A stretch of DNA of 64,000 nucleotides. Origin: Thermodesulfobacteriota bacterium (lineage in GTDB: Bacteria; Desulfobacterota_D; UBA1144; Nemesobacterales; JAJCZQ01). The notes under the pieces were generated by a model. The model saw only the letters and a list, made by a program, of their open reading frames with translations. It made no database searches and was not told where the DNA came from. The translations under genes and the position numbers were made by a program. Positions 1-64,000 of this stretch are shown here, one piece after another (the first letter of the stretch is position 1; each line of letters begins with the position of its first letter). The stretch lies in contig OZ244044.1 in NCBI GenBank assembly GCA_965215275.1, positions 1,312,001 to 1,376,000 of the forward strand, written 5' to 3'.

Positions 1-565
1 TTTTCTGATTGATTATCGTGTCGATAGCGATCGCCGTCCTGCCGGTCTGTCTGTCCCCCAGTATGAGTTCTCTCTGTCCCTTGCCTATCGGGATCATTGC
101 GTCGATGGCCTTGATGCCGGTCTGAAGGGGTTCCTTAACGGACTGTCTGTAAACGACCCCGGGAGCTTTAACCTCTATCTGCCGTGTTTCCGTGGTGCTT
201 ATCTCTCCTTTCCCGTCAATAGGGGCTCCAAGTGCGTCTATTACCCTGCCTTTCATGGCCTCTCCGACGGGTATCTCCGCGATCTTGCCGGTACGCTTTA
301 CCAGGTCACCTTGAGCGACTTCCGTGTCTTCTCCAAAAAGGGCAATACCGACGTTGTCTTCTTCCAGGTTGAGCACAAGACCTGAAAGTCCGCTTTTAAA
401 CTCCACGAGCTCCCCCGCCTTGACCTGATCAAGTCCGTACGCTCTTACGATACCGTCGCCGACCGACAGCACCGTGCCGACCTCCGAAGTATCGACTTTT
501 TCATCGTACCCTTTTATCCTGTTTCCCAGTATCTTGCCAATGTCTTCAACCGTTAATTCGTTCAT
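1..565 (-). CDS. atpA: F0F1 ATP synthase subunit alpha, 5' part (runs off left edge)
   Basis: Manual translation from ATG at 565: [13 protein letters not shown]...[16 protein letters not shown]...LNLEEDNVG...[44 protein letters not shown]; follows atpH. Confidence 0.97.
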
Positions 566-595
566 GGTCAAACTCCTTGCTCAAAGTATGTGTTC

Positions 596-1135
596 CTACA
601 AAGTCAGTACCGACTGAAGTTTTTCCAGCCGGGTCTTTATACTGTTGTCGTAAACCCTGTTCTCTATTTTGGTTATGAGTCCCCCGATAATGGAGACGTC
701 CACGTTAATGTCTACCTCCACGTCCTTTCCGGTCGTTCTGCTCAAAGCCCCTTTGATCCTGCTCAGTTCATCTTCGGTCAGGACCCTTGCCGAGGTGACC
801 TCCGCCTTCAGTTTTCCAGCCGCCCGGTCGAGTTTTCTCATGATCGGGTCTTTTCTGTTCAGCATGGTACTGAGTTTACCCAGCTCGCATACCAGCATCA
901 GAAAGTTCCTTGTTTCCCTGACCAGACCCAGTTTACCGGACACGTCAGAGATTATGTTCTTTCTTTCGTCCACCTCGAACGCCGTGGTGATAAGGATATT
1001 TCGCAGTTCCTCGTTCCCGGATAACAGGTCGAAGAACGTCTTCAGGTCCGAGGTTACGGTTTCAAGGCTGCCGTTTTCCAGACCCGCTTTGGTCAAGGCG
1101 TCGCAGATGTCTCTTAACGTAGCTATTGAAGCCAT
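596..1135 (-). CDS. atpH: ATP synthase F1 subunit delta
   Basis: C-terminal EVTSA...VDVSIIGGLITKIENRVYDNSIKTRL motif; position between atpF and atpA. Confidence 0.93.
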   Translation of the reverse strand: MASIATLRDICDALTKAGLENGSLETVTSDLKTFFDLLSGNEELRNILITTAFEVDERKNIISDVSGKLGLVRETRNFLMLVCELGKLSTMLNRKDPIMRKLDRAAGKLKAEVTSARVLTEDELSRIKGALSRTTGKDVEVDINVDVSIIGGLITKIENRVYDNSIKTRLEKLQSVLTL

Positions 1136-1617
1136 TTACCTTCCTCTATCCGTGATACTAATTTATCAACGGACCCTGAGTTATACACGTCACCCATTTC
1201 TTCCCTTATTAACTTTTCTGCAAGTTCCATTGAACTTACGATTACCTCTTCCTGTATTTTCTGCTTTGCCCTGAACGTTTCAAGTTCAATGGTTTCCGTG
1301 GTCTCCTTCTTTATTAATTCGCAGGTTTTCTTGGCCTGTGCCATGATCTCTTTCTTTTCGTTCTCACCCATTTCCCGTATTGAACTTATCAGTGACGCGG
1401 TTTCGGCTTCAAGACCGTCCAGTTTTTTTGAGTACTCCTCAAACCTTTTCCTTGCATCGTTCATCTCGACCTTTGCCCTGTCGATCTCCCTGCTCAGATT
1501 TGACCTTCTTCTTTCCAGGGCTTTTTTTATCGGGTCCTTGGAAAAGTAGGCGATTATCCCGATCAGGATCAGAAGATTGAGAGCGTGCTTTATTACAAAG
1601 GACCAGTCCAAGTTCAA
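1123..1617 (-). CDS. atpF: ATP synthase F0 subunit b
   Basis: N-terminal TM helix, then P-I-x-x-A-L-E-R-R and a long coiled coil; operon context. Confidence 0.9.
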   Translation of the reverse strand: MNLDWSFVIKHALNLLILIGIIAYFSKDPIKKALERRRSNLSREIDRAKVEMNDARKRFEEYSKKLDGLEAETASLISSIREMGENEKKEIMAQAKKTCELIKKETTETIELETFRAKQKIQEEVIVSSMELAEKLIREEMGDVYNSGSVDKLVSRIEEGKWLQ

Positions 1618-2114
1618 ACCTCCTTACCGAGGATTTTTGAGGTGACCTCTCTTGCAAGACCTTCTATCTCTGGCCTTATCCTCTCTTTGGTTTTTTTAAC
1701 CTGAAAGTCCAGGTCTTCCTTATAGGTTTCCACGAGTGCCTGTGACTTCCCTCTTATTTCCTGTATCATTTCGTCTGCGGCCTGCTGGGCCTGATTTCTT
1801 ATTTCTGCTCTTTGTTCGTTCGCGGCTGTCCTCGCCTCTTCTATCTGTCCATTGTATTTCCTGATCAGTTCTTCCGTTCTTTCCGTCAGCCGTTTTGCCT
1901 CGTCCAGTGACCCCGAGGTGAGGTCTTTACGCCTTTTTAGAAGCGTAAGCAGCGGCCTGAATATCAGCGAGTTCAGTATATACATCGCGGCAATTATAAT
2001 AATTCCCTGAACGACGATAGTTTTATCAACGGTCAGAAGGTCCCCTCCCGCCGCGTGAGAGTTTTCTGCCGCGATCAGAAATACAGGTCCTGCAAGATAT
2101 AATATCCTTTTCAT
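1614..2114 (-). CDS. atpF: ATP synthase F0 subunit b'
   Basis: TM helix followed by LIFRPLL and a coiled coil; overlaps the next b subunit by 4 bp. Confidence 0.88.
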   Translation of the reverse strand: MKRILYLAGPVFLIAAENSHAAGGDLLTVDKTIVVQGIIIIAAMYILNSLIFRPLLTLLKRRKDLTSGSLDEAKRLTERTEELIRKYNGQIEEARTAANEQRAEIRNQAQQAADEMIQEIRGKSQALVETYKEDLDFQVKKTKERIRPEIEGLAREVTSKILGKEV

Positions 2115-2152
2115 TTAATCCTTAATATTCTTTTAAAATACAGCTTTGGTCT

Positions 2153-3418
2153 TTATTCTAATTGCTTCTGTCCGTTGCTTCTCAAAACGATTTGCAACAG
2201 AGGTGGTGCTATAAAAGTCGTCAGCATTACCATGACGGTTACGGCTGAGAACATTTTCAAATCAAAAATCCCATAGTCTAACCCAACCTGTGCAAAAATC
2301 AACCCGACTTCTCCTCGCGGTATCATCCCTATTCCTACCGCCTTGGAGTTGATCCGTTTATCGGTCACGGCGTAGCCGCTTATATATTTCCCGATCATTG
2401 CCAGAACGAACAGTATAAGTGCTATTGAGAGTATATTTCCACCATCTGGCGCGAACGGGTTAAAGGCAAGAATATCCACCTTCGCTCCGACCATAACGAA
2501 AAATATCGGCGTGAAAAAATCAGACACGGGTTTCAGGTTATGTTCGATCGTCTTGAACTGATCCGTTCTTCGAAGCACCAGTCCGGCGGCAAAGGCTCCG
2601 ACTATCGGAGCAAGTCCCATCAGGCTGGCGGCGTATGAATATAAAAAGGCAAAGGCGACCGCGGAAAGTAATAAGACCCCCCGGACCTTTAATTTACTTA
2701 TGAAGTCAAAAAGCCATCTGCATATCAGGTTACCGGCTATAATTGCCGCAACGAGGAACCCGAATGATTTGATTATCGTGACGGTTAAACCCAGCATGGA
2801 CACTCCACCGCCGGTGCCACTGTTAAATGCTTCGATCAGTCCGCTTACCACGCCGAGTATTATCAGTCCTATGATGTCGTCAACTACCGCGGCACCGAGG
2901 ATTATCTGGGACTCCGTCGTGTTGAGCTTGTCCATGTCCGAGAGCACGCGGGCCGTGATACCAACGCTCGTTGCGGTCAGGGTCGCACCGGTGGTAATGG
3001 CTATTATCGTGGTGAGCTGGTCACTGGTGTTAAGTAGCCCGAACTTCTGAAATGCCACGATGCTGAAAAATCCGAGGAAAAAAGGAGCAACTATACCAAC
3101 TATTGCCACCAGGGTCGACTGGGGACCTACTTTTACCAGATCTCTTATATTGGTTTCAAGTCCTATTTCAAAAAGCAGTATTGCCAGTCCTACTTCCGCA
3201 AGAAGATGGAAGGTCTCGTAGCCCGTCTGTCCGGCCGAGGTCGGTACAATGGCAAGTATACTTCCGCCAAGGATAATGCCGGCTATTAATTCTCCCAGTA
3301 CGGCGGGGAGTTTCATTCTTTCAAAAAGTTCACCCAGGGCTTTGGCTACAATGAGTATCACGGCCAGGATGAGAATGAACTTTTCTACGGTTAAATGATG
3401 TGCCTCTTCTATTATCAA
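2153..3418 (-). CDS. cation:proton antiporter (CPA2 family)
   Basis: Multi-TM protein with PAVLGELIAGIILG, ATSVGITARVL, AAVVDD and GMIPRGEVGLIFA motifs. Confidence 0.92.
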   Translation of the reverse strand: MIIEEAHHLTVEKFILILAVILIVAKALGELFERMKLPAVLGELIAGIILGGSILAIVPTSAGQTGYETFHLLAEVGLAILLFEIGLETNIRDLVKVGPQSTLVAIVGIVAPFFLGFFSIVAFQKFGLLNTSDQLTTIIAITTGATLTATSVGITARVLSDMDKLNTTESQIILGAAVVDDIIGLIILGVVSGLIEAFNSGTGGGVSMLGLTVTIIKSFGFLVAAIIAGNLICRWLFDFISKLKVRGVLLLSAVAFAFLYSYAASLMGLAPIVGAFAAGLVLRRTDQFKTIEHNLKPVSDFFTPIFFVMVGAKVDILAFNPFAPDGGNILSIALILFVLAMIGKYISGYAVTDKRINSKAVGIGMIPRGEVGLIFAQVGLDYGIFDLKMFSAVTVMVMLTTFIAPPLLQIVLRSNGQKQLE

Positions 3419-3554
3419 TTATATACCCTGTGAGTTTGTTCAGATACCTTGATTTTAAGAGGTAAATTTTTACCTAATTGGAAATTGTAGTCAATAAGGT
3501 CTGCCCCGTCCTGAAAATGATCACGCTGCCTGACTTTTACCTCTTCAGGGCGGG

Positions 3555-4799
3555 TTAACTGGCCGTCTCTCTGCAGCCTCCTTCCCTGATTATTTTCTCT
3601 ATTTCATATCCGGAGGCAATAACCGCTATCATAGAGATCAGCCTGACGGACTGAGGTACTTCATTAAAACATCCCACGGTATTAAAAAAAGGTTCAAATG
3701 TCATACCTTTTGAGTTGAGGTTCTCGTTTTCATTTTTCTCTTCGTTAACTCTGAAAAATCCTCCTGAGACCTCATCGTTCACCAGATAGACCACGGGTTC
3801 TGCAAAGCTTCCTTCTCCGGTTTTCATTATGGTGGGTACGGCTTCCTGCAGGACGACGTCCCTGACGGGTTTTCCGCCTTTTGTGACCCTGAGTCTTTTT
3901 CTGTCGCCTGCGTTCATCAAGGCTATTGACTCCGCGTCCGTGATACTTACCACTCCCATTCCGTAGGTACCTGAATTGCTTTTGATGAAAAGCGTCGGGG
4001 CATATTCTATCCCTCTGTTCTCATACTGCTGTTTCATAACGGAAAGCTGATGCTTTGCGAGCTTGTATACTTTTTTCCTGTCGTCGGAATAATCAAAGTT
4101 AACGTCCCTGATCAGCTGTGTTTCTATGCTGATGGTCCAGGGGTCGATCTTCAGTATTTTTGCCGCCTCCGACGCAAGTGAGTTATAAAATTCAAAGTGT
4201 ACGTCCTTACGTCTGGTGTGCCAGCCCATTTCAACCGGTGGTTCCACGGGCTGGACGGTGTCTCTCAGGTTTTTCGGGCATTTTTCGGAAAAATCATTGT
4301 TAAGCAGTATCACGTCAGGACAAAATCCCTCGACAAAAGTCCTGTGGGCTTTGTTCCTGACCTTGTTTGCAACTACTTCCCCGCCGCTGGAGGTGGCAAA
4401 CCTGGCACTGTCCACTTCAAGGTCCTCGTCCACTATACCAACTCGGACCTCGTATCCCGTATTCTGCAAGATCGCCTCAAGCGTTCTTATGTTTTCCCAG
4501 TAAAATCTGTTTTTAGTGTGAAGTTCGGGGATTATCAGTATTTTTTCGGCATTTGGATATTTGGAATTCAGCGCCTTCCTGAACAGTTTTCCCGTTTTAA
4601 CTCGAAAGTCTTCGGTAAGATTGTTAAATCCCGCCGGGAATATATTTGTATCAACGGGAACGATCTTTGAGTCTGAAACCCTTATATCCACTGAAGAGTA
4701 AAGGGGAATAAGGATATTTTTCAAATGTCCTTCCATCCATTTCTTTAACTCGGGGGAATGGACCTGTGTTTTACGGTTCAGCTGTTCTATTATTTCCAT
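3555..4799 (-). CDS. gshA: glutamate--cysteine ligase (ATP-grasp-like GshA type)
   Basis: PLYSSVDIR, PVDTNIFPAGFNNL, LLNNDFS, GWHTRRK, KSNSGTYGMGV and ENLNSKGMTF motifs; gshB is also in the window. Confidence 0.9.
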   Translation of the reverse strand: MEIIEQLNRKTQVHSPELKKWMEGHLKNILIPLYSSVDIRVSDSKIVPVDTNIFPAGFNNLTEDFRVKTGKLFRKALNSKYPNAEKILIIPELHTKNRFYWENIRTLEAILQNTGYEVRVGIVDEDLEVDSARFATSSGGEVVANKVRNKAHRTFVEGFCPDVILLNNDFSEKCPKNLRDTVQPVEPPVEMGWHTRRKDVHFEFYNSLASEAAKILKIDPWTISIETQLIRDVNFDYSDDRKKVYKLAKHQLSVMKQQYENRGIEYAPTLFIKSNSGTYGMGVVSITDAESIALMNAGDRKRLRVTKGGKPVRDVVLQEAVPTIMKTGEGSFAEPVVYLVNDEVSGGFFRVNEEKNENENLNSKGMTFEPFFNTVGCFNEVPQSVRLISMIAVIASGYEIEKIIREGGCRETAS

Positions 4800-4943
4800 A
4801 AAGTTAATGAAAAAGTCCTTTTTTGATGAATTTATCAGTATTGTAGTCAGTAGTTACAAACATTCAATAATTTACTGGGAACGAGTGTTTGTCTGTGACC
4901 AATATTATAGCTATAGGCTGCTTGGGAATTCTGACAGAGAACC

Positions 4944-4971
4944 TTGACAGGGTTATAGCCATTATTACCTT
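4944..4971 (+). promoter_or_regulatory. putative sigma70 promoter of the CBASS operon
   Basis: TTGACA (4944-4949), 16 nt spacer, TACCTT; AAGGAGG RBS precedes ATG 5018. Confidence 0.35.
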
Positions 4972-5017
4972 GATATATAAGGTTATCCAAACTTTATTAT
5001 ATAAGGAGGCGTTAATT

Positions 5018-5875
5018 ATGGCAGATATAACAATATCAGAAGAACAATTGAAAACTTGGGCAAGATACATTCAGTTAAATAAAAATGCTGAAACATACGA
5101 AAAGGTTAAAGAAATTTTTCGCGATAAATCTTTTAACTATTCAAAGGACTATGAAATTTACCTACAAGGTTCGGTAGCAAACTGTACTAATATATGGGCA
5201 GATGGGGATATTGATATAATTTTTCAATTTAATAGTACTTTTTGCTATGAATATGAATATCGTCCTAGTATCTATAACAATCCAAGCGATTATACACAAC
5301 GACAATTAAGACAAGATATAAAAAACACTTTAGATGAACAATCTATATCTTATGAAGAAAGAAATAAATGTATCAAATTATTTCTTGGGTATGACGAGTG
5401 GCAAGATGTAGATTTGGTTCCTTGTTTTCAGTATAGAAAACATTATGGACCTGAGATAGATCAATATGATGAAGGAATCGCAATAGAAACATTAAATGGA
5501 GATTTAATAATTAATTATCCAAAACAGCACAAAGAAAATGGAGAGCAAAAAAATAAAAGAAGTCATTATAAAAGTATGGTAAGAATTTTTAAAAATATAA
5601 GGAATAAGTTGGTTGAGGAAAATATAATTGATGAGGATTTAGCTCCTTCTTATTTTATAGAATGTTTAGTCTACAATATTTGGGATTCTGAATTTAATGC
5701 AAATAGCTTTCGGTCTGCTTTGTGTAACTGTTTAAATTGGTTGTGTAAATATGATTTACAAGGTCTAACGTGTCAGAATAAAATTACTTATCTTTTTGGT
5801 GATGAGAAAACGCAATGGGATTTACATGATTGTAAAAAATTTATAAATGAAGTCATAAAATATGTTACAAAATGA
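5018..5875 (+). CDS. cdnE: CBASS cGAS/DncV-like nucleotidyltransferase, CdnE-like
   Basis: Start moved to ATG 5018 after AAGGAGG. Motifs: ISEEQLKTW N-terminus, YLQGS..N.TNI..DGDID, third Asp in DVDLVPC, IINYPKQHKENG, YKSMVRIFKN.RN, APSYFIECLVYN. Confidence 0.9.
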   Translation: MADITISEEQLKTWARYIQLNKNAETYEKVKEIFRDKSFNYSKDYEIYLQGSVANCTNIWADGDIDIIFQFNSTFCYEYEYRPSIYNNPSDYTQRQLRQDIKNTLDEQSISYEERNKCIKLFLGYDEWQDVDLVPCFQYRKHYGPEIDQYDEGIAIETLNGDLIINYPKQHKENGEQKNKRSHYKSMVRIFKNIRNKLVEENIIDEDLAPSYFIECLVYNIWDSEFNANSFRSALCNCLNWLCKYDLQGLTCQNKITYLFGDEKTQWDLHDCKKFINEVIKYVTK

Positions 5876-6447
5876 AATATACAAAAAACAATGGAACAAT
5901 AGAATATTATATTTTTTTGGTGTCATACATAATTGTTATTTCTTTGTTTTATTCCCTCAAAAAACTATTAGCACCATATATAGATGAATTTATATATATT
6001 TTAATTTTTCCTGTCTCATCTCTTCTTATTAACTATTTCACATTATTTAACTTACTATCAAAATACTTTTTTAAACTCCCTTACTTAAAAAAATCAGTAG
6101 TGAACTTCAACGGCGAATGGAAAGTAAAAGGAGAGAGTAGTTATAATACTGGAAAATCTTTTGGTGGAACAATAAAAATTAAGCAAACTCTAACAGACAT
6201 ATCAGTCAACGCTTTTTTTAAAAAATCTAAGAGCAAAGCTATTAGTTGTCATGTTTTAAAAGAAAACGATAAAGAACAATTAATCTATAATTACTTTAAT
6301 TATCCACAAAACAGAGCAGGTAAATTGGACAAACATCATGGTACAGTTGTTTTAGAAAAGTTAGGGGATAATGAGTTACAAGGAGATTATTTTACTGATA
6401 GAAAACCACAAACAAAAGGAACTTTTAAACTTAAAAAAGTAAAATAG
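5872..6447 (+). CDS. cap15: CBASS Cap15-like effector (2 TM + beta-barrel, S-2TMbeta)
   Basis: Two N-terminal TM segments, then NFNGEWK...IKIKQT...LIYNYFNYP...HHGTVVL...LQGDYFTDR..TKGTF; ATGA overlap with the cyclase. Confidence 0.88.
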   Translation: MKYTKNNGTIEYYIFLVSYIIVISLFYSLKKLLAPYIDEFIYILIFPVSSLLINYFTLFNLLSKYFFKLPYLKKSVVNFNGEWKVKGESSYNTGKSFGGTIKIKQTLTDISVNAFFKKSKSKAISCHVLKENDKEQLIYNYFNYPQNRAGKLDKHHGTVVLEKLGDNELQGDYFTDRKPQTKGTFKLKKVK

Positions 6448-6557
6448 TTGTATACTACTATGCTGAAGTTTAAACAACTTCTTCTCTCACTTCTTTTATC
6501 AATTTTTATTTTTGTCTTTTAATTCAAATGCTTTTTGGAGAATTATATACTTATAAT

Positions 6558-6902
6558 ATGCAAGGGTTTATCGGTAAACATGCAGATGATAGATCTACAG
6601 TTTATGCAGACGATTATAAAAGCTATGAGGATATGAGTTTTAATCATAAGACCGTAAAACACAGCGTTGGAGAATTTGTAAACAGACAAGTTCATGTTAA
6701 TGGTGTAAAATCTTTCTGGGATTTGTTAAAAAGAGGATATTACGGAACTTTCCACCATATTAGTCCTAAATGTTTACATAGATACGTTAATGAATTTGCC
6801 AATCGGCGCAATTTGCGGAAATACGATACTGAAAAGATGATGCAAGAGATATACGCTTCAATGATCGGGAAACGCTTAATGTATGAAGATTTAATTGCTT
6901 AA
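6558..6902 (+). pseudogene. IS1595-family DDE transposase, C-terminal remnant
   Basis: QGFI...STVYADD...HKTVKHSVGEFV...HVNGVKSFW.LLKRGYYGTFHHISPK.LHRYVNEF..R.N; N-terminal Zn-ribbon/HTH part absent; Lys stands where the family has the catalytic Glu (NGIESFW). Confidence 0.88.
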
Positions 6903-6945
6903 TGGTTGTTTAGTGTGTAATAATTTTACTTAAGGAGAGGACACA

Positions 6946-7032
6946 ATGACCAAGAGGCATTTTTATCTACTACCGCCTATTGATGCTTCAACAGAGCAAA
7001 TAGCTCGTGCTTTATTTACGCCAAGAAAGTAA
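6946..7032 (+). CDS. small ORF (28 aa) downstream of the IS1595 transposase
   Basis: AAGGAGAGG RBS then MTKRHFYLLPPIDASTEQIARALFTPRK*; below the ORF track's length cut-off. Confidence 0.4.
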   Translation: MTKRHFYLLPPIDASTEQIARALFTPRK

Positions 7033-7184
7033 TCTGATCAAGTAAAGAAAGAGAACAATAACGAGGGCAAAGTTCGGTTCTCAAATAAAAATAATAAAGC
7101 AGGTTGAAAGCGTAAACGCCAAAAACAATGTAGTAGAAATTTATTACTTAATTATGCGGTCCTACTGCTTCTTTGTTTAATCTG

Positions 7185-8537
7185 ATGCGACAACATCTAT
7201 TCAAAACCAATACTAAAGATACTTCAATAGAAAACATCATAGAAGAAATTACAAAAAAGACTTCTAATGTTTTATCTATACCTAAAGACAAAGAGGGTAA
7301 CGGTGGGAATCATTTTGGATATTGGATGCAGACTTTAGCCGATGTACAATTTTTAGATATGGAGTTATCTGGATTAAGTGAAAATTATAAAATTGATACT
7401 ATAAAACATCAAGTTTACTTTAACAACAATAAAAATAATAAAGATACTGATTTTATAAAAGATAGAATAGCACATTTGGATACAGTTAATGGAGAAGGGA
7501 CATTGTATTCAGAATTGACTGATCTATTTGGAGATACAAATGCTTATGCTTTTCATAATTTATATCCATATAAAGGCAAGTTTTATCCAAGAATTGTTCG
7601 TGCTATTGCCAACGCTTTTAGACTGAATAAAAAACATTTGGTATTAGACCCTTATAACGGATGTGGAACTACAACACATGAGTGCGGTATTATGGGGATT
7701 AAGAGTATAGGGATAGATATTAATCCGATAGGGAATATAATCGCTTCTCTCAAAAATGAACTTCCCTCTTGTAATGAAAATATGTTTTGTTTATCTGATA
7801 AGCAAATTTTAGATATATACACTTCTTTAAAAGAAAAAACCATAAGTTTAAGAAAAACAAAAAATGTCTTATATAAGTTGTTGCTACTTATATATTTTGA
7901 TACGGTTGATGCTTTTGTAAGAACCACACGATACAATAAAAAAGGTGAGTTAGGTCTTTTTATTGAGAAATTTAATTACATAAAAGATTGCCATTTGAAG
8001 TTTAGGCAATTTTTAAAAAATAAAAACCTACATTACCAGAAGTCTAATTTAATAGAAGGTAATGTGCTTGATTTGAAGAAATCAGGAATTGAGGATGATT
8101 CAATAGATGCCATTATTACATCACCGCCTTATTATTTTTCATTAGATTACGTTGGAAAGGACAAAATTGCTTATGATTACTTAAATGACATACGCTTTTT
8201 TAATTATTCAATGAACGATGTTAAAAATGAGTATCTGGGTATGAAAACTAAAAAAGATGTTCTTGCAAAAAGACTCTTGGAAAAAAGAGTTATTACTTAT
8301 TTTATGGATTTAGATACTTCAATTAGAGAAATGGCAAGGGTTCTAAAAAGAGAGGGTAAGGTAGCTATTGTGATTGGTGATAGTTCTTTAGAGGGTAATA
8401 AATTACCCACAACTCAAAAAACACATCAATCTTGTCTTAAATATGGATTAAAACATATTAGAACAATTTTTAATCCATTACTTGGCACCAGAAATAGAGC
8501 TATTCGTGGAGAGAGCGTATTGTTATATGTGAAATAA
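7185..8537 (+). CDS. DNA amino-methyltransferase, probably N4-cytosine (alpha-type motif order)
   Basis: HNLYPYKGKFYP, SAM-binding LDPYNGCGTT, GIDINP, catalytic ITSPPY, ARVLKREG; start uncertain (TTG 7173 or ATG 7185). Confidence 0.9.
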   Translation: MRQHLFKTNTKDTSIENIIEEITKKTSNVLSIPKDKEGNGGNHFGYWMQTLADVQFLDMELSGLSENYKIDTIKHQVYFNNNKNNKDTDFIKDRIAHLDTVNGEGTLYSELTDLFGDTNAYAFHNLYPYKGKFYPRIVRAIANAFRLNKKHLVLDPYNGCGTTTHECGIMGIKSIGIDINPIGNIIASLKNELPSCNENMFCLSDKQILDIYTSLKEKTISLRKTKNVLYKLLLLIYFDTVDAFVRTTRYNKKGELGLFIEKFNYIKDCHLKFRQFLKNKNLHYQKSNLIEGNVLDLKKSGIEDDSIDAIITSPPYYFSLDYVGKDKIAYDYLNDIRFFNYSMNDVKNEYLGMKTKKDVLAKRLLEKRVITYFMDLDTSIREMARVLKREGKVAIVIGDSSLEGNKLPTTQKTHQSCLKYGLKHIRTIFNPLLGTRNRAIRGESVLLYVK

Positions 8538-8567
8538 ATTTGCTTCTTTAGATTAAAAAATAGCAAA

Positions 8568-9800
8568 ATGAAACGTAATATTCTCACTCTTCGAGATAAG
8601 TCTTATCTTTGCAACAGTGACAAACTTCTTTATGATCCTTACAAAAATATTGTTACAGAATTTTACAAGTTAGCGACAGATAAAGGAGCCAATGCTTTTG
8701 ATGTTGTTGCCCGTGAATTTAATGGCATTAACAGGGCTGAAATAAACATTCGTCATTACTATGAAGCGTTATTAGGTGTTACTTCTTATTTTCAAGCCTC
8801 AAAAGGTGGACGAGGAAAATATATCGAAAAGAAATTAGCTTCAGTATCAGATACTTGTTCTCTTGATAATAAAATAAGCGAACTTCCAAAATTAATACTA
8901 CATACTAATTTAGTTAGAAAGCACAAGTTATTTGGACAGAAAAGGCTAAGTAACGAAGAAAAAGAATCATTAAGACTTTGTGAGTGGGATTTTATTGGTA
9001 ATAGTAGGAATAAAGATCAAACAACAGACTTATGTAATTTATTTATAGATGAACACTTGATTTCATATTTAGAATTAAAAAACAGAGTGGACTCTGGAGG
9101 AACTTCAGCAAGAAGAGAAATTTTTGATAACAAATTCAGAGGTATTTTAGAACATTTTATAAATCCTAATCCTATCTTTAAATTAAGAAATAAAGAATAC
9201 ACTCTACCAGATTTTTATCAGCACTTTGGACTTAAAAAGATTAAAATTGCACTTGGAATATTATTTGACACTGAAGGAAATATTGCTACAAAAGAAAGTG
9301 ATCAGAGATTTGGATTCTACTCTTCAAGTAAAGAGGGATTCGCAAATCTTCTAGTATTTTTAAGAAAAAATAATTTAGATACAATATATACAGAAGAAAG
9401 TCTTTTCATTAGATTAAAAAGTGATTTTTCCATTGAAATAAAAAATCTTTATGGAAACCAAATATCTGAACACCTCTTTCACAAAAAAATTGATTTGAAT
9501 TCCTTAATCAAAAATAAGTATGATGACATATGGCTTTTCCAATTACTTACCATTGATGAAAGGCATCATTTATTGAAGTATAACAAAAATGTTACATTAG
9601 AATTAACTAGACAAATCGAAGCAGATTTTAATTTCAGAAAAGTTTTAAACGACTTTATTAATCAAAATGGAAAAGATATAAAAATATTAGAATTTTTTAT
9701 CAATAAATTACAAGTTGATAAAAAATTAATTCCCACAGGTAGGAACATCAAAGAATATTTAACAGATGTTCTATACTTTATAAGTGCTAATGATACATAA
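8568..9800 (+). CDS. putative type II restriction endonuclease
   Basis: Directly follows the MTase, AT-rich; TTDL...YLELKNRVDSGG fits a PD-(D/E)XK active site. Confidence 0.6.
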   Translation: MKRNILTLRDKSYLCNSDKLLYDPYKNIVTEFYKLATDKGANAFDVVAREFNGINRAEINIRHYYEALLGVTSYFQASKGGRGKYIEKKLASVSDTCSLDNKISELPKLILHTNLVRKHKLFGQKRLSNEEKESLRLCEWDFIGNSRNKDQTTDLCNLFIDEHLISYLELKNRVDSGGTSARREIFDNKFRGILEHFINPNPIFKLRNKEYTLPDFYQHFGLKKIKIALGILFDTEGNIATKESDQRFGFYSSSKEGFANLLVFLRKNNLDTIYTEESLFIRLKSDFSIEIKNLYGNQISEHLFHKKIDLNSLIKNKYDDIWLFQLLTIDERHHLLKYNKNVTLELTRQIEADFNFRKVLNDFINQNGKDIKILEFFINKLQVDKKLIPTGRNIKEYLTDVLYFISANDT

Positions 9801-9990
9801 ACTGTCTTGCATAGTGTAAGTATATAGTTCCCTTTACTATTACATTAATTACACTTTCTGGTATGTTTTTTCCGCTCGTTCTTTATTCTTATATATAGTC
9901 TGAGTTTGTTGTAATTTTGAGGTAGGCACAACTTTTAATGTAATTCTATATTGTGCTTTAATGGATATTGAAGTTAACTTAACCAGTTTC

Positions 9991-10007
9991 TCAAGTATGT
10001 AATTCCC
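9991..10007 (+). repeat. second IS1595-like right end
   Basis: TCAAGTATGTAATTCCC resembles the right IR end TAAGTATATAGTTCCC (9817-9832); its reverse complement matches the left IR at 13/16. Confidence 0.55.
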
Positions 10008-10037
10008 CAAACTTCAGGTATATACAGGAACATAAGA

Positions 10038-11390
10038 ATGGAAATAGAGAACATAGCACTTGAGATAAACGACTACATAGAAGATGGCAACGGTGAAGCC
10101 GTTAAAAGCAGACTTGGGGGACTGCATCCCTCCCAGATAGCGTCAATAATTCAGAACGTCAGTTCCGATAAACAGTCGTTTATCCTTGATTCTCTTGAAC
10201 CTGAGGTCACCTCGCAAGTTTACTTCGAACTGGATAGTGAGCAGCGCGAGGAGATAATAACCGAGCTTGACGAAGAAAAGATCGCCGATATTGCCGATGA
10301 GATGGAGTCCGATGACGCGGCAGACCTGATCGGTGAGCTTCCTGACCAGAAAGCGGAAAACGTCTTATCAAAAATGGACCCTGAAGAGGCCAAGGACATT
10401 GAACCGCTTCTCAGGTACCCAGTGGACACTGCAGGCGGGATCATGCAGGCAGAGCTTGTCAAGGTTACCAATGACAGCAATGTGAGAGATGCCATCAACT
10501 GGGTACGTCTGATAGCTGATGATCTGGAGGAGTTTCACGGAGTATTTATTACGGACAGGCACAAAAAACTACTTGGATTTGTTCCTCTTCGTAAATTAAT
10601 AATTGCAAACCCTAACTCGTCCGTGGAATCCGTAATGGATGAGGTCATGATCTCCACCACTCCCTACACGGACCAGGAGGAAGTATCCAATATATTTAAG
10701 AAGTACGATCTTGTAACGCTCCCGGTTATAAGCGATGAGGGCGTTCTTCTGGGCCGTATCACCTCGGATGACGTAATGGACGTTATCACGGAAGAAGCTG
10801 AAGAGGATATATTTCAGTTTGCCGGGTTAAAAGAACATCTACATCCGATCTACACGCCTCTGAGAGAAAGGATCAGATCAAGAACCCCTTGGTTGCTCCT
10901 GACGTTGGTTGGGGAGTTATTAATTGCTTTGATAATAATAAAGTTCTTTGAACCTACCTTGCAGAAAGTGGCGATCCTTGCCGCTTTTATGCCTGCTATA
11001 ATGGCAACCGGAGGCAACGTGGGACTTCAGACGACGACGATCATAGTCAGAAGTCTTGCAATGGGCACGGTAAAGATAAGACAGATATTCCGGATCATGC
11101 TTTCGGAAGTAACGGTGGGAGTAGCCCTTGGGGTCGTCTGCGGACTTATATCCTCCGTTATAGGGATACTTATCAGTTTCAGCGAACCGCAGGTACTGAG
11201 GCTTGGGCTTGCAGTGTTCCTGGCTATGCTGTCTGCTACCCTTGCTACATCGTTAATTGGGGTGGTGGCGCCAATTATGCTGCTGAAAACCGGCATGGAC
11301 CCGGCGGTGTCGTCCGGGCCATTTCTCACGATGTTCAACGATATATTCGGGTCTCTGTTCTATCTGCTGATAGCCATGCTTATTTTTTAA
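10038..11390 (+). CDS. mgtE: magnesium transporter MgtE
   Basis: MgtE N-domain (MESDDAADLI), CBS pair, RTPWLL, GGNVGLQTTT, DPAVSSGPFLTMFND. Confidence 0.96.
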   Translation: MEIENIALEINDYIEDGNGEAVKSRLGGLHPSQIASIIQNVSSDKQSFILDSLEPEVTSQVYFELDSEQREEIITELDEEKIADIADEMESDDAADLIGELPDQKAENVLSKMDPEEAKDIEPLLRYPVDTAGGIMQAELVKVTNDSNVRDAINWVRLIADDLEEFHGVFITDRHKKLLGFVPLRKLIIANPNSSVESVMDEVMISTTPYTDQEEVSNIFKKYDLVTLPVISDEGVLLGRITSDDVMDVITEEAEEDIFQFAGLKEHLHPIYTPLRERIRSRTPWLLLTLVGELLIALIIIKFFEPTLQKVAILAAFMPAIMATGGNVGLQTTTIIVRSLAMGTVKIRQIFRIMLSEVTVGVALGVVCGLISSVIGILISFSEPQVLRLGLAVFLAMLSATLATSLIGVVAPIMLLKTGMDPAVSSGPFLTMFNDIFGSLFYLLIAMLIF

Positions 11391-11405
11391 CGGACACGGG
11401 CAAGA

Positions 11406-12095
11406 ATGGAAAAATGTGAAGCCTTGATCATAAAAAAGTCGGTTTATAAAGAATCTGACTATCTTACAACGCTTTTCACTAAAAAGCACGGTAAGGTCAA
11501 GGCACTTGCGAGAAATGCAAAAAAAAGCCGGAAGAGGTTTGGAGGCAGACTGGACCCCTTTCTTGTTTTAAACGTGGACATATCTTTTAATAAGAACAGG
11601 TTCAACGTTCTGAATTACGTTTCTCTGGTAAGTTCGTACCCGAATATAATGAGCAGCGTTGAATCTTTTCTGATCGCGAACTTCGTCCTTGAACACCTGG
11701 ATATATTTGCCTGCGAAGGGCAGTCTAACGAAGGGTTGTTTAATGAAACTGTCAAAACCTTTGAACGAATGAACAAGGGACACGACCTGTTCCTCGTGCT
11801 GCTGAACTTTCAGCTTGACCTTCTGAGGATAAGCGGTATCAAACCGGATTTTAATGAAAGAGGATCTGACGCTGCGATATTTGATATAGTGGATGGGTGT
11901 TTGCATAATAAAGCGGGCAGATCAGAGAACGAAAGATATCGGCTGTTCCATACGGATATTATTACCAGACCGGAACTTATGGAAATATCTTCTGACAAGG
12001 TCGTCCACAACGTAAAAGTGCTTACGGGGTATATTGAGTACCACGCGGAAAGAAAGTTCAAATCCTCTGAATTTCTCGGAGAACTGACCTTTTAA
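11406..12095 (+). CDS. recO: DNA repair protein RecO
   Basis: YKESD..TLFTKKHGKVKALARNAKKSRKRFGGRLDPF. Confidence 0.92.
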   Translation: MEKCEALIIKKSVYKESDYLTTLFTKKHGKVKALARNAKKSRKRFGGRLDPFLVLNVDISFNKNRFNVLNYVSLVSSYPNIMSSVESFLIANFVLEHLDIFACEGQSNEGLFNETVKTFERMNKGHDLFLVLLNFQLDLLRISGIKPDFNERGSDAAIFDIVDGCLHNKAGRSENERYRLFHTDIITRPELMEISSDKVVHNVKVLTGYIEYHAERKFKSSEFLGELTF

Positions 12096-12260
12096 CGATC
12101 ATTGACTGACAAGATTTGAGATTACGGATAAAAACGTATAACCTTATACAAAAACACAGGTTGCAAGTGTTTGTTTCTTACGAAAATATAAACAGTTCAG
12201 GAATTGGTGGTCGTCCACGTTGGTAATGGTCGGGCGGTTCTGTCTTTAGGGTAATAAGTA

Positions 12261-13439
12261 ATGATACAGGTTCCAGGTTTTCAGTTCAGCAGTGTATATT
12301 CGGGTATAAAAAAGAGCAGAAAGAAAGATCTTGCACTTATCTATTCCGATATGCCTGCAAGAGCGGCTGGGGTTTTTACGACCAACGTGGTTAAAGCGGC
12401 TCCCGTGATACTGGGTCGGGAGAGGATAAAGACGGGGACGTGTCAGGTCCTTTTAATAAACAGCGGGGTTGCAAACGCCTTCACTGGTGAGAAGGGGTAT
12501 AAGAACGCCTCTTTATCTACGAGTTATCTGTCTAAGCTGCTGGGAATTGAAGAGCATTTGATAATCCCTTCCTCAACGGGAGTGATCGGCGAGCATCTGC
12601 CTATCGCCAAGATAAAGAAGCATCTTCCGAACCTTCTCTCCAATATGGAACCCAGCGGGGTCGAAGAAGTGGCCAAAGCGATAATGACCACGGACAAATC
12701 CCCCAAGTTTGCACACAGACAAGTCAAGATCGGTAACAAGGTCGGTACGGTAGTCGCCGTGGGCAAAGGATCGGGAATGATCCATCCTAAAATGGCCACG
12801 ATGCTCTGTTTTATAGTTACTGATATCAACGTTAATAAAACCGCTTTGAAAAAATCCCTGATCAATTCGGTGGAAAGTTCTTTCAATAAGATCATTGTTG
12901 ATGGAGATACCTCGACGAACGATTCGGTCATAGTTCTTGCCAACGGTATGCTCGGTAACAACGAGATAACCTTGAAAAGCAGTTATTACGGTAAGTTTGA
13001 AAAAACGCTGACCAGTCTGAACTCGGAGATCGCGGAGATGATAGTCAAGGACGGGGAAGGTTCCACGAAGGCGGTAACGATCAAGGTCGAAGGGGCCAGG
13101 ACGGATAAGGAGGCAGAAAAGATCGCAAGAGCGATCTCCACCTCTCAACTTGTAAAAACGGCGTTTTTTGGGCAGGACCCTAACTGGGGGCGTATACTGG
13201 CGGCTGCCGGGGGAGCAGGGGTTAACTTTGATCCCGATAAGATAGAGATGTTCTTTAATGATAAAAGGATCGTGAAGAACGGTGAGAGGTTTCAACCTGA
13301 GTCAAAATTTGCAAGCGTGTTTAAAAAACCTGAATTTACCGTGAAGGTCCAGCTGAAAGAGGGAAAGGGAAGTTCGCACATACTGACGAGCGATCTGACC
13401 ACGGATTACGTCAAGATAAACTCGCAGTACAGAACCTGA
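12261..13439 (+). CDS. argJ: bifunctional ornithine acetyltransferase/N-acetylglutamate synthase
   Basis: AIMTTD, KGSGMIHPKMATML, DGDTSTND, DGEG, DPNWGRI, C-terminal YRT. Confidence 0.97.
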   Translation: MIQVPGFQFSSVYSGIKKSRKKDLALIYSDMPARAAGVFTTNVVKAAPVILGRERIKTGTCQVLLINSGVANAFTGEKGYKNASLSTSYLSKLLGIEEHLIIPSSTGVIGEHLPIAKIKKHLPNLLSNMEPSGVEEVAKAIMTTDKSPKFAHRQVKIGNKVGTVVAVGKGSGMIHPKMATMLCFIVTDINVNKTALKKSLINSVESSFNKIIVDGDTSTNDSVIVLANGMLGNNEITLKSSYYGKFEKTLTSLNSEIAEMIVKDGEGSTKAVTIKVEGARTDKEAEKIARAISTSQLVKTAFFGQDPNWGRILAAAGGAGVNFDPDKIEMFFNDKRIVKNGERFQPESKFASVFKKPEFTVKVQLKEGKGSSHILTSDLTTDYVKINSQYRT

Positions 13440-13781
13440 TCATGGCGGCAGGAGTTTATATCCCACCAGAAGTATCATAAAAAACAGAAAGATACCGGCG
13501 GCAAGAGGTAGAGTCGACCTTGTCTGATCGGGTGATCCCGTCTTGACAGCTGCTTTAACGTAGCTTTCCGAATCGTGTGATACCTGGGTCTCGGAATAAA
13601 AATACGCTGCTGGACTGATTTTTCTTTCCTTGGATACCTGAGCCATCCGCTCGAAAAAAGGAACGCGTGACTGTATCCACGGGGATATAACGGAAATAAA
13701 CAGACCGATGCATATAAACCCCAGGAGGAGAAATCCCCAGCTTCGCAGTTTTTCGTACAGGGTCTTTTCTTTTTTTGTCAT
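13440..13781 (-). CDS. small membrane protein, probable partner of the upstream transporter
   Basis: Two hydrophobic segments; co-oriented 18 bp downstream of the YeiH-family gene. Confidence 0.6.
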   Translation of the reverse strand: MTKKEKTLYEKLRSWGFLLLGFICIGLFISVISPWIQSRVPFFERMAQVSKERKISPAAYFYSETQVSHDSESYVKAAVKTGSPDQTRSTLPLAAGIFLFFMILLVGYKLLPP

Positions 13782-13799
13782 AACTTTGTACTCGCCATA

Positions 13800-15563
13800 T
13801 TAGATCATTGCCGTAATATTAGGAAATATCAGATAAAACATTATATAAGAGACCAGAAGGGTCAGTCCAAGATTGAGGGATTGTCCGAAGATATAAAGTT
13901 TAAGGGGTTCACCTCCGGCAAACAGTTTTCTCAGACTGCTAAAATTAACCGCCAGTCCTATGCTTATGAATGAAAGGCAGAAAAACCATCCTCGCAGCAG
14001 GTCGCTCATTCCTTCCACCACGCCATAGACCACCATTGAGTTACCCATTCCGCTTACCTGATTGTCAAAATAGAGATAACATCCTGAGAAGAAGAAGGAC
14101 GAGGCCATAAACCCCAGGACGAACTTGGGAAACCTGTACCAGATCTCGCTGATACCTACCTTGTGTCCCGTTTCAGCACACTCTACCTTGGTGGTGAAAT
14201 ACACGGCAACGAAAAAAGCGATTATCCCTATCATTAAATTCTGTACCATCTTTATAGTTGCAGCGACGTAAAGGGCCTTTTCTCCCAGAAAGGCACCTGC
14301 TGCCACTACTGATCCCGTCGAATCGACCGTGCCACCTACCCACGCTCCACCCAGTATCATCTGACTGTCCGGCGGAAAGAACGTTATTATGAACAGCGGC
14401 AGGGCGAAGCTCATAATGGACGTGAATATCTGTGACATACCCACGGTCAGGGTTAATTCCTCATCCTTTGCTCTGCAGGCTTCCGCCGTGGCAATTGCAG
14501 CGGAAACCCCGCAGACGGACATATATGAACAGATAGTTGCGTTTAGCCGCTTGGACGCTATTTTAAGCACTTTCTGTCCGAACCAGTAAGTCGTCAGCCA
14601 GACGACTGGGGTGACGACCCATGCCACGAACACTCCCGGCATTCCGATTACAATTATTTTTTCAATAAGTATTTTTGACCCTAAAAGGACCAGGCCGGTT
14701 TTGATATAATACTCGGTCTGCACGGCAGATTTTGCCCATTTTGGAGTTCCCACGGTGTTGCTTATAAGCAGGCCGATCAATATTGCGAGCGGGGCATATC
14801 CTATGCCGTAATACTTAACGGTTTCCTCCGCAGCGCATACGTAAGCCACCAGAGCCAAGAAGAAGACAAAGCCGAACCCCTTGAGAAAAGGTAAAATACC
14901 CCCCCCCATGAACACTATTCCAATACTGAACAATAGGGCAAAAGCGATCGACAGGATAATAAGATTACCTATCGTATTGTACGCTTCGATCTCGACGTCG
15001 TCCTTGAGCATTGAGCTTTTGAGATAAGCGTTGCGCCAATCAGTGATAGCGGACACGGCCCTGTTATTTAAGGACCTGTCGTGAAAACCGGCGTCTTCTG
15101 CGGCTTTTTCCGCGGCTGTTGCTTTCTCAAGTGCCGCGGTCTCTGTCTCTCTGAACTTTTCATATTCTTCAAGGGCCTTCTCTCGCTTCAGTGCAGCCTT
15201 TTCCTCGCTCATAAAGAACGCGTCCACTGGATTGCCCGACCATTCTTTTGGCTTTTTTGTTAATTTCGTCAGCCACTGGCCAAACGTGTTATCATCGGGT
15301 TTTATTTTATTTTTTGCATCCTGCATCTGATAGAACGCAATGGTTTTGAACGTGCTGGTCCTGGTTGCCTGAAAGGCGTATTGCTTCTCTACTTCTTCCA
15401 GCTTTTCTCTTATTTCGCCGGCTTGGGGAAAGTAAACGATCGATCCGACCGCCAGCAGGATGAACCCTATCCATACGGCCCACCAGTCTTTTGTGCGGAG
15501 CAGTCTTGACCATGTCCATTTAACGAGACGGGAAATCTCCTGTAATAGGGTTTTTTCCGGCAT
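13800..15563 (-). CDS. putative sulfate exporter / YeiH (UPF0324) family transporter with large soluble insertion
   Basis: DWWAVWIG, EYYIKTGLVLLG, SVCGVSAAIA, GGTVDSTGSV, ATIKMVQN, RFPKFVLGF motifs. Confidence 0.85.
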   Translation of the reverse strand: MPEKTLLQEISRLVKWTWSRLLRTKDWWAVWIGFILLAVGSIVYFPQAGEIREKLEEVEKQYAFQATRTSTFKTIAFYQMQDAKNKIKPDDNTFGQWLTKLTKKPKEWSGNPVDAFFMSEEKAALKREKALEEYEKFRETETAALEKATAAEKAAEDAGFHDRSLNNRAVSAITDWRNAYLKSSMLKDDVEIEAYNTIGNLIILSIAFALLFSIGIVFMGGGILPFLKGFGFVFFLALVAYVCAAEETVKYYGIGYAPLAILIGLLISNTVGTPKWAKSAVQTEYYIKTGLVLLGSKILIEKIIVIGMPGVFVAWVVTPVVWLTTYWFGQKVLKIASKRLNATICSYMSVCGVSAAIATAEACRAKDEELTLTVGMSQIFTSIMSFALPLFIITFFPPDSQMILGGAWVGGTVDSTGSVVAAGAFLGEKALYVAATIKMVQNLMIGIIAFFVAVYFTTKVECAETGHKVGISEIWYRFPKFVLGFMASSFFFSGCYLYFDNQVSGMGNSMVVYGVVEGMSDLLRGWFFCLSFISIGLAVNFSSLRKLFAGGEPLKLYIFGQSLNLGLTLLVSYIMFYLIFPNITAMI

Positions 15564-15793
15564 TTTTATATCTTTGTAGCCTGTATGTTCGTGTTTATTA
15601 TTATGCTTGACCTCGTATTTTAAGACAATTTATATCGATTAACAAAAATCTCATAAGAAGGGGTTGCCTGGAGCAAAATAGGTATTACTTTAATTTTTTA
15701 GCGAAAGTGGTGTATAATATAATCCGAGGAGAATAAATGGGGTTTATAAGTTAATACATAATGCATTCTTAAAAACAGATCTTTAAAGGGAGA

Positions 15794-18223
15794 ATGAATA
15801 TGAGTTCAATAAGTTCTGATACAGCTAAAGAGATGCAGTTACCACTGCTGCCTCTGAGAGATGTTGTGATGTTCCCGTATATGGTCGCCCCGCTGTTCGT
15901 TGGAAGAGAGAGATCGATCAAGGCTTTAGAAGATGCAATGAATAAAAATAAGGAGATATTCCTTTCGGCTCAGAAAGAAGCCAAGGTCAATGATCCCATG
16001 GAGAACGATATATTTAAATTCGGCACGATCGGAGTTATTGTTCAGATGCTCAGGCTCCCCGATGGGACCGTTAAAGTCCTGATCGAAGGAAAGAAAAGAG
16101 GGAAAATAAAGGAATTCGTTCCCAACAAGGAGTTTTTTATAGTATCGGTCCAGGAAAAGCACGATGAGGCCGCGAGCGGTGCAGAGGCGGATGCTTTGAG
16201 GCGTTCGGTCATAAAGTCCTTTGAAGGTTATATAAAACTGAACAAGAAGATACCCAACGAAGTGCTCGCTACCGTTACTTCAATAGAGGACCTGGGCAGG
16301 CTGTCAGATACCATCGTTGCACATTTGAATCTTAAATTAAAGGATAAACAGAAAATTTTAGAGATTTTCAATCCACTTGCCAGGCTGGAGAACCTGTATG
16401 GAAAGATGCAGGAGGAAGTGGAGATACTGCAGATAGAAAAGCGGATCGGCAAGCGCGTGAAGAAGCAGATGGAGGAAGCACAGAGGGAATACTATCTTAC
16501 GGAGCAGATGAAGGCCATTCAGAAAGAACTGGGCGAAAAAGACGAGATGAAAACCGAGGTCCAGGAATTAGAGGAAAAACTCAAGTCGAAAGGACTTTCG
16601 GAAGACGTTAAAAACAGGGTCGAACGTGAGATCAAGAAACTCAAGATGATGTCTTCAATGTCAGCGGAGGCAACGGTCGTCAGAAACTACATTGACTGGC
16701 TTATAGACCTTCCGTGGGATAATGACTTTACTGAAGACCGTCTTGACATTGATGAAGCGGTAAGGATATTGGATGATGACCACTACGGCCTTGAAAAACC
16801 CAAGGAAAGAATTATAGAACACCTTGCGGTCAGAGTGTTAACTGAAAAATTAAAAGGACCGATACTCTGCTTTGTAGGTCCTCCTGGGGTTGGAAAGACG
16901 TCTTTAGCCAAATCAATAGCAAGGGCTATGGGAAGAAAATTTGTGAGGGTTTCTTTGGGTGGAGTAAGAGATGAAGCGGAGATAAGAGGTCATCGCAGGA
17001 CTTACATCGGAGCACTTCCCGGAAAGATAATCCAGGGTATGAAGAAGGCGGGAACGAACAACCCGGTGTTCCTTCTGGACGAGATAGACAAACTGGGCAT
17101 GGACTTTCGGGGAGACCCTGCTTCTGCACTGCTTGAGGCACTTGACCCGGAGCAGAACAAGACCTTTAATGACCACTATATAGAGGTTGACTACGATCTC
17201 TCAAAAGTGCTGTTCATAACTACCGCTAATATATTACACACGATCCCCTGGGCACTTCAGGACAGAATGGAGATCATTAAGGTTCCCGGCTACACGGAAG
17301 ATGAAAAACTTCAGATATCAAAGAGTTTTTTACTTGGAAAGCAGGTTGAATCGCATGGATTGACCCGAGATAACTTTGAGATAAGCGATAGTGGTATATT
17401 GACTATTATCAGAAGATATACCAAGGAGTCGGGCGTGAGAACGCTGGAAAGGGAACTGGGGGCCCTGTGCAGAAAAGCGGCAAGGGAGGTTGTGCAGAAA
17501 GACAAAAGCCATAAGGTAAAGGTCAATAAAAACAACCTTCAAAAGTACCTTGGTATAGCCAAGTATAAATATGGTGAGATCGAGGAGAATGACCAGGTAG
17601 GTGCTGCAACGGGTCTTGCCTGGACGGAGGTAGGGGGTGAACTGCTCACTATAGAGGTCTCGATCGTTCCCGGAAAAGGTAATTTTACCGTAACGGGTAA
17701 GCTGGGAGAAGTAATGCAGGAATCTGCCCAGGCGGCCATGAGCTACGTCAGGAACAGAGCAGAGCAGCTCGGTCTGGAAAGGTATTTTTATCAGAAAGTT
17801 GACATTCACATCCACGTGCCGGAAGGAGCCACTCCAAAAGATGGTCCATCTGCCGGGATCGCCATTGCAACTGCAATAGTAAGTGCTCTGATTAAAAAAC
17901 CGATCAGAAAGGACGTGGCTATGACGGGAGAGATAACGCTTCGCGGAAACGTTCTTGCAATAGGTGGATTAAAGGAAAAGATCCTGGCTGCTCATAGGGG
18001 CAGAGTTGAAAAAGTGCTCGTTCCTAAAGAAAATGAAAAGGATATGAAAGAGATCCCGCAAAAAATTCAAAAAGATATTGAGATAAAACTGGTTGGTCAC
18101 GTGGATGAAGTGCTTGGGGAAACTATCATATCGGAAGATCAGATACTAAAGGATTTTGTTGTTCCGCCAGCATTGATCGGGTCTAAACCCGGAGAGACGG
18201 TAAATCCTGTTGGAAAGCATTAA
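15794..18223 (+). CDS. lon: ATP-dependent Lon protease
   Basis: [38 protein letters not shown]. Confidence 0.99.
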
Positions 18224-18242
18224 AAGTTTCTAAGATTCTTTA

Positions 18243-19271
18243 CTAATTTCCTAATACTGTTTCTAACATACTTTTTAACCTGTTTGAATCTTTGACTAAC
18301 TTGCGAATTTCTTCTTTAAGTGCATTGATGTCATTGCGGTCCAGTTTTTCTAGGTCGGGTCGGTCGACACCCTCTATGGATGCACGAGCTCGTTTGACTT
18401 TCGCAAGAGGAACACTAATTCTAGCAGATTGATACGCATCATCAAAAGTAAGGTCACTTCTGATATATCTCTTTAAAATCTTGTTTTTGTTGATAATTTT
18501 TGGCAATTTGTTTCTAAGGTCTTGTGCTGTAAATTCATTTTTATCGGTATTATCATTGTTATCATCATTACTGGTAAGATTCCTTATTTTATTCAATATA
18601 AAACAACGAAGTTCATTATTTTTAGAGAAACCATCAGATATTGCCTTGCTCCTAACAATTACATCGTAATAACTAAAATGATACATATTGCTGTCTTGAT
18701 TTTTCTTCATTAACCTAATGGTTTCTATCCTTGTTTTAATCTCCTTTAATGTTTCTCCGAACCGTTCTGCTATATCGGTTTCTTTGATACCCCTATCATA
18801 TCTAACATAAGCAAAATTAGCTTTTTCATATGCGGTCCATTGAGTTTTTCCTTTGACATGAATCTGGTTAAGTAATGCATCTTGTTGTTCATCAGAAAGC
18901 CTAGAGACTATTTGACAGGGAATAAGTTCCCATTCTTCGTTATCTGGATATTTCTCATGTAAGCGATGAAAAACCGCCAGTCGAGAATTTCCTTCGATTA
19001 CTTCTTTTGTATCGTGTCTTACCAGAATTGGTTCTAATAATCCACCATGCTTTTCAATATCTGGGACCAAGTTTTTGACACTTGTTTCGCTGGAGAGTTT
19101 CTCATAGATGATTGTTTGTTGTTCATCAATAGTGAGTTCGTCAAAGTTTTCAACTTCGTGGGTACAAGAAAATACTCGAGGATTATCTCTTAGATATTTT
19201 AATTCATAGATGGACAGATAGTCATACGAGACTGGTATATTAACTTTCAAGATTTTTATTGAATTGTTCAT
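18243..19271 (-). CDS. ParB/Srx-like N-terminal domain protein (paralogue B)
   Basis: DNPRV...GGLLEPILV....VIEGNSRLA...HVKGKTQWTAYEKA, then an HTH-like segment. Confidence 0.75.
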   Translation of the reverse strand: MNNSIKILKVNIPVSYDYLSIYELKYLRDNPRVFSCTHEVENFDELTIDEQQTIIYEKLSSETSVKNLVPDIEKHGGLLEPILVRHDTKEVIEGNSRLAVFHRLHEKYPDNEEWELIPCQIVSRLSDEQQDALLNQIHVKGKTQWTAYEKANFAYVRYDRGIKETDIAERFGETLKEIKTRIETIRLMKKNQDSNMYHFSYYDVIVRSKAISDGFSKNNELRCFILNKIRNLTSNDDNNDNTDKNEFTAQDLRNKLPKIINKNKILKRYIRSDLTFDDAYQSARISVPLAKVKRARASIEGVDRPDLEKLDRNDINALKEEIRKLVKDSNRLKSMLETVLGN

Positions 19272-19283
19272 ATTAGTTTTTCT

Positions 19284-20756
19284 CTAAGTAAATTGATAAT
19301 TTTTATATTGAAGAATTTGTTTTAATGCTTCGGACAAATCAAAATTGAATTCTTTTTTAAATTCATTTTGTGAAATATCCCCTTGTGCCAATTGAGCTGC
19401 TTGATGTTTAGCATTCAATAATATATCTACCCATTCATCAATAGTTTCTTTTGCAATAAGGTTGTGAACAAAGCAACTCTCTTTCTGTGGTATTCTGTGA
19501 ATACGGTCTTGAGCCTGCAAATAATCATCAAGGCTAAATCCACGGTCATAAAACACTGCATGCTTTGCTATAGTTAAAGTCAAACCTTCTTTTGCAGCAC
19601 CTGGCGTGGCTAACAAGATTTTACAGGAAGGTTGTGTTTTGAACCTTCTTATTGCATCATATCGCTTCTCAATAGAAATCTTCCCATGCACTTTTGCTGG
19701 AAGTAATGATTGTAGTTTATTGCTTAACCATTCTATATTTTCCACAAAACATGTCCATACAATAACCTTATTTGTCTGAATATTAATTTCTTGGATTAGT
19801 TTTTCTAATCTAACAAACTTGCTTGGTAGACCTTTATATGTTTCATCCACAAGCATAGGGTTGGAGGCACACTGTACAAGACGCAATAATCTCTTCAAAA
19901 CATCTTCTGCGTTATCTTTTATAATACCTTTATCACTTTTGAACTCATAAATCAAGTCATTTCTGTATGATGCATAAATGTTTGCTTGGTTAGGTTCTAA
20001 TTCAACAAAATGTGTAAGTATGGTCTTATTAGGAAGGGCAATTCCTGCTGTTTTCTTTGTCTCACGTACAGAAAATTCCTTTAGTCTTTCCATTGTTTCA
20101 GAGAGTTTTTCTCCATACGGATGTATATTCTCTGTTTTATCTGGTAGGTCTACAGAGTTTTTAAATTTGGCGAAAGAATCTCCGAGTGACTTGCCACAAT
20201 CAAGAAATTTAATTTGAGACCACAAATCCTGTGGACGATTGGCAACTGGAGTTCCTGTCATTATAATACGACGAGAAAAATGGGTTGATAAGGAGTGAAA
20301 ATCTATTGAAAGTTTTGCCTTTGGGTTTTTAATTTTTTGGCTTTCGTCAAGGATTACTCCAACACGACAAGTGCTGAGAAATAAGTGAATAAGGTCAATG
20401 TTAGCAGATATAACTTCATAGTTCATTACATATATTAACACTGGTGAATTTAGGGCTATGCTGTTTTTACGACGATTTTCTGACAGAATTTTTGGAGTTA
20501 CATATGAGTGGGTTGATAACTCATCTATCCAGTTTTGAACTAGTATTTTTTTTGTAACGATAAACGCTGTATCAACGATGTCATTTTCAAGCCAATACAA
20601 GATCAAATCAACGGCGATCTTTGTTTTTCCAAGTCCCTGTTCATGAAAGATTGCAGCGTAAGGAAGTGGTCTTACAGCTCTGACGGCATCAAGTTGATAT
20701 GGGTAGGCTTCTAACTTAGCAGTCAACTTCGGTGGTTTTCTTAGTTTAAATGCCAC
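19284..20756 (-). CDS. SNF2-family (SF2) helicase/ATPase
   Basis: YPYQ, HEQGLGKT, LDESQKIKN, MTGTPVAN, EGLTLT, QAQDRIHRI. Confidence 0.92.
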   Translation of the reverse strand: MAFKLRKPPKLTAKLEAYPYQLDAVRAVRPLPYAAIFHEQGLGKTKIAVDLILYWLENDIVDTAFIVTKKILVQNWIDELSTHSYVTPKILSENRRKNSIALNSPVLIYVMNYEVISANIDLIHLFLSTCRVGVILDESQKIKNPKAKLSIDFHSLSTHFSRRIIMTGTPVANRPQDLWSQIKFLDCGKSLGDSFAKFKNSVDLPDKTENIHPYGEKLSETMERLKEFSVRETKKTAGIALPNKTILTHFVELEPNQANIYASYRNDLIYEFKSDKGIIKDNAEDVLKRLLRLVQCASNPMLVDETYKGLPSKFVRLEKLIQEINIQTNKVIVWTCFVENIEWLSNKLQSLLPAKVHGKISIEKRYDAIRRFKTQPSCKILLATPGAAKEGLTLTIAKHAVFYDRGFSLDDYLQAQDRIHRIPQKESCFVHNLIAKETIDEWVDILLNAKHQAAQLAQGDISQNEFKKEFNFDLSEALKQILQYKNYQFT

Positions 20757-21190
20757 TTGACACCACCAATAGAGTCAAAAAACCAGTGATCGTATGTATC
20801 AAAAATTTGTATTTGTGTGTTATTCAACTTTATCTCTTTACAAAGAAACCTCAGCACTGTCTTGGCACGGTCAACTCCCGAACCGTTTACAGCAAAAACA
20901 AAAATACTTTTTCTCCAGTCTTTTTCTAGATACTCTATAAACGCCCTTAATTGATCATATGTATGTTTATTATCAATATCTGTATCTGTTTTAGCTTCTG
21001 CAATTACAATCAAATTCTCTTTATCATATGCATATACATCTGGTCTAAAACCACTGATAAGAGGTGGGATTTCATCACCTGGAAATTTCTGCAAATCAGA
21101 AATAACTATAAGTTCTCCGTAATTTGTTTTTATTGACTTTGCTATTGAGTTGACTAGTTGCTGGTGTTCTTCACTCTGAGACATTTTCAA
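20741..21190 (-). CDS. small PD-(D/E)XK-fold putative nuclease
   Basis: EEH...GFRPDVYA....IAEAKT motif; start could be ATG 21184. Confidence 0.6.
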   Translation of the reverse strand: MKMSQSEEHQQLVNSIAKSIKTNYGELIVISDLQKFPGDEIPPLISGFRPDVYAYDKENLIVIAEAKTDTDIDNKHTYDQLRAFIEYLEKDWRKSIFVFAVNGSGVDRAKTVLRFLCKEIKLNNTQIQIFDTYDHWFFDSIGGVKWHLN

Positions 21191-22205
21191 GCAATTTTTT
21201 CAAACGGTCCATAAGTTCTTCAAGTATTATAATATGTTCAGAAGAATTTTTTTGTTTTTTATCTCTCATCTCACAAATTTCCTCAAAAGGCAACTCGTCA
21301 ATGCGCTTTGAGAGAGATTGTGCAATTTGATATATGGAAAGTTCTTCGAGTTTAGAACTTTCTAAAGGTTTACTTCTTTTTGCATCTTCTTTATCCTCAA
21401 CAATTTTTACAGCTTGTTTTATTGAATTAGGACCACCTTGTAAAAAAACCTCTTTGGCTTCATCATCACAAAGCACTTTTGGCAATTCACGTACATCTTC
21501 CAAACGGTATATTTTTCCGTCTTTAATCCATTCGCCAAAATCCTTAAGTTCTAATCCTGCATTGTAAATGGCGTCTTTAATTTTAGTTCTTTGTAGTTCC
21601 ACAAACCCGCTAAAGCGGTCAATATGAAATGCTGTATCATCAACTATGTCACGATAGTATTCGTTCATATCATTATAAGCATCAATCTGTTTTTGTATTT
21701 CCTTTTTGTTTCCTCCGCAGAGATTTATCATTTCATTGTAATTCATAAAATCGGAATTGTATAAATAGTGAAGATATCTCGCTTTTTCATATGCGGGCCA
21801 CTCTCTTGCACCAATTAAATGAGCTGAAACACGTATTGCCTCAATTTCACTTTGGCTTAGGTTCTCTTTCACTATAGCTTTTATCTTTGACCAATTTCCT
21901 TCAGTGTTTTCCTTAAGAAACTCTTTATAGATTGCGAGACGAGTGTTTCCATCAATGCAGATTGTTTTATTATTTTTCTTTGTAACAGTAATAGGGATTG
22001 TTATCTCTCCTTGGGCACGAATTGAATCTTTCAGTCGGGAAAATGAAGAAGTGTCCTTTGATTCTCCACTTGTAGCAGAACTTAGGGCAAAGTGGATACG
22101 CTCAGCAGTTATTTTGTCTTTGTATCTTATCAGAGCTCCCTTAATTCGTGGATTTTCAGTGTCAAAATCTATTTTTTCAACGTCAAGCATTATGTACTGG
22201 TCCAT
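21171..22205 (-). CDS. ParB/Srx-like N-terminal domain protein (paralogue A)
   Basis: FDTENPRI...LKDSI...PITV....IDGNTRLA...HLIGAREWPAYEKA. Confidence 0.75.
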   Translation of the reverse strand: MDQYIMLDVEKIDFDTENPRIKGALIRYKDKITAERIHFALSSATSGESKDTSSFSRLKDSIRAQGEITIPITVTKKNNKTICIDGNTRLAIYKEFLKENTEGNWSKIKAIVKENLSQSEIEAIRVSAHLIGAREWPAYEKARYLHYLYNSDFMNYNEMINLCGGNKKEIQKQIDAYNDMNEYYRDIVDDTAFHIDRFSGFVELQRTKIKDAIYNAGLELKDFGEWIKDGKIYRLEDVRELPKVLCDDEAKEVFLQGGPNSIKQAVKIVEDKEDAKRSKPLESSKLEELSIYQIAQSLSKRIDELPFEEICEMRDKKQKNSSEHIIILEELMDRLKKLLENVSE

Positions 22206-22318
22206 ACTATTGTCTCCTAGTTAGCCGAAACGGCATAATAATCAGATGTTTAATTATCTATTTATCATAATTTGTCGATTTTATCACGTTTTATATAAAT
22301 TGAGAAATGAGTTAGTTG

Positions 22319-23887
22319 TTAGCTTTCCAGTCCTGCGTCCTCAACAAATTCATCCTCAGCAAGATTGCAACCAATTTGTTGATTTATTTCTTCTTGTAAT
22401 CTGTAAATTTCTTCTGTTTCAGATTTTGTGGCTTTCTTATAGAATGAAGTTATTTTCTTGATTTTGGAGTTTTTAAAGCCATTACCAATTGTTCTTTTCT
22501 TTGAGTAACGATTTTCTGGTAAAGAAAGCCAGTTTAAGAGTTCCTTTTTATCGTCTTCCGACAATTTAGATAATTGACTTTTAAAATCGTCAAATTCACC
22601 TTGTCCACCTTGTTCTCTAAACCACTTTCTATGAAATATGTATCGATGTGGATAGAGAAGAATTTCTTTAAATTCATCAGTGGAACTTCCAAAGGCATAA
22701 TTAAAAAAACCCGGGTTGCCACTTACAACCCCGTGTGTTGCTTGTAATATAATTTGAAAAGAACGTAGTTGATACCAAGTCCATTTTTCTCCGATGTGAG
22801 TTCTATCTGGTAGGTCTGTTGGTTGATAACGCATGGGAAATGACCAAATGCGGATATTAAGTTCTTCGTTCAATTCAATGTTTAGTTCCATTCTCTTGTA
22901 TAGGTCGTCAGGTGTATCATGAAAGTTGTAAAGCATATAATTGGAGAGTCTATCCATACCATACTTATGAGCAAAGCGTATTGAAGTTTCATACTGTTTG
23001 CGGAGCCCCCAATGATCAAAGGCAATCCGCAGAGGACTAACACATAACTTTGACATTTCTTTTAAAAACATCTCGTTCTTGCACAAAATACGGGAGTCGA
23101 CTCCCTGATTGAAATCTACCCTCCTTTTTAAATTAGAACGCCCTCTTTTAATTTTAGCTCCCTTTGAAAATCCTAAATTTTGTATTTCTGCAACAAGTTC
23201 ACGGAAATTTTGCGAGGCGGTGAAGTTATTATCCATCAGAACTAAATCTTTTTTTTCTCCATATTTTTTTGCTATACCTTCTACAATGCCTGATATAGAA
23301 GGAGTGTCTCGCTGAGCTCCTTCTAACTTTGGAACACCACAAAAGCGACAAGAACGAACACATCCACGAGAAGCGTAGGTAAAATAAGCATCTCTAACTG
23401 GATAAACATAGTCTACTTGCTCAAGAATACTGTAATCGGGAATTAAATCCTCTATTGGTGTTCCTTTTGTATCTTCTTGATAAAAATCCCTCTTGCTAAG
23501 TTGTAAGGATTTGGCAGGCGAATCAGACAGGAGACCTGTTATAAATCTAATTCCTCTCCACTTTCCTTTGTTGTTTTTCTGTTCATCTGTAAAAATTTTG
23601 TGCATCAAAGATACAGCAATCCCACCAACAAATATCTTATTTTTTTTAGACCTTGATACTTGTATTGCAAAATCTATAGTTTTTGCAATACGTTTAAATT
23701 CAAAAGAGAATAGGGTTGTAATGTAAATTCTATCCCAATCCAAACTATAAACCAAAGGGTCTTCTCCTTTTATAAAGTGAACATTATCATTCTTTCCAAT
23801 GTGGTACTGAGCAATTTTCATTAGCCCCAAAGGTGGATACTTATTTCTATAGCCGGGTTCTATTAGTAAGATATTTTTTGAAGGCAT
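22319..23887 (-). CDS. radical SAM protein with N-terminal B12-binding-like domain
   Basis: ILLIEPGYRNKYPPLGLMKIA, VGGIAVSL, SRGCVRSCRFC (CxxxCxxC), LMDNNF, VDFNQGVD, LRIAFD; ATG 23887 preferred to TTG 23905. Confidence 0.9.
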   Translation of the reverse strand: MPSKNILLIEPGYRNKYPPLGLMKIAQYHIGKNDNVHFIKGEDPLVYSLDWDRIYITTLFSFEFKRIAKTIDFAIQVSRSKKNKIFVGGIAVSLMHKIFTDEQKNNKGKWRGIRFITGLLSDSPAKSLQLSKRDFYQEDTKGTPIEDLIPDYSILEQVDYVYPVRDAYFTYASRGCVRSCRFCGVPKLEGAQRDTPSISGIVEGIAKKYGEKKDLVLMDNNFTASQNFRELVAEIQNLGFSKGAKIKRGRSNLKRRVDFNQGVDSRILCKNEMFLKEMSKLCVSPLRIAFDHWGLRKQYETSIRFAHKYGMDRLSNYMLYNFHDTPDDLYKRMELNIELNEELNIRIWSFPMRYQPTDLPDRTHIGEKWTWYQLRSFQIILQATHGVVSGNPGFFNYAFGSSTDEFKEILLYPHRYIFHRKWFREQGGQGEFDDFKSQLSKLSEDDKKELLNWLSLPENRYSKKRTIGNGFKNSKIKKITSFYKKATKSETEEIYRLQEEINQQIGCNLAEDEFVEDAGLES

Positions 23888-24090
23888 ATCAGATTTTCTC
23901 TTCAAATATGAATTATAAAGGATATTTATTACATTTATGATATCAAACTTGATTCTTATTTAGTAGATGCGACCTAACTTGCTTTAATTTATCCCGCTTA
24001 TATAAAAATAGTGAGAGATAACATAAGGTGTAAATTCAATTGCTGGCTTGTTTATTTATAACAAATAAGAATAATCAAGCCAATCCTATA

Positions 24091-24429
24091 TTAACACCCA
24101 AAGTTGGTAGAGTCTGATCCATTCTCTTTCTTTTTTAGTCTTGCTGTTGCGTTGTTCCAAAAAAGGTAATGCAGCAAGACCACTGCCAGCAAAATCAAGG
24201 GGATTATGAACTTTAAGACGTTTGCAGTCAGAGCATTGTTCGTAGTGAGCAGATAAAAAAAGGTAAATGAAAGTGCTGATACGACGCAAAGCAGCAATAT
24301 GTATACCTTGACGGATGGCCTGTCCAAAGAAAGGTGACTGCTGCATTTACGGCATTTAAAACTGAACGGGTTCAGGACGGTTAGACTTTCCATGAATCCT
24401 ATTTTTGCTTTACAAACGGGGCAGTTCAT
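24091..24429 (-). CDS. small zinc-ribbon (CxxC-x19-CxxC) membrane protein
   Basis: CPVC...CRKC followed by two TM helices. Confidence 0.7.
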   Translation of the reverse strand: MNCPVCKAKIGFMESLTVLNPFSFKCRKCSSHLSLDRPSVKVYILLLCVVSALSFTFFYLLTTNNALTANVLKFIIPLILLAVVLLHYLFWNNATARLKKKENGSDSTNFGC

Positions 24430-24520
24430 AGTTTTGTGATATTTTTTCTTACAGAATGTGAAGGGGAATTATATATTTAACTGTGCGAAAATAAAATATA
24501 GCTTTTGTATATTTATGCAC

Positions 24521-24550
24521 TTGACATTCGGTCAGTATATAAAGTAAAAT
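24521..24550 (+). promoter_or_regulatory. putative sigma70 promoter of S8 paralogue 1
   Basis: TTGACA-N18-TAAAAT, 10 nt before the ATG; near-identical copy at 41034-41063. Confidence 0.6.
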
Positions 24551-24560
24551 AGAAAAGGTC

Positions 24561-27044
24561 ATGAACATATTCTTTAAGATAATACCCCCCCCGTCTAAGT
24601 TAGTAATTACCTTTTTCTTTCTTCTGTGCTTTGTGTCCATTGGTGCATATGGTCAGACCAGCGTTGATAACTGCGACTCCAGTGCAACGACAGAAGCTAC
24701 ATTGACAGTAGCCGGAAGTACACGTAGTGGAAGTTTATCTGCCGGTGATAATCCGCATTACTTTCAGATAGACATGAATGAAAGATTGATCGTAGCTATA
24801 ATAGTAACCTTCCCCTTCTCCAATGATCAGGGATACAGCTTACAGTTATGTGACAGCAATGATTATCTGATAGCAAGTGCTGCTGGAGTTCGTATTGATG
24901 ATGAGGGTATAGTGAGGGTCACTATAGAAACTCGCCTCAGACCTGAAACGTACTATATAGTAGTGGGAAGCAGTGTTGCCACAACCTACAATGTAACAGT
25001 TGTGGTATCTGATCTTAATACTATATTTGATGATGACTGTCCGGAAAGTAGTACTACCAATTATCCGGATGATCCCTTATACGGGTGTCAGTGGTATCTG
25101 AAACGTCAGGCGGGTGAGTTAAGATTAGGCGAATTAATAACCGGCGAAGATATAAACATAGAAGAGGTCTGGGATGATGCCGTATTTGGTGCTGGGATTA
25201 ACGTGGCGGTGGTAGATCATGGTATGGACACAGATCATGAGGACCTTGCTGATAATGTGGATACCACACTTTCTCATGATTATTCAGGAAGCGGTGATCT
25301 GTACAGTCCTTCAAGTGGTCGTGGTACACGTGTAGCTGGCATTATAGCAGCAGTGGGTGATAACAGCCTTGGAGTAAGAGGTGTAGCACCACAGGCAGGT
25401 ATCTACAGTTATAATTTAGCTGATAACTTCAGTGATACTAATGCAAAGGACGCCATGGTCCGTAATAAGGATATAACGGCTGTATCTGTCAACAACTGGG
25501 GACCGAAGGACCTGCCGGTTCTTACAGAGGCTTCATCAGAGTGGGAAGAAGGAGTGGAAACTGGTATAAGAGAAGGATTTGGTGGTAAAGGAGTATTTTA
25601 CGTATGGGCGGCAGGGGACGGACATGAAGGAGCAGACCAGGCTAATTTTAATGAGTATTCCAGCTACTATGCTGTAACTACCGTATGTTCAGCAGAAACC
25701 GATAGTGAGACGAAAGTTATTACTAAGAGTTCCTTTTCAGAAGAGGGATACAATCTATGGGTATGTGCACCGGGTTCTGGTATTGTAACGACGGACAATA
25801 ACGACATTTATACTTTTGAGTTCCCTGGAACGTCAAATTCAGCTGCTGTCGTTTCAGGAATTGCAGCACTGATACGGGAGGTAAACAGTGATCTTAGCTG
25901 GCGAGACCTGAAACTGATACTGGCAGGTTCAGCCAGCCAAGGTCTTCGTCCTCAGAACGACCCAAACTGGAGGAGAAGAGGGCATAAATACGGTTCTGAT
26001 TCAGAACGTTATGATTACGGTCCAAAGTACGGTTTTGGCATGGTAGATGCTGCTGCGGCAGTAGAACTTGCAGGGAACTGGAATAACGTTCCACCGCCAA
26101 TGAGACCCGTGACGGTTTCCTCGGGTAATATCAATACGGTTATTCCAGATCTCACAACGGGAAATGCAGAAGACGTTTCCGTCGTTTTCACACTGAACGT
26201 ACCTGATATCGATATACCAGGTACTGAGGTCTTTACAGAATTTATAGAGATAGGTCTCAATTTCACTCACCCTTTCTTTCCTTTTTTAGATATAGAAATA
26301 ACTTCCCCTGACGGTACCGTGTCTAGACTCACTGAGGAGTATGCATCAGAAGCGTTATCACATTTATTATCTGACAGGTCTCTTACTGTAGACGACTTTA
26401 AGTACACGGGCAGAGATCACCGTTTTGGTTTAGCCAATCACCTGGGAACGGACCCTGCCGGAGAGTGGACCCTGAAGATAACTAACGCTTCAGTTGCAGG
26501 TACGGGAACCTTACACTCATGGAACATTAAGGTCTATGGTCATATGTCTGGGGACACGCCGACGTTCGGCGGCTGGACCATACCAGATAAGAATTACGTG
26601 CCGGGAACTGCAATAAAGGAAACACTGCCTGAGGCAACAGCAGGGAATGGAGAATTAACCTACAGCCTTTCCCCTCTTTTACCTGCTACTGGTTTACCTG
26701 CTGGACTTGCTTTCAGCGAAACTGACAGAGTGCTTAGCGGAACACCAACTGCTGTATCTTCCGGCAGTTATACATATAAGGTAACGGATGAAGATGGAGA
26801 TACGGATCAGCTGAGATTCACTATCAGGGTAACAACCACGCCTCCAGGACCAACAGACCCACCAACAACAAGACCACCGACACGAAGACCGACACCATCA
26901 GGTAGTGATGCAGGTGGAGGAGGATGTGCGGTCTCCGAGCAGAACGAAGCTGCTTCTGATATGCTCACAGCAGTGGCATCTCTGATGCTTATACCTGTAT
27001 CCGTTGTGATAAGAAGGAAGATAAGGTCTCGGATAAAAACCTAA
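24561..27044 (+). CDS. secreted kexin-like S8 protease homologue (predicted inactive) with P-domain, Ig-like domain and GGGGC-TM-RRK tail
   Basis: VAVVDHG, RGTRVAG (His replaced by Arg), WAAGDG (Asn replaced by Asp), GTSNS, YGFGMVDA; P-domain GEWTLKI...LHSW; LSGTPT Ig-like module; Pro/Thr linker. Confidence 0.88.
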   Translation: MNIFFKIIPPPSKLVITFFFLLCFVSIGAYGQTSVDNCDSSATTEATLTVAGSTRSGSLSAGDNPHYFQIDMNERLIVAIIVTFPFSNDQGYSLQLCDSNDYLIASAAGVRIDDEGIVRVTIETRLRPETYYIVVGSSVATTYNVTVVVSDLNTIFDDDCPESSTTNYPDDPLYGCQWYLKRQAGELRLGELITGEDINIEEVWDDAVFGAGINVAVVDHGMDTDHEDLADNVDTTLSHDYSGSGDLYSPSSGRGTRVAGIIAAVGDNSLGVRGVAPQAGIYSYNLADNFSDTNAKDAMVRNKDITAVSVNNWGPKDLPVLTEASSEWEEGVETGIREGFGGKGVFYVWAAGDGHEGADQANFNEYSSYYAVTTVCSAETDSETKVITKSSFSEEGYNLWVCAPGSGIVTTDNNDIYTFEFPGTSNSAAVVSGIAALIREVNSDLSWRDLKLILAGSASQGLRPQNDPNWRRRGHKYGSDSERYDYGPKYGFGMVDAAAAVELAGNWNNVPPPMRPVTVSSGNINTVIPDLTTGNAEDVSVVFTLNVPDIDIPGTEVFTEFIEIGLNFTHPFFPFLDIEITSPDGTVSRLTEEYASEALSHLLSDRSLTVDDFKYTGRDHRFGLANHLGTDPAGEWTLKITNASVAGTGTLHSWNIKVYGHMSGDTPTFGGWTIPDKNYVPGTAIKETLPEATAGNGELTYSLSPLLPATGLPAGLAFSETDRVLSGTPTAVSSGSYTYKVTDEDGDTDQLRFTIRVTTTPPGPTDPPTTRPPTRRPTPSGSDAGGGGCAVSEQNEAASDMLTAVASLMLIPVSVVIRRKIRSRIKT

Positions 27045-27323
27045 CAATACAGTCCTTTCCAAATGTTGAACTAACTGAGGTCTTTCCGTCAGAATATATA
27101 CTGGTTGCTTAAGGGAGAAGAAGCTTTATCTCTTTGTCAAAGTCCTTTTTTCTTTTGATATTCAATTTCCTTATTACATAAGGTCTAACTACAAGGTTTT
27201 CCACCCGATACGAATATAATTTGTAAAAAATATTTTTTATTCATTTAGCATAGTTACATATGTTATTCCCGTAAATATAAAAATTGAGTTATGAATTTTA
27301 TTCAGGTGTGGTAGAAATTTAAT

Positions 27324-30300
27324 ATGAGCGACAATTTTGTTCACCTTCACCTACATTCGCAGTATTCACTTTTAGACGGAGCGATTAAGTTCGAAAACCT
27401 TGTAGATAGGGTTAATGAGTTTGATATGGGAGCTGTGGCCGTTACCGACCATGGCAATCTGTTCGGGGCTTACCAATTTTATAAAACAGCTACTGACGCG
27501 GGCGTTAAGCCGATTATAGGTTGTGAAATTTACATAACCCCAACGTTAAAACTGGATAAACCATCTGACGGAGAGACTTTTCATCTGACCGTGTTGTGCA
27601 TGAACGAAGTTGGATATAAAAACCTGTCTCGTCTCGTAACAAAGGGATATTTAGAGGGATTTTACCGCAAGCCCAGAGTAGACCACGAGCTAGTGGATAT
27701 TCATAACGAAGGATTGATAGTCCTCAGTGGGTGTATGAGCAGTGAGATATCACAGGCCTTATTAAGCAGAGACAAGAAAGAAGCAACTGCAATAGCATCA
27801 AAATATCATGAGATATTTGGGGACCGCTATTACCTTGAGGTTCAAGCAACTGGTACAAAGGAGCAGGACTTTCTAAACAAAGATTTAAAAGAAATAAGCG
27901 ACGAGTTGGGAATTCCATTAATAGCAACGAACGACTGTCACTACCTGAGGCAGGAAGACGAAAGACTCCATGACGCTCTTCTTTGTATTCAAACGGGTAA
28001 ATTTTTGAAGGAAGAAAAAAGGTTAAAGTTTCAAAATGATCAGTTTTTCGTAAAGTCAAAGGAGCAGATGCAGGACACTTTAAAGGGTTTTGACGAAGCT
28101 TTGGAAAAAACGGTGGAGGTGGCAAACAGGTGTGATTTTAAATTTAAAACCTTTAAGACCGAGGGTGTTTATAAGTTTCCAGACTTTAAACCTCCTAAGG
28201 GTATGACACTTGATGATCATATAACAACCCTGTCACACCAAAATTTGGATGAACTTATAAGTACACGTTCAATAGCGGATAACCAGATTGACGAATATAA
28301 GCAGCGGCTTGACCATGAACTTGAGATAATCTGTCAAATGAGGTTTTCAGCTTATTTTCTTATAGTTGCCGATTTTATAAATTACGCAAGGTCAAAGGAT
28401 ATACCTGTTGGTCCCGGAAGGGGAAGTGCTGTGGGAAGCCTTGTAGCTTACGCACTTGGTATAACGGACGTTGATCCGATCCCGTATGATTTACTCTTTG
28501 AAAGATTTCTGAACCCGGAAAGGATCAGTATGCCGGACATTGACGTTGATTTCTGCGCGGAGGGGAGAGATCAGGTTATTGAATACGTGATAGAGAAGTA
28601 CGGTAAGGACAAAGTGGCACAGATCGGCACTTTTGGTACCATGTCGTCAAAGGCGGTGATCAAAGATGTAGGCAGGGTGCTTGAAATTCCGTACCTGCGT
28701 GTAAATGAAGTTTCAAAATTAATCCCCTCGTTCAGGGGTAAGCCCATTAGCGTTGAAGAAGCACTCAAGAAGGTTCCTGAGATTAAAAGTATGGTTAAAG
28801 AGGTTCCAGAACACCAAGAATTGATGCATCTTGCCAAACCTCTTGAGAACATGGTTCGTCACGCATCTGCTCATGCGTCGGGAATAGTTATATCCAATGA
28901 ACCTCTTTCTGACTATATACCGTTGTACAAGGGTAGCAAGAACGAGACGCTGACACAGTTTGATATGAACTGTCTTGAAGAACTCGGGTATGTGAAGTTT
29001 GATTTTCTTGGATTAAAGACGCTTACGATAATAGATAATGCTGTTAAATGCATAAATGAATCTTTAACTGATCCTGCCCAGCGGATAGATATAAAAAAGA
29101 TACCCCTTGACGATAGAAAAGTGTATGAACTTCTCGTTTCCGGCAATACCCAGGGAGTGTTCCAGATCGAATCAAGTGGAATGAAGGATCTTCTTAAAAG
29201 ACTAAAACCGAGTGCTTTTGAGGATATTATTCCGCTAGTGGCACTTTTCAGACCTGGACCTCTGGATAGCGGAATGGTGGATGACTTTGTCAAAATAAAG
29301 AATGGAAGAAAGAAGATTAAATACCCTCATCCTGATTTGGAAAATATATTAAAGGATACCTACGGACTTTTCGTCTATCAGGAGCAGATAATGCAGACTG
29401 CAAGCAAGATTGCCGGTTATACACTTGAAGAAGCCGATCTTTTACGACGTGCTATGGGAAAGAAAAAACCTCAAGAAATGAAAAAACAAAGGGACAGGTT
29501 TGTCACGGGCGCCATAGACAGGGGTATATCAGAGAGAAAGGCTACGGAGCTTTTTGATACAATGGAGAAATTTGCCGAGTATTCTTTTAATAAAAGCCAC
29601 AGTACCGCTTATGCACTTATCACTTATCAGACGGCTTATATAAAAGCATATTATCCCGTGGAATTTATGGCTTCACTTATGACCAACGAGTCTCAAAACA
29701 TTAAGAAGATTATCCCTTGCATAAATGAATGTAGACAAATGAATATCAAGGTGCTTGGGCCAGACGTTAATGAGAGTAAGTCCGGGTTCATGCCTGTTGC
29801 AGGCAGGATCAGGTTTGGACTTTCCGCGATTAAACACGTTGGAAAAATCCCGGTTAAAGAGATTGTAGAATCCAGGGAGAAAGATGGACCTTATAAATCC
29901 ATATTTGATTTCTGCTCAAGGGTTGACAGGAAAAAGGTAGGCAAAAAACCTCTTGTGAGCCTTATAAAAAGCGGTGCATTTGATTCTCTTGAACCAAACC
30001 GTGCAAAACTGTTCCACTCATCGGAAAAATTGATCATGTTCAATGCTCTTAAGCATAAAAGTTCAATTGAAGGTCAGAACTCGCTCTTTGAGATGGATTC
30101 GACCCAGCCGCCCGTTGATCTTGCAGACGTTGAGGAATGGGATGAGAGAACAATGCTTGAAAATGAGAAGGACGCACTTGACTTTTTCGTTACAAGCCAC
30201 CCGACCTTAATATATTCTTCTGATCTTGAGAGATATGCCCGTACTTCTGGGAACGACAGCGAAACTATCTCAACTCATAAATCCAAAAAGAAAATTACGA

Positions 30301-30824
30301 TAGCCGGTATCATCCGGTCCCTTGATATAAAGCAGTCAAAAAACGGTAAAGGGAGTTACGGGAATATGGTGCTTGAGGATATAAAAGGTTTAGTGGACGT
30401 TATAGTATTTAACGATACCTTAAGAGATTTCGGACATATTCTTAAAGAAAGGTTTGAACCGATAGTGGTTGAAGGACTTGTTGATCCCGGTGAAGAAGAT
30501 GAAGAGGATGCAGACCAAGTAAAAAATAAGAAGAACACAGGGGTTAAGATCAAGGCTATCAGCGTTTATTTGTTAGAGAGTATCAAAAGCAAAAGTTCAT
30601 TGTTGCACGTGAGTCTGGAAGAAAAAGATTCAGATCAAAGCGTTATGAAAAATCTCAAACACGTGTTCAATTTCAATCCTGGAAGTTGTAAAATTCACCT
30701 TCACATCAATAGCAACGGTGGGGAGGTGGTCATTGAGGTGGGTAACTGCACGGTCAGTGCTGACGAAACGTTAATAAGCGAGATTGAAAATATTATTGGT
30801 AAAGGAAGAGTAAGCCTTTCTTAA
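27324..30824 (+). CDS. dnaE: DNA polymerase III alpha subunit
   Basis: FVHLHLHSQYSLLDG, GRGSAVGS, FERFLNPERISMPDIDVD, FNKSHS. Confidence 0.99.
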   Translation: MSDNFVHLHLHSQYSLLDGAIKFENLVDRVNEFDMGAVAVTDHGNLFGAYQFYKTATDAGVKPIIGCEIYITPTLKLDKPSDGETFHLTVLCMNEVGYKNLSRLVTKGYLEGFYRKPRVDHELVDIHNEGLIVLSGCMSSEISQALLSRDKKEATAIASKYHEIFGDRYYLEVQATGTKEQDFLNKDLKEISDELGIPLIATNDCHYLRQEDERLHDALLCIQTGKFLKEEKRLKFQNDQFFVKSKEQMQDTLKGFDEALEKTVEVANRCDFKFKTFKTEGVYKFPDFKPPKGMTLDDHITTLSHQNLDELISTRSIADNQIDEYKQRLDHELEIICQMRFSAYFLIVADFINYARSKDIPVGPGRGSAVGSLVAYALGITDVDPIPYDLLFERFLNPERISMPDIDVDFCAEGRDQVIEYVIEKYGKDKVAQIGTFGTMSSKAVIKDVGRVLEIPYLRVNEVSKLIPSFRGKPISVEEALKKVPEIKSMVKEVPEHQELMHLAKPLENMVRHASAHASGIVISNEPLSDYIPLYKGSKNETLTQFDMNCLEELGYVKFDFLGLKTLTIIDNAVKCINESLTDPAQRIDIKKIPLDDRKVYELLVSGNTQGVFQIESSGMKDLLKRLKPSAFEDIIPLVALFRPGPLDSGMVDDFVKIKNGRKKIKYPHPDLENILKDTYGLFVYQEQIMQTASKIAGYTLEEADLLRRAMGKKKPQEMKKQRDRFVTGAIDRGISERKATELFDTMEKFAEYSFNKSHSTAYALITYQTAYIKAYYPVEFMASLMTNESQNIKKIIPCINECRQMNIKVLGPDVNESKSGFMPVAGRIRFGLSAIKHVGKIPVKEIVESREKDGPYKSIFDFCSRVDRKKVGKKPLVSLIKSGAFDSLEPNRAKLFHSSEKLIMFNALKHKSSIEGQNSLFEMDSTQPPVDLADVEEWDERTMLENEKDALDFFVTSHPTLIYSSDLERYARTSGNDSETISTHKSKKKITIAGIIRSLDIKQSKNGKGSYGNMVLEDIKGLVDVIVFNDTLRDFGHILKERFEPIVVEGLVDPGEEDEEDADQVKNKKNTGVKIKAISVYLLESIKSKSSLLHVSLEEKDSDQSVMKNLKHVFNFNPGSCKIHLHINSNGGEVVIEVGNCTVSADETLISEIENIIGKGRVSLS

Positions 30825-31111
30825 TTTTCCTGATTGTACGCTTCTATGATCTTTTCCAAACTTTCCGGAGCGTCAGTTGTTACAAAGATTTCCTGAATTG
30901 AACTGCCGCTGCGAGCAATGAGTTTTGCCCCAGCTTCGGTTTTATACTGATACGAGACTTTTAAAACTTCTCCCGTTGCTTTACCTACGTCTATCCGTCC
31001 CGGTATAATCCCTTTAATGAAATCCTGACTTGAGATCTCTTTTTCCAGAAATTTTCTGAGTCCTTTTATCATGCCGTGCTGACTTTTAATCTTGTTTTTT
31101 CTGTGCTTCAT
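30821..31111 (-). CDS. DUF2103-like small protein
   Basis: H..I.GL...L....IIPGRI...GAKLIARSGSSIQEIFV pattern. Confidence 0.65.
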   Translation of the reverse strand: MKHRKNKIKSQHGMIKGLRKFLEKEISSQDFIKGIIPGRIDVGKATGEVLKVSYQYKTEAGAKLIARSGSSIQEIFVTTDAPESLEKIIEAYNQEN

Positions 31112-31171
31112 ACTTAACTTGTTAGCAGGTTATTTATATGGTGTCAAACTGCCACGTAAGACGTGCTTCCT

Positions 31172-33340
31172 CTATTTCAGAAAACTTGCCAGGACCTTCT
31201 TGACCCCAACGCTTTCGAAAGACACTGTTACCTTTGCCTTATCTCCGACACCTTCGATTTTAACTACGGTCCCGTTGCCAAAAGTATTGTGACTTACTTT
31301 CTGACCGTTTTTTATCCCTGGGTCAAGGTCATTGAGAGTGTTTTGCTCATGGTCTTCCTGATGCCTGTCGTTTTTTTGGCTAATTTGGTAGCTTGAATTA
31401 TGTCCGTTTCTGATGTTTGATTCGTGGCTTGTCCAGTCTATCAGGTCTTCGGGTAATTCCTTTATGAACCTTGATCGCCCGCTTGTAAATGTATTACCAA
31501 AATACTGTCTGATCTCGGCACTGGACAGATAGAGTTTTTCCTTTGTCCTTGTGATGCCTACGTACAGGACCCTTCGTTCTTCCTCCATTTTGTCTTTATC
31601 TTCTTGTGATTCTGAATGTGGCAGTAATCCTTCCTCAAGTCCCGTTATAAACACAACCGGGAATTCCAGTCCTTTGGCAGCGTGAAGTGTCATCAGGCTT
31701 ACTTTGTCGTTATTGTTATCCAGACCGTCGGTTCTGCTCGCAAGAGCTACCCAGTCCAGGAAATTTTCAAATGCTGCATCTTCTTCACGGTCAAATTCTT
31801 CAGCAAAGCTGACCAGATTACTTATATTATGTTTTTTATCCTCGTCATCCTTAATACGGTTAAGGTACTTTGTGTCGTTCAGGACTTTTTTGATTATTTC
31901 TGCGACCTTCATGTGCCTGGAATCACTTATCAGACCTTTGATGATTTTATGGAATCTTTTTAGCCTTCGCGTGGTTAACGGGGAAAGTACCTGATGAGAA
32001 ATACAGTGTTCGATCGAGTCAAATATGGACAGGTCGTGTTCCTGGGATATAAGTTCTAAGTCGTCCATTGTTACCTTTCCGATCTTTCGTGATGGAACGT
32101 TAATAATTCTCCTCATGCTCAGGTCATCTGCAGGATGTCTTATCAGCCTGAGATAAGAGATTATGTCTTTTATTTCTGCTCTCTGATAAAATCCGGTACC
32201 GCTTATGATTACGTAAGGTATACCTCTTTTTATCAGTTCATCTTCTATCGTCTTTGACTGATGGTGTGTTCTGTAAAATACAGCGATGTCCTTGTAGGAA
32301 ACGTTTCTGGTCTTTATCTCTTTATATATACTTTCTACCAGATTTAATGCTTCGTCCTCCCCGTCAGAAGCTCTGTAGTAACTGACGTGGTCTCCCTGAT
32401 GGTTATCCGTGTACAGGTTTTTTTCTTTTCTCATCAGGTTGTTTTTTATAAGTTCGTTGGAAAGGTGTAAGATGTTTTTGGTAGTACGGTAATTTTTTTC
32501 CAGTTTTACGACCTTTGTTTCCTCAAAATCGTTTTCAAAGTTCAGGATGTTGTTAATATCAGCACCTCTCCAGCCGTATATTGATTGACTGTCATCTCCG
32601 ACGACGAATATATTTCTGCTTTTCTGAGCCAGCAGTTCGACCATTAAATACTGAAGATGGTTGGTGTCCTGATACTCGTCAACGAGTATGTGCTTAAATT
32701 GTTTTTGATAAGACGCAAGGATTTCCGGATGTTCGGAAAAAAGTCTTACGGTCAAGTTGAGAAGGTCCGTGAAATCAAGGGCATTGTTTTTTCTCATCTC
32801 GCTTTCATAAATCCTGATAATTTCCCTCACATTGTGATCGCCTACTTCTAATTCCAGATCATCCATCTTCAGCCCACGTTGTTTGAGTGAGTTGATATTT
32901 CCCCTGACCATTTTTGGACTATATATTGCCTCATTGCAGTCAGCGGACTTTATGCATTCTGTTATAAGTTTTATCTGGTCATATTCATCAAAGATCGTAA
33001 AATTTGAGTAAAAGCCTTTAAGGTTTTCTATATCTTTTTTTAAGATCCTGTAGCCGATGGAATGAAAAGTGCCGATCCACATCCCTTTTGTGGATAATCC
33101 TACAAGGCTTTTTACTCGAGATCTCATCTCCTCTGCGGCTTTGTTTGTAAAGGTGACGGCAAGGATGTTGTAAGGTGAGATATTCTCTTTATCTATCAGG
33201 TACGCAATTCTGTGCGTGAGCGTTCTGGTCTTTCCGGAGCCAGCACCTGCGAGGATTAAAAGCGGTCCCCCTGGATGGGTTACTGCCTCATTTTGTTCCT
33301 TGTTTAGTTCTTTCAGAAGTTGCATGTTATCGTCTCCCAT
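31172..33340 (-). CDS. pcrA: UvrD/PcrA helicase
   Basis: AGAGSGKT, VDEYQDTN, VGDDSQSIYGWRGA, TLHAAKGLEF, EERR..YVGITR, C-terminal Tudor-like domain. Confidence 0.97.
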   Translation of the reverse strand: MGDDNMQLLKELNKEQNEAVTHPGGPLLILAGAGSGKTRTLTHRIAYLIDKENISPYNILAVTFTNKAAEEMRSRVKSLVGLSTKGMWIGTFHSIGYRILKKDIENLKGFYSNFTIFDEYDQIKLITECIKSADCNEAIYSPKMVRGNINSLKQRGLKMDDLELEVGDHNVREIIRIYESEMRKNNALDFTDLLNLTVRLFSEHPEILASYQKQFKHILVDEYQDTNHLQYLMVELLAQKSRNIFVVGDDSQSIYGWRGADINNILNFENDFEETKVVKLEKNYRTTKNILHLSNELIKNNLMRKEKNLYTDNHQGDHVSYYRASDGEDEALNLVESIYKEIKTRNVSYKDIAVFYRTHHQSKTIEDELIKRGIPYVIISGTGFYQRAEIKDIISYLRLIRHPADDLSMRRIINVPSRKIGKVTMDDLELISQEHDLSIFDSIEHCISHQVLSPLTTRRLKRFHKIIKGLISDSRHMKVAEIIKKVLNDTKYLNRIKDDEDKKHNISNLVSFAEEFDREEDAAFENFLDWVALASRTDGLDNNNDKVSLMTLHAAKGLEFPVVFITGLEEGLLPHSESQEDKDKMEEERRVLYVGITRTKEKLYLSSAEIRQYFGNTFTSGRSRFIKELPEDLIDWTSHESNIRNGHNSSYQISQKNDRHQEDHEQNTLNDLDPGIKNGQKVSHNTFGNGTVVKIEGVGDKAKVTVSFESVGVKKVLASFLK

Positions 33341-33369
33341 AGAATTAGGTGCATTCGTTCGTATTATAA

Positions 33370-33443
33370 TGGCTGGGCCGGAAGGATTCGAACCCTCACT
33401 TACGGGACCAAAACCCGCTGTCCTGCCATTAGACGACGGCCCA
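33370..33443 (-). tRNA. tRNA-Gln(UUG)
   Basis: Reverse complement TGGGCCGTCGTCTAATGGCAGGACAGCGGGTTTTGGTCCCGTAAGTGAGGGTTCGAATCCTTCCGGCCCAGCCA; anticodon TTG, U1-A72 pair, encoded CCA. Confidence 0.96.
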
Positions 33444-33532
33444 GTTCAGACAGTAAATATACTTACAGCAGTGGTAATCTATCAAGGGTTTTTGTTATAA
33501 GTAATAGATTACTTCAATTTTTTATTTAAAAA

Positions 33533-34996
33533 CTAGCGGACAGGTGGTCTTTTGAGATGCCACTGTTCAGACTGTTCGTAGTTGTTTGCCACTTTCAATA
33601 TGGTTTCTTCGTCAAATGCTTTTCCAATTAACTGAAGTCCTATTGGCAGATTGTCACGGCTTGATCCGCAAGGGATCGATATGCCAGGCAGTCCTGCAAT
33701 GTTGCATGGTATTGTCAGCAGGTCAGACAGGTACATTTTTACCGGGTCTTCCGTTTTCTCCCCTATCTTGAATGCCGTTTCGTGGGAGGTGGGTGTGGCT
33801 ATTACGTCCACTTTTTTCCATGCTTTGTCAAAGTCCTGCTTTATAAGGGTTCTTACTTTCTGAGCCTTTATATAGTAAGCGTCATAGTATCCGGAAGACA
33901 GAGCGTAAGTTCCGAGCATGATCCTTCTTTTGACTTCATCTCCAAACCCTTCGGACCTGCTTTTAAAAAGCAGGTCTCTAAGCGTCTCCGAATCTTTAGT
34001 TCTGTAGCCGTACTTGACGCCGTCGTATCTTGCCAGATTGGAGCTGGCTTCGGAAGGAGCTATGATATAGTAGGTGGAAACGGCGTATTTGGTATGAGGC
34101 AGCGAGATCTCCACTATGTCTGCACCCAGTCCTTCAAGTTTTTTTATTGCCAGATCAACTCCGGACCTGACGTCTTCATTCATTCCCTGTATAAAATATT
34201 CTTTTGGAATCCCGATTTTAATCCCCTTTATATCTTCTTTAAGGTGAGTGGTGAAGTCCGGAACGTCTATATCTACGGAGGTTGAATCGTGACTGTCCGT
34301 GCCTGAAACAGCGTTTAAGATGATCGAAGCATCTTCAACGGTTCGTGCTATCGGTCCCGCCTGATCAAGAGATGAGGCAAACGCTATCATTCCATAGCGG
34401 CTGACCCTTCCATAGGTAGGTTTTAGTCCCACTACTCCGCAAAGTGCACTGGGCTGCCTTATCGACCCTCCCGTGTCAGTACCGACGGAACCAAGGCATA
34501 AGCCGGAAGCAGTCGCTGCGCATGACCCTCCGCTTGATCCACCCGGCACTCTTTCAACGTTCCAGGGATTTCTGACCGGTCCGAAAAAAGATGTTTCATT
34601 GGATGAACCCATTGCGAATTCGTCCATGTTGTTCTTTCCGATAATTACAGCTCCGGAGCTTTTCAGCTTCGCTGCTACCGTTGAATCATACGGCGAGATA
34701 AAATTTTCCAGCATTTTTGACCCACAGGTAGATGGAGCATCTCTCATTACGAATATATCTTTAAGGCTTAAGGGTATTCCATGAAGAGGTCCCAGGTACT
34801 TGCCGGCGATAATGTCTTTTTCGGCCTTCTCTGCCGTTTTCATGGCGGAGTCCCTTAGAAGGGCAATATAGGAGTTCAGTTTTTTATCTATTTTATCAAC
34901 GCGGTCTAAAATTGCAGACGTGATCTCAACCGGGGAGATCTCCTTTGTTCTGATCAGACGTGAAGCTTTGCTAATGCTCAGATAGTGTAGTTCCAT
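33533..34996 (-). CDS. gatA: Asp/Glu-tRNA amidotransferase subunit A
   Basis: Amidase signature GGSSGGS, GTDTGGSIRQP, SSNLARYDG, EVKRRIMLGT. Confidence 0.98.
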   Translation of the reverse strand: MELHYLSISKASRLIRTKEISPVEITSAILDRVDKIDKKLNSYIALLRDSAMKTAEKAEKDIIAGKYLGPLHGIPLSLKDIFVMRDAPSTCGSKMLENFISPYDSTVAAKLKSSGAVIIGKNNMDEFAMGSSNETSFFGPVRNPWNVERVPGGSSGGSCAATASGLCLGSVGTDTGGSIRQPSALCGVVGLKPTYGRVSRYGMIAFASSLDQAGPIARTVEDASIILNAVSGTDSHDSTSVDIDVPDFTTHLKEDIKGIKIGIPKEYFIQGMNEDVRSGVDLAIKKLEGLGADIVEISLPHTKYAVSTYYIIAPSEASSNLARYDGVKYGYRTKDSETLRDLLFKSRSEGFGDEVKRRIMLGTYALSSGYYDAYYIKAQKVRTLIKQDFDKAWKKVDVIATPTSHETAFKIGEKTEDPVKMYLSDLLTIPCNIAGLPGISIPCGSSRDNLPIGLQLIGKAFDEETILKVANNYEQSEQWHLKRPPVR

Positions 34997-35010
34997 AAAG
35001 TAACGACGAC

Positions 35011-35301
35011 CTACCCTTCTATGACTTTCGGCACTACAAAAAATCCACTGCTTGTTTCGGGAGCGTTCACCAGTGCGTCTTCTTTTGTAATCGACTGATG
35101 GATCTCATCGTCCCTCAGTGGTGCTGATATTGCCAGAACGTGCGAGGAATCTTCCGTTCTTTCCGTGTTCAGTTCGTTCAGGTCCTCAATGTGTTTTAAT
35201 ATCTCACCGAGCTGTCCGGTGAATTTTTCCAGCTCAGGACCTGTAAATTCCAGCCTGGCAAGTTCTGCCGTTGTTCTTACTTCCTCTTTGGATATTTTCA
35301 T
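35011..35301 (-). CDS. gatC: Asp/Glu-tRNA amidotransferase subunit C
   Basis: MKISKEEV...AELARL...LRDD...NAP.....FVVPKVI; start moved to ATG 35301. Confidence 0.93.
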   Translation of the reverse strand: MKISKEEVRTTAELARLEFTGPELEKFTGQLGEILKHIEDLNELNTERTEDSSHVLAISAPLRDDEIHQSITKEDALVNAPETSSGFFVVPKVIEG

Positions 35302-35360
35302 TGGACGTGCTTTGAAAAAGACTGGGGTAATTGTTATCCGATCTGGCGGTTTTATCAAAT

Positions 35361-36305
35361 TTACGCGGCGCAGAGATTTTCGGCAAAGTCCACGATCGGT
35401 CCCTCCAGTTTCGTGTTGCTGAAATGGTTTATTTCCCGGACGCACGTGGGACTTGTGGTGTTGATCTCGGTCAGATATCCCCCGACGACGTCAATGCCCG
35501 CAAGGTAAAGTCCATCCTGCTTCAGTCTTGAAGAGACGGCTTTGCATATATTAACGTCCCTTTCGTTGAGCTGGGTTTTTTCTGCATGACCGCCGGAGTG
35601 AAAATTACTTCTGAAATCCCCTTTTGCGGCGACCCTGAGCACTGCACCGATCGGCTCTCCGTTCAGCATGATTATTCTTTTATCTCCCTCGTGAAACTTT
35701 TCAATGAACTTTTGTGCCATTATATAAACCGATCCGTAGTCCGTAATGTTTTCAAGGATGGACGATGAGTTAAATTCCCCTTCCTGTACGTAAAAAATTC
35801 CTTCACCACCATAGCCGTCAAGAGGTTTTACCACTATTTTCCCTCCTGCCTGAACCATAAAGTCCTTTATCTGATCGATGTTTTTTGACACCAGTGTTTG
35901 AGGTATGAACTGCTCAAAATTCAGGCTGTATATTTTCTCATTGGCCTCTCTTATCCCTTTTGGGCTGTTTATCACTTTGGTACGGTTTTTATCTACCATA
36001 TCCAGTATGTAGGTGGCGTAGACGTAGTTCATATTAAAAGGCGGGTCTTTTCTCATCCATATAACGTCAAAATCATCAAGAGGCGTTGTAAAGCACTTTC
36101 CCAGACTGTAATGATCATCGGACGTTTGCAGCTTGATCTGGACTGCACGTGCACAGCCTTGTGCGTTCTCTATAAAAAGGTCCTTTAATTCGCAGTAACA
36201 GACCTTGTGGCCCCGCACCTGGGACTCGATCATAATTGCGAGAGTCGTGTCTTTTTCAACGTTGATGGAGTCAATAGGGTCCATCACAAAAAGCATTTTT
36301 AGCAT
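35361..36305 (-). CDS. gshB: glutathione synthetase
   Basis: FVMDPI, KDTT, MRKDPPF, NEK, KPLDGYGG, GDKRI, EINTTSPT. Confidence 0.97.
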   Translation of the reverse strand: MLKMLFVMDPIDSINVEKDTTLAIMIESQVRGHKVCYCELKDLFIENAQGCARAVQIKLQTSDDHYSLGKCFTTPLDDFDVIWMRKDPPFNMNYVYATYILDMVDKNRTKVINSPKGIREANEKIYSLNFEQFIPQTLVSKNIDQIKDFMVQAGGKIVVKPLDGYGGEGIFYVQEGEFNSSSILENITDYGSVYIMAQKFIEKFHEGDKRIIMLNGEPIGAVLRVAAKGDFRSNFHSGGHAEKTQLNERDVNICKAVSSRLKQDGLYLAGIDVVGGYLTEINTTSPTCVREINHFSNTKLEGPIVDFAENLCAA

Positions 36306-36429
36306 TGTATTTTGTACATAAGACCTGTTTGTTTTTATAAAAACCGATGTTACATATTATACATCAGATAAATTGATTATAAATTCTGCAAAGGTATATA
36401 TTATAAACTTTGCAGTTGATCTGAACGTT

Positions 36430-37065
36430 ATGAAATTAGAAGATCTGATAAAAGAGCGGGAAAGGAAAGGAACGGAGGAATTAACTGCCTCCTTGAAGAT
36501 CGCAGAGAGGGAGTGGAACAACGTCAGGACCTCACTTGAACTGTGTGGCGATATAGGTGATTTCCGCAAGGAAGATTTTATGGTCGGTATAATCGAGGAG
36601 GACGTTATCGTCAGGCAGCCCCTAGGCAGTCCGACAAAATCGGTGTCCGGATATTCCCCGACTTATTATCCAATGTATCTTTTGAGAAATTTACTGGTGA
36701 TGGACGACAAAATGTCCGACCTTGGTTACCGGTCAGTTGAGGCAATGTACGTTTTTGTTGAACTGGCTGTCAGTGCAGTTTCAAGACTTGGTATAGATGG
36801 CAACTTCGCAATGGGTTTTGGCAACGGTTATGCGTACGTCCGCACTGGATGGGTCGCCGAGAAAGGATGGGCAGTGGAAAGAGATATTTTTTACAGAGAG
36901 TTTTTCAGGGGAAGGAAAGTAAATTACGACTGGGATTTCTTCTGGCACTCAATTAAAAAAAGATTCTTCAGAAATTTTAATATGTTCGAAAGCTGGCAGG
37001 GTAATCCCTCCCTCTACCTGAAGGAGACCAGATCCAGGGCGAAAGTTAAACCTCTTCTTGTTTAG
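36430..37065 (+). CDS. hypothetical protein
   Basis: Long ORF with backbone-like composition filling the gap between gshB and dnaB; no motif recognised; start uncertain. Confidence 0.6.
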   Translation: MKLEDLIKERERKGTEELTASLKIAEREWNNVRTSLELCGDIGDFRKEDFMVGIIEEDVIVRQPLGSPTKSVSGYSPTYYPMYLLRNLLVMDDKMSDLGYRSVEAMYVFVELAVSAVSRLGIDGNFAMGFGNGYAYVRTGWVAEKGWAVERDIFYREFFRGRKVNYDWDFFWHSIKKRFFRNFNMFESWQGNPSLYLKETRSRAKVKPLLV

Positions 37066-37091
37066 CCATCTTCATCCTCGGGGTTTTTATA

Positions 37092-38438
37092 CTACTCGTA
37101 GGCAAGATTTTCGAAGCTCGGAACGCCCTGACTTTCAAGGAAAGCGAGTTTCACGGACCCCACAGGGCCGTTTCTTTGCTTGGCAACTATGATCTCAGCC
37201 TCTCCATCTTTTTCCTTAGGGCCTTTCCTGTAGGCATCCATCCTGTGTATAAACATCACAACGTCTGCATCTTGCTCAATGGCCCCACTTTCCCTGAGGT
37301 CTGCAAGCTGAGGCCTTCTGTCAGCTCTCGTTTCAGCCTGCCGGTTGAGCTGAGAAATGCCAATAACGGGTAAGTCTAACTCTTTAGCAAGTGCTTTAAG
37401 GGAACCGGATATCATGGCGATCTCCCTTTCACGGGATTCTGCTCTGCTGTGTCCTCGCATCAGCTGTAAGTAATCCACTATGAGCAGATCAAGTCCCTTA
37501 TCTCTTTTTTGTCTCCTTGCTTTTGCTCTTATTTCCATGACCGTCAGAGCTGGCGTATCATCAATAAACAGGTCTGTTTTGCTGTAAGCTTCAGCAGAAT
37601 TGTGTAGAGGTTTCATATCCTGGTCGTTAATAAATCCTCTTCGTATGTTTGAGAAGTCAACCTTGGATTTCATAGATAAAAGCCTGAGCATTAACTGTAC
37701 CCTGGACATTTCAAGTGAGAAAAATCCAACTTTGAGACCACCGTTAAGAACGGCATGTGAGGCAATGTTCAGACAAAATGACGTTTTTCCAAGGCCAGGT
37801 CTTGCGGCAATAATTATCAGGTCTGACTTCATAAGTCCGGAAGTTAAAAGATCAAGGTCTATAAACCCGGTTGATACACCAGCAACGAGGTTCTCTTTTG
37901 AACGTGCGGATTCAATCCACTTAAAAGCATCTGAAGCAAGGTCTTTGGCACTGTAAAAGCCCTGCTTTATCTGATCTTGAGCTATGTCAAGTATCTTTTT
38001 TTCTGCAGCGTCCAGCAGATCTGAAGTTTCCACGCTGTCGCTCCGTGCATCGCGGTTAATCTGCAAGGCAGTAAGTAACAGGCTTCTCAGAATGGACTTA
38101 TCTTTTACTATCTTTGCGTAATGGACAACGTTCGCCGTTGAGGGAACCAGACTGGTCAGGTGAGCAAGATAAGCGGCAGGACCACCATCCTCCTTGAAAA
38201 TGTTGTCCTTGTCCTTTAAATGTTCCAGCAGGGTAACCACGTCAATAGGTTTGCCGTTCTCAACAAGTTCGATCATTGAACTGAACAGTTTCCTGTGAGA
38301 TGGCTGGTGAAAATCCTCGTATAACAAGATATCCATGACCTCGTCTACAGAGTTGTTGTTAATAAGTATGGCACCAAGAACAGCTTTTTCGGCTTCTTCG
38401 CTGTAGGGGAGTGACTGGTCTGTGTTTTTCATAACCAT
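37092..38438 (-). CDS. dnaB: replicative DNA helicase
   Basis: EAEKAVLG, AARPGLGKT, VDYLQLM, SQLNR, DLRESGAIEQDAD, KQRNGP. Confidence 0.98.
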   Translation of the reverse strand: MVMKNTDQSLPYSEEAEKAVLGAILINNNSVDEVMDILLYEDFHQPSHRKLFSSMIELVENGKPIDVVTLLEHLKDKDNIFKEDGGPAAYLAHLTSLVPSTANVVHYAKIVKDKSILRSLLLTALQINRDARSDSVETSDLLDAAEKKILDIAQDQIKQGFYSAKDLASDAFKWIESARSKENLVAGVSTGFIDLDLLTSGLMKSDLIIIAARPGLGKTSFCLNIASHAVLNGGLKVGFFSLEMSRVQLMLRLLSMKSKVDFSNIRRGFINDQDMKPLHNSAEAYSKTDLFIDDTPALTVMEIRAKARRQKRDKGLDLLIVDYLQLMRGHSRAESREREIAMISGSLKALAKELDLPVIGISQLNRQAETRADRRPQLADLRESGAIEQDADVVMFIHRMDAYRKGPKEKDGEAEIIVAKQRNGPVGSVKLAFLESQGVPSFENLAYE

Positions 38439-38458
38439 CGTAATTTAACCATCATATT

Positions 38459-39790
38459 TTAGTTTTCAATCAGGATAATTCCAATATCCATAACGTTCGT
38501 GCCCGTGGGTCCTGTCTTTATAAGGTCGTCCAGTTTTTTGAAAAAATTATATGAGTTATTATCCGCAAGGTGATCCCTTGCACTGCAGTTGAACGTTCTT
38601 GCCACAAGTCTTGAATTTCCGTCACAGATAGCTCCTGCTGCGTCCGTGGGACCGTCTATACCATCGGTGCTTGCGAACAGTCCAACGATATTTTTATGAC
38701 CTACTATTTCCATACAGAACGCGATCGCGGTTTCCATGTTCCTTCCGCCCTTACCGCTGCCTATTACGTTTACGGTCGTTTCACCTCCGTAGATAACGCA
38801 AGCCGGCTTTTTAATTGGCATGCCAAGTCTTTCGATCTCAAAAGCTATTCCTGCTACTACCTTTGCTACCTCTCTTGCCTCACCGCTTATCTGTGATGAA
38901 AGCAGCAGCGTGTTATAACCAAGCTGTTTTGCTTTTTTTTCTGCCATTGCCAGAGATTTGAAATTGTTGCCGACTATTACCGTCTGCTGTCTGTCAAAGT
39001 TTAGTTCTTTTTTACTTAACAGGTTAGGTATTAAACCTTTTCTGCCTTTATCTAAGTGTAAAAGCACCTTGGGCGGGATAACGTGTTCCAGTTTAAGTGC
39101 TTCTATAACCCTCCATGCCTCTTCGAAAGTCGTGGTATCGGCCACTGTCGGACCTGAGGCTATTACCTCAAGTTTATCACCTACCACGTCTGATAATATC
39201 AGAGTGATGATCTGTGCCGGAATGGCCTTTTTAAGCAGTCCGCCCCCTTTGATCTGTGAAAGTTTCTTTCTCACCGTGTTGAATCCATTGGCATCTACGC
39301 CGGACAGGAGGAGTTCTGAGGTTACTTTTTGTTTTTCTTCAATACTGATCTTTTCCCTTGGCATTGCCAGAAGGGAACTGCCGCCACCGGATATTAGAAA
39401 TATTACAAGGTCGTCTTCTCCTGCTTTATCCAAAATGCTTGTGACCTTAATGGCCGCCTGCAGGCTCTTGTCGTCGGGTATGGGGTGGCTTGAAAGATAA
39501 AAGTTCATACGGTCGAACGAGTGGTCGGGTTTGGAGTTAGAAATAATAATTCCATCCGTGACACTGTCTCCGAGCAGCGTTTCCATTGAACTGGCCATTG
39601 ATGAGGCCGCTTTACCAAAGGCAACTATGTATATTGCTCTGTAGTCAGCGATTTTGTATTTTTGAGAATCTACTCTTAATACACCTCTGTTAAGGGAGAC
39701 GTGCTCTAATATGCACCTTCTGGGATTTGCGGCATTCAGTGCCTCGTTAAATATTTCTCTGGCGTCACTGCGGAGTTTTTCTGTGGACAT
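38459..39790 (-). CDS. glycerate 2-kinase (MOFRL/GckA-TtuD family)
   Basis: FGKAA, HPIPD, LISGGGSSL, SDVVGD, IASGPT, GGETTV, GKGGRN, TDGIDG, TGTNVMD. Confidence 0.93.
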   Translation of the reverse strand: MSTEKLRSDAREIFNEALNAANPRRCILEHVSLNRGVLRVDSQKYKIADYRAIYIVAFGKAASSMASSMETLLGDSVTDGIIISNSKPDHSFDRMNFYLSSHPIPDDKSLQAAIKVTSILDKAGEDDLVIFLISGGGSSLLAMPREKISIEEKQKVTSELLLSGVDANGFNTVRKKLSQIKGGGLLKKAIPAQIITLILSDVVGDKLEVIASGPTVADTTTFEEAWRVIEALKLEHVIPPKVLLHLDKGRKGLIPNLLSKKELNFDRQQTVIVGNNFKSLAMAEKKAKQLGYNTLLLSSQISGEAREVAKVVAGIAFEIERLGMPIKKPACVIYGGETTVNVIGSGKGGRNMETAIAFCMEIVGHKNIVGLFASTDGIDGPTDAAGAICDGNSRLVARTFNCSARDHLADNNSYNFFKKLDDLIKTGPTGTNVMDIGIILIEN

Positions 39791-39887
39791 AGGTACTCAA
39801 TATTACCTAAAAAACGGCAGATGGTCATCCCCGATGACCGCAATAGTTTAAGTTTGCAGGACCTGATGAAAAGGTTACTATTTATCT

Positions 39888-40931
39888 GTGATCAAGAAAC
39901 TATGTAATTCCATGGTCTTTATGGCGGTAACCTTTGCGGTCTTAATGGTTTTTCTCTCCTTTTTTTCCTGTATAAAGCAAACGGAAAGTCTGTTGTACGA
40001 GCGCTCTTTTTATAATATGGGTTCTAAATTCAGCTATAAGCTTTATTGTAAAAACAGATATATATGCAGTGATGCCGTGACCGAGTCTCAGAAGAGATTG
40101 AGAGATATAGACTATATTTTCAGCAACTACAGGGACGACAGCGTGCTCAGCAGGGTTAACTCCAAAGCCGGAATTAAACCGGTAAAGGTGCCGCAGGAGT
40201 TTATTGATCTGACAAGTTCGTCAGTTAAATATTCAAAGCTGACCGATGGAGCCTTTGATATTTCAGTTGGCTATTTATTTGATATCTGGAAAGCGAAGAA
40301 AGACGGTCTTCCCACTTATAAGCAGATATCAGATGCTTTACGCTGCACGGGCTACGAAAAAATAGAAATTAACAAGGCGGAAAGCACTGTTTTTTTCAAA
40401 TCCGACTGTTTAAAGCTTGACTACGGAGCTATAGGAAAGGGTTATGCAGTTGATCAGGTTGCGGAAATATTAAAAGCGTATGGGATTAAGGATTTTCTCC
40501 TGAACTTTGGAGGAAATATACTGGCCCTTGGAAACAGGAAAGACGCTAAAGGCTGGGACGTTGGTATTCAGGACCCTTTTCATAAGGATAAAGTATTAAC
40601 TGAGGTTAACGTAAGCGGGGTCGGGATAGCCACCTCTGGAGATTACGAGAAATATTTTGTGATCGGCGGGAGGAAATATTCACATATTATAGACCCTGTC
40701 GAGGGTTTCCCCGTGGAGGGTCTTTCCTCTGTCGTGGTTCTTGCCGGCTCTGCCGAAGCAGCAGACGTTTTATCAACTGCATTCAGTGTTATGGGTGTGG
40801 AAAGAACAAAGAACTATATTAAAAATAATAATGAGATAGCCGTTATTATGGTTGAAGGGGATATATCAAACAAAAATATTTACAGATCTCAGAGATTCAG
40901 GACATTGGAAAAATCCCTTAAGCTAAAATAA
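39888..40931 (+). CDS. apbE: FAD:protein FMN transferase (lipoprotein)
   Basis: Lipobox-like FFSC, MGS, GAFDISVG, LDYGAIGKGYAVD, ATSGDYE, HIIDP, ADVLSTA. Confidence 0.95.
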   Translation: MIKKLCNSMVFMAVTFAVLMVFLSFFSCIKQTESLLYERSFYNMGSKFSYKLYCKNRYICSDAVTESQKRLRDIDYIFSNYRDDSVLSRVNSKAGIKPVKVPQEFIDLTSSSVKYSKLTDGAFDISVGYLFDIWKAKKDGLPTYKQISDALRCTGYEKIEINKAESTVFFKSDCLKLDYGAIGKGYAVDQVAEILKAYGIKDFLLNFGGNILALGNRKDAKGWDVGIQDPFHKDKVLTEVNVSGVGIATSGDYEKYFVIGGRKYSHIIDPVEGFPVEGLSSVVVLAGSAEAADVLSTAFSVMGVERTKNYIKNNNEIAVIMVEGDISNKNIYRSQRFRTLEKSLKLK

Positions 40932-41033
40932 ATAGGTGGTCATGGGTCCAAAAGAATTTGGAATTTATTTTCAGGGAATATTCCCTCCATCCTGAAGACC
41001 TTTATCATTGTAAAAAAGAAAAGAAGTTCGTAC

Positions 41034-41063
41034 TTGACATTCGGTCAGTATACAAAGTAAAAT
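41034..41063 (+). promoter_or_regulatory. putative sigma70 promoter of S8 paralogue 2
   Basis: TTGACATTCGGTCAGTATACAAAGTAAAAT, one mismatch to 24521-24550. Confidence 0.6.
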
Positions 41064-41072
41064 GAAAAGGTC

Positions 41073-43585
41073 ATGAACATCCTGTTTAGAGTAATACCCC
41101 CCCCCATAAGTTATTAATCCCTTTTTTCTTTCTTCTGTGTTTTGTAAACGTTGGTGCATATGGTCAGACCAGCATTAATAACTGTGACTCCAGTGCAACG
41201 ACCGAAGCTACGTTGAGAGTTCAAGGAGCGGCACACAATGGAAGTTTAGCTGCCGGTGCTGATCCGCATTACTTTCAGACAAACATAAATGAACCTCTTA
41301 TTGTAGATATAGAGGTAAACTTCTCCTTCTCCAGTGATCAGGAATACAGTTTACAGTTGTGTGACAGCAATGATGGTCTGATAGCAAGTACTACTGAAGC
41401 ACATCCAAATGATGACAGGGTAGTAAGGACGGCCACTCTACAAACTCGCTTAAGACAGGGAACGTACTATATAGTTGTGGGAAGCAGTGGTGCTACATCC
41501 TACAATGTTAAAGCTCAATTAGCTGATTCTAATGGACTCTTACAGGCCTGTCTAGATATTACTACCAATTTTCCAAATGATCCCTTGTACGGGTGTCAGT
41601 GGTATCTGAAAGGTCCAGTGGTTGATGTGCTAATAAGTAACAATCGGATATTCCAAACCTCTGGAGAAGATATAGATATAAACATAGAAGAGGTCTGGGA
41701 TGATAGTGTATTTGGAGCTGGAATTAACGTAGCGGTGGTAGATCATGGTATGGACACAGATCATGAGGACCTTGCTGACAATGTGGATACCACACTTTCT
41801 CATGATTACTCTGGAAATGGTGATCTGTACAGTCCTTCAAGTGGTCGCGGCACACGTGTAGCTGGCATTATAGCAGCAGTGGGTGATAACAGCCTTGGAG
41901 TAAGAGGTGTAGCACCTGAGGCAAACATCTACAGTTATAATTTAGCTGATAACTTCAGTGATGCTAATGCAAAGGACGCCATGGTCCGTAATAAGGATAT
42001 AACTGCTGTATCGGTCAACAACTGGGGACCGAAGGACCTGCCGGTTCTTACAGAGGCTTCATCAGAGTGGGAAGAAGGAGTGGAAACTGGTATAAGAGAA
42101 GGGTTTGGTGGTAAAGGAGTGTTTTACGTATGGGCGGCAGGGGACGGAGGTGAAGGATCAGATCAGGCTAATTTTAATGAGTATTCCAGCTACTACGCTG
42201 TAACTACCGTATGTTCAGCAGAGATCAGTAAGATTGCAGTAGGGGAGATCTCTAATGTAGGGGAGGTTGTTAAGAGTTCTTTTTCAGAAGAGGGATACAA
42301 TCTATGGGTATGTGCACCGGGTTCTGATATTGTAACTACCGACAATAACGACGGTTATAGTTTTGAGTTCCCTGGAACGTCAAATTCAGTTGCTGTCGTT
42401 TCAGGAGTAGCAGCACTGATACGGGAGGTAAACAGCGATATTAGCTGGCGGGACCTGAAACTTATCCTGGCAGGTTCAGCCAGCCAGGCAGGCGAGGTAG
42501 CTGGTGGCCGCCTAGGCTGGAAGAGAGGAGAACTTCAATACGGTTCTGATTCAGAGTATTATTTTTACAGTCCAAAGTTTGGTTTTGGCATGGTAGATGC
42601 TGCTGCGGCAGTGGAACTTGCAGGAAGCTGGACCAACGTTCCACCGCAAATGAGACCCGTGACGGTTTCCTCTGGTAATATCAATACGGTTATCCCGGAC
42701 TTCACAACGGGAGGAAACGCGGAAGACGTTTCCGCTGTCTTCACACTGAACGTACCTGATATTGATATACCAGGTACTGAGGTCTTTACGGAATTTATAG
42801 AGATAGGTATCAATTTCACTCACCCTTTCTTTCCTTTTTTAGATATAGAAATAACCTCCCCTGACGGTACTACCGTGTCGAAACTCACTGAGGCATATCC
42901 AGCAGATGCAATATCACATTTATCTGACGGGTCTCTTACTGTAAACGACTTTAAGTACACAGGCAGAGAGCACCGTTTTGGTTTAGCCAATCACCTGGGA
43001 ACAGACCCTGCCGGAGAGTGGACTTTGAAAATAACTAATAATTCACCTGCAGGTACGGGGACCTTACACTCATGGAACATTAAGGTCTATGGTCATATGT
43101 CTGGTGATAAACCGACGTTTAACAGCTGGACGATACCAAGTAAGAATTACGTGCCGGGAACTGCAGTAAAGGAAACACTGCCTGAGGCAACAGCAGGGAA
43201 TGGAGAATTAACCTACAGCCTTTCCCCTCTTTCTTTACCTGTTGGACTTACTTTTAGTGAAACTGACCGAGTGATCAGCGGAACACCAACTGCTGTATCT
43301 TCCGGCAGTTATACATATACGGTAACGGATGAAGATGGAGATACGGACGAGCTCATCTTTACCATCAGGGTAACAACCACGCCACCAGGACCGACAGACC
43401 CACCAACAACAAGACCACCGACACGAAGACCGACACCATCAGGTAGTGATGCAGGTGGAGGAGGATGTGCGGTCTCCGAGCAGAACGAAGCTGCTTCTGA
43501 TCTGCTCACAGCATTGGCATCTCTGATGCTTATACCTGTATCCGTTGTGATAAGAAGGAAGATAAGGTCTCGGATAAAGGCTTAG
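41073..43585 (+). CDS. S8 protease homologue paralogue 2 (predicted inactive), frameshifted in a C9 tract in the signal peptide
   Basis: ATG 41073 is homologous to the paralogue 1 start; that frame stops after 14 codons, but one extra C in 41097-41105 joins it to the 41213-43585 ORF; same RGT/AGDG substitutions as paralogue 1. Confidence 0.85.
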
Positions 43586-43715
43586 TAATGCGGTCCTTTC
43601 CAAGCATTTATGAGAGAGGATTACTTCTTTTATATCAGTTATAAGTTCGTTGAGGAGAATGGATGTATTACCGTGTATTGGGCTATAGTATATAATTTCC
43701 TAAAAATTCAGTAGG

Positions 43716-44192
43716 TCATTTATATTTTTTGAACAAGTATATCACTATAATTACCATCATTACAAGCAGTGTTAGCTGCATTATGTAAAAAGAGCTCAGC
43801 TTAAGATATGCAAAGAGCGGACTCACGTACCTTATCAGCCATCCACTGATGATCTCTGTGAACGTTGAAATAAACGACAGCAGTATCAGCACCAGTTTCA
43901 TGTGTGACCTGATAGATGTAAACAGTACAAGGTGAGTAAGGGTTACCAGTAATATAGCCATTGAGAAAAAGTGAAAATGGGCTTCTTCAAGTAGACCTAT
44001 ATAACTTTTTGGAGGTCTGAAAGTCTCCTCGTTGCCTAAGTAAAATTCAACGACCGAGTTGTAGCTGAAACCGATCTGCATGTATAAAAGTATGTTCGTT
44101 ATCCACAGGAACAGGAAAAACAGTATGGTAAAGAAGATTATAATCTTGAGAAAGTCGTTCTTTCTGAGTTCGGAGGATATAAAAAATCTCAT
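43716..44192 (-). CDS. 4-TM membrane protein of the FMN-binding/porin cluster
   Basis: Hydrophobic helices with LLEEAHFHFFSM...LTHL (His residues may bind metal or heme); co-oriented with the FMN-binding gene. Confidence 0.7.
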   Translation of the reverse strand: MRFFISSELRKNDFLKIIIFFTILFFLFLWITNILLYMQIGFSYNSVVEFYLGNEETFRPPKSYIGLLEEAHFHFFSMAILLVTLTHLVLFTSIRSHMKLVLILLSFISTFTEIISGWLIRYVSPLFAYLKLSSFYIMQLTLLVMMVIIVIYLFKKYK

Positions 44193-44197
44193 GAATG

Positions 44198-44749
44198 TTA
44201 AGTATGATCACTAAATACGACTTTGTATATAGCGAGGATCTTTCTGGTATTTCTTGAAAACTCGTGAGAAGTAATGGTTGCTCCAGTAATATTGGGGATT
44301 TTTTTTCCCGTTCTCAACTCGTCATTGATACCTTTTCCGTCAAACAGGTCGAGCCATTTGGTTGAAGGCATGTATTCAGGTGGTTCAAAAAAAGCCAGGA
44401 TTTCAGCATTGATCAAATTACCGCCTTTATCGATTAAATACAGTACTGTTTCGGACCTTGTTCTTAAAATGTGCGAGTCGACCACCCCGTAGCCTAGAAC
44501 GTTTGCTTTGCTTCTGAACTCATAAAATATGTGTATTTTTGAGTCCGGAACAGTCCCGGACAGCTTCTTGATTGTCTGCACCTGTTTTTCGGTAAGAAAT
44601 ATGGTTATTTTTTCAATCGAAGTTGCTTTGGGAAATGCAGAGTTCAGCGACTGTTTTAACTGGACGAGCGTCTTGCTTTTTGCGGGTACAGTGAAGAAGA
44701 TGAAAGCCAGTATAAAAACCACCAATGTACAGTTTGTTATTTTATTCAT
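44198..44749 (-). CDS. secreted FMN-binding (flavinylated) protein
   Basis: Signal peptide; ILAFFEPPEY; ITGATITS flavinylation motif. Confidence 0.85.
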   Translation of the reverse strand: MNKITNCTLVVFILAFIFFTVPAKSKTLVQLKQSLNSAFPKATSIEKITIFLTEKQVQTIKKLSGTVPDSKIHIFYEFRSKANVLGYGVVDSHILRTRSETVLYLIDKGGNLINAEILAFFEPPEYMPSTKWLDLFDGKGINDELRTGKKIPNITGATITSHEFSRNTRKILAIYKVVFSDHT

Positions 44750-44763
44750 CTCTAATATAAGAT

Positions 44764-44801
44764 AAAGAAGGGTTCAAATAATAAGGTCTGAACCCTTCTT
44801 T
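44764..44801 (-). terminator. 13-bp stem hairpin between the porin and FMN-binding genes
   Basis: AAAGAAGGGTTCA-N12-TGAACCCTTCTTT perfect inverted repeat. Confidence 0.6.
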
Positions 44802-44834
44802 AAGAGAGGATAAGGATAAGGTCTGACAGTTTAA

Positions 44835-46271
44835 CTAAAAAACATAGCCCATACCGAAGTTAAATTGGTTGTTATCGGAATTTGCTTCATTGTTCAGCCA
44901 CTGATAATCGGCTTTTACAACCATGTTTGGTATCGGCTTATAATTTACCCCGATCGTATATTCCGTCCTGTCATTTTTAAGATTTCTTTCAAATCCTGTA
45001 GGAACGGATTTTTGAGTGTCATAGGTTTCAAATCTGAAGAATGGAGTAATATCCTTCAGGTATTTGCTCCTTGTTTCCACCTCGGTTAAAACGTTGTAGG
45101 CGATCGTTACATAGTATCCGAACTGTTCTTCTCCAACGGACGCATTGCCTTTGTATTCATTTATCATGTTTATCAGATCTGCATCATCAAGAGAGGTCCA
45201 GACGGCTAAGGTCCTGAGATGAAATCCTCTGTACTTGAAGTTGGCGTCCAGTTCGTACATCGTGAACTTTCCATTAATTTCCTCAGGTACCGGTGCGGTG
45301 TCCGTTCCGGTATTAACTGTCTGGTCCTGTCCCGTGTTACCAAAAAAAACTGAACCACCAATTGTAATACCGGGATAAGGGTCATATTCCAGTCTGCCTA
45401 CAAAGGCGACATCGTTGAAACGTGACCTGTCCCCTCTTGTACGGAGGTCACGGTTGTCCTTTGCCCTGAAACCTCGTGAATCGGTGCTGTTCATGATAAA
45501 CGCCCTGTAAGAAATGTCACCAATGGACTGCAGGTTAAATTCACCGTGAAGACCCAGTCCATTTTCTCTCCACGTGGTCGGTATTATTTTACTTTCGACC
45601 GATGGACGAAATACTCCATAAAAACCCGTTGGTTCATGGATTTCATTAATCAAACCAAAAGGCACAAGTAGCAGACCGCCGCGCACGTTAAAGTAGTCGT
45701 TTATCAAAAAGTCGAGATATGCGAACTCGACCGAGGCTGAACCATCTCCCGGTTCGGGACTGGCTGAATTTCCACCTGTTGAACCGTGTTCAAATTCTAT
45801 CTCTGAGTTGAAAAAGATGTTCTCGGTAAACTTATACCCAGCGTATAATATAACCCTTTGTGCGTCGACAACATTGTCTCCCTCATCAGGTATTTTACTG
45901 ACGACCAACTCTCCATAGCCCCCGATCGACAGACCCTTCCCAGGCTTCAGATATATTTTAGATGCTCCCGGAGCACCACCAAAAACTTCTTTTAATTCAA
46001 TGTCAACGCTGCCACCGGCAGTTTCAGCTTTTACTTTTTTAAACTCTTCCGCCAATATAGATAGATTACGTTCGATCTCACCTAATCTATTATTTTCGGA
46101 CATATTTTTTACTTGCCGAAGTTCCCGCTTTACCTTCTTTAACTGGTACTCCAAGTTTTTTATTCTTTTTTCGCTGTTTCCTGCAAATGCGGGACTTGTA
46201 TCTACAAGCAGAAATGATAAAAGAATAAGTAAACTAAACAACTTAAAAAATTTAGTGTATCTAAAAAACAT
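44835..46271 (-). CDS. outer-membrane porin-like beta-barrel with N-terminal coiled coil
   Basis: Signal peptide, coiled coil, SIGGYGE, FNSEIEFEH, VEFAYLD, HEPT.F..V.RP, IIPTTWRE, C-terminal GYVF. Confidence 0.85.
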   Translation of the reverse strand: MFFRYTKFFKLFSLLILLSFLLVDTSPAFAGNSEKRIKNLEYQLKKVKRELRQVKNMSENNRLGEIERNLSILAEEFKKVKAETAGGSVDIELKEVFGGAPGASKIYLKPGKGLSIGGYGELVVSKIPDEGDNVVDAQRVILYAGYKFTENIFFNSEIEFEHGSTGGNSASPEPGDGSASVEFAYLDFLINDYFNVRGGLLLVPFGLINEIHEPTGFYGVFRPSVESKIIPTTWRENGLGLHGEFNLQSIGDISYRAFIMNSTDSRGFRAKDNRDLRTRGDRSRFNDVAFVGRLEYDPYPGITIGGSVFFGNTGQDQTVNTGTDTAPVPEEINGKFTMYELDANFKYRGFHLRTLAVWTSLDDADLINMINEYKGNASVGEEQFGYYVTIAYNVLTEVETRSKYLKDITPFFRFETYDTQKSVPTGFERNLKNDRTEYTIGVNYKPIPNMVVKADYQWLNNEANSDNNQFNFGMGYVF

Positions 46272-46303
46272 TTTTAACCTCCAGTAACTTGATTTTTACT
46301 TAT

Positions 46304-46326
46304 ATCTGGATAATATGCATCCAGAT
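46304..46326. promoter_or_regulatory. inverted repeat, possible operator upstream of the porin
   Basis: ATCTGGAT-N7-ATCCAGAT, 32 bp upstream of the porin start. Confidence 0.4.
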
Positions 46327-46607
46327 TTATGTGCACGGAAATTAACTTTACTAATATAGACCTATAATATCAAGAATTATTTTTATAAAATTAAAAAAAA
46401 TAAAAATGGTTCGAGATCAATAAAAAAGAAGTACAGAGATTATCAGAAGTTCTTATGGTTTTTATAGTTCAAGTTTGTATCTGAAGTCCTGAAAAATATA
46501 GGGGAATAATGTATGGTCTCGTTTATCATAAAGCATCTGACACAATATTATACGAGCATTATCTGAAACTAGTTTGTAAGTTTATTTAGTTTTTAAGTTA
46601 GAAATTT

Positions 46608-47705
46608 ATGAATAAATTTGAAATAGATTATAATAGAATGACAGCGTTTAATCCTGTTGAAACAGATAAAACGGGAGATGGCGATGTTGCAGATATTAAG
46701 ACAACTCCTGATTCTGTTAAGAAATACGAAACAAAAGAAGCTGACGTTTATATCCCTCCCGTTAAGAAGAATAAAGCAAGCAAGGTTGACAGACCTGTTA
46801 AAAGCCAACCAGAAATAGCATTAGATGTTCCTTCTGATGTTTTGGTAGGACAAGCAATTACTTTAGTGCCTGACGATGATTCACTGTCTGTTACTAATGA
46901 CAAATTTGATCTTCCATCTGTAATGGTATTTGGAGTTGTTTTATTATTTGTATTTTTAATATGGTATTTAATTAAAAGTAAATCGGAACATAGTAAATTA
47001 GGTAAGGAAGCAGCTTATTCTGAATCTTATGATTCAAGATATTCTTCCTTCCCTGAAACAAAGCCTGAGCCTAAACGAGACATAATAGACAATGTAAGAG
47101 AAAGACCTACATATGATTTTCAGGATCAGATAAAAATTGAATCATGTCCTATAAGGGAGAAAGGTAAACAAGGAGAACTTAAAACTAAGAGTCTAATTAC
47201 TTCAACTTTACCTGAAGAAAAATATTACTTAATTAATGATGTTACATTTCCAAGAACTTTAGGTACTACTCAAATTGATCATATTTTAGTAAGTCCTTAT
47301 GGTGTGTTTGTTATCGAAACTAAAAACATGTCTGGTTGGATATTTGGTAAAGAAGAAGATAGGAAGTGGACACAGACTTTTAAAAACAAAAAAAGATATT
47401 CTTTCAACAATCCTTTAAGACAAGTGAATTATCATGCCAATTCAGTGGCGTCTTTAATAAACATATATCGTGATAAGATATTTCCTATAGTAGTATTTGC
47501 TGGAGAATCAGAGTTTAAAACTGATATACCTGATAATGTAAAACATACTTATGATTTTATTAGTTACATAAGATCAAAACAATCTATAATTTTAAGTGAG
47601 CGTGATATCAAAAGGATTATAAAAGAAATAGATGAGTTAAGATTACCTTTAGGTATAGAAACGGACATTAAACATATAAAATATGTAAAAGAAATACACT
47701 ACTGA
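46608..47705 (+). CDS. membrane-anchored NERD-domain protein
   Basis: One TM helix; KGKQGE, NDVTF, TTQIDHILVSPYGVFVIETKNMSGWIFG, WTQ, NPLRQ. Confidence 0.9.
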   Translation: MNKFEIDYNRMTAFNPVETDKTGDGDVADIKTTPDSVKKYETKEADVYIPPVKKNKASKVDRPVKSQPEIALDVPSDVLVGQAITLVPDDDSLSVTNDKFDLPSVMVFGVVLLFVFLIWYLIKSKSEHSKLGKEAAYSESYDSRYSSFPETKPEPKRDIIDNVRERPTYDFQDQIKIESCPIREKGKQGELKTKSLITSTLPEEKYYLINDVTFPRTLGTTQIDHILVSPYGVFVIETKNMSGWIFGKEEDRKWTQTFKNKKRYSFNNPLRQVNYHANSVASLINIYRDKIFPIVVFAGESEFKTDIPDNVKHTYDFISYIRSKQSIILSERDIKRIIKEIDELRLPLGIETDIKHIKYVKEIHY

Positions 47706-48637
47706 CTTAAAAACTCAACCGAGTCGGGCAAGGGAAAACTTGTGTATTCCTCTTTGGTCTGTAGTTCTTCGATCTTTTTAGCTCCAAATTCTTTAAGTTT
47801 GTCTATTACTTCACTGACTACGAACTCCGGAGTTGAGGCTCCTGAACTTAGACCGACTATGGAATGACCGGAGAGCATTTTTTCCTCAATACTGTCAGAA
47901 CCTTCGATCAGATAAGAATTTGGCACTCCATGGGATTTAGCAACTTCGACCAGTCTGTTTGAATTGGAACTTTCAGGTGATCCCATTATAAGAATTACTT
48001 CTGCCTGTTTTGCAAGTTCCTTTACGGCATCCTGTCTGTTTTGTGTTGCGTAGCATATATCCAGTTTGGAAGGACTAACGATGGAAGGGAATCTTTTCTT
48101 CAGTGCTTTGACCATCTCCTTTGTATCGTCAACGCTCAGGGTCGTCTGCGTTACATAGGCGACCTTATCGGGATTTTCAATTTCAAGGTTTTGAACTTCT
48201 TTGACCGTTTCCACGACCACGACCCTGTCTGGAGCTTCACCACTTGTGCCTATGACCTCCACGTGGTTCCTGTGACCTATCAGTACTATTGTATAACCCA
48301 TATCGGCGTAGCTTCTAACCTCATTATGAACCTTCGTAACAAGAGGACAAACGGCATCCACGACCCGGAGCCCTCTAATCTTGGATTCTTCAAATACGGC
48401 TGGACTGACGCCATGTGCACTGAAAATAACACGAGCATTTTCATCTTCTATCTCGTCTATTTTCTCTACGAAAACCACCCCTTTGTCCTTTAGCGAATCA
48501 ACGACCCTCTTGTTATGTACTATGGCGTGCCTTACGTAGATCGGCGGACCGTACTGCTCCAGTGCCTTTTCCACTATATCTATTGCTCTGTCAACTCCGG
48601 CACAAAAACCCCTAGGTTTGGCTATTATTACCCTCAT
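47699..48637 (-). CDS. ispH: 4-hydroxy-3-methylbut-2-enyl diphosphate reductase
   Basis: PRGFCAGVDRAI, IVHN, SAHG, DAVCPLV, QTTLS, ICYATQNRQ, SSNS; start ATG 48637 after GGAG. Confidence 0.98.
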   Translation of the reverse strand: MRVIIAKPRGFCAGVDRAIDIVEKALEQYGPPIYVRHAIVHNKRVVDSLKDKGVVFVEKIDEIEDENARVIFSAHGVSPAVFEESKIRGLRVVDAVCPLVTKVHNEVRSYADMGYTIVLIGHRNHVEVIGTSGEAPDRVVVVETVKEVQNLEIENPDKVAYVTQTTLSVDDTKEMVKALKKRFPSIVSPSKLDICYATQNRQDAVKELAKQAEVILIMGSPESSNSNRLVEVAKSHGVPNSYLIEGSDSIEEKMLSGHSIVGLSSGASTPEFVVSEVIDKLKEFGAKKIEELQTKEEYTSFPLPDSVEFLSQ

Positions 48638-48690
48638 GTATTCTCCATTGAGGGATTGTAACAAAAAGCGAACTAACTTCAAGTAACCTT

Positions 48691-48812
48691 AAAATTGGGA
48701 GCTGCATACATAACTTTAGGACATGAGAAAATTTTTTGTGACGTTCAGTCAGGATAAAGGTATTAATACCAAGTTAATTCAAGGTGTTACTTCCTCAATC
48801 CCGTAGAAGACA
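48691..48812 (+). repeat. inverted repeat arm A (about 120 bp, non-coding)
   Basis: Aligns by eye with the reverse complement of 51451-51575 (shared blocks GGGAG, CATACATAAC, GACGTTCAG, GTATTAATACC, TTACTTCC, CGTAGAA). Confidence 0.8.
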
Positions 48813-48921
48813 TGATACTCCTGACCTGAGGAACGGAATTTTATTTCAGGGGGAGAGTGAGTAGATAAAATCCCCTATGACTTTCCTGCTGTATCAGGTT
48901 ATGTTGTAATCCCTGTACCGA

Positions 48922-49026
48922 TGTTTTGGTTTCAAGGTAGTTTTCAGTTTCCTCTTTTCCAGTACCGCTTTGTTTAAACTCTCCGTATGAGGTCTTAGGA
49001 ATAATCCACCGTAAGTGTTTACCCGT
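48922..49026 (-). pseudogene. possible aldehyde dehydrogenase C-terminal remnant
   Basis: Minus strand reads RVNTYGGLF, a frameshift, then YGEFKQSGTGKE...NYLETKT, resembling the ALDH C-terminal W.NTY...PFGG.KQSG.GRE...Y.ETK pattern. Confidence 0.5.
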
Positions 49027-49104
49027 AAATACTCAGCTTTTAAAAGAAAACCAGGCTATGACACGTTTTTTTAGTTCGTTCAAAACCTTGAAGAAACCGC
49101 ATTG

Positions 49105-51435
49105 CTATGTTTTTATCTGAGACCTTATTTTCCTTCTGATCACTGCCGACACGGGTATAAGTATCAGAGACGCCACTGCTCCGAGCAGATCAGAAAAAAT
49201 GTCGTTCTGATCGGAGATCGTACATCCTCCTCCACCGCCAGCTTCAGGATCTGGTGGGGGATTCACCACCCTGATCATGAAGTTCAGTTCAGCCATATCT
49301 CCATCTTCGTCTGTTACCGTATACGTGTAAGTACCAGACGATGCACTCGCAGGTGTCCCACTTATCTCTCGGGTGGCTGCGTCAAAATTCAATCCATCTG
49401 GTAAATCAGGTGTTAAACTATAAGTTAATGTTCCATTCCCTCTCGTCGCCGCAGGCAGTGTTTCTGTTACTGATATACCCTTCAGATACTTCTTATCATC
49501 TATCGTCTCACTGCTAAAGCTTGGCACTGTATCGCCCCTCATATGCCCATAAACTTTAATGCTCCATGAGTGTAAGGTCCCTGTATCTCCAGGATCAGTG
49601 TCAGATATCTTCAAAATCCATTCTCCAGCAGGGTCTTCTCCAAGGTGCTTGGCTGAACCAAAACGATGGGTTTGGTCCGTGTAACCAAGATCATTCTTAG
49701 TGAGTAAAGTGCCGGATATATATGATAACGCTCCTGTTACATGTTCCTCAGTAAACTCCGACACAGTACCATCAGGGGACGTTATTTGTATATTTAACTC
49801 TGGAAAAAAACCGTGAGTGAAATTGAGACTGACCTCAATGAATTTCGTAAAAAGATCATCAGTATCGGGTATGGTCAGGATGAAAGTAATTGTTCCGTCT
49901 ACTTCACCTACAGCGTCGGGGATCGCTGTATTAATATGACCCGAGGAAGCAGTCAGGGTTCTCATCTGTGCAACTCTGTTCCAACTTCCGGCAAGTTCTA
50001 CTGCAGCCTCGGCATCCACTACGCCAAAACCGTACTTTGGATTGTAATTATAACTGTCTGTATCAGAACCGTATTTAAGTGCTACTGTCTCCCAGCCCGG
50101 ATCGGTCGGGTCGTTCCTGCGGGCTGAAGCTGCCAGTATCAGCTTCAGGTCCCGCCAGCTCAGATCACCGTTTACCTCTCTCATCAGTGCTGCTACCCCT
50201 GAAACGATCGGAGCAGAAAATGACGTTCCGCTAAATCTGAAATTATAACGGTCTTTATTATCTGTCGTTGTAATAAGTGAACCTGGAGCACATACCCATA
50301 GATTTACTCCTTCTTCCGAAAAAGAACTCTTCTTTCCAAATCCATCCGTTGAACATACGGTAGTTACAGCGTAGTAGTTGGAAAGTTCTCCAAAATTAGC
50401 CTGAACGAAATCATCATGTCCGTTTCCAGCTGACCAGCTGTAAAAAATTCCTTTACCACCAAAACCTTCTCTGATACCTGTTTCCACTGCCATTTCCCAG
50501 GTTCTCTCAGCAGAGTGAAGACGAAGGTCTCTTGCTCCCCAGCTGTTGCTGGATACTGCAGTTATAGCTCGATTACGTGTCATAGCGTCTGCCCGGTTAG
50601 CGGAACTGTAATTATTTTGCTTTATCAAGTTATAATTATAGATACTTGCCTGAGGTGCTACTCCTCTTATGCCAATTCCATTATCACCCACTGCTGCTAT
50701 AACGCCCGCTACAAGTGTACCGTGATCACTTGAAGGATTAAATACATTACTGTTTCCGGAGTAATCATGATTCAGGCTGGGATTTACATTGGCGACCAGG
50801 TCCTCATGCAAGGGGTCCATACCACTGTCTACCACCGCCACGTTAATTCCTCTGCCGGATATTCCATCGTTCCACACTCCCTCTATGTTTATATCTTCTC
50901 CTTCTGTTATTCTCTGCCCTTTGACCTCCAACTGCCCTGTGTTTTTCAGATGCCACTGACAGCCGTATAAGGGATCATTAAAATTGGTAGTAACTTTCCC
51001 ACAATCGGATAACAGATCGTTGTAATCAGTATCTGTTGCAACTGAAAGCTGGTAACTGACAGCACCACTGCTTCCCACAACTATATAGTAAGTTCCAGGT
51101 CTGAGGCGAGCTGGGATATTATTAATACTATCTGCTATCTTAGTACTGCTTGCTATCAGATCATCGTTACCGTCACAAAGCTGTAAACTGTATACGAAGT
51201 TATCATTGGTGAAGGTTGTCTCTATGTTTACGTTAACTTCGGATGCTGTGTCTATCTGAAAATAATTCAGTCCACCGGCACTTTCAAAACTTCCATCGTG
51301 TGCCGCTCCGTCCACTGTCAGCGTGGCTTCAATCGTTGCACTGGGGTCACAATTATTATCACTGATCTGACCATATGCATTTATGGACATACAACATAGA
51401 AACAAGAAAAAGGGAATTATATACAGGAAGTTCAT
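49105..51435 (-). CDS. secreted kexin-like S8 protease paralogue 3 (intact catalytic residues)
   Basis: VAVVDSG, DHGTLVAG, WSAGNG, GTSFSAP; P-domain, Ig-like domain, GGGGGC-TM-RRK tail. Confidence 0.92.
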   Translation of the reverse strand: MNFLYIIPFFLFLCCMSINAYGQISDNNCDPSATIEATLTVDGAAHDGSFESAGGLNYFQIDTASEVNVNIETTFTNDNFVYSLQLCDGNDDLIASSTKIADSINNIPARLRPGTYYIVVGSSGAVSYQLSVATDTDYNDLLSDCGKVTTNFNDPLYGCQWHLKNTGQLEVKGQRITEGEDINIEGVWNDGISGRGINVAVVDSGMDPLHEDLVANVNPSLNHDYSGNSNVFNPSSDHGTLVAGVIAAVGDNGIGIRGVAPQASIYNYNLIKQNNYSSANRADAMTRNRAITAVSSNSWGARDLRLHSAERTWEMAVETGIREGFGGKGIFYSWSAGNGHDDFVQANFGELSNYYAVTTVCSTDGFGKKSSFSEEGVNLWVCAPGSLITTTDNKDRYNFRFSGTSFSAPIVSGVAALMREVNGDLSWRDLKLILAASARRNDPTDPGWETVALKYGSDTDSYNYNPKYGFGVVDAEAAVELAGSWNRVAQMRTLTASSGHINTAIPDAVGEVDGTITFILTIPDTDDLFTKFIEVSLNFTHGFFPELNIQITSPDGTVSEFTEEHVTGALSYISGTLLTKNDLGYTDQTHRFGSAKHLGEDPAGEWILKISDTDPGDTGTLHSWSIKVYGHMRGDTVPSFSSETIDDKKYLKGISVTETLPAATRGNGTLTYSLTPDLPDGLNFDAATREISGTPASASSGTYTYTVTDEDGDMAELNFMIRVVNPPPDPEAGGGGGCTISDQNDIFSDLLGAVASLILIPVSAVIRRKIRSQIKT

Positions 51436-51450
51436 CAGTGATCTTAATGG

Positions 51451-51575
51451 TGTTTTCTACGTGATCGGGGAAGTAAAACCTTGGATTAACGCGGTATTAA
51501 TACTTTTTATATTAGCTGAACGTCGCAAATGATTCTTTCACGTCCTGGTTATGTATGTAACTCCCTGAAATTTTA
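51451..51575 (-). repeat. inverted repeat arm B (upstream region of S8 paralogue 3)
   Basis: Homologous to 48691-48812 in the opposite orientation. Confidence 0.8.
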
Positions 51576-51668
51576 TTGGAACTTAAATCTCTGCTGCAAG
51601 TTCACTGTTATAATTCATGTTTTGTGACCTGATCTGAATGGATGAAAGTTCCAGAATTTACAGAGTAA

Positions 51669-52787
51669 TTATACTGGGCTTCTTTTCAGTTTCTTCTCTT
51701 TTTCAAATTTTTCAAAAGCTAATTCTATAAGTCTTTTTATAAGTTCTGGATATTTTATGCCCGAGGCTTCCCATAGCTTGGGATACATGCTTATGCTTGT
51801 AAAACCCGGGATGGTATTGATCTCACTGACGAATATTTCATTGATCGTTTCGTCCATAAGAAAATCAACTCTCCCCATTCCACTGCAGTTCAGCACTTTA
51901 AAAGCGTCAACTGCATATCTTCTCGTCTTATCGGCTAATTTCTGATGAATCTCGGCTGGGATTATCAGATCCGTGGTCGCGTCTTCATATTTTGCCGTAT
52001 AATCATAGAATTCCCTCTTTGAAATGATCTCTCCCGGACAGGAAGCGACGGGTTCGTCGTTGCCCAACACGCTGACCTCGAGTTCTCTGCAGTTGCCGAC
52101 GGCTTTCTCCACTATAATGCGGTTTGAAAATTTTCCTGAAAATTCAACTGCACGCTCTATATCTTTTGCGTCTTCACTGGAAACTTTAGTGATACCGATA
52201 CTTGAACCCAGGTCAGCCGACTTTACAAAGCAGGGTATTTTTATATCTCTTAGTATTTTGTCAATAATATTTTTTTTCTCGCTGCTCCTCCACTGGTTCA
52301 TGGTAAATCCCAGAAAATCAACTACCGGCAGACCATAGTCTCTCAGCAGCAGTTTCATCACTATCTTGTCCATACCGACCGATGATCCTATAACCGATGC
52401 TCCAACGTATGGTGCTCCCATTAACTCAAACAGTCCCTGAACCACACCGTCTTCGCCATAACTGCCGTGGAGAACGGGAAAGATCAGATCAACGCGGTGG
52501 GAGTTTACTATTCGGTTATCTTCGACCTCATAAAACGCTGGAGGTTGATCAACGGAAAGAGAAGGTACTAAACGTTTGTGAAAAATTTCTTCAGTGTCTT
52601 TGAGTTTATTTAAGTTGTTCAGATTTCCTCTGCACCATATCCCGGACCTGGTTATGTATATTGGAAAAATATCAAATTCCGATGGGTCGATATTAGCTAT
52701 AACGGATTCTGCGGACATCAGGGATATTTCGTGCTCAACGGAATTTCCGCCATATACGACCGCTACTATTTTTATTTCTTTATTCAA
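51669..52787 (-). CDS. ddl: D-alanine--D-alanine ligase
   Basis: GGNSVEHEISLMS, PVLHGSYGEDG, MDK, GSSIG, FYDYTAKY, EINTIPGFT. Confidence 0.97.
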   Translation of the reverse strand: MNKEIKIVAVVYGGNSVEHEISLMSAESVIANIDPSEFDIFPIYITRSGIWCRGNLNNLNKLKDTEEIFHKRLVPSLSVDQPPAFYEVEDNRIVNSHRVDLIFPVLHGSYGEDGVVQGLFELMGAPYVGASVIGSSVGMDKIVMKLLLRDYGLPVVDFLGFTMNQWRSSEKKNIIDKILRDIKIPCFVKSADLGSSIGITKVSSEDAKDIERAVEFSGKFSNRIIVEKAVGNCRELEVSVLGNDEPVASCPGEIISKREFYDYTAKYEDATTDLIIPAEIHQKLADKTRRYAVDAFKVLNCSGMGRVDFLMDETINEIFVSEINTIPGFTSISMYPKLWEASGIKYPELIKRLIELAFEKFEKEKKLKRSPV

Positions 52788-53188
52788 CTTTATACCCCTG
52801 TTCCTGAAAACGGATTAAAACTCAATTTTTCCGATCAGTTATATATAACTATACACTTTACTTGACGAATTCTTAATTTATGGTCCAAAAATGGGTTACT
52901 TCTCCATTATCGTGAAACGTCAGCCAAGTGCGTTTACATAGTATGAGGTCTTTATTACCCTTTGCATACTACGCTGTATAATAGAAAAACTTTAATATTA
53001 CTATTGTTATTGTTATTAAACTTGTGTAAAATGCCTTGAAAAAGTTAAAGTGGATAGTGGCTTTAAACAAAAGACAAAAAATATTGCTTTCTTCAGGGAG
53101 GGTTAATAAGGCATTTCCTTTTGTTAATCAGTAGTTGTTAATATTGTCACTCGACAGTTTTCCAGAAGTGTTTTAGATAGTTTGTCTG

Positions 53189-54925
53189 ATGGGCTACTTT
53201 CAAAATAATTTCAATTTTCACCGAGGCAACGTGCAGATGTTCGCAGTTATATCATTTTTAACTGTGGCGTTATGTGTTTTTGCCGGGTGCGTTAAAAACC
53301 CCGAAGTTGTCACGGCAGATGAATGGAATAGAGCTATAGATCAGGAACAGGAGACCGGAGTACTGCTCCCTGAAGTTCCGTTAATGATACCTGGACCACC
53401 GGATGAAGATCAGTATTCGGATTTCCAGCTTATATCGCTCTTCTATCCAGATGAGAACGCTTCCGCTCCTGACTATCTGGCACTGAACGGACTATTTGCT
53501 GAAGACGACCTGTATGCCGATAATGAAGCAGTTGCACGCTACCTGGACGTTTTTCAGACGAAACACAGAAGAAGTTTCGTGCAATGGCTGGACAGGTCCA
53601 AGTACTATATACCTGAAATAAAAAGGTTGCTGTCGGAGGAAGACGTACCGGAACTTCTTGCCTACCTGCCGCTGGTTGAGAGCGGTTTTGACCCGAACGC
53701 GGTTTCACATAAGCAGGCAGTTGGTCTCTGGCAGTTTATAAGGTCCACCGGAAAGATCTATGATCTTAAGGTTAATTTTTGGGTAGACGATAGAAGGAAT
53801 TATGAAAAAGCCACCATAGCCGCGGCAAGGTATCTGAAAAAACTTTATAAGGAATTCGATTCATGGGAACTTGCACTTGCTGCTTACAACTGTGGAGAGC
53901 GCAGGATCAGAAAGGGAATAAAGAAAACCAAGTCCAATGATTTCTGGGTTGTTTCAAAAACCCTTCCCAAGGAAACTAAAAATTACGTTCCGAAGTTCAT
54001 TGCGTCTCTCATAATAATCACCAATCTGGAAAAATACGGTTTTCAGGAAGTAATGTCTGATAACGACAGCCAGCTTGTAAAGGTTTCCGTGCCCCCGCAG
54101 AGAAACCTGAAGGATATAGCAAGGGCAGTTGGTTACAGTTATAAGAAGATCATATCGCACAATCCCTTTCTGACGAAAAAGGCGACACCTCCTGGCAGCC
54201 ATTCCTATATTTACGTTGAGCCTGCTCACGTGGACAAGTTTACAGAGAACGTTCAGAAAATAGCGAACCTGAGAAGAACTAACGTCAGAAGATCGGTCCA
54301 TGCAACGTATCACGTTAGAAAGGGTGATAATCTGTGGGAGATCGCAAAGAGATTTGGCGTGAGAGTTAACTCAATTAAAAGGACCAACAGACTTAAGTCC
54401 GATCTTCTGAGACCTGGTCAAAAACTGAGGATAGGAACCTCGCCCCATACGGTATATAAAGTAAGGAAAGGTGATAATCTGTGGGAGATCGCAAGGGAAT
54501 TTGGCGTGAGAGTTAACTCGATCAAGAGGACCAACAGGCTTAGATCTGACCTCTTAAAACCCGGACAGAGGCTGACTATAAAAAGATCAGCACCAAAACC
54601 CACTTATGCGTCTGCAAGAAGGCGGGACTATACTTTATACGTGGTCAAAAGAGGCGATACTATAGGAGAAATAGCACAGCAGTATGGCATCAGAGCGTCA
54701 CTTCTGAAGCGTTATAACGGACTGAGTTCCTCCATGATCAAAGTCAGACAGGTGCTGAAAATACCTAACAGGGGCCGTGGTGCTTTAAGCCATAATATTA
54801 AATACGGCGATACTCTTTCGGAAATCGCGGTCAAGTACAGAGTGTCAGTTAATGATATAAAGAAGTGGAACGGTCTGAGGACCAGTATACTGACCGCCGG
54901 AAAAAAACTCAGGATATACAGGTAA
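53189..54925 (+). CDS. mltD: membrane-bound lytic murein transglycosylase D-like lipoprotein with four LysM domains
   Basis: Lipobox FAGC; VESGF, GLWQF, AAYNCGE, PKETKNYVPKF; four LysM repeats. Confidence 0.9.
   Translation: MGYFQNNFNFHRGNVQMFAVISFLTVALCVFAGCVKNPEVVTADEWNRAIDQEQETGVLLPEVPLMIPGPPDEDQYSDFQLISLFYPDENASAPDYLALNGLFAEDDLYADNEAVARYLDVFQTKHRRSFVQWLDRSKYYIPEIKRLLSEEDVPELLAYLPLVESGFDPNAVSHKQAVGLWQFIRSTGKIYDLKVNFWVDDRRNYEKATIAAARYLKKLYKEFDSWELALAAYNCGERRIRKGIKKTKSNDFWVVSKTLPKETKNYVPKFIASLIIITNLEKYGFQEVMSDNDSQLVKVSVPPQRNLKDIARAVGYSYKKIISHNPFLTKKATPPGSHSYIYVEPAHVDKFTENVQKIANLRRTNVRRSVHATYHVRKGDNLWEIAKRFGVRVNSIKRTNRLKSDLLRPGQKLRIGTSPHTVYKVRKGDNLWEIAREFGVRVNSIKRTNRLRSDLLKPGQRLTIKRSAPKPTYASARRRDYTLYVVKRGDTIGEIAQQYGIRASLLKRYNGLSSSMIKVRQVLKIPNRGRGALSHNIKYGDTLSEIAVKYRVSVNDIKKWNGLRTSILTAGKKLRIYR
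54323..54570 (+). repeat. internal tandem duplication of the LysM coding unit (147-bp period)
   Basis: GGTGATAATCTGTGGGAGATCGCAA...TTTGGCGTGAGAGTTAACTC occurs at 54323 and 54470. Confidence 0.85.
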
Positions 54926-54954
54926 TTCCCTTTTCGTAAAATTTCAGCTTATTA

Positions 54955-55596
54955 ATGATCAGCACCCAGTCTCTTAAGTCGGCTTATCAATATAAGAAAG
55001 ACCCGATAAGAGAAAGAATAGCCGAGTTTGAAGATCTCCGCGACGTAACGGATAACAGGGTGATATTCCGGGAACTCGTTTTCTGCATCTTGACCGCCGG
55101 AACGAGCGCTGAGATGGGAATTAAGGTAGTTGAAGAAGTCGGGGAAGTGATATTTACCGGAAGTACATCAGAGATTAGGGATAAACTCAAGGGCATATAC
55201 CGATTTTACAATATCAGGTCTGACTACATAGTTCATACAAGGGAATACCTGACCTCCAATTACGACTTTAATATCAAAGAACTGCTGGATTCTTTTGCAA
55301 GCGTCGAGAGAAGGGACTTTTTTGCTTTAAACCGGAATATCAGGGGTATAGGGTTCAAGGAGGCAAGCCATTTTTTGAGAAATATAGGCTATAAGGGATA
55401 TGCGATATTGGATAAACACGTTGTTAATGCACTCTGTGACCTTGGGGTGATCGATCAGAAGAGGCCTCCATCAAACAGGAAAGGCTATCTTGAGATGGAA
55501 AGGAAATACAAAAGGTACGCGGAAGAAAACGGGTTTGATATAGATGAACTTGACCTGCTGATATGGAGTGAAAGGACCGGGAAAATACTGAAGTGA
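54955..55596 (+). CDS. ogg: 8-oxoguanine N-glycosylase/DNA lyase (OGG2 type)
   Basis: ELVFCILT, GIGFKEASHFLRNIG, AILDKHV, LDLLIW, C-terminal TGKILK. Confidence 0.92.
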   Translation: MISTQSLKSAYQYKKDPIRERIAEFEDLRDVTDNRVIFRELVFCILTAGTSAEMGIKVVEEVGEVIFTGSTSEIRDKLKGIYRFYNIRSDYIVHTREYLTSNYDFNIKELLDSFASVERRDFFALNRNIRGIGFKEASHFLRNIGYKGYAILDKHVVNALCDLGVIDQKRPPSNRKGYLEMERKYKRYAEENGFDIDELDLLIWSERTGKILK

Positions 55597-55602
55597 AGCC
55601 GC

Positions 55603-56256
55603 ATGAAAATCGACCCTGATATCATTAAGGAACTGAGGTCTTTATACAGAACGGTTAAGAGCGATATCGACGGCAGGCTTGATCAGTTCAGTTATATACA
55701 TCTGAGAGAGGACGATGAGGAGATATTCAGAGAACTTTGTTTCTGTATCCTCAGTTCCGGTGTCGGTCCGAAAATGGCGGAGAGATCGGTTGCTGCTTTA
55801 GGAGATAAGCTGTTAAGTGGTTCGGAAAGTGAATTAAAGGACCTGCTGGTCGGTACGCATAAATATCCGGATAAAGCATCGTATATCTACAGCACCAGGG
55901 AGTATCTGAAAGATAGTCTGGACCTCCGCCTGATCGCAAAGCTCAAATCTGCCGAAGACCCTGACCAGAGAAGGGATTTTATAGCAGATAACAAAAATAT
56001 CCGGGGCATGGGATACGTTCAGGCAAGCCATTTTTTAAGGAACGTAGGATTTTGCGGTTACGCCATCCTGGACAAGAACGTTCTTAGGTCACTGTATGAA
56101 CTTGGAGTAACGCAGGATATAAAACCACCTGCCTCCAGGGGGAGATATATGGAGAAGGAAAGCAGATTCAGAGAGTTTTCCAGCAAGGTTCAGATCAGTA
56201 TTGATAAGCTGGACCTGCTTCTGTGGTACCGCAGGACCAACAGGGTCCCGCGTTGA
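55603..56256 (+). CDS. OGG2-family paralogue with substituted active site
   Basis: ELCFCILS, GMGYVQASHFLRNVG, AILDKNV, LDLLLW, C-terminal TNRVPR. Confidence 0.85.
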   Translation: MKIDPDIIKELRSLYRTVKSDIDGRLDQFSYIHLREDDEEIFRELCFCILSSGVGPKMAERSVAALGDKLLSGSESELKDLLVGTHKYPDKASYIYSTREYLKDSLDLRLIAKLKSAEDPDQRRDFIADNKNIRGMGYVQASHFLRNVGFCGYAILDKNVLRSLYELGVTQDIKPPASRGRYMEKESRFREFSSKVQISIDKLDLLLWYRRTNRVPR

Positions 56257-56322
56257 TCCGTTCCTTGACAATAAACCCTGATAGTTCACCATTATCAGAT
56301 CTGTCTTTAAGAGATATCCATT

Positions 56323-57756
56323 ATGGAATATGAAGCAGTGATCGGATTGGAAATTCACGCCCAGCTTAAAACCAGATCCAAAATCTTTTCCTCTTCTTCG
56401 GCTGAATTCGGTTCACCTCCAAATTCACAGGTAAATCCCCTGTGTCTTGGAATGCCTGGAGTTCTGCCGGTCCTTAATGCCAAAGCCCTTGAACTTGCAG
56501 TTAAAGCCGCTTTGGCAACTAACTGTGAAATTCAGCTGACCTCGAGATTTGCAAGAAAGAACTATTTTTATCCGGACCTGCCCAAGGGATACCAGATATC
56601 CCAGTACGAAGAACCGTTTTCAGTAAACGGATTTCTGGACGTGGAGGTCGAAGGTGAAACAAAAAGAGTCCGCATAAGAAGAATTCATCTTGAAGAGGAC
56701 GCGGGAAAACTGATCCATGAGGATTCGCCCGTCAACAGCTTTCTGGACCTGAACAGAGCCGGTACACCTTTGATAGAGATAGTTACTGAACCCGATATCA
56801 GAAGTTCTGAGGAGGCCGTTTCCTATGTAAGACAGGTCAGGTCCATTATGAGATATATCGATGTGTGCGATGGGAACATGGAGCAGGGAAGTATGAGATG
56901 CGACGCCAACATCTCCGTAAAGCAGAAAGGTTCAGATAAGCTTGGAACAAAAACTGAGATCAAAAACCTTAACTCGTTCAGGTTTATTCAAAAAGCCATT
57001 GATTATGAGGCAAAGAGGCAGACTGAACTGATTGAAAGCGGGGAAGATATAATACAGGAAACAAGGCTTTTTGATCCTGATAAGGGAAAGACCTTTTCAA
57101 TGAGGACAAAAGAAGACGCTCATGACTACAGATACTTTCCAGACCCCGATTTGCCTCCCGTGGTGCTTGAAAAGAGCTGGGTTGAAAATTTAAGGAGATC
57201 TCTGCCGGAACTCCCGTCCCACAGACTGAAAAGATTTTTGTCTGATTATAAGCTTTCACTTAACGATGCAAAACTTCTTACCTCGAGCAAAGGACTTGCT
57301 GATTACTTTGAAAAGTGCCTTGAGAGTTTTGACGGACCAAAAGAGATAAGCCACTGGATAGTCACGGAAATGCTGAGGGAGATAGACCCTGAAGGCAGTA
57401 TTGATAAATACCCCGTTACTCCTGAAATGCTCGGAGAGCTTTTAAGCCTTGTTCAGGATGGGACGATCAACAGAAAGATAGCTAAAGAGATATTTCCTGA
57501 GATGATCGCCGGGAAAAAACGTGCAAAGGACCTGATAGAGCAGAAGGGAATTAAACAGATGTCCGATACATCTGAGATCGAAGCCGTTGTTCAGAAAGTA
57601 CTGGACGGCAGTCCTAAAGAGGTTGAGAGATACAGGTCCGGTGACGGTAAGCTTATGGGATTCTTTGTAGGTCAGGTTATGAAACTGACAAAAGGCAAGG
57701 CAAATCCCAGGCTGGTAAATGATGCTATAAGGAAGTTAATTCAGGATGATGCTTAA
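56323..57756 (+). CDS. gatB: Asp/Glu-tRNA amidotransferase subunit B
   Basis: IGLEIHAQL, RKNYFYPDLPKGYQISQ, EEDAGK, NRAGTPLIEIV, DYRYFPDPDL. Confidence 0.99.
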   Translation: MEYEAVIGLEIHAQLKTRSKIFSSSSAEFGSPPNSQVNPLCLGMPGVLPVLNAKALELAVKAALATNCEIQLTSRFARKNYFYPDLPKGYQISQYEEPFSVNGFLDVEVEGETKRVRIRRIHLEEDAGKLIHEDSPVNSFLDLNRAGTPLIEIVTEPDIRSSEEAVSYVRQVRSIMRYIDVCDGNMEQGSMRCDANISVKQKGSDKLGTKTEIKNLNSFRFIQKAIDYEAKRQTELIESGEDIIQETRLFDPDKGKTFSMRTKEDAHDYRYFPDPDLPPVVLEKSWVENLRRSLPELPSHRLKRFLSDYKLSLNDAKLLTSSKGLADYFEKCLESFDGPKEISHWIVTEMLREIDPEGSIDKYPVTPEMLGELLSLVQDGTINRKIAKEIFPEMIAGKKRAKDLIEQKGIKQMSDTSEIEAVVQKVLDGSPKEVERYRSGDGKLMGFFVGQVMKLTKGKANPRLVNDAIRKLIQDDA

Positions 57757-57803
57757 AAGGAGTTTGCAGCGTTTAAGTCAGAACTGTAACTTCAGTTCCT
57801 GCT

Positions 57804-57832
57804 TTGACACACAGGTGCTGCTTGTGTAATTT
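57804..57832 (+). promoter_or_regulatory. putative promoter for a leaderless carA mRNA
   Basis: TTGACA-N17-TAATTT, with the ATG 6 nt after the -10 box; no SD sequence. Confidence 0.5.
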
Positions 57833-57838
57833 CCGCCT

Positions 57839-58966
57839 ATGAAGAAAAGAGCAGTTTTAGCCATGGAAGACGGGGAGATCTTTGAAGGGTTCAGTTTTGG
57901 TTCTGAAGATGAGTCATCAGGTGAAGTGGTATTTAATACTTCCATGACCGGATATCAGGAAATAATCACCGACCCGTCCTATAATGGTCAGGTCGTGGTC
58001 ATGACCTATCCTGAAATTGGTAATTACGGGATCAATTCTGAAGACATGGAGTCGGCACGGCCGTTTATAAAAGGACTTGTGGTAAAGGAGTACTGGCCCG
58101 TACCGAGCAACTGGCGGTCCGAGGGATCGCTGAGCAGTTATATGAAAAAGCACAACGTGAGCGGGATTTACGGTATTGATACAAGAAAACTGACCAGAAG
58201 GATCAGAACAGAGGGAGCACAGAAAAGCATTATTTCCACAAAGGACTTCGATAAGGAAAGCCTGCTGAAAAAGGTCAGAAATTCACCAGATATCGTCGGA
58301 CAGGACCTGGTTACGGAAGTCAGCTGTAAAAGACCTTACGTGTGGACCGGTGATAAAAGTTCAGAACCCGTAGAAGGTGGAAGTGATGAAGTTCAAGCCA
58401 GGTACAAAGTGGCAGCTTATGATTTCGGTATAAAGACGAACATTGCAAGACAGCTGACCGCTCTTGGGTGTGAGCTTATGATCGTTCCTTCAAGGACCAG
58501 ACCTGAAGAAGTACTGGCAATGGACCCAGATGGAATATTTTTGTCAAATGGACCTGGTGACCCGCAAGGCGTGGAATACGCCGTGGAAAACGTTAAGGCT
58601 CTGATCGGAAGAAAACCCATGTTCGGAATATGTTTAGGCCATCAGATAATCGGGCTTGCGCTGGGTGGAAGGACTTATAAATTAAAGTTCGGACACAGAG
58701 GTGGAAATCAGCCCGTTAAAAATCTTGAGAACGGAAGGGTCGAAGTAACGGCTCAGAATCACAGCTTTGCAGTTGATCCCGACTCTCTGGATCAGAACGT
58801 TAAGATAACTCACATTAATCTCAATGATCAGACGGTAGAGGGATTAAAGGATAAAAACCTGTCGCTTATGTCCGTTCAGTATCATCCTGAATCCTCTCCC
58901 GGACCACATGACTCGTCCTACCTTTTTGATGACTTCGTGGATCTGATGAAAGCATCAAAACTCTGA
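57839..58966 (+). CDS. carA: carbamoyl-phosphate synthase small subunit
   Basis: [34 protein letters not shown]. Confidence 0.98.
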
Positions 58967-59043
58967 TTTGCAACTGTTTTGGTGTTTTTAAAGAAAGACC
59001 TGACCCTTTTCTGTTCTGGTTGGTCCGTAAAATTACCGACCAT

Positions 59044-59808
59044 CTACAGAGCGTCCATCTTTTTCAGCTCTGAGACGAACTTGTCAGCCTGTCTCGTGGG
59101 TTCTGGAATTCGGTAGCCTGCTGAGCAGTCAAGCGTTAACTTTACGGCGGATCCAAGGTCGATCTTATTTCCGATAGAGACAAAGACCGGTTTTACGTTG
59201 TTCTTTGTCCTTACGGCTGCTCCGATAACTTCACTGTTCTTTTGGTTTTTCAACTTGCTCCAGCTTCCTTTTGACCTTTCCGGTTCCGTGTACTGTCCAA
59301 AGAGCCTCTTCTTTGCCACTCCAACGGCTGGAACGTCTAAAAAGACACCGACATGACAGGCTATTCCGAAAGATCTGGGATGTGCCAGGCCCTGCCCGTC
59401 TATCATGATCACGTCCGGTCTGTTCCTGAGCTTCTTGAAGGTCTCAATGATCGCCGGGGCTTCTCTGAAGGCCAGAAGTCCGGGAACGTAGGGAAACATC
59501 TCGTCAACAACGGAGTATGTCTTTTCTATGGCTTTCATATCTGGGTATGAAAATACGATTATTCCACAAAGGAGTTTCTTCTGCCGTTTAAGTATTGCAA
59601 GATCGGCTCCGGCAACGGTTCTGATCCTGTCATAAGAGTTTTTTCTTACGACCCTTTTGCACATTTCCCTCTGAAGCCTGAACGCTTCTTTTATTGAAAT
59701 TGTATCTTTGCAGCGTATATCCGCCGTTTCGCTTATTTTGGTTTTATTCACGATCAAGAATAATATAAGATAGTGGTATGGTGTAAATATAGTTAATGAA
59801 TTTTTCAT
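59044..59808 (-). CDS. nfi: endonuclease V
   Basis: VAGAD, FPYVPGLLAFRE, DGQGLAHPR.FGIACH, GVAK, YRIPEPTRQAD; true start probably further downstream. Confidence 0.95.
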   Translation of the reverse strand: MKNSLTIFTPYHYLILFLIVNKTKISETADIRCKDTISIKEAFRLQREMCKRVVRKNSYDRIRTVAGADLAILKRQKKLLCGIIVFSYPDMKAIEKTYSVVDEMFPYVPGLLAFREAPAIIETFKKLRNRPDVIMIDGQGLAHPRSFGIACHVGVFLDVPAVGVAKKRLFGQYTEPERSKGSWSKLKNQKNSEVIGAAVRTKNNVKPVFVSIGNKIDLGSAVKLTLDCSAGYRIPEPTRQADKFVSELKKMDAL

Positions 59809-59820
59809 GGATTAAAAAAT

Positions 59821-60693
59821 ATGTTCGGTAGCGGGTTCAGGAAGGAAAGAGTTCAGGTAAACGGCGTTGAGATCAATTTTGTTCACGGGGGGCATGGCAA
59901 ACCCCTGCTTCTGCTCCATGGTTATCCTCAGACCCATGTAATGTGGAGCGAGGTCGCACCAGGTCTTGCCTCGGATTTTTACCTGGTCTGCCCGGATATG
60001 AGAGGTTACGGGGACAGCTCAAAGCCAAAAGGGTTAACGGATCACTCAAACTACTCTAAAAGGGTTATGTCACAGGATATGGTCGAACTGATGGAGCAGC
60101 TGGGCTTTAACGGTTTTTATGCCGCTGGTCACGACAGAGGGGGCAGAGTACTTCACAGAATGTGTCTGGATCATCCGTCAAAGGTCAGTAAGGTGTGCGT
60201 TATGGACATAGCACCGACCCATCACATGTTTAAAGCGGCGGATAAGGAATTTGCCACTGGTTATTATCACTGGTTTTTCTTAATTCAGCCGGATGGATTA
60301 CCCGAGAAACTGATAAGTGAGGACCCGGAGTACTATCTGAGAGAGATCTTAAAGAGATGGAGCGGCAGAAAGAAGAGATTCAACCCGCGTGCGGTAAGTG
60401 AATATATAAGATGTTTCAGCGTTCCTGACTGCATTCATAGCTCCTGCGAGGATTACAGAGCAGCTGCAACGGTCGATCTGGAGCATGATGACAAGGACAT
60501 GGATAAGAAAATACTGTGTCCTCTTCTGGTACTCTGGGGCAATGAAGGATTTGTACACAGAAAATATGACGTGCTGGACACATGGAAACAGAGGTCGGTG
60601 AACGTAACGGGAAAAGCCCTAGACAGTGGTCATTTTCTTCCTGAGGAAAACCCTGAGGACGTTTTGTATGAACTGAAGGAGTTCTTTAAGTAG
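59821..60693 (+). CDS. alpha/beta hydrolase, haloacetate/fluoroacetate dehalogenase-like
   Basis: LLHGYPQTH, GHDRGGRV, YYHWFF, CEDYRA, SGHFLPEE. Confidence 0.85.
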   Translation: MFGSGFRKERVQVNGVEINFVHGGHGKPLLLLHGYPQTHVMWSEVAPGLASDFYLVCPDMRGYGDSSKPKGLTDHSNYSKRVMSQDMVELMEQLGFNGFYAAGHDRGGRVLHRMCLDHPSKVSKVCVMDIAPTHHMFKAADKEFATGYYHWFFLIQPDGLPEKLISEDPEYYLREILKRWSGRKKRFNPRAVSEYIRCFSVPDCIHSSCEDYRAAATVDLEHDDKDMDKKILCPLLVLWGNEGFVHRKYDVLDTWKQRSVNVTGKALDSGHFLPEENPEDVLYELKEFFK

Positions 60694-60846
60694 CGTAGCT
60701 GCTTTCTTTCCCGATACCTGCTTTACAGACCTGGTCTGCTTTGCAAACCTTGTGTAATTTGCCCGTTCCTTGATATTGACCTCAGATCAAGGATAATAAC
60801 CCCATTGTATAAGTGAAGCAGGTCGAAACTTTTACAAAATGCCGAT

Positions 60847-60925
60847 GGTGGGTGTAGCTCAGCCCGGTTAGAGCACCTGGTTGTGGCCCAGGAGGTCGCC
60901 GGTTCAAATCCGGTCATCCACCCCA
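60847..60925 (+). tRNA. tRNA-His(GUG)
   Basis: G-1 plus GTGGGTG...CATCCAC-C-CCA acceptor; anticodon arm CCTGG-TTGTGGC-CCAGG; GGTTCAAATCC T-loop. Confidence 0.96.
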
Positions 60926-60949
60926 TAAAAACATCGGTCTGAAAAAACC

Positions 60950-62050
60950 ATGGGATTCAAGTCAGGAATTGTTGGACTGCCTAACGTGGGTAAATCCACT
61001 CTTTTTAATGCTTTGACTGCCGCGGGTGCCGAGGCATCTAATTTTCCGTTCTGTACGATCGATCCGAACGTTGGCGTGGTAGCGGTTCCGGATGATAGGC
61101 TCAGAAGGATTTCCGATATTGTAAACCCGGGTAAGACCGTTCCGGCTTTTGTAGAGATCGTGGATATAGCAGGGCTTGTAAAAGGAGCTTCTGAAGGAAA
61201 AGGCAGAGGTAACGCGTTCCTTTCCCATATAAGGGAAGTTAACCTGATCCTTCACGTGGTAAGGTGCTTTAAAGATGATAATGTTATTCACGTGGACGGG
61301 TCGGTCGATGCAATTCGTGATATAAAAGTGATTCGGGATGAACTTGCCTTAAAGGATATTGAGACGATCGAAAAAAGAGAGGAGAAACTTCAGTCTCAGA
61401 TAAAGAGCGGAAGTAAGGAAGCTGTAAAAGAACTTGAACTGATCGGATCTCTGAGACAGTTTATTGAAAGCGGTGGAGACGCAAGAGGATTTCAGACGGA
61501 TGACGTCAAAAATGAGGTCTTGAAGGATATGTCCCTTTTAACCTCAAAGCCTGTTCTGTATGTCTGCAATGTGTCGGAAGATGAACTTCCGGATGCCACA
61601 GAGAACGAGCAGGTGGAAAGGGTCAGAGAGTTTGCAGACGGGACAGGTGATGAAGTTTTATTGATATGTGCAAGGATAGAATCCGAAATAGCTGAACTGG
61701 AAGGTGATGAGAGGAAAAAATTCGTTGCCGAGCTGGGACTTAAAGGGTCCGGGCTTGACAGATTAATACAGGCTGCTTACTCAAAGCTGGGACTGATAAC
61801 CTATTTCACCGCGGGTCCGAAAGAGGTCAGAGCCTGGACAATAACGGACGGGACTAAAGCACCTCAGTCGGCGGGTAAGATACATACTGATTTCGAAAGA
61901 GGCTTTATTCGTGCCGAGACGATAAGTTACGATGACTATATATCTTTCGGATCGGAGATGGCGGCAAAAGAGGCAGGCAGGATGAGGTCTGAAGGGAAAG
62001 ACTATGTGGTAAATGACGGAGATGTGCTTTTGTTCAGATTTAACGTTTAA
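60950..62050 (+). CDS. ychF: redox-regulated ATPase YchF
   Basis: GIVGLPNVGKSTLFNA, FCTIDPN, DIAGLV, IHTDFERGFIRAE, C-terminal FRFNV. Confidence 0.99.
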   Translation: MGFKSGIVGLPNVGKSTLFNALTAAGAEASNFPFCTIDPNVGVVAVPDDRLRRISDIVNPGKTVPAFVEIVDIAGLVKGASEGKGRGNAFLSHIREVNLILHVVRCFKDDNVIHVDGSVDAIRDIKVIRDELALKDIETIEKREEKLQSQIKSGSKEAVKELELIGSLRQFIESGGDARGFQTDDVKNEVLKDMSLLTSKPVLYVCNVSEDELPDATENEQVERVREFADGTGDEVLLICARIESEIAELEGDERKKFVAELGLKGSGLDRLIQAAYSKLGLITYFTAGPKEVRAWTITDGTKAPQSAGKIHTDFERGFIRAETISYDDYISFGSEMAAKEAGRMRSEGKDYVVNDGDVLLFRFNV

Positions 62051-62230
62051 AGAAGAAGTTGATAGGTATTTTAATGCACAAGATGTATTATTTACCTTGT
62101 TGGATGATTAATCTGTAAACGTAAAGAAGAAAGATAAAAACCCAAGAAATGATTAAAACGTCGGTACTAAAGTATATACCCAGCAAAAAATATAAGGAAC
62201 GTTATGTAAAATATAAAAAGGTGATTCGGT

Positions 62231-64000
62231 ATGAAAGATAGAGCAGAACCAAAATATAAGATGACCGTTGCGGGTCAGCTATTCAAGCATCTTGGATTGC
62301 AGATGTATTCTGGAGCAGTGCCTGCTATTGTTGAACTTATATCAAACGCCTACGATGCTATGGCAAAAAATGTGTGGATTGAGATTCCCGTCGGTCGGTC
62401 AATTAAGCCGAATGACGTGATAGAAGTGCGCGACGATGGCCACGGAATGAGTTTTGAAGAATGCAATAAATTATATTTGTCAGTTGGCAGGGACAGACGT
62501 TCAGATGAACAAGATTCGACCAGTTTTTACAAAGGCTTACCGGTTCGAAAGGTGCAAGGAAGAAAGGGAATTGGAAAACTTGCGGGATTTGGTATTGCTA
62601 ACGTTATCGAGGTTAAAACTATCAAGAGTGGCAAGGTCGCAAACTTTTCACTTGACTTTGAAGAACTGACTCGCAGTTCAAAATTTGCGGACGAGAACGG
62701 ATATTCTCCCAAAATTCTTTCGTGTGACGGTGGAGAAACAACTGAAGCTCCTGGAACTACTATTAAATTATCCGAATTAAAGATTTCAAAGGCCATAAAT
62801 GAAGATGATTTTAAGAAAAGCATCGCCCGGCGTCTGCTTGTTCTTGACGAGGATTTTACCGTCTCTGTTAATAAAACGGCAATTTCAAGGCAGGAAATTC
62901 CGTTTCAAGTCCGATTCCCGGAAACAAAGGGCGGATGGGAAACTTCCTCGTTAGAAAACGGAAAGGAAGTTCAATGGTGGGCAGGTTTCTGCGAAAAAAC
63001 AATTCCAAACGAAGAACAGCGGGGTTTTGTGGTTTACGTTAGAGGAAAATTAGCACAAACTCCTTGGTTTTTTGATCTAAGTGGTGGTGTTTGGGGACAG
63101 CATGGAATGCAATATCTTACGGGAGAAGTTAAAGCAGATTTTCTAGATGAAGACATAGATTTAATTGCCACGGATAGAGGGTCCGTTCGTTGGGAAGACC
63201 CCGTTGCCGTTTCCTTGAAAAAATGGGGACAGAAAAAAATTAAAGAACTGCTGGAATCTTGGACTGACAAGAGACGAGAGGAAAAAACTAAAAGTCAGAA
63301 AATATCAGCTTATTTGGAAAAAGCTGACAAACTACCAGATAGAGAGAGAAAAATTTTTAAGAAGGTCGTCGACCGAATTTGTGACATTCCTCAAATTGAT
63401 AAAGATAAAGAAGGTAAAGACATTGCAGATGACCTTGTTGAGTTTGTCTATAATGCACTGACTAACCGGAGTTTTCTTGAAACGATAAGAAAATTAAACG
63501 CAACCTCCACGGAAGACATCCAAGAATTAAATAAAGCTCTTTCTGAATGGGATATTTTAGAGTTGGTACATACTGCTAATCTTGTTGTAGGCAGGGTAGA
63601 GGTTATTCGTACATTTAAACAATTGATTAAAAGTAAGGCTAGAGAAAAGCCGGACATGCAAGACTATATTTGTAAATACCCATGGCTAATTGATCCGAAA
63701 TGGACTCTCCTTACACATGAACAACAGCTTGATACTATACTAAAGGAAGAATTTAATATAATGGAAACTAGTGGCGATGCAGGACGACAAAGACCTGATT
63801 TTTTTTGCATGGGCGATGGACTGAACACTGCTTACGTGGTGGAAGTTAAACGACCAGGCACATTAGTAGGGAAAGAGGAATTTAATCAACTCCAAGAGTA
63901 TGTTTTCTTTTTGCGAAGGCAACTTATTGATGAGGCAGATAGTAATAATAGAAGGACGACAGTTAAGGGATTGTTAATTGCGGATAGAATTAAACCAGAT
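62231..64000 (+). CDS. GHKL (MORC/HATPase_c_3-type) ATPase fused to a C-terminal PD-(D/E)XK nuclease; runs off right edge
   Basis: Not in the ORF track (no stop in the window). Manual translation: HLGLQMYS...ELISNAYDA...DDGHGM...GRKGIGKLA and, in the same frame at 63782, RQRPDFFCM...YVVEVKRPG. Confidence 0.88.
   Translation, partial: MKDRAEPKYKMTVAGQLFKHLGLQMYSGAVPAIVELISNAYDAMAKNVWIEIPVGRSIKPNDVIEVRDDGHGMSFEECNKLYLSVGRDRRSDEQDSTSFYKGLPVRKVQGRKGIGKLAGFGIANVIEVKTIKSGKVANFSLDFEELTRSSKFADENGYSPKILSCDGGETTEAPGTTIKLSELKISKAINEDDFKKSIARRLLVLDEDFTVSVNKTAISRQEIPFQVRFPETKGGWETSSLENGKEVQWWAGFCEKTIPNEEQRGFVVYVRGKLAQTPWFFDLSGGVWGQHGMQYLTGEVKADFLDEDIDLIATDRGSVRWEDPVAVSLKKWGQKKIKELLESWTDKRREEKTKSQKISAYLEKADKLPDRERKIFKKVVDRICDIPQIDKDKEGKDIADDLVEFVYNALTNRSFLETIRKLNATSTEDIQELNKALSEWDILELVHTANLVVGRVEVIRTFKQLIKSKAREKPDMQDYICKYPWLIDPKWTLLTHEQQLDTILKEEFNIMETSGDAGRQRPDFFCMGDGLNTAYVVEVKRPGTLVGKEEFNQLQEYVFFLRRQLIDEADSNNRRTTVKGLLIADRIKPD

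Follow-up and report, generated by a model that had tools for sequence, protein, structure and literature searches.

Which function is served by five co-oriented genes behind lon in the genome of a Thermodesulfobacteriota bacterium, and how do these genes relate to known systems? They lie in a window of 64,000 nt (contig OZ244044.1, positions 1,312,001 to 1,376,000), which is the whole stretch of DNA analyzed here and to which all coordinates refer. An initial annotation had proposed a candidate undescribed defence or DNA-modification system composed of a radical SAM enzyme, two ParB-like proteins, a PD-(D/E)XK nuclease and an SNF2 helicase.

Organization and insertion site of the cassette

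All five open reading frames were checked and are intact, and their co-orientation was confirmed on the minus strand. The cassette and the slot in which it resides comprise the following features:

22319..23887, minus strand: radical SAM enzyme, 522 aa from ATG; an in-frame TTG would extend it to 23905
21171..22205, minus strand: ParB-fold protein a (ParB-a), 344 aa; NPR, GNTR and a helical C-terminal part
20741..21190, minus strand: small PD-(D/E)XK-type nuclease, 147-149 aa; ATG at 21184; PD..AEAKT
19284..20756, minus strand: minimal SNF2-family ATPase/translocase, 490 aa; every motif intact
18243..19271, minus strand: ParB-like protein b (ParB-b), 342 aa; old paralogue of ParB-a; NPR and GNSR
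18225..24088, strand not applicable: variable cargo slot, from the lon stop to the stop of a gene for a 112-aa CxxC zinc-finger protein

The last four genes are tightly coupled, as described before, by overlaps of 14 or 20 bp and 16 bp and by a final gap of 12 bp, and 113 bp separate the radical SAM gene from ParB-a. The tail-to-tail position behind lon (19 bp between the stops of lon and ParB-b) and the elevated AT content were likewise found again, with a G+C content of 32-37% over the cassette versus 45-48% in lon and a GC3 of 0.27-0.29 versus 0.49. The cassette contains neither an integrase nor a methyltransferase gene, in agreement with the initial annotation, and the motifs named there (CxxxCxxC, PD..AEAKT, GLGKTK and GN(T/S)RL) are all present. 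The locus holds 27 promoter-like sites (25.1 expected) and 6 terminator-like sites (3.0 expected), an Rfam search of it gave no match, and no second copy of the cassette was found in the same genome.

DNA likeness to the same-genus genome G018 stops at 18224 and restarts at 24089, and no direct repeats of at least 8 bp flanking the slot were detected. The same slot carries PDC-S01 in G018 and a type I HsdR together with PDC-S01 in G019, so that relatives keep other defence genes behind lon, which supports the presumed defence-type insertion site.

Protein families of the five gene products

Pfam gave no ParB match for either ParB-like protein. The ParB-like assignment is borne out by fold matches for ParB-a, whose AlphaFold model (pLDDT 80.5) yielded ParB, Noc and KorB as top Foldseek matches (best E 5.8e-6), and by homology alone for ParB-b, which shares 25% identity with ParB-a across 215 aa. 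Both proteins contain NPR and GN(T/S)RL, GN(T/S)R is kept in 10/10 aligned ParB-like proteins, and Atlas neighbours of ParB-a carry PF02195; a PDB sequence search with the ParB alignment found nothing. In the nuclease, PD..AEAKT is kept in 7/7 aligned homologues, and weak Pfam matches to REase_AHJR-like and HSDR_N domains stay under the cut-off. The SNF2 protein displays the motifs GLGKTK, DESQ and QAQDRIHR and is devoid of an N-terminal nuclease domain.

In the radical SAM enzyme, C176, C180 and C183 of the CxxxCxxC motif (residues 176-183) are invariant across 25 aligned proteins, and an acidic C-terminal motif (EDExVEDAGL) is conserved in the family. Its Pfam Radical_SAM match is under the cut-off (E 0.0013), and the top Foldseek matches of its model are radical SAM enzymes throughout, with a partial TIM-barrel core; near the cluster motif the model is poor, with pLDDT < 50 for residues 118-195. 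The N-terminal Rossmann domain (residues 1-118) resembles B12-binding domains (Z 9.4-9.9) and response regulators (Z 8.7-8.8). A Pfam B12-binding match is absent for this enzyme and weak for the L001 orthologue (E 1.7e-4), and the host genome harbors two genes with B12-binding domains and no CobS match.

In MiaB and RimO, three conserved N-terminal cysteines hold an auxiliary 4Fe-4S cluster. No conserved cysteine upstream of C176 was found in the alignment of 25 proteins, and MiaB/RimO-type NCBIfam models scored 14-17 bits versus cut-offs of 251-357, which places the enzyme outside the methylthiotransferases; a PDB sequence search with the enzyme returned weak RimO matches only. With OxsB, TsrM, TokK, MgmA, CysS, AprD4 and MiaB/RimO the enzyme shares the order of an N-terminal Rossmann domain and a CxxxCxxC core, whereas identity is just 10-15% and scores lie far under the NCBIfam cut-offs. 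To our knowledge, none of these proteins acts on DNA. The fold matches act on tRNA (MiaB), on proteins (RimO, MgmA) or on small molecules (OxsB, TsrM, AprD4), and the lack of a DNA-acting enzyme among them counts against the reading that the enzyme marks DNA.

Distribution of the enzyme and the cassette

The enzyme family spans over 7,000 protein clusters, and the set of species-representative genomes contains 571 confirmed stretches. Within the host's class, the cassette is patchy (6/120 relatives) and remnants were also seen; among these 120 relatives, all genomes with the ParB pair also possess the enzyme (5/5). Conserved synteny, expected from the initial annotation, is supported by the same five-gene order in a second genome, at a different site, and by the ParB-nuclease-SNF2-ParB block in 31 of the best 80 genome loci, which are the best matches to one query and no random sample.

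Mobility of the system is supported, and plasmids and viral contigs also carry it. In searches from the SNF2 side, the radical SAM gene accompanied the block in 7/7 plasmid records (two being versions of one plasmid) and, at an identity of at least 45%, in 6/6 viral loci. The SNF2 alignment scan of viral contigs covered 49/64 parts, and scanning such contigs with one SNF2 sequence gave no match. Short stand-alone relatives of the enzyme occur on phage-like contigs, where two directly precede a methyltransferase-like gene; a profile of the short enzyme, run without positive control, found nothing in the 120 relatives. A crude motif scan, whose sensitivity is low and to which we give no weight, detected methyltransferase-like ORFs in just 3 of the enzyme-bearing loci scanned. 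A fourth motif match, L135, is a lon locus.

Occurrence on plasmids and viral contigs, the stand-alone relatives with their methyltransferase-like neighbours and the patchy distribution with remnants would also suit a selfish addiction or counter-defence cassette, in which the mark protects the element's DNA against restriction by the host, the nuclease block keeps the element from being lost, and any anti-phage benefit is slight. This explanation shares the DNA-modification step with the restriction-modification-like one favoured below. However, the cassette is chromosomal here, without a mobility gene at the locus, and sits where other defence genes are found in relatives, and we regard the selfish role as quite improbable.

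A reduced form without the GHKL/MORC ATPase

Among the best matches to one query, a GHKL/MORC ATPase adjoins the enzyme in 74/75 genome loci, where the two genes usually overlap by 4 bp, and a DndB/DGQHR gene is present in 49 of the best 80. The cognate GHKL partner is absent from the entire genome studied here: its profile reached 542-548 bits in three control genomes and at most 41 in G000 and 34 in G027. This absence rests on the cognate-profile search, because the Pfam model PF13589 overlooked the cognate GHKL even where genomes possess one. A MORC gene at G000:958571 was considered as the missing partner and rejected, as it belongs to another cluster. A DGQHR gene was not found in the host genome either. 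An assembly error does not explain the missing ATPase gene, since an identical contig from a second study (run X5) spans the radical SAM/ParB-a junction (22167-23130) with 0 differences.

The synteny of the proposed five-gene system held. The initial annotation is corrected on one point: the cassette represents a cut-down version of a larger modular system, whose core usually consists of a radical SAM enzyme plus a GHKL/MORC ATPase and frequently includes a DndB-like gene. Forms without GHKL recur at L120 and L167, the latter with the same block and, in the position of the cassette's enzyme, a much more distant radical SAM enzyme of just 22% identity. The identity of the cassette's enzyme to GHKL-linked radical SAM enzymes amounts to 54-62%. 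A complex prediction for the radical SAM and GHKL proteins of L022 scored 0.44 versus 0.25 for a single control, and we give it no weight in either direction.

The almost constant GHKL neighbour, a long stem of the enzyme's clade and a 2-residue deletion in an acidic loop near residues 129-134 could be signs of decay, the cassette being a leftover of the six-gene system that ceased to work once the ATPase was lost. In contrast, every frame and catalytic motif is intact, seven further proteins with 77-92% identity share the clade on short branches, and GHKL-less forms exist elsewhere. In comparison with L001, pS is 0.63-0.77 in all five genes and thus near saturation while dN is low, with 0.128 for the radical SAM gene versus 0.215 for Lon. 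Purifying selection acts on the GHKL-less cassette. Decay is contradicted by the same gene order in a second genome, by the near-saturated synonymous sites and by an enzyme that changed less than Lon; it is highly improbable, being largely refuted already by the comparison with L001.

The stem branch of the clade has a length of 0.52, and 14/238 conserved columns changed, which could reflect a shift in function. A connection of these 14 clade-specific changes with GHKL loss was considered and rejected, since the conserved columns with differences number 23-24 in the GHKL-bearing L119, L121 and L122 versus 17 in the cassette's enzyme, and since gene context covers just 2/9 members of the clade.

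Genes adjoining the enzyme and the nature of its substrate

In four viral loci (L088, L089, L092 and L097), members of the enzyme family lie 4-65 bp behind homologues of PD-Lambda-5_A (PADLOC E 8e-72 to 4e-29). These enzymes are about 40% identical over 228-253 aligned residues, and the next gene is not a methyltransferase in 3/4 loci, while L089 ends at the enzyme. The methyltransferase label of PD-lambda-5 goes together with its description as a compacted RM+Abi system (PMC9519451). Beside PD-lambda-5A, the enzyme occupies the methyltransferase's place. At the slot-replacement loci, the enzymes belong to distant subfamilies (22-40% identity) and need not share the same chemistry. Relatives of the enzyme also adjoin PbeA/PbeC at two loci (L131, L247), again in a place usual for a DNA-modifying gene, and lie near DrmA/DrmB at L133. 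Pbe systems couple to phosphorothioation or cytosine methylases (PMC10853773). The adjacency to PbeA/PbeC is weak evidence, because these systems also occur without a modification gene.

DNA modification is the most likely job predicted for the enzyme. A different target would be a protein: by C-methylation of, for example, a ParB, nuclease or SNF2 subunit, the enzyme would restrain a toxic effector in a toxin-antitoxin or abortive-infection switch without any DNA mark. The best whole-protein structural match, from a wide search, is the protein glutamine C-methylase MgmA (Z 9.3, rmsd 12.0, 300 aligned), RimO is also among the matches, a dyad with a PD-lambda-5A-like effector suits an antitoxin, and the accessible part of a preprint places a neighbourhood of HSP90, radical SAM and cyclase genes among TA-like systems (10.64898/2026.10.19.760177). 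The partners, however, are wholly different by locus (ParB-nuclease-SNF2, PIN-GHKL, HerA, PbeA/C, DrmA/B, PD-lambda-5A) and have DNA as their common ground, the enzyme remains about 60% identical across phyla despite this change, and the block at L167 takes an enzyme with only 22% identity. We consider a protein target unlikely.

The initial annotation had also raised a viperin-like antiviral nucleotide. This idea found no support and was ranked lower. At E 0.1, the enzyme has no match among the PADLOC 2.0 models, including those for viperins. Furthermore, viperins lack an N-terminal Rossmann domain, as far as we know, and the position of the enzyme in the place of a methyltransferase beside PD-lambda-5A speaks against a nucleotide product, too. 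In a broader form, the enzyme would make a chain terminator or a signal, which NTP-binding ParB folds sense or turn over, activating nuclease and motor. This would fit the diol dehydratase AprD4 among the fold matches, the ParB-fold or DndB-like genes that neighbour the enzyme at most of the best 80 genome loci, and the binding of various NTPs by ParB folds reported in the accessible part of a preprint (10.1101/2025.10.10.680097). Its chances of being correct appear small.

Comparison with known systems

As the initial annotation had expected, the cassette has no full-system match in PADLOC 2.0, and no description of the five-gene composition was found in the literature searched, which was mostly open-access. 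According to the available part of its description (PMC13064643), AbiR of the Lactococcus plasmid pKR223, which is accompanied by the LlaKR2I methylase, likewise combines a ParB-fold protein, a nuclease and an SNF2-type ATPase and is toxic without its DNA-modifying enzyme, which we count as a likeness. It differs in its three genes (sigma70-like AbiRi, a single ParB AbiRii, and the nuclease-SNF2 fusion AbiRiii) and in its SAM-dependent methylase, whereas the cassette has two ParB paralogues, a separate PD-(D/E)XK nuclease, an unfused SNF2, a radical SAM enzyme and no sigma70-like gene. Plasmid searches with ParB-a and SNF2 returned no Lactococcus record.

PD-lambda-5 (Vassallo 2022) resembles the cassette in joining a ParB-type effector to a modifier, and distant enzyme relatives stand directly behind its homologues, but it uses a methyltransferase and has no SNF2. 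The cassette's ParB proteins have no PD-Lambda-5_A match in PADLOC at E 0.1; hhalign against one PD-Lambda-5_A protein gave 72%. Like the cassette, Dnd/Pbe phosphorothioation and Dpd 7-deazaguanine systems pair a DNA-modifying core with a ParB-fold protein of the DndB/DpdB type and with exchangeable helicase-nuclease modules, and DpdE is an SNF2 protein as well. In contrast, the cassette lacks DndC/D/E, DpdA/C and the DGQHR gene, its modifier is a radical SAM enzyme, none of the five proteins has a PADLOC match to DndC, DndD, DndE or PbeA/C, and the SNF2 protein shows generic likeness to DpdE only. The cores of DISARM, Zorya and BREX (DrmABC, ZorAB, PglZ) are missing, and only SNF2 matches DrmD/ZorD/BrxHI, in the helicase core and far under NCBIfam cut-offs.

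Prokaryotic MORC/paraMORC RM operons (Iyer 2008; PMC2292703, available in part) have GHKL ATPases, SF2/SWI2-SNF2 helicases and nucleases in common with the six-gene relatives, while the cassette has no GHKL; neither 'radical' nor 'ParB' occurs in the main text of that article. Finally, phage thymine dioxygenases (5mYOX), which modify bases in dsDNA after replication, require a ParB-fold activator, and differ by Fe(II)/2-oxoglutarate chemistry, a role in phage hypermodification and the lack of nuclease or motor, as far as the accessible text goes (PMC13229309).

Proposed function and its meaning

On balance, the evidence leans towards the intact, horizontally acquired cassette working as a restriction-modification-like defence, in which host DNA would carry a mark set by the enzyme, and the ParB-nuclease-SNF2-ParB block would either restrict DNA that lacks this mark or kill the cell. 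The enzyme would use SAM and a 4Fe-4S cluster, probably with cobalamin in the Rossmann domain, and in double-stranded DNA it would alter an unactivated C-H position on a base or on deoxyribose, with C-methylation as the likeliest change. The ParB-fold pair would bind NTP and load or hold the enzyme and/or the motor on DNA, and the SNF2 motor would track DNA and license the small nuclease where the mark is absent. In most relatives, the enzyme is predicted to be served by the GHKL/MORC ATPase, frequently along with a DndB-like protein. As both are missing in this lineage, GHKL would act as an accessory loader outside the chemistry. With somewhat more doubt than belief, the enzyme family may be regarded as a general-purpose DNA writer of an undescribed radical-made modification, which has taken over the methyltransferase slot in several defence systems that are unrelated to each other; in that case, the five-gene cassette would be the family's smallest chromosomal form able to stand alone, with ParB clamps replacing GHKL as loader.

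The cassette is a natural deletion experiment, in which an ATPase found in 74/75 loci would be dispensable, and the question of how the enzyme gains access to DNA moves onto the ParB pair. As a five-gene unit of 5.7 kb, it is also the simplest construct for testing. The self-marks of bacterial DNA known to us are set by methyltransferases, phosphorothioation or deazaguanine insertion. The newness would lie in the composition and the predicted chemistry, the logic of self and non-self being familiar. If the proposal is true, a radical SAM writer would bring a new chemistry to the marking of DNA and the cassette would represent a new class of restriction-modification-like immunity.

Cassette structure and insertion site

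All five genes described in the initial annotation are real, intact and co-oriented, with the spacings claimed for them:

22319-23887, minus strand, radical SAM protein of 522 aa (the enzyme)
21171-22205, minus strand, ParB-like protein (ParB-a)
20741-21190, minus strand, nuclease
19284-20756, minus strand, SNF2 protein
18243-19271, minus strand, ParB-like protein (ParB-b)

The last four genes form the block. The reported AT-richness was confirmed as well, with a G+C content of 32-37% in the cassette versus 45-48% in lon and 42.5% in the whole genome. Likeness to the same-genus genome G018 ends at 18224, the lon stop codon, and returns at 24089, and the interval 18225-24088 is therefore a cargo slot. 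In G018 this slot holds a PDC-S01 candidate defence gene, genome G019 carries a type I HsdR and PDC-S01 downstream of lon, and the genes downstream of lon in genome G020 are unrelated. The radical SAM/ParB-a junction is spanned by an identical contig of another study and the lon/ParB-b junction by an identical contig of a third study.

Several further features of the window lie outside the cassette:

7173-9800, second low-G+C islet (26-30%); its first product, of 454 aa, is a type II-like DNA methyltransferase (N6_N4_Mtase), and the next ORF, of 410 aa, has no match in Pfam, PADLOC or NCBIfam; probably a type II restriction-modification pair
24091-24429, 112-aa CxxC..CxxC membrane protein (the zinc-finger gene), TIGR04104-like but below the cut-off; host backbone, found in G018 and G020
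about 24460-24500, segment of roughly 40 bp, upstream of the zinc-finger gene, that recurs with 89-100% identity at five further genome sites
24561-27044, subtilase of 827 aa that carries a P-domain, an Ig domain and a C-terminal membrane anchor; in G018 and G020 the interval from the zinc-finger gene to dnaE lacks it, and sequencing runs contain numerous divergent look-alike contigs

Relation to a larger system and to known systems

Species-representative genomes yielded 599 matching stretches, 571 of which encode a relative of the enzyme; the best 80 of these 571 loci were used for counting. Of the 75 loci with at least 1.5 kb of downstream sequence, 74 have a gene for a GHKL/MORC-type ATPase (GHKL) behind the enzyme gene, in most cases overlapping it by 4 bp. 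A DndB-like (DGQHR) gene occurs in 49 of the 80 loci and the block in 31, while PIN-GHKL, HerA or DUF5131 modules replace the block in other loci. Synteny is conserved, and one of these loci, L001, carries the identical five-gene order. Culturable strains that carry the system natively include Jannaschia seohaensis DSM 25227 (L067), Rhizobium grahamii CCGE 502 (L066) and Novosphingobium aromaticivorans with plasmid pNL1 (L107). A four-gene form consisting of a 355-410-aa gene, a HerA-like ATPase, GHKL and radical SAM was seen on 11 viral contigs (L090, L091, L093, L094, L099-L101, L103-L106). Broken or partial copies in relatives (L116, L123, L155 and L156 in G117, G058, G065 and G039, respectively) include a frameshifted enzyme and GHKL, an enzyme fragment, a truncated ParB-a fusion and a lone ParB-a beside an insertion-sequence-like ORF, which indicates that gain and loss of the system are frequent.

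In a comparison with PADLOC models at an E-value of 0.1, the enzyme and ParB-b had no match, ParB-a and the nuclease had only faint ones (PDC-M38A and PDC-M15A), and SNF2 had generic helicase matches. The viperin-like reading is accordingly left without a PADLOC match for the enzyme, and a nucleotide product of the enzyme is regarded as unlikely. In the features that define membership, the cassette differs from AbiR, PD-lambda-5, Dnd/Pbe, Dpd, DISARM, Zorya, BREX and viperin. The initial interpretation is partly supported: a catalogued match is absent and synteny is conserved, but the five genes represent a GHKL-less form of a larger system. No description of the five-gene composition was found in the literature searched, though an earlier one may exist; the main text of the 2008 MORC paper (PMC2292703) mentions neither radical SAM nor ParB.

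Forms lacking the GHKL ATPase

The sole GHKL-less locus among the 75 (best 80 of 571) is L001, the closest relative of the window. Its five genes are arranged identically but occupy a different site, behind purE, in a genome (G027) from the same taxonomic order as the window's host. With the cognate GHKL profile, three control genomes gave 542-548 bits, whereas the window genome (single contig, 99.87% complete) reached 41 bits at most and the L001 genome (94% complete) 34 bits at most; the DGQHR gene is absent from both of the latter. A comparison of the two cassettes gives nearly saturated synonymous sites (pS 0.63-0.77) and dN values of 0.128 (enzyme) and 0.22-0.33 (the four block genes); Lon of the two genomes has a dN of 0.215. 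These near-saturated synonymous sites and low dN values show that the GHKL-less form is old and under purifying selection, which makes decay of the system very improbable. In the SNF2 tree (FastTree, midpoint root), both cassettes fall, with good support, into a clade that also holds six cassettes with GHKL, which points to GHKL loss.

Two more GHKL-less forms are found elsewhere in this tree. In L120 the enzyme gene comes last, and a second, complete copy in the same genome could serve as GHKL source. L167:6176-11431 is a provirus with the exact gene order of the window, whose 452-aa enzyme is 22% identical to that of the window (hhalign 95%) and overlaps ParB-a by 4 bp; this enzyme family comprises more than 5,000 clusters, and an ORF just upstream appears reverse-transcriptase-like from its sequence. 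Searches starting from SNF2 detected a radical SAM gene beside the block in seven of seven plasmid records and in six of six viral loci with an identity of at least 45%, and at none of the other 74 viral SNF2 matches (25-32% identity). These searches and the GHKL-less forms show that the constant partner of the block is the radical SAM enzyme, not GHKL. A selfish or counter-defence module seems decidedly unlikely.

A separate cluster of the window genome (L138, G000:C1:958571-965810) starts with a MORC-type GHKL ATPase, followed by 911-, 345- and 689-aa genes, and presumably resembles a MORC-Z1-nuclease-AIPR operon.

Properties of the encoded proteins

The enzyme carries CxxxCxxC at residues 176-183 and shares about 60% identity with proteins of many phyla; 7,341 of 7,998 scored candidates passed an E-value of 1e-20. 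The AlphaFold model of the enzyme, which is of moderate quality (mean pLDDT 68.5; below 50 for residues 118-195), matches MiaB, OxsB, TsrM, MgmA, CysS, AprD4 and TokK in Foldseek. In a wide fold search, residues 1-118 resemble cobalamin-binding domains (Z 9.4-9.9) and, almost as closely, response regulators. These fold matches and the absence of methylthiotransferase cysteines make cobalamin use by the enzyme plausible; B12-binding domains are encoded by two other host genes, and CobS gave no match in the host. No structural neighbour is known to act on DNA. Modification of a protein subunit of the cassette is an unlikely reading of the enzyme.

Within the block, ParB-a has a predicted ParB fold and ParB-b is its old paralogue, the nuclease motif PD..EAK is kept in seven of seven aligned sequences, and SNF2 has the full set of motor motifs.

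Predicted role of the enzyme

The second gene of PD-lambda-5 is a methyltransferase. In four viral loci (L088, L089, L092, L097), a PD-Lambda-5_A homologue is followed after 4-65 bp by a member of the enzyme family. GHKL is missing from all four, and in the three that continue the next gene does not encode a methyltransferase. Such two-gene forms occur on prophage-like contigs, e.g. L092:8364-11617. Family members are also located upstream of PbeA/PbeC (L131, L247) and, in L133, downstream of DrmA/DrmB and a NERD helicase; in L247:1205-11346, Lamassu (LmuA, LmuB) precedes a radical SAM fusion of the short type (632 aa), after which come PbeA and PbeC. One report presents PD-lambda-5, which bears a methyltransferase label there, as a compacted RM+Abi system (PMC9519451), and another describes CxC/Pbe systems as coupled to phosphorothioation or cytosine methylases and also found alone (PMC10853773). 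Judged from these neighbours, the enzyme repeatedly occupies positions expected of a DNA writer, with the caveat that the replacement loci carry distant subfamilies.

Stand-alone relatives of 350-385 aa were observed on phage-like contigs (L252, L254-L256, L249, L258, L262), some upstream of a block that reads as HNH/terminase-like, two (L249, L258) immediately upstream of a methyltransferase-like gene and one (L262) with an intein-like insert.

An experimental analogue for the block is AbiR, in which ParB and nuclease-SNF2 are toxic without a methylase (PMC13064643). A precedent for a ParB protein aiding a DNA-modifying enzyme is a phage thymine dioxygenase, which requires a ParB-like activator on dsDNA (PMC13229309); similar help to the enzyme could be one way in which GHKL is dispensable. 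On the best reading, which we hold with somewhat more than even confidence, the cassette would work like AbiR, PD-lambda-5, Dnd/Pbe and Dpd. Given the DNA-writer positions, the AbiR analogue and the dioxygenase precedent, it is rather probably a restriction-modification-like system, in which the predicted radical SAM writer would place the DNA mark.
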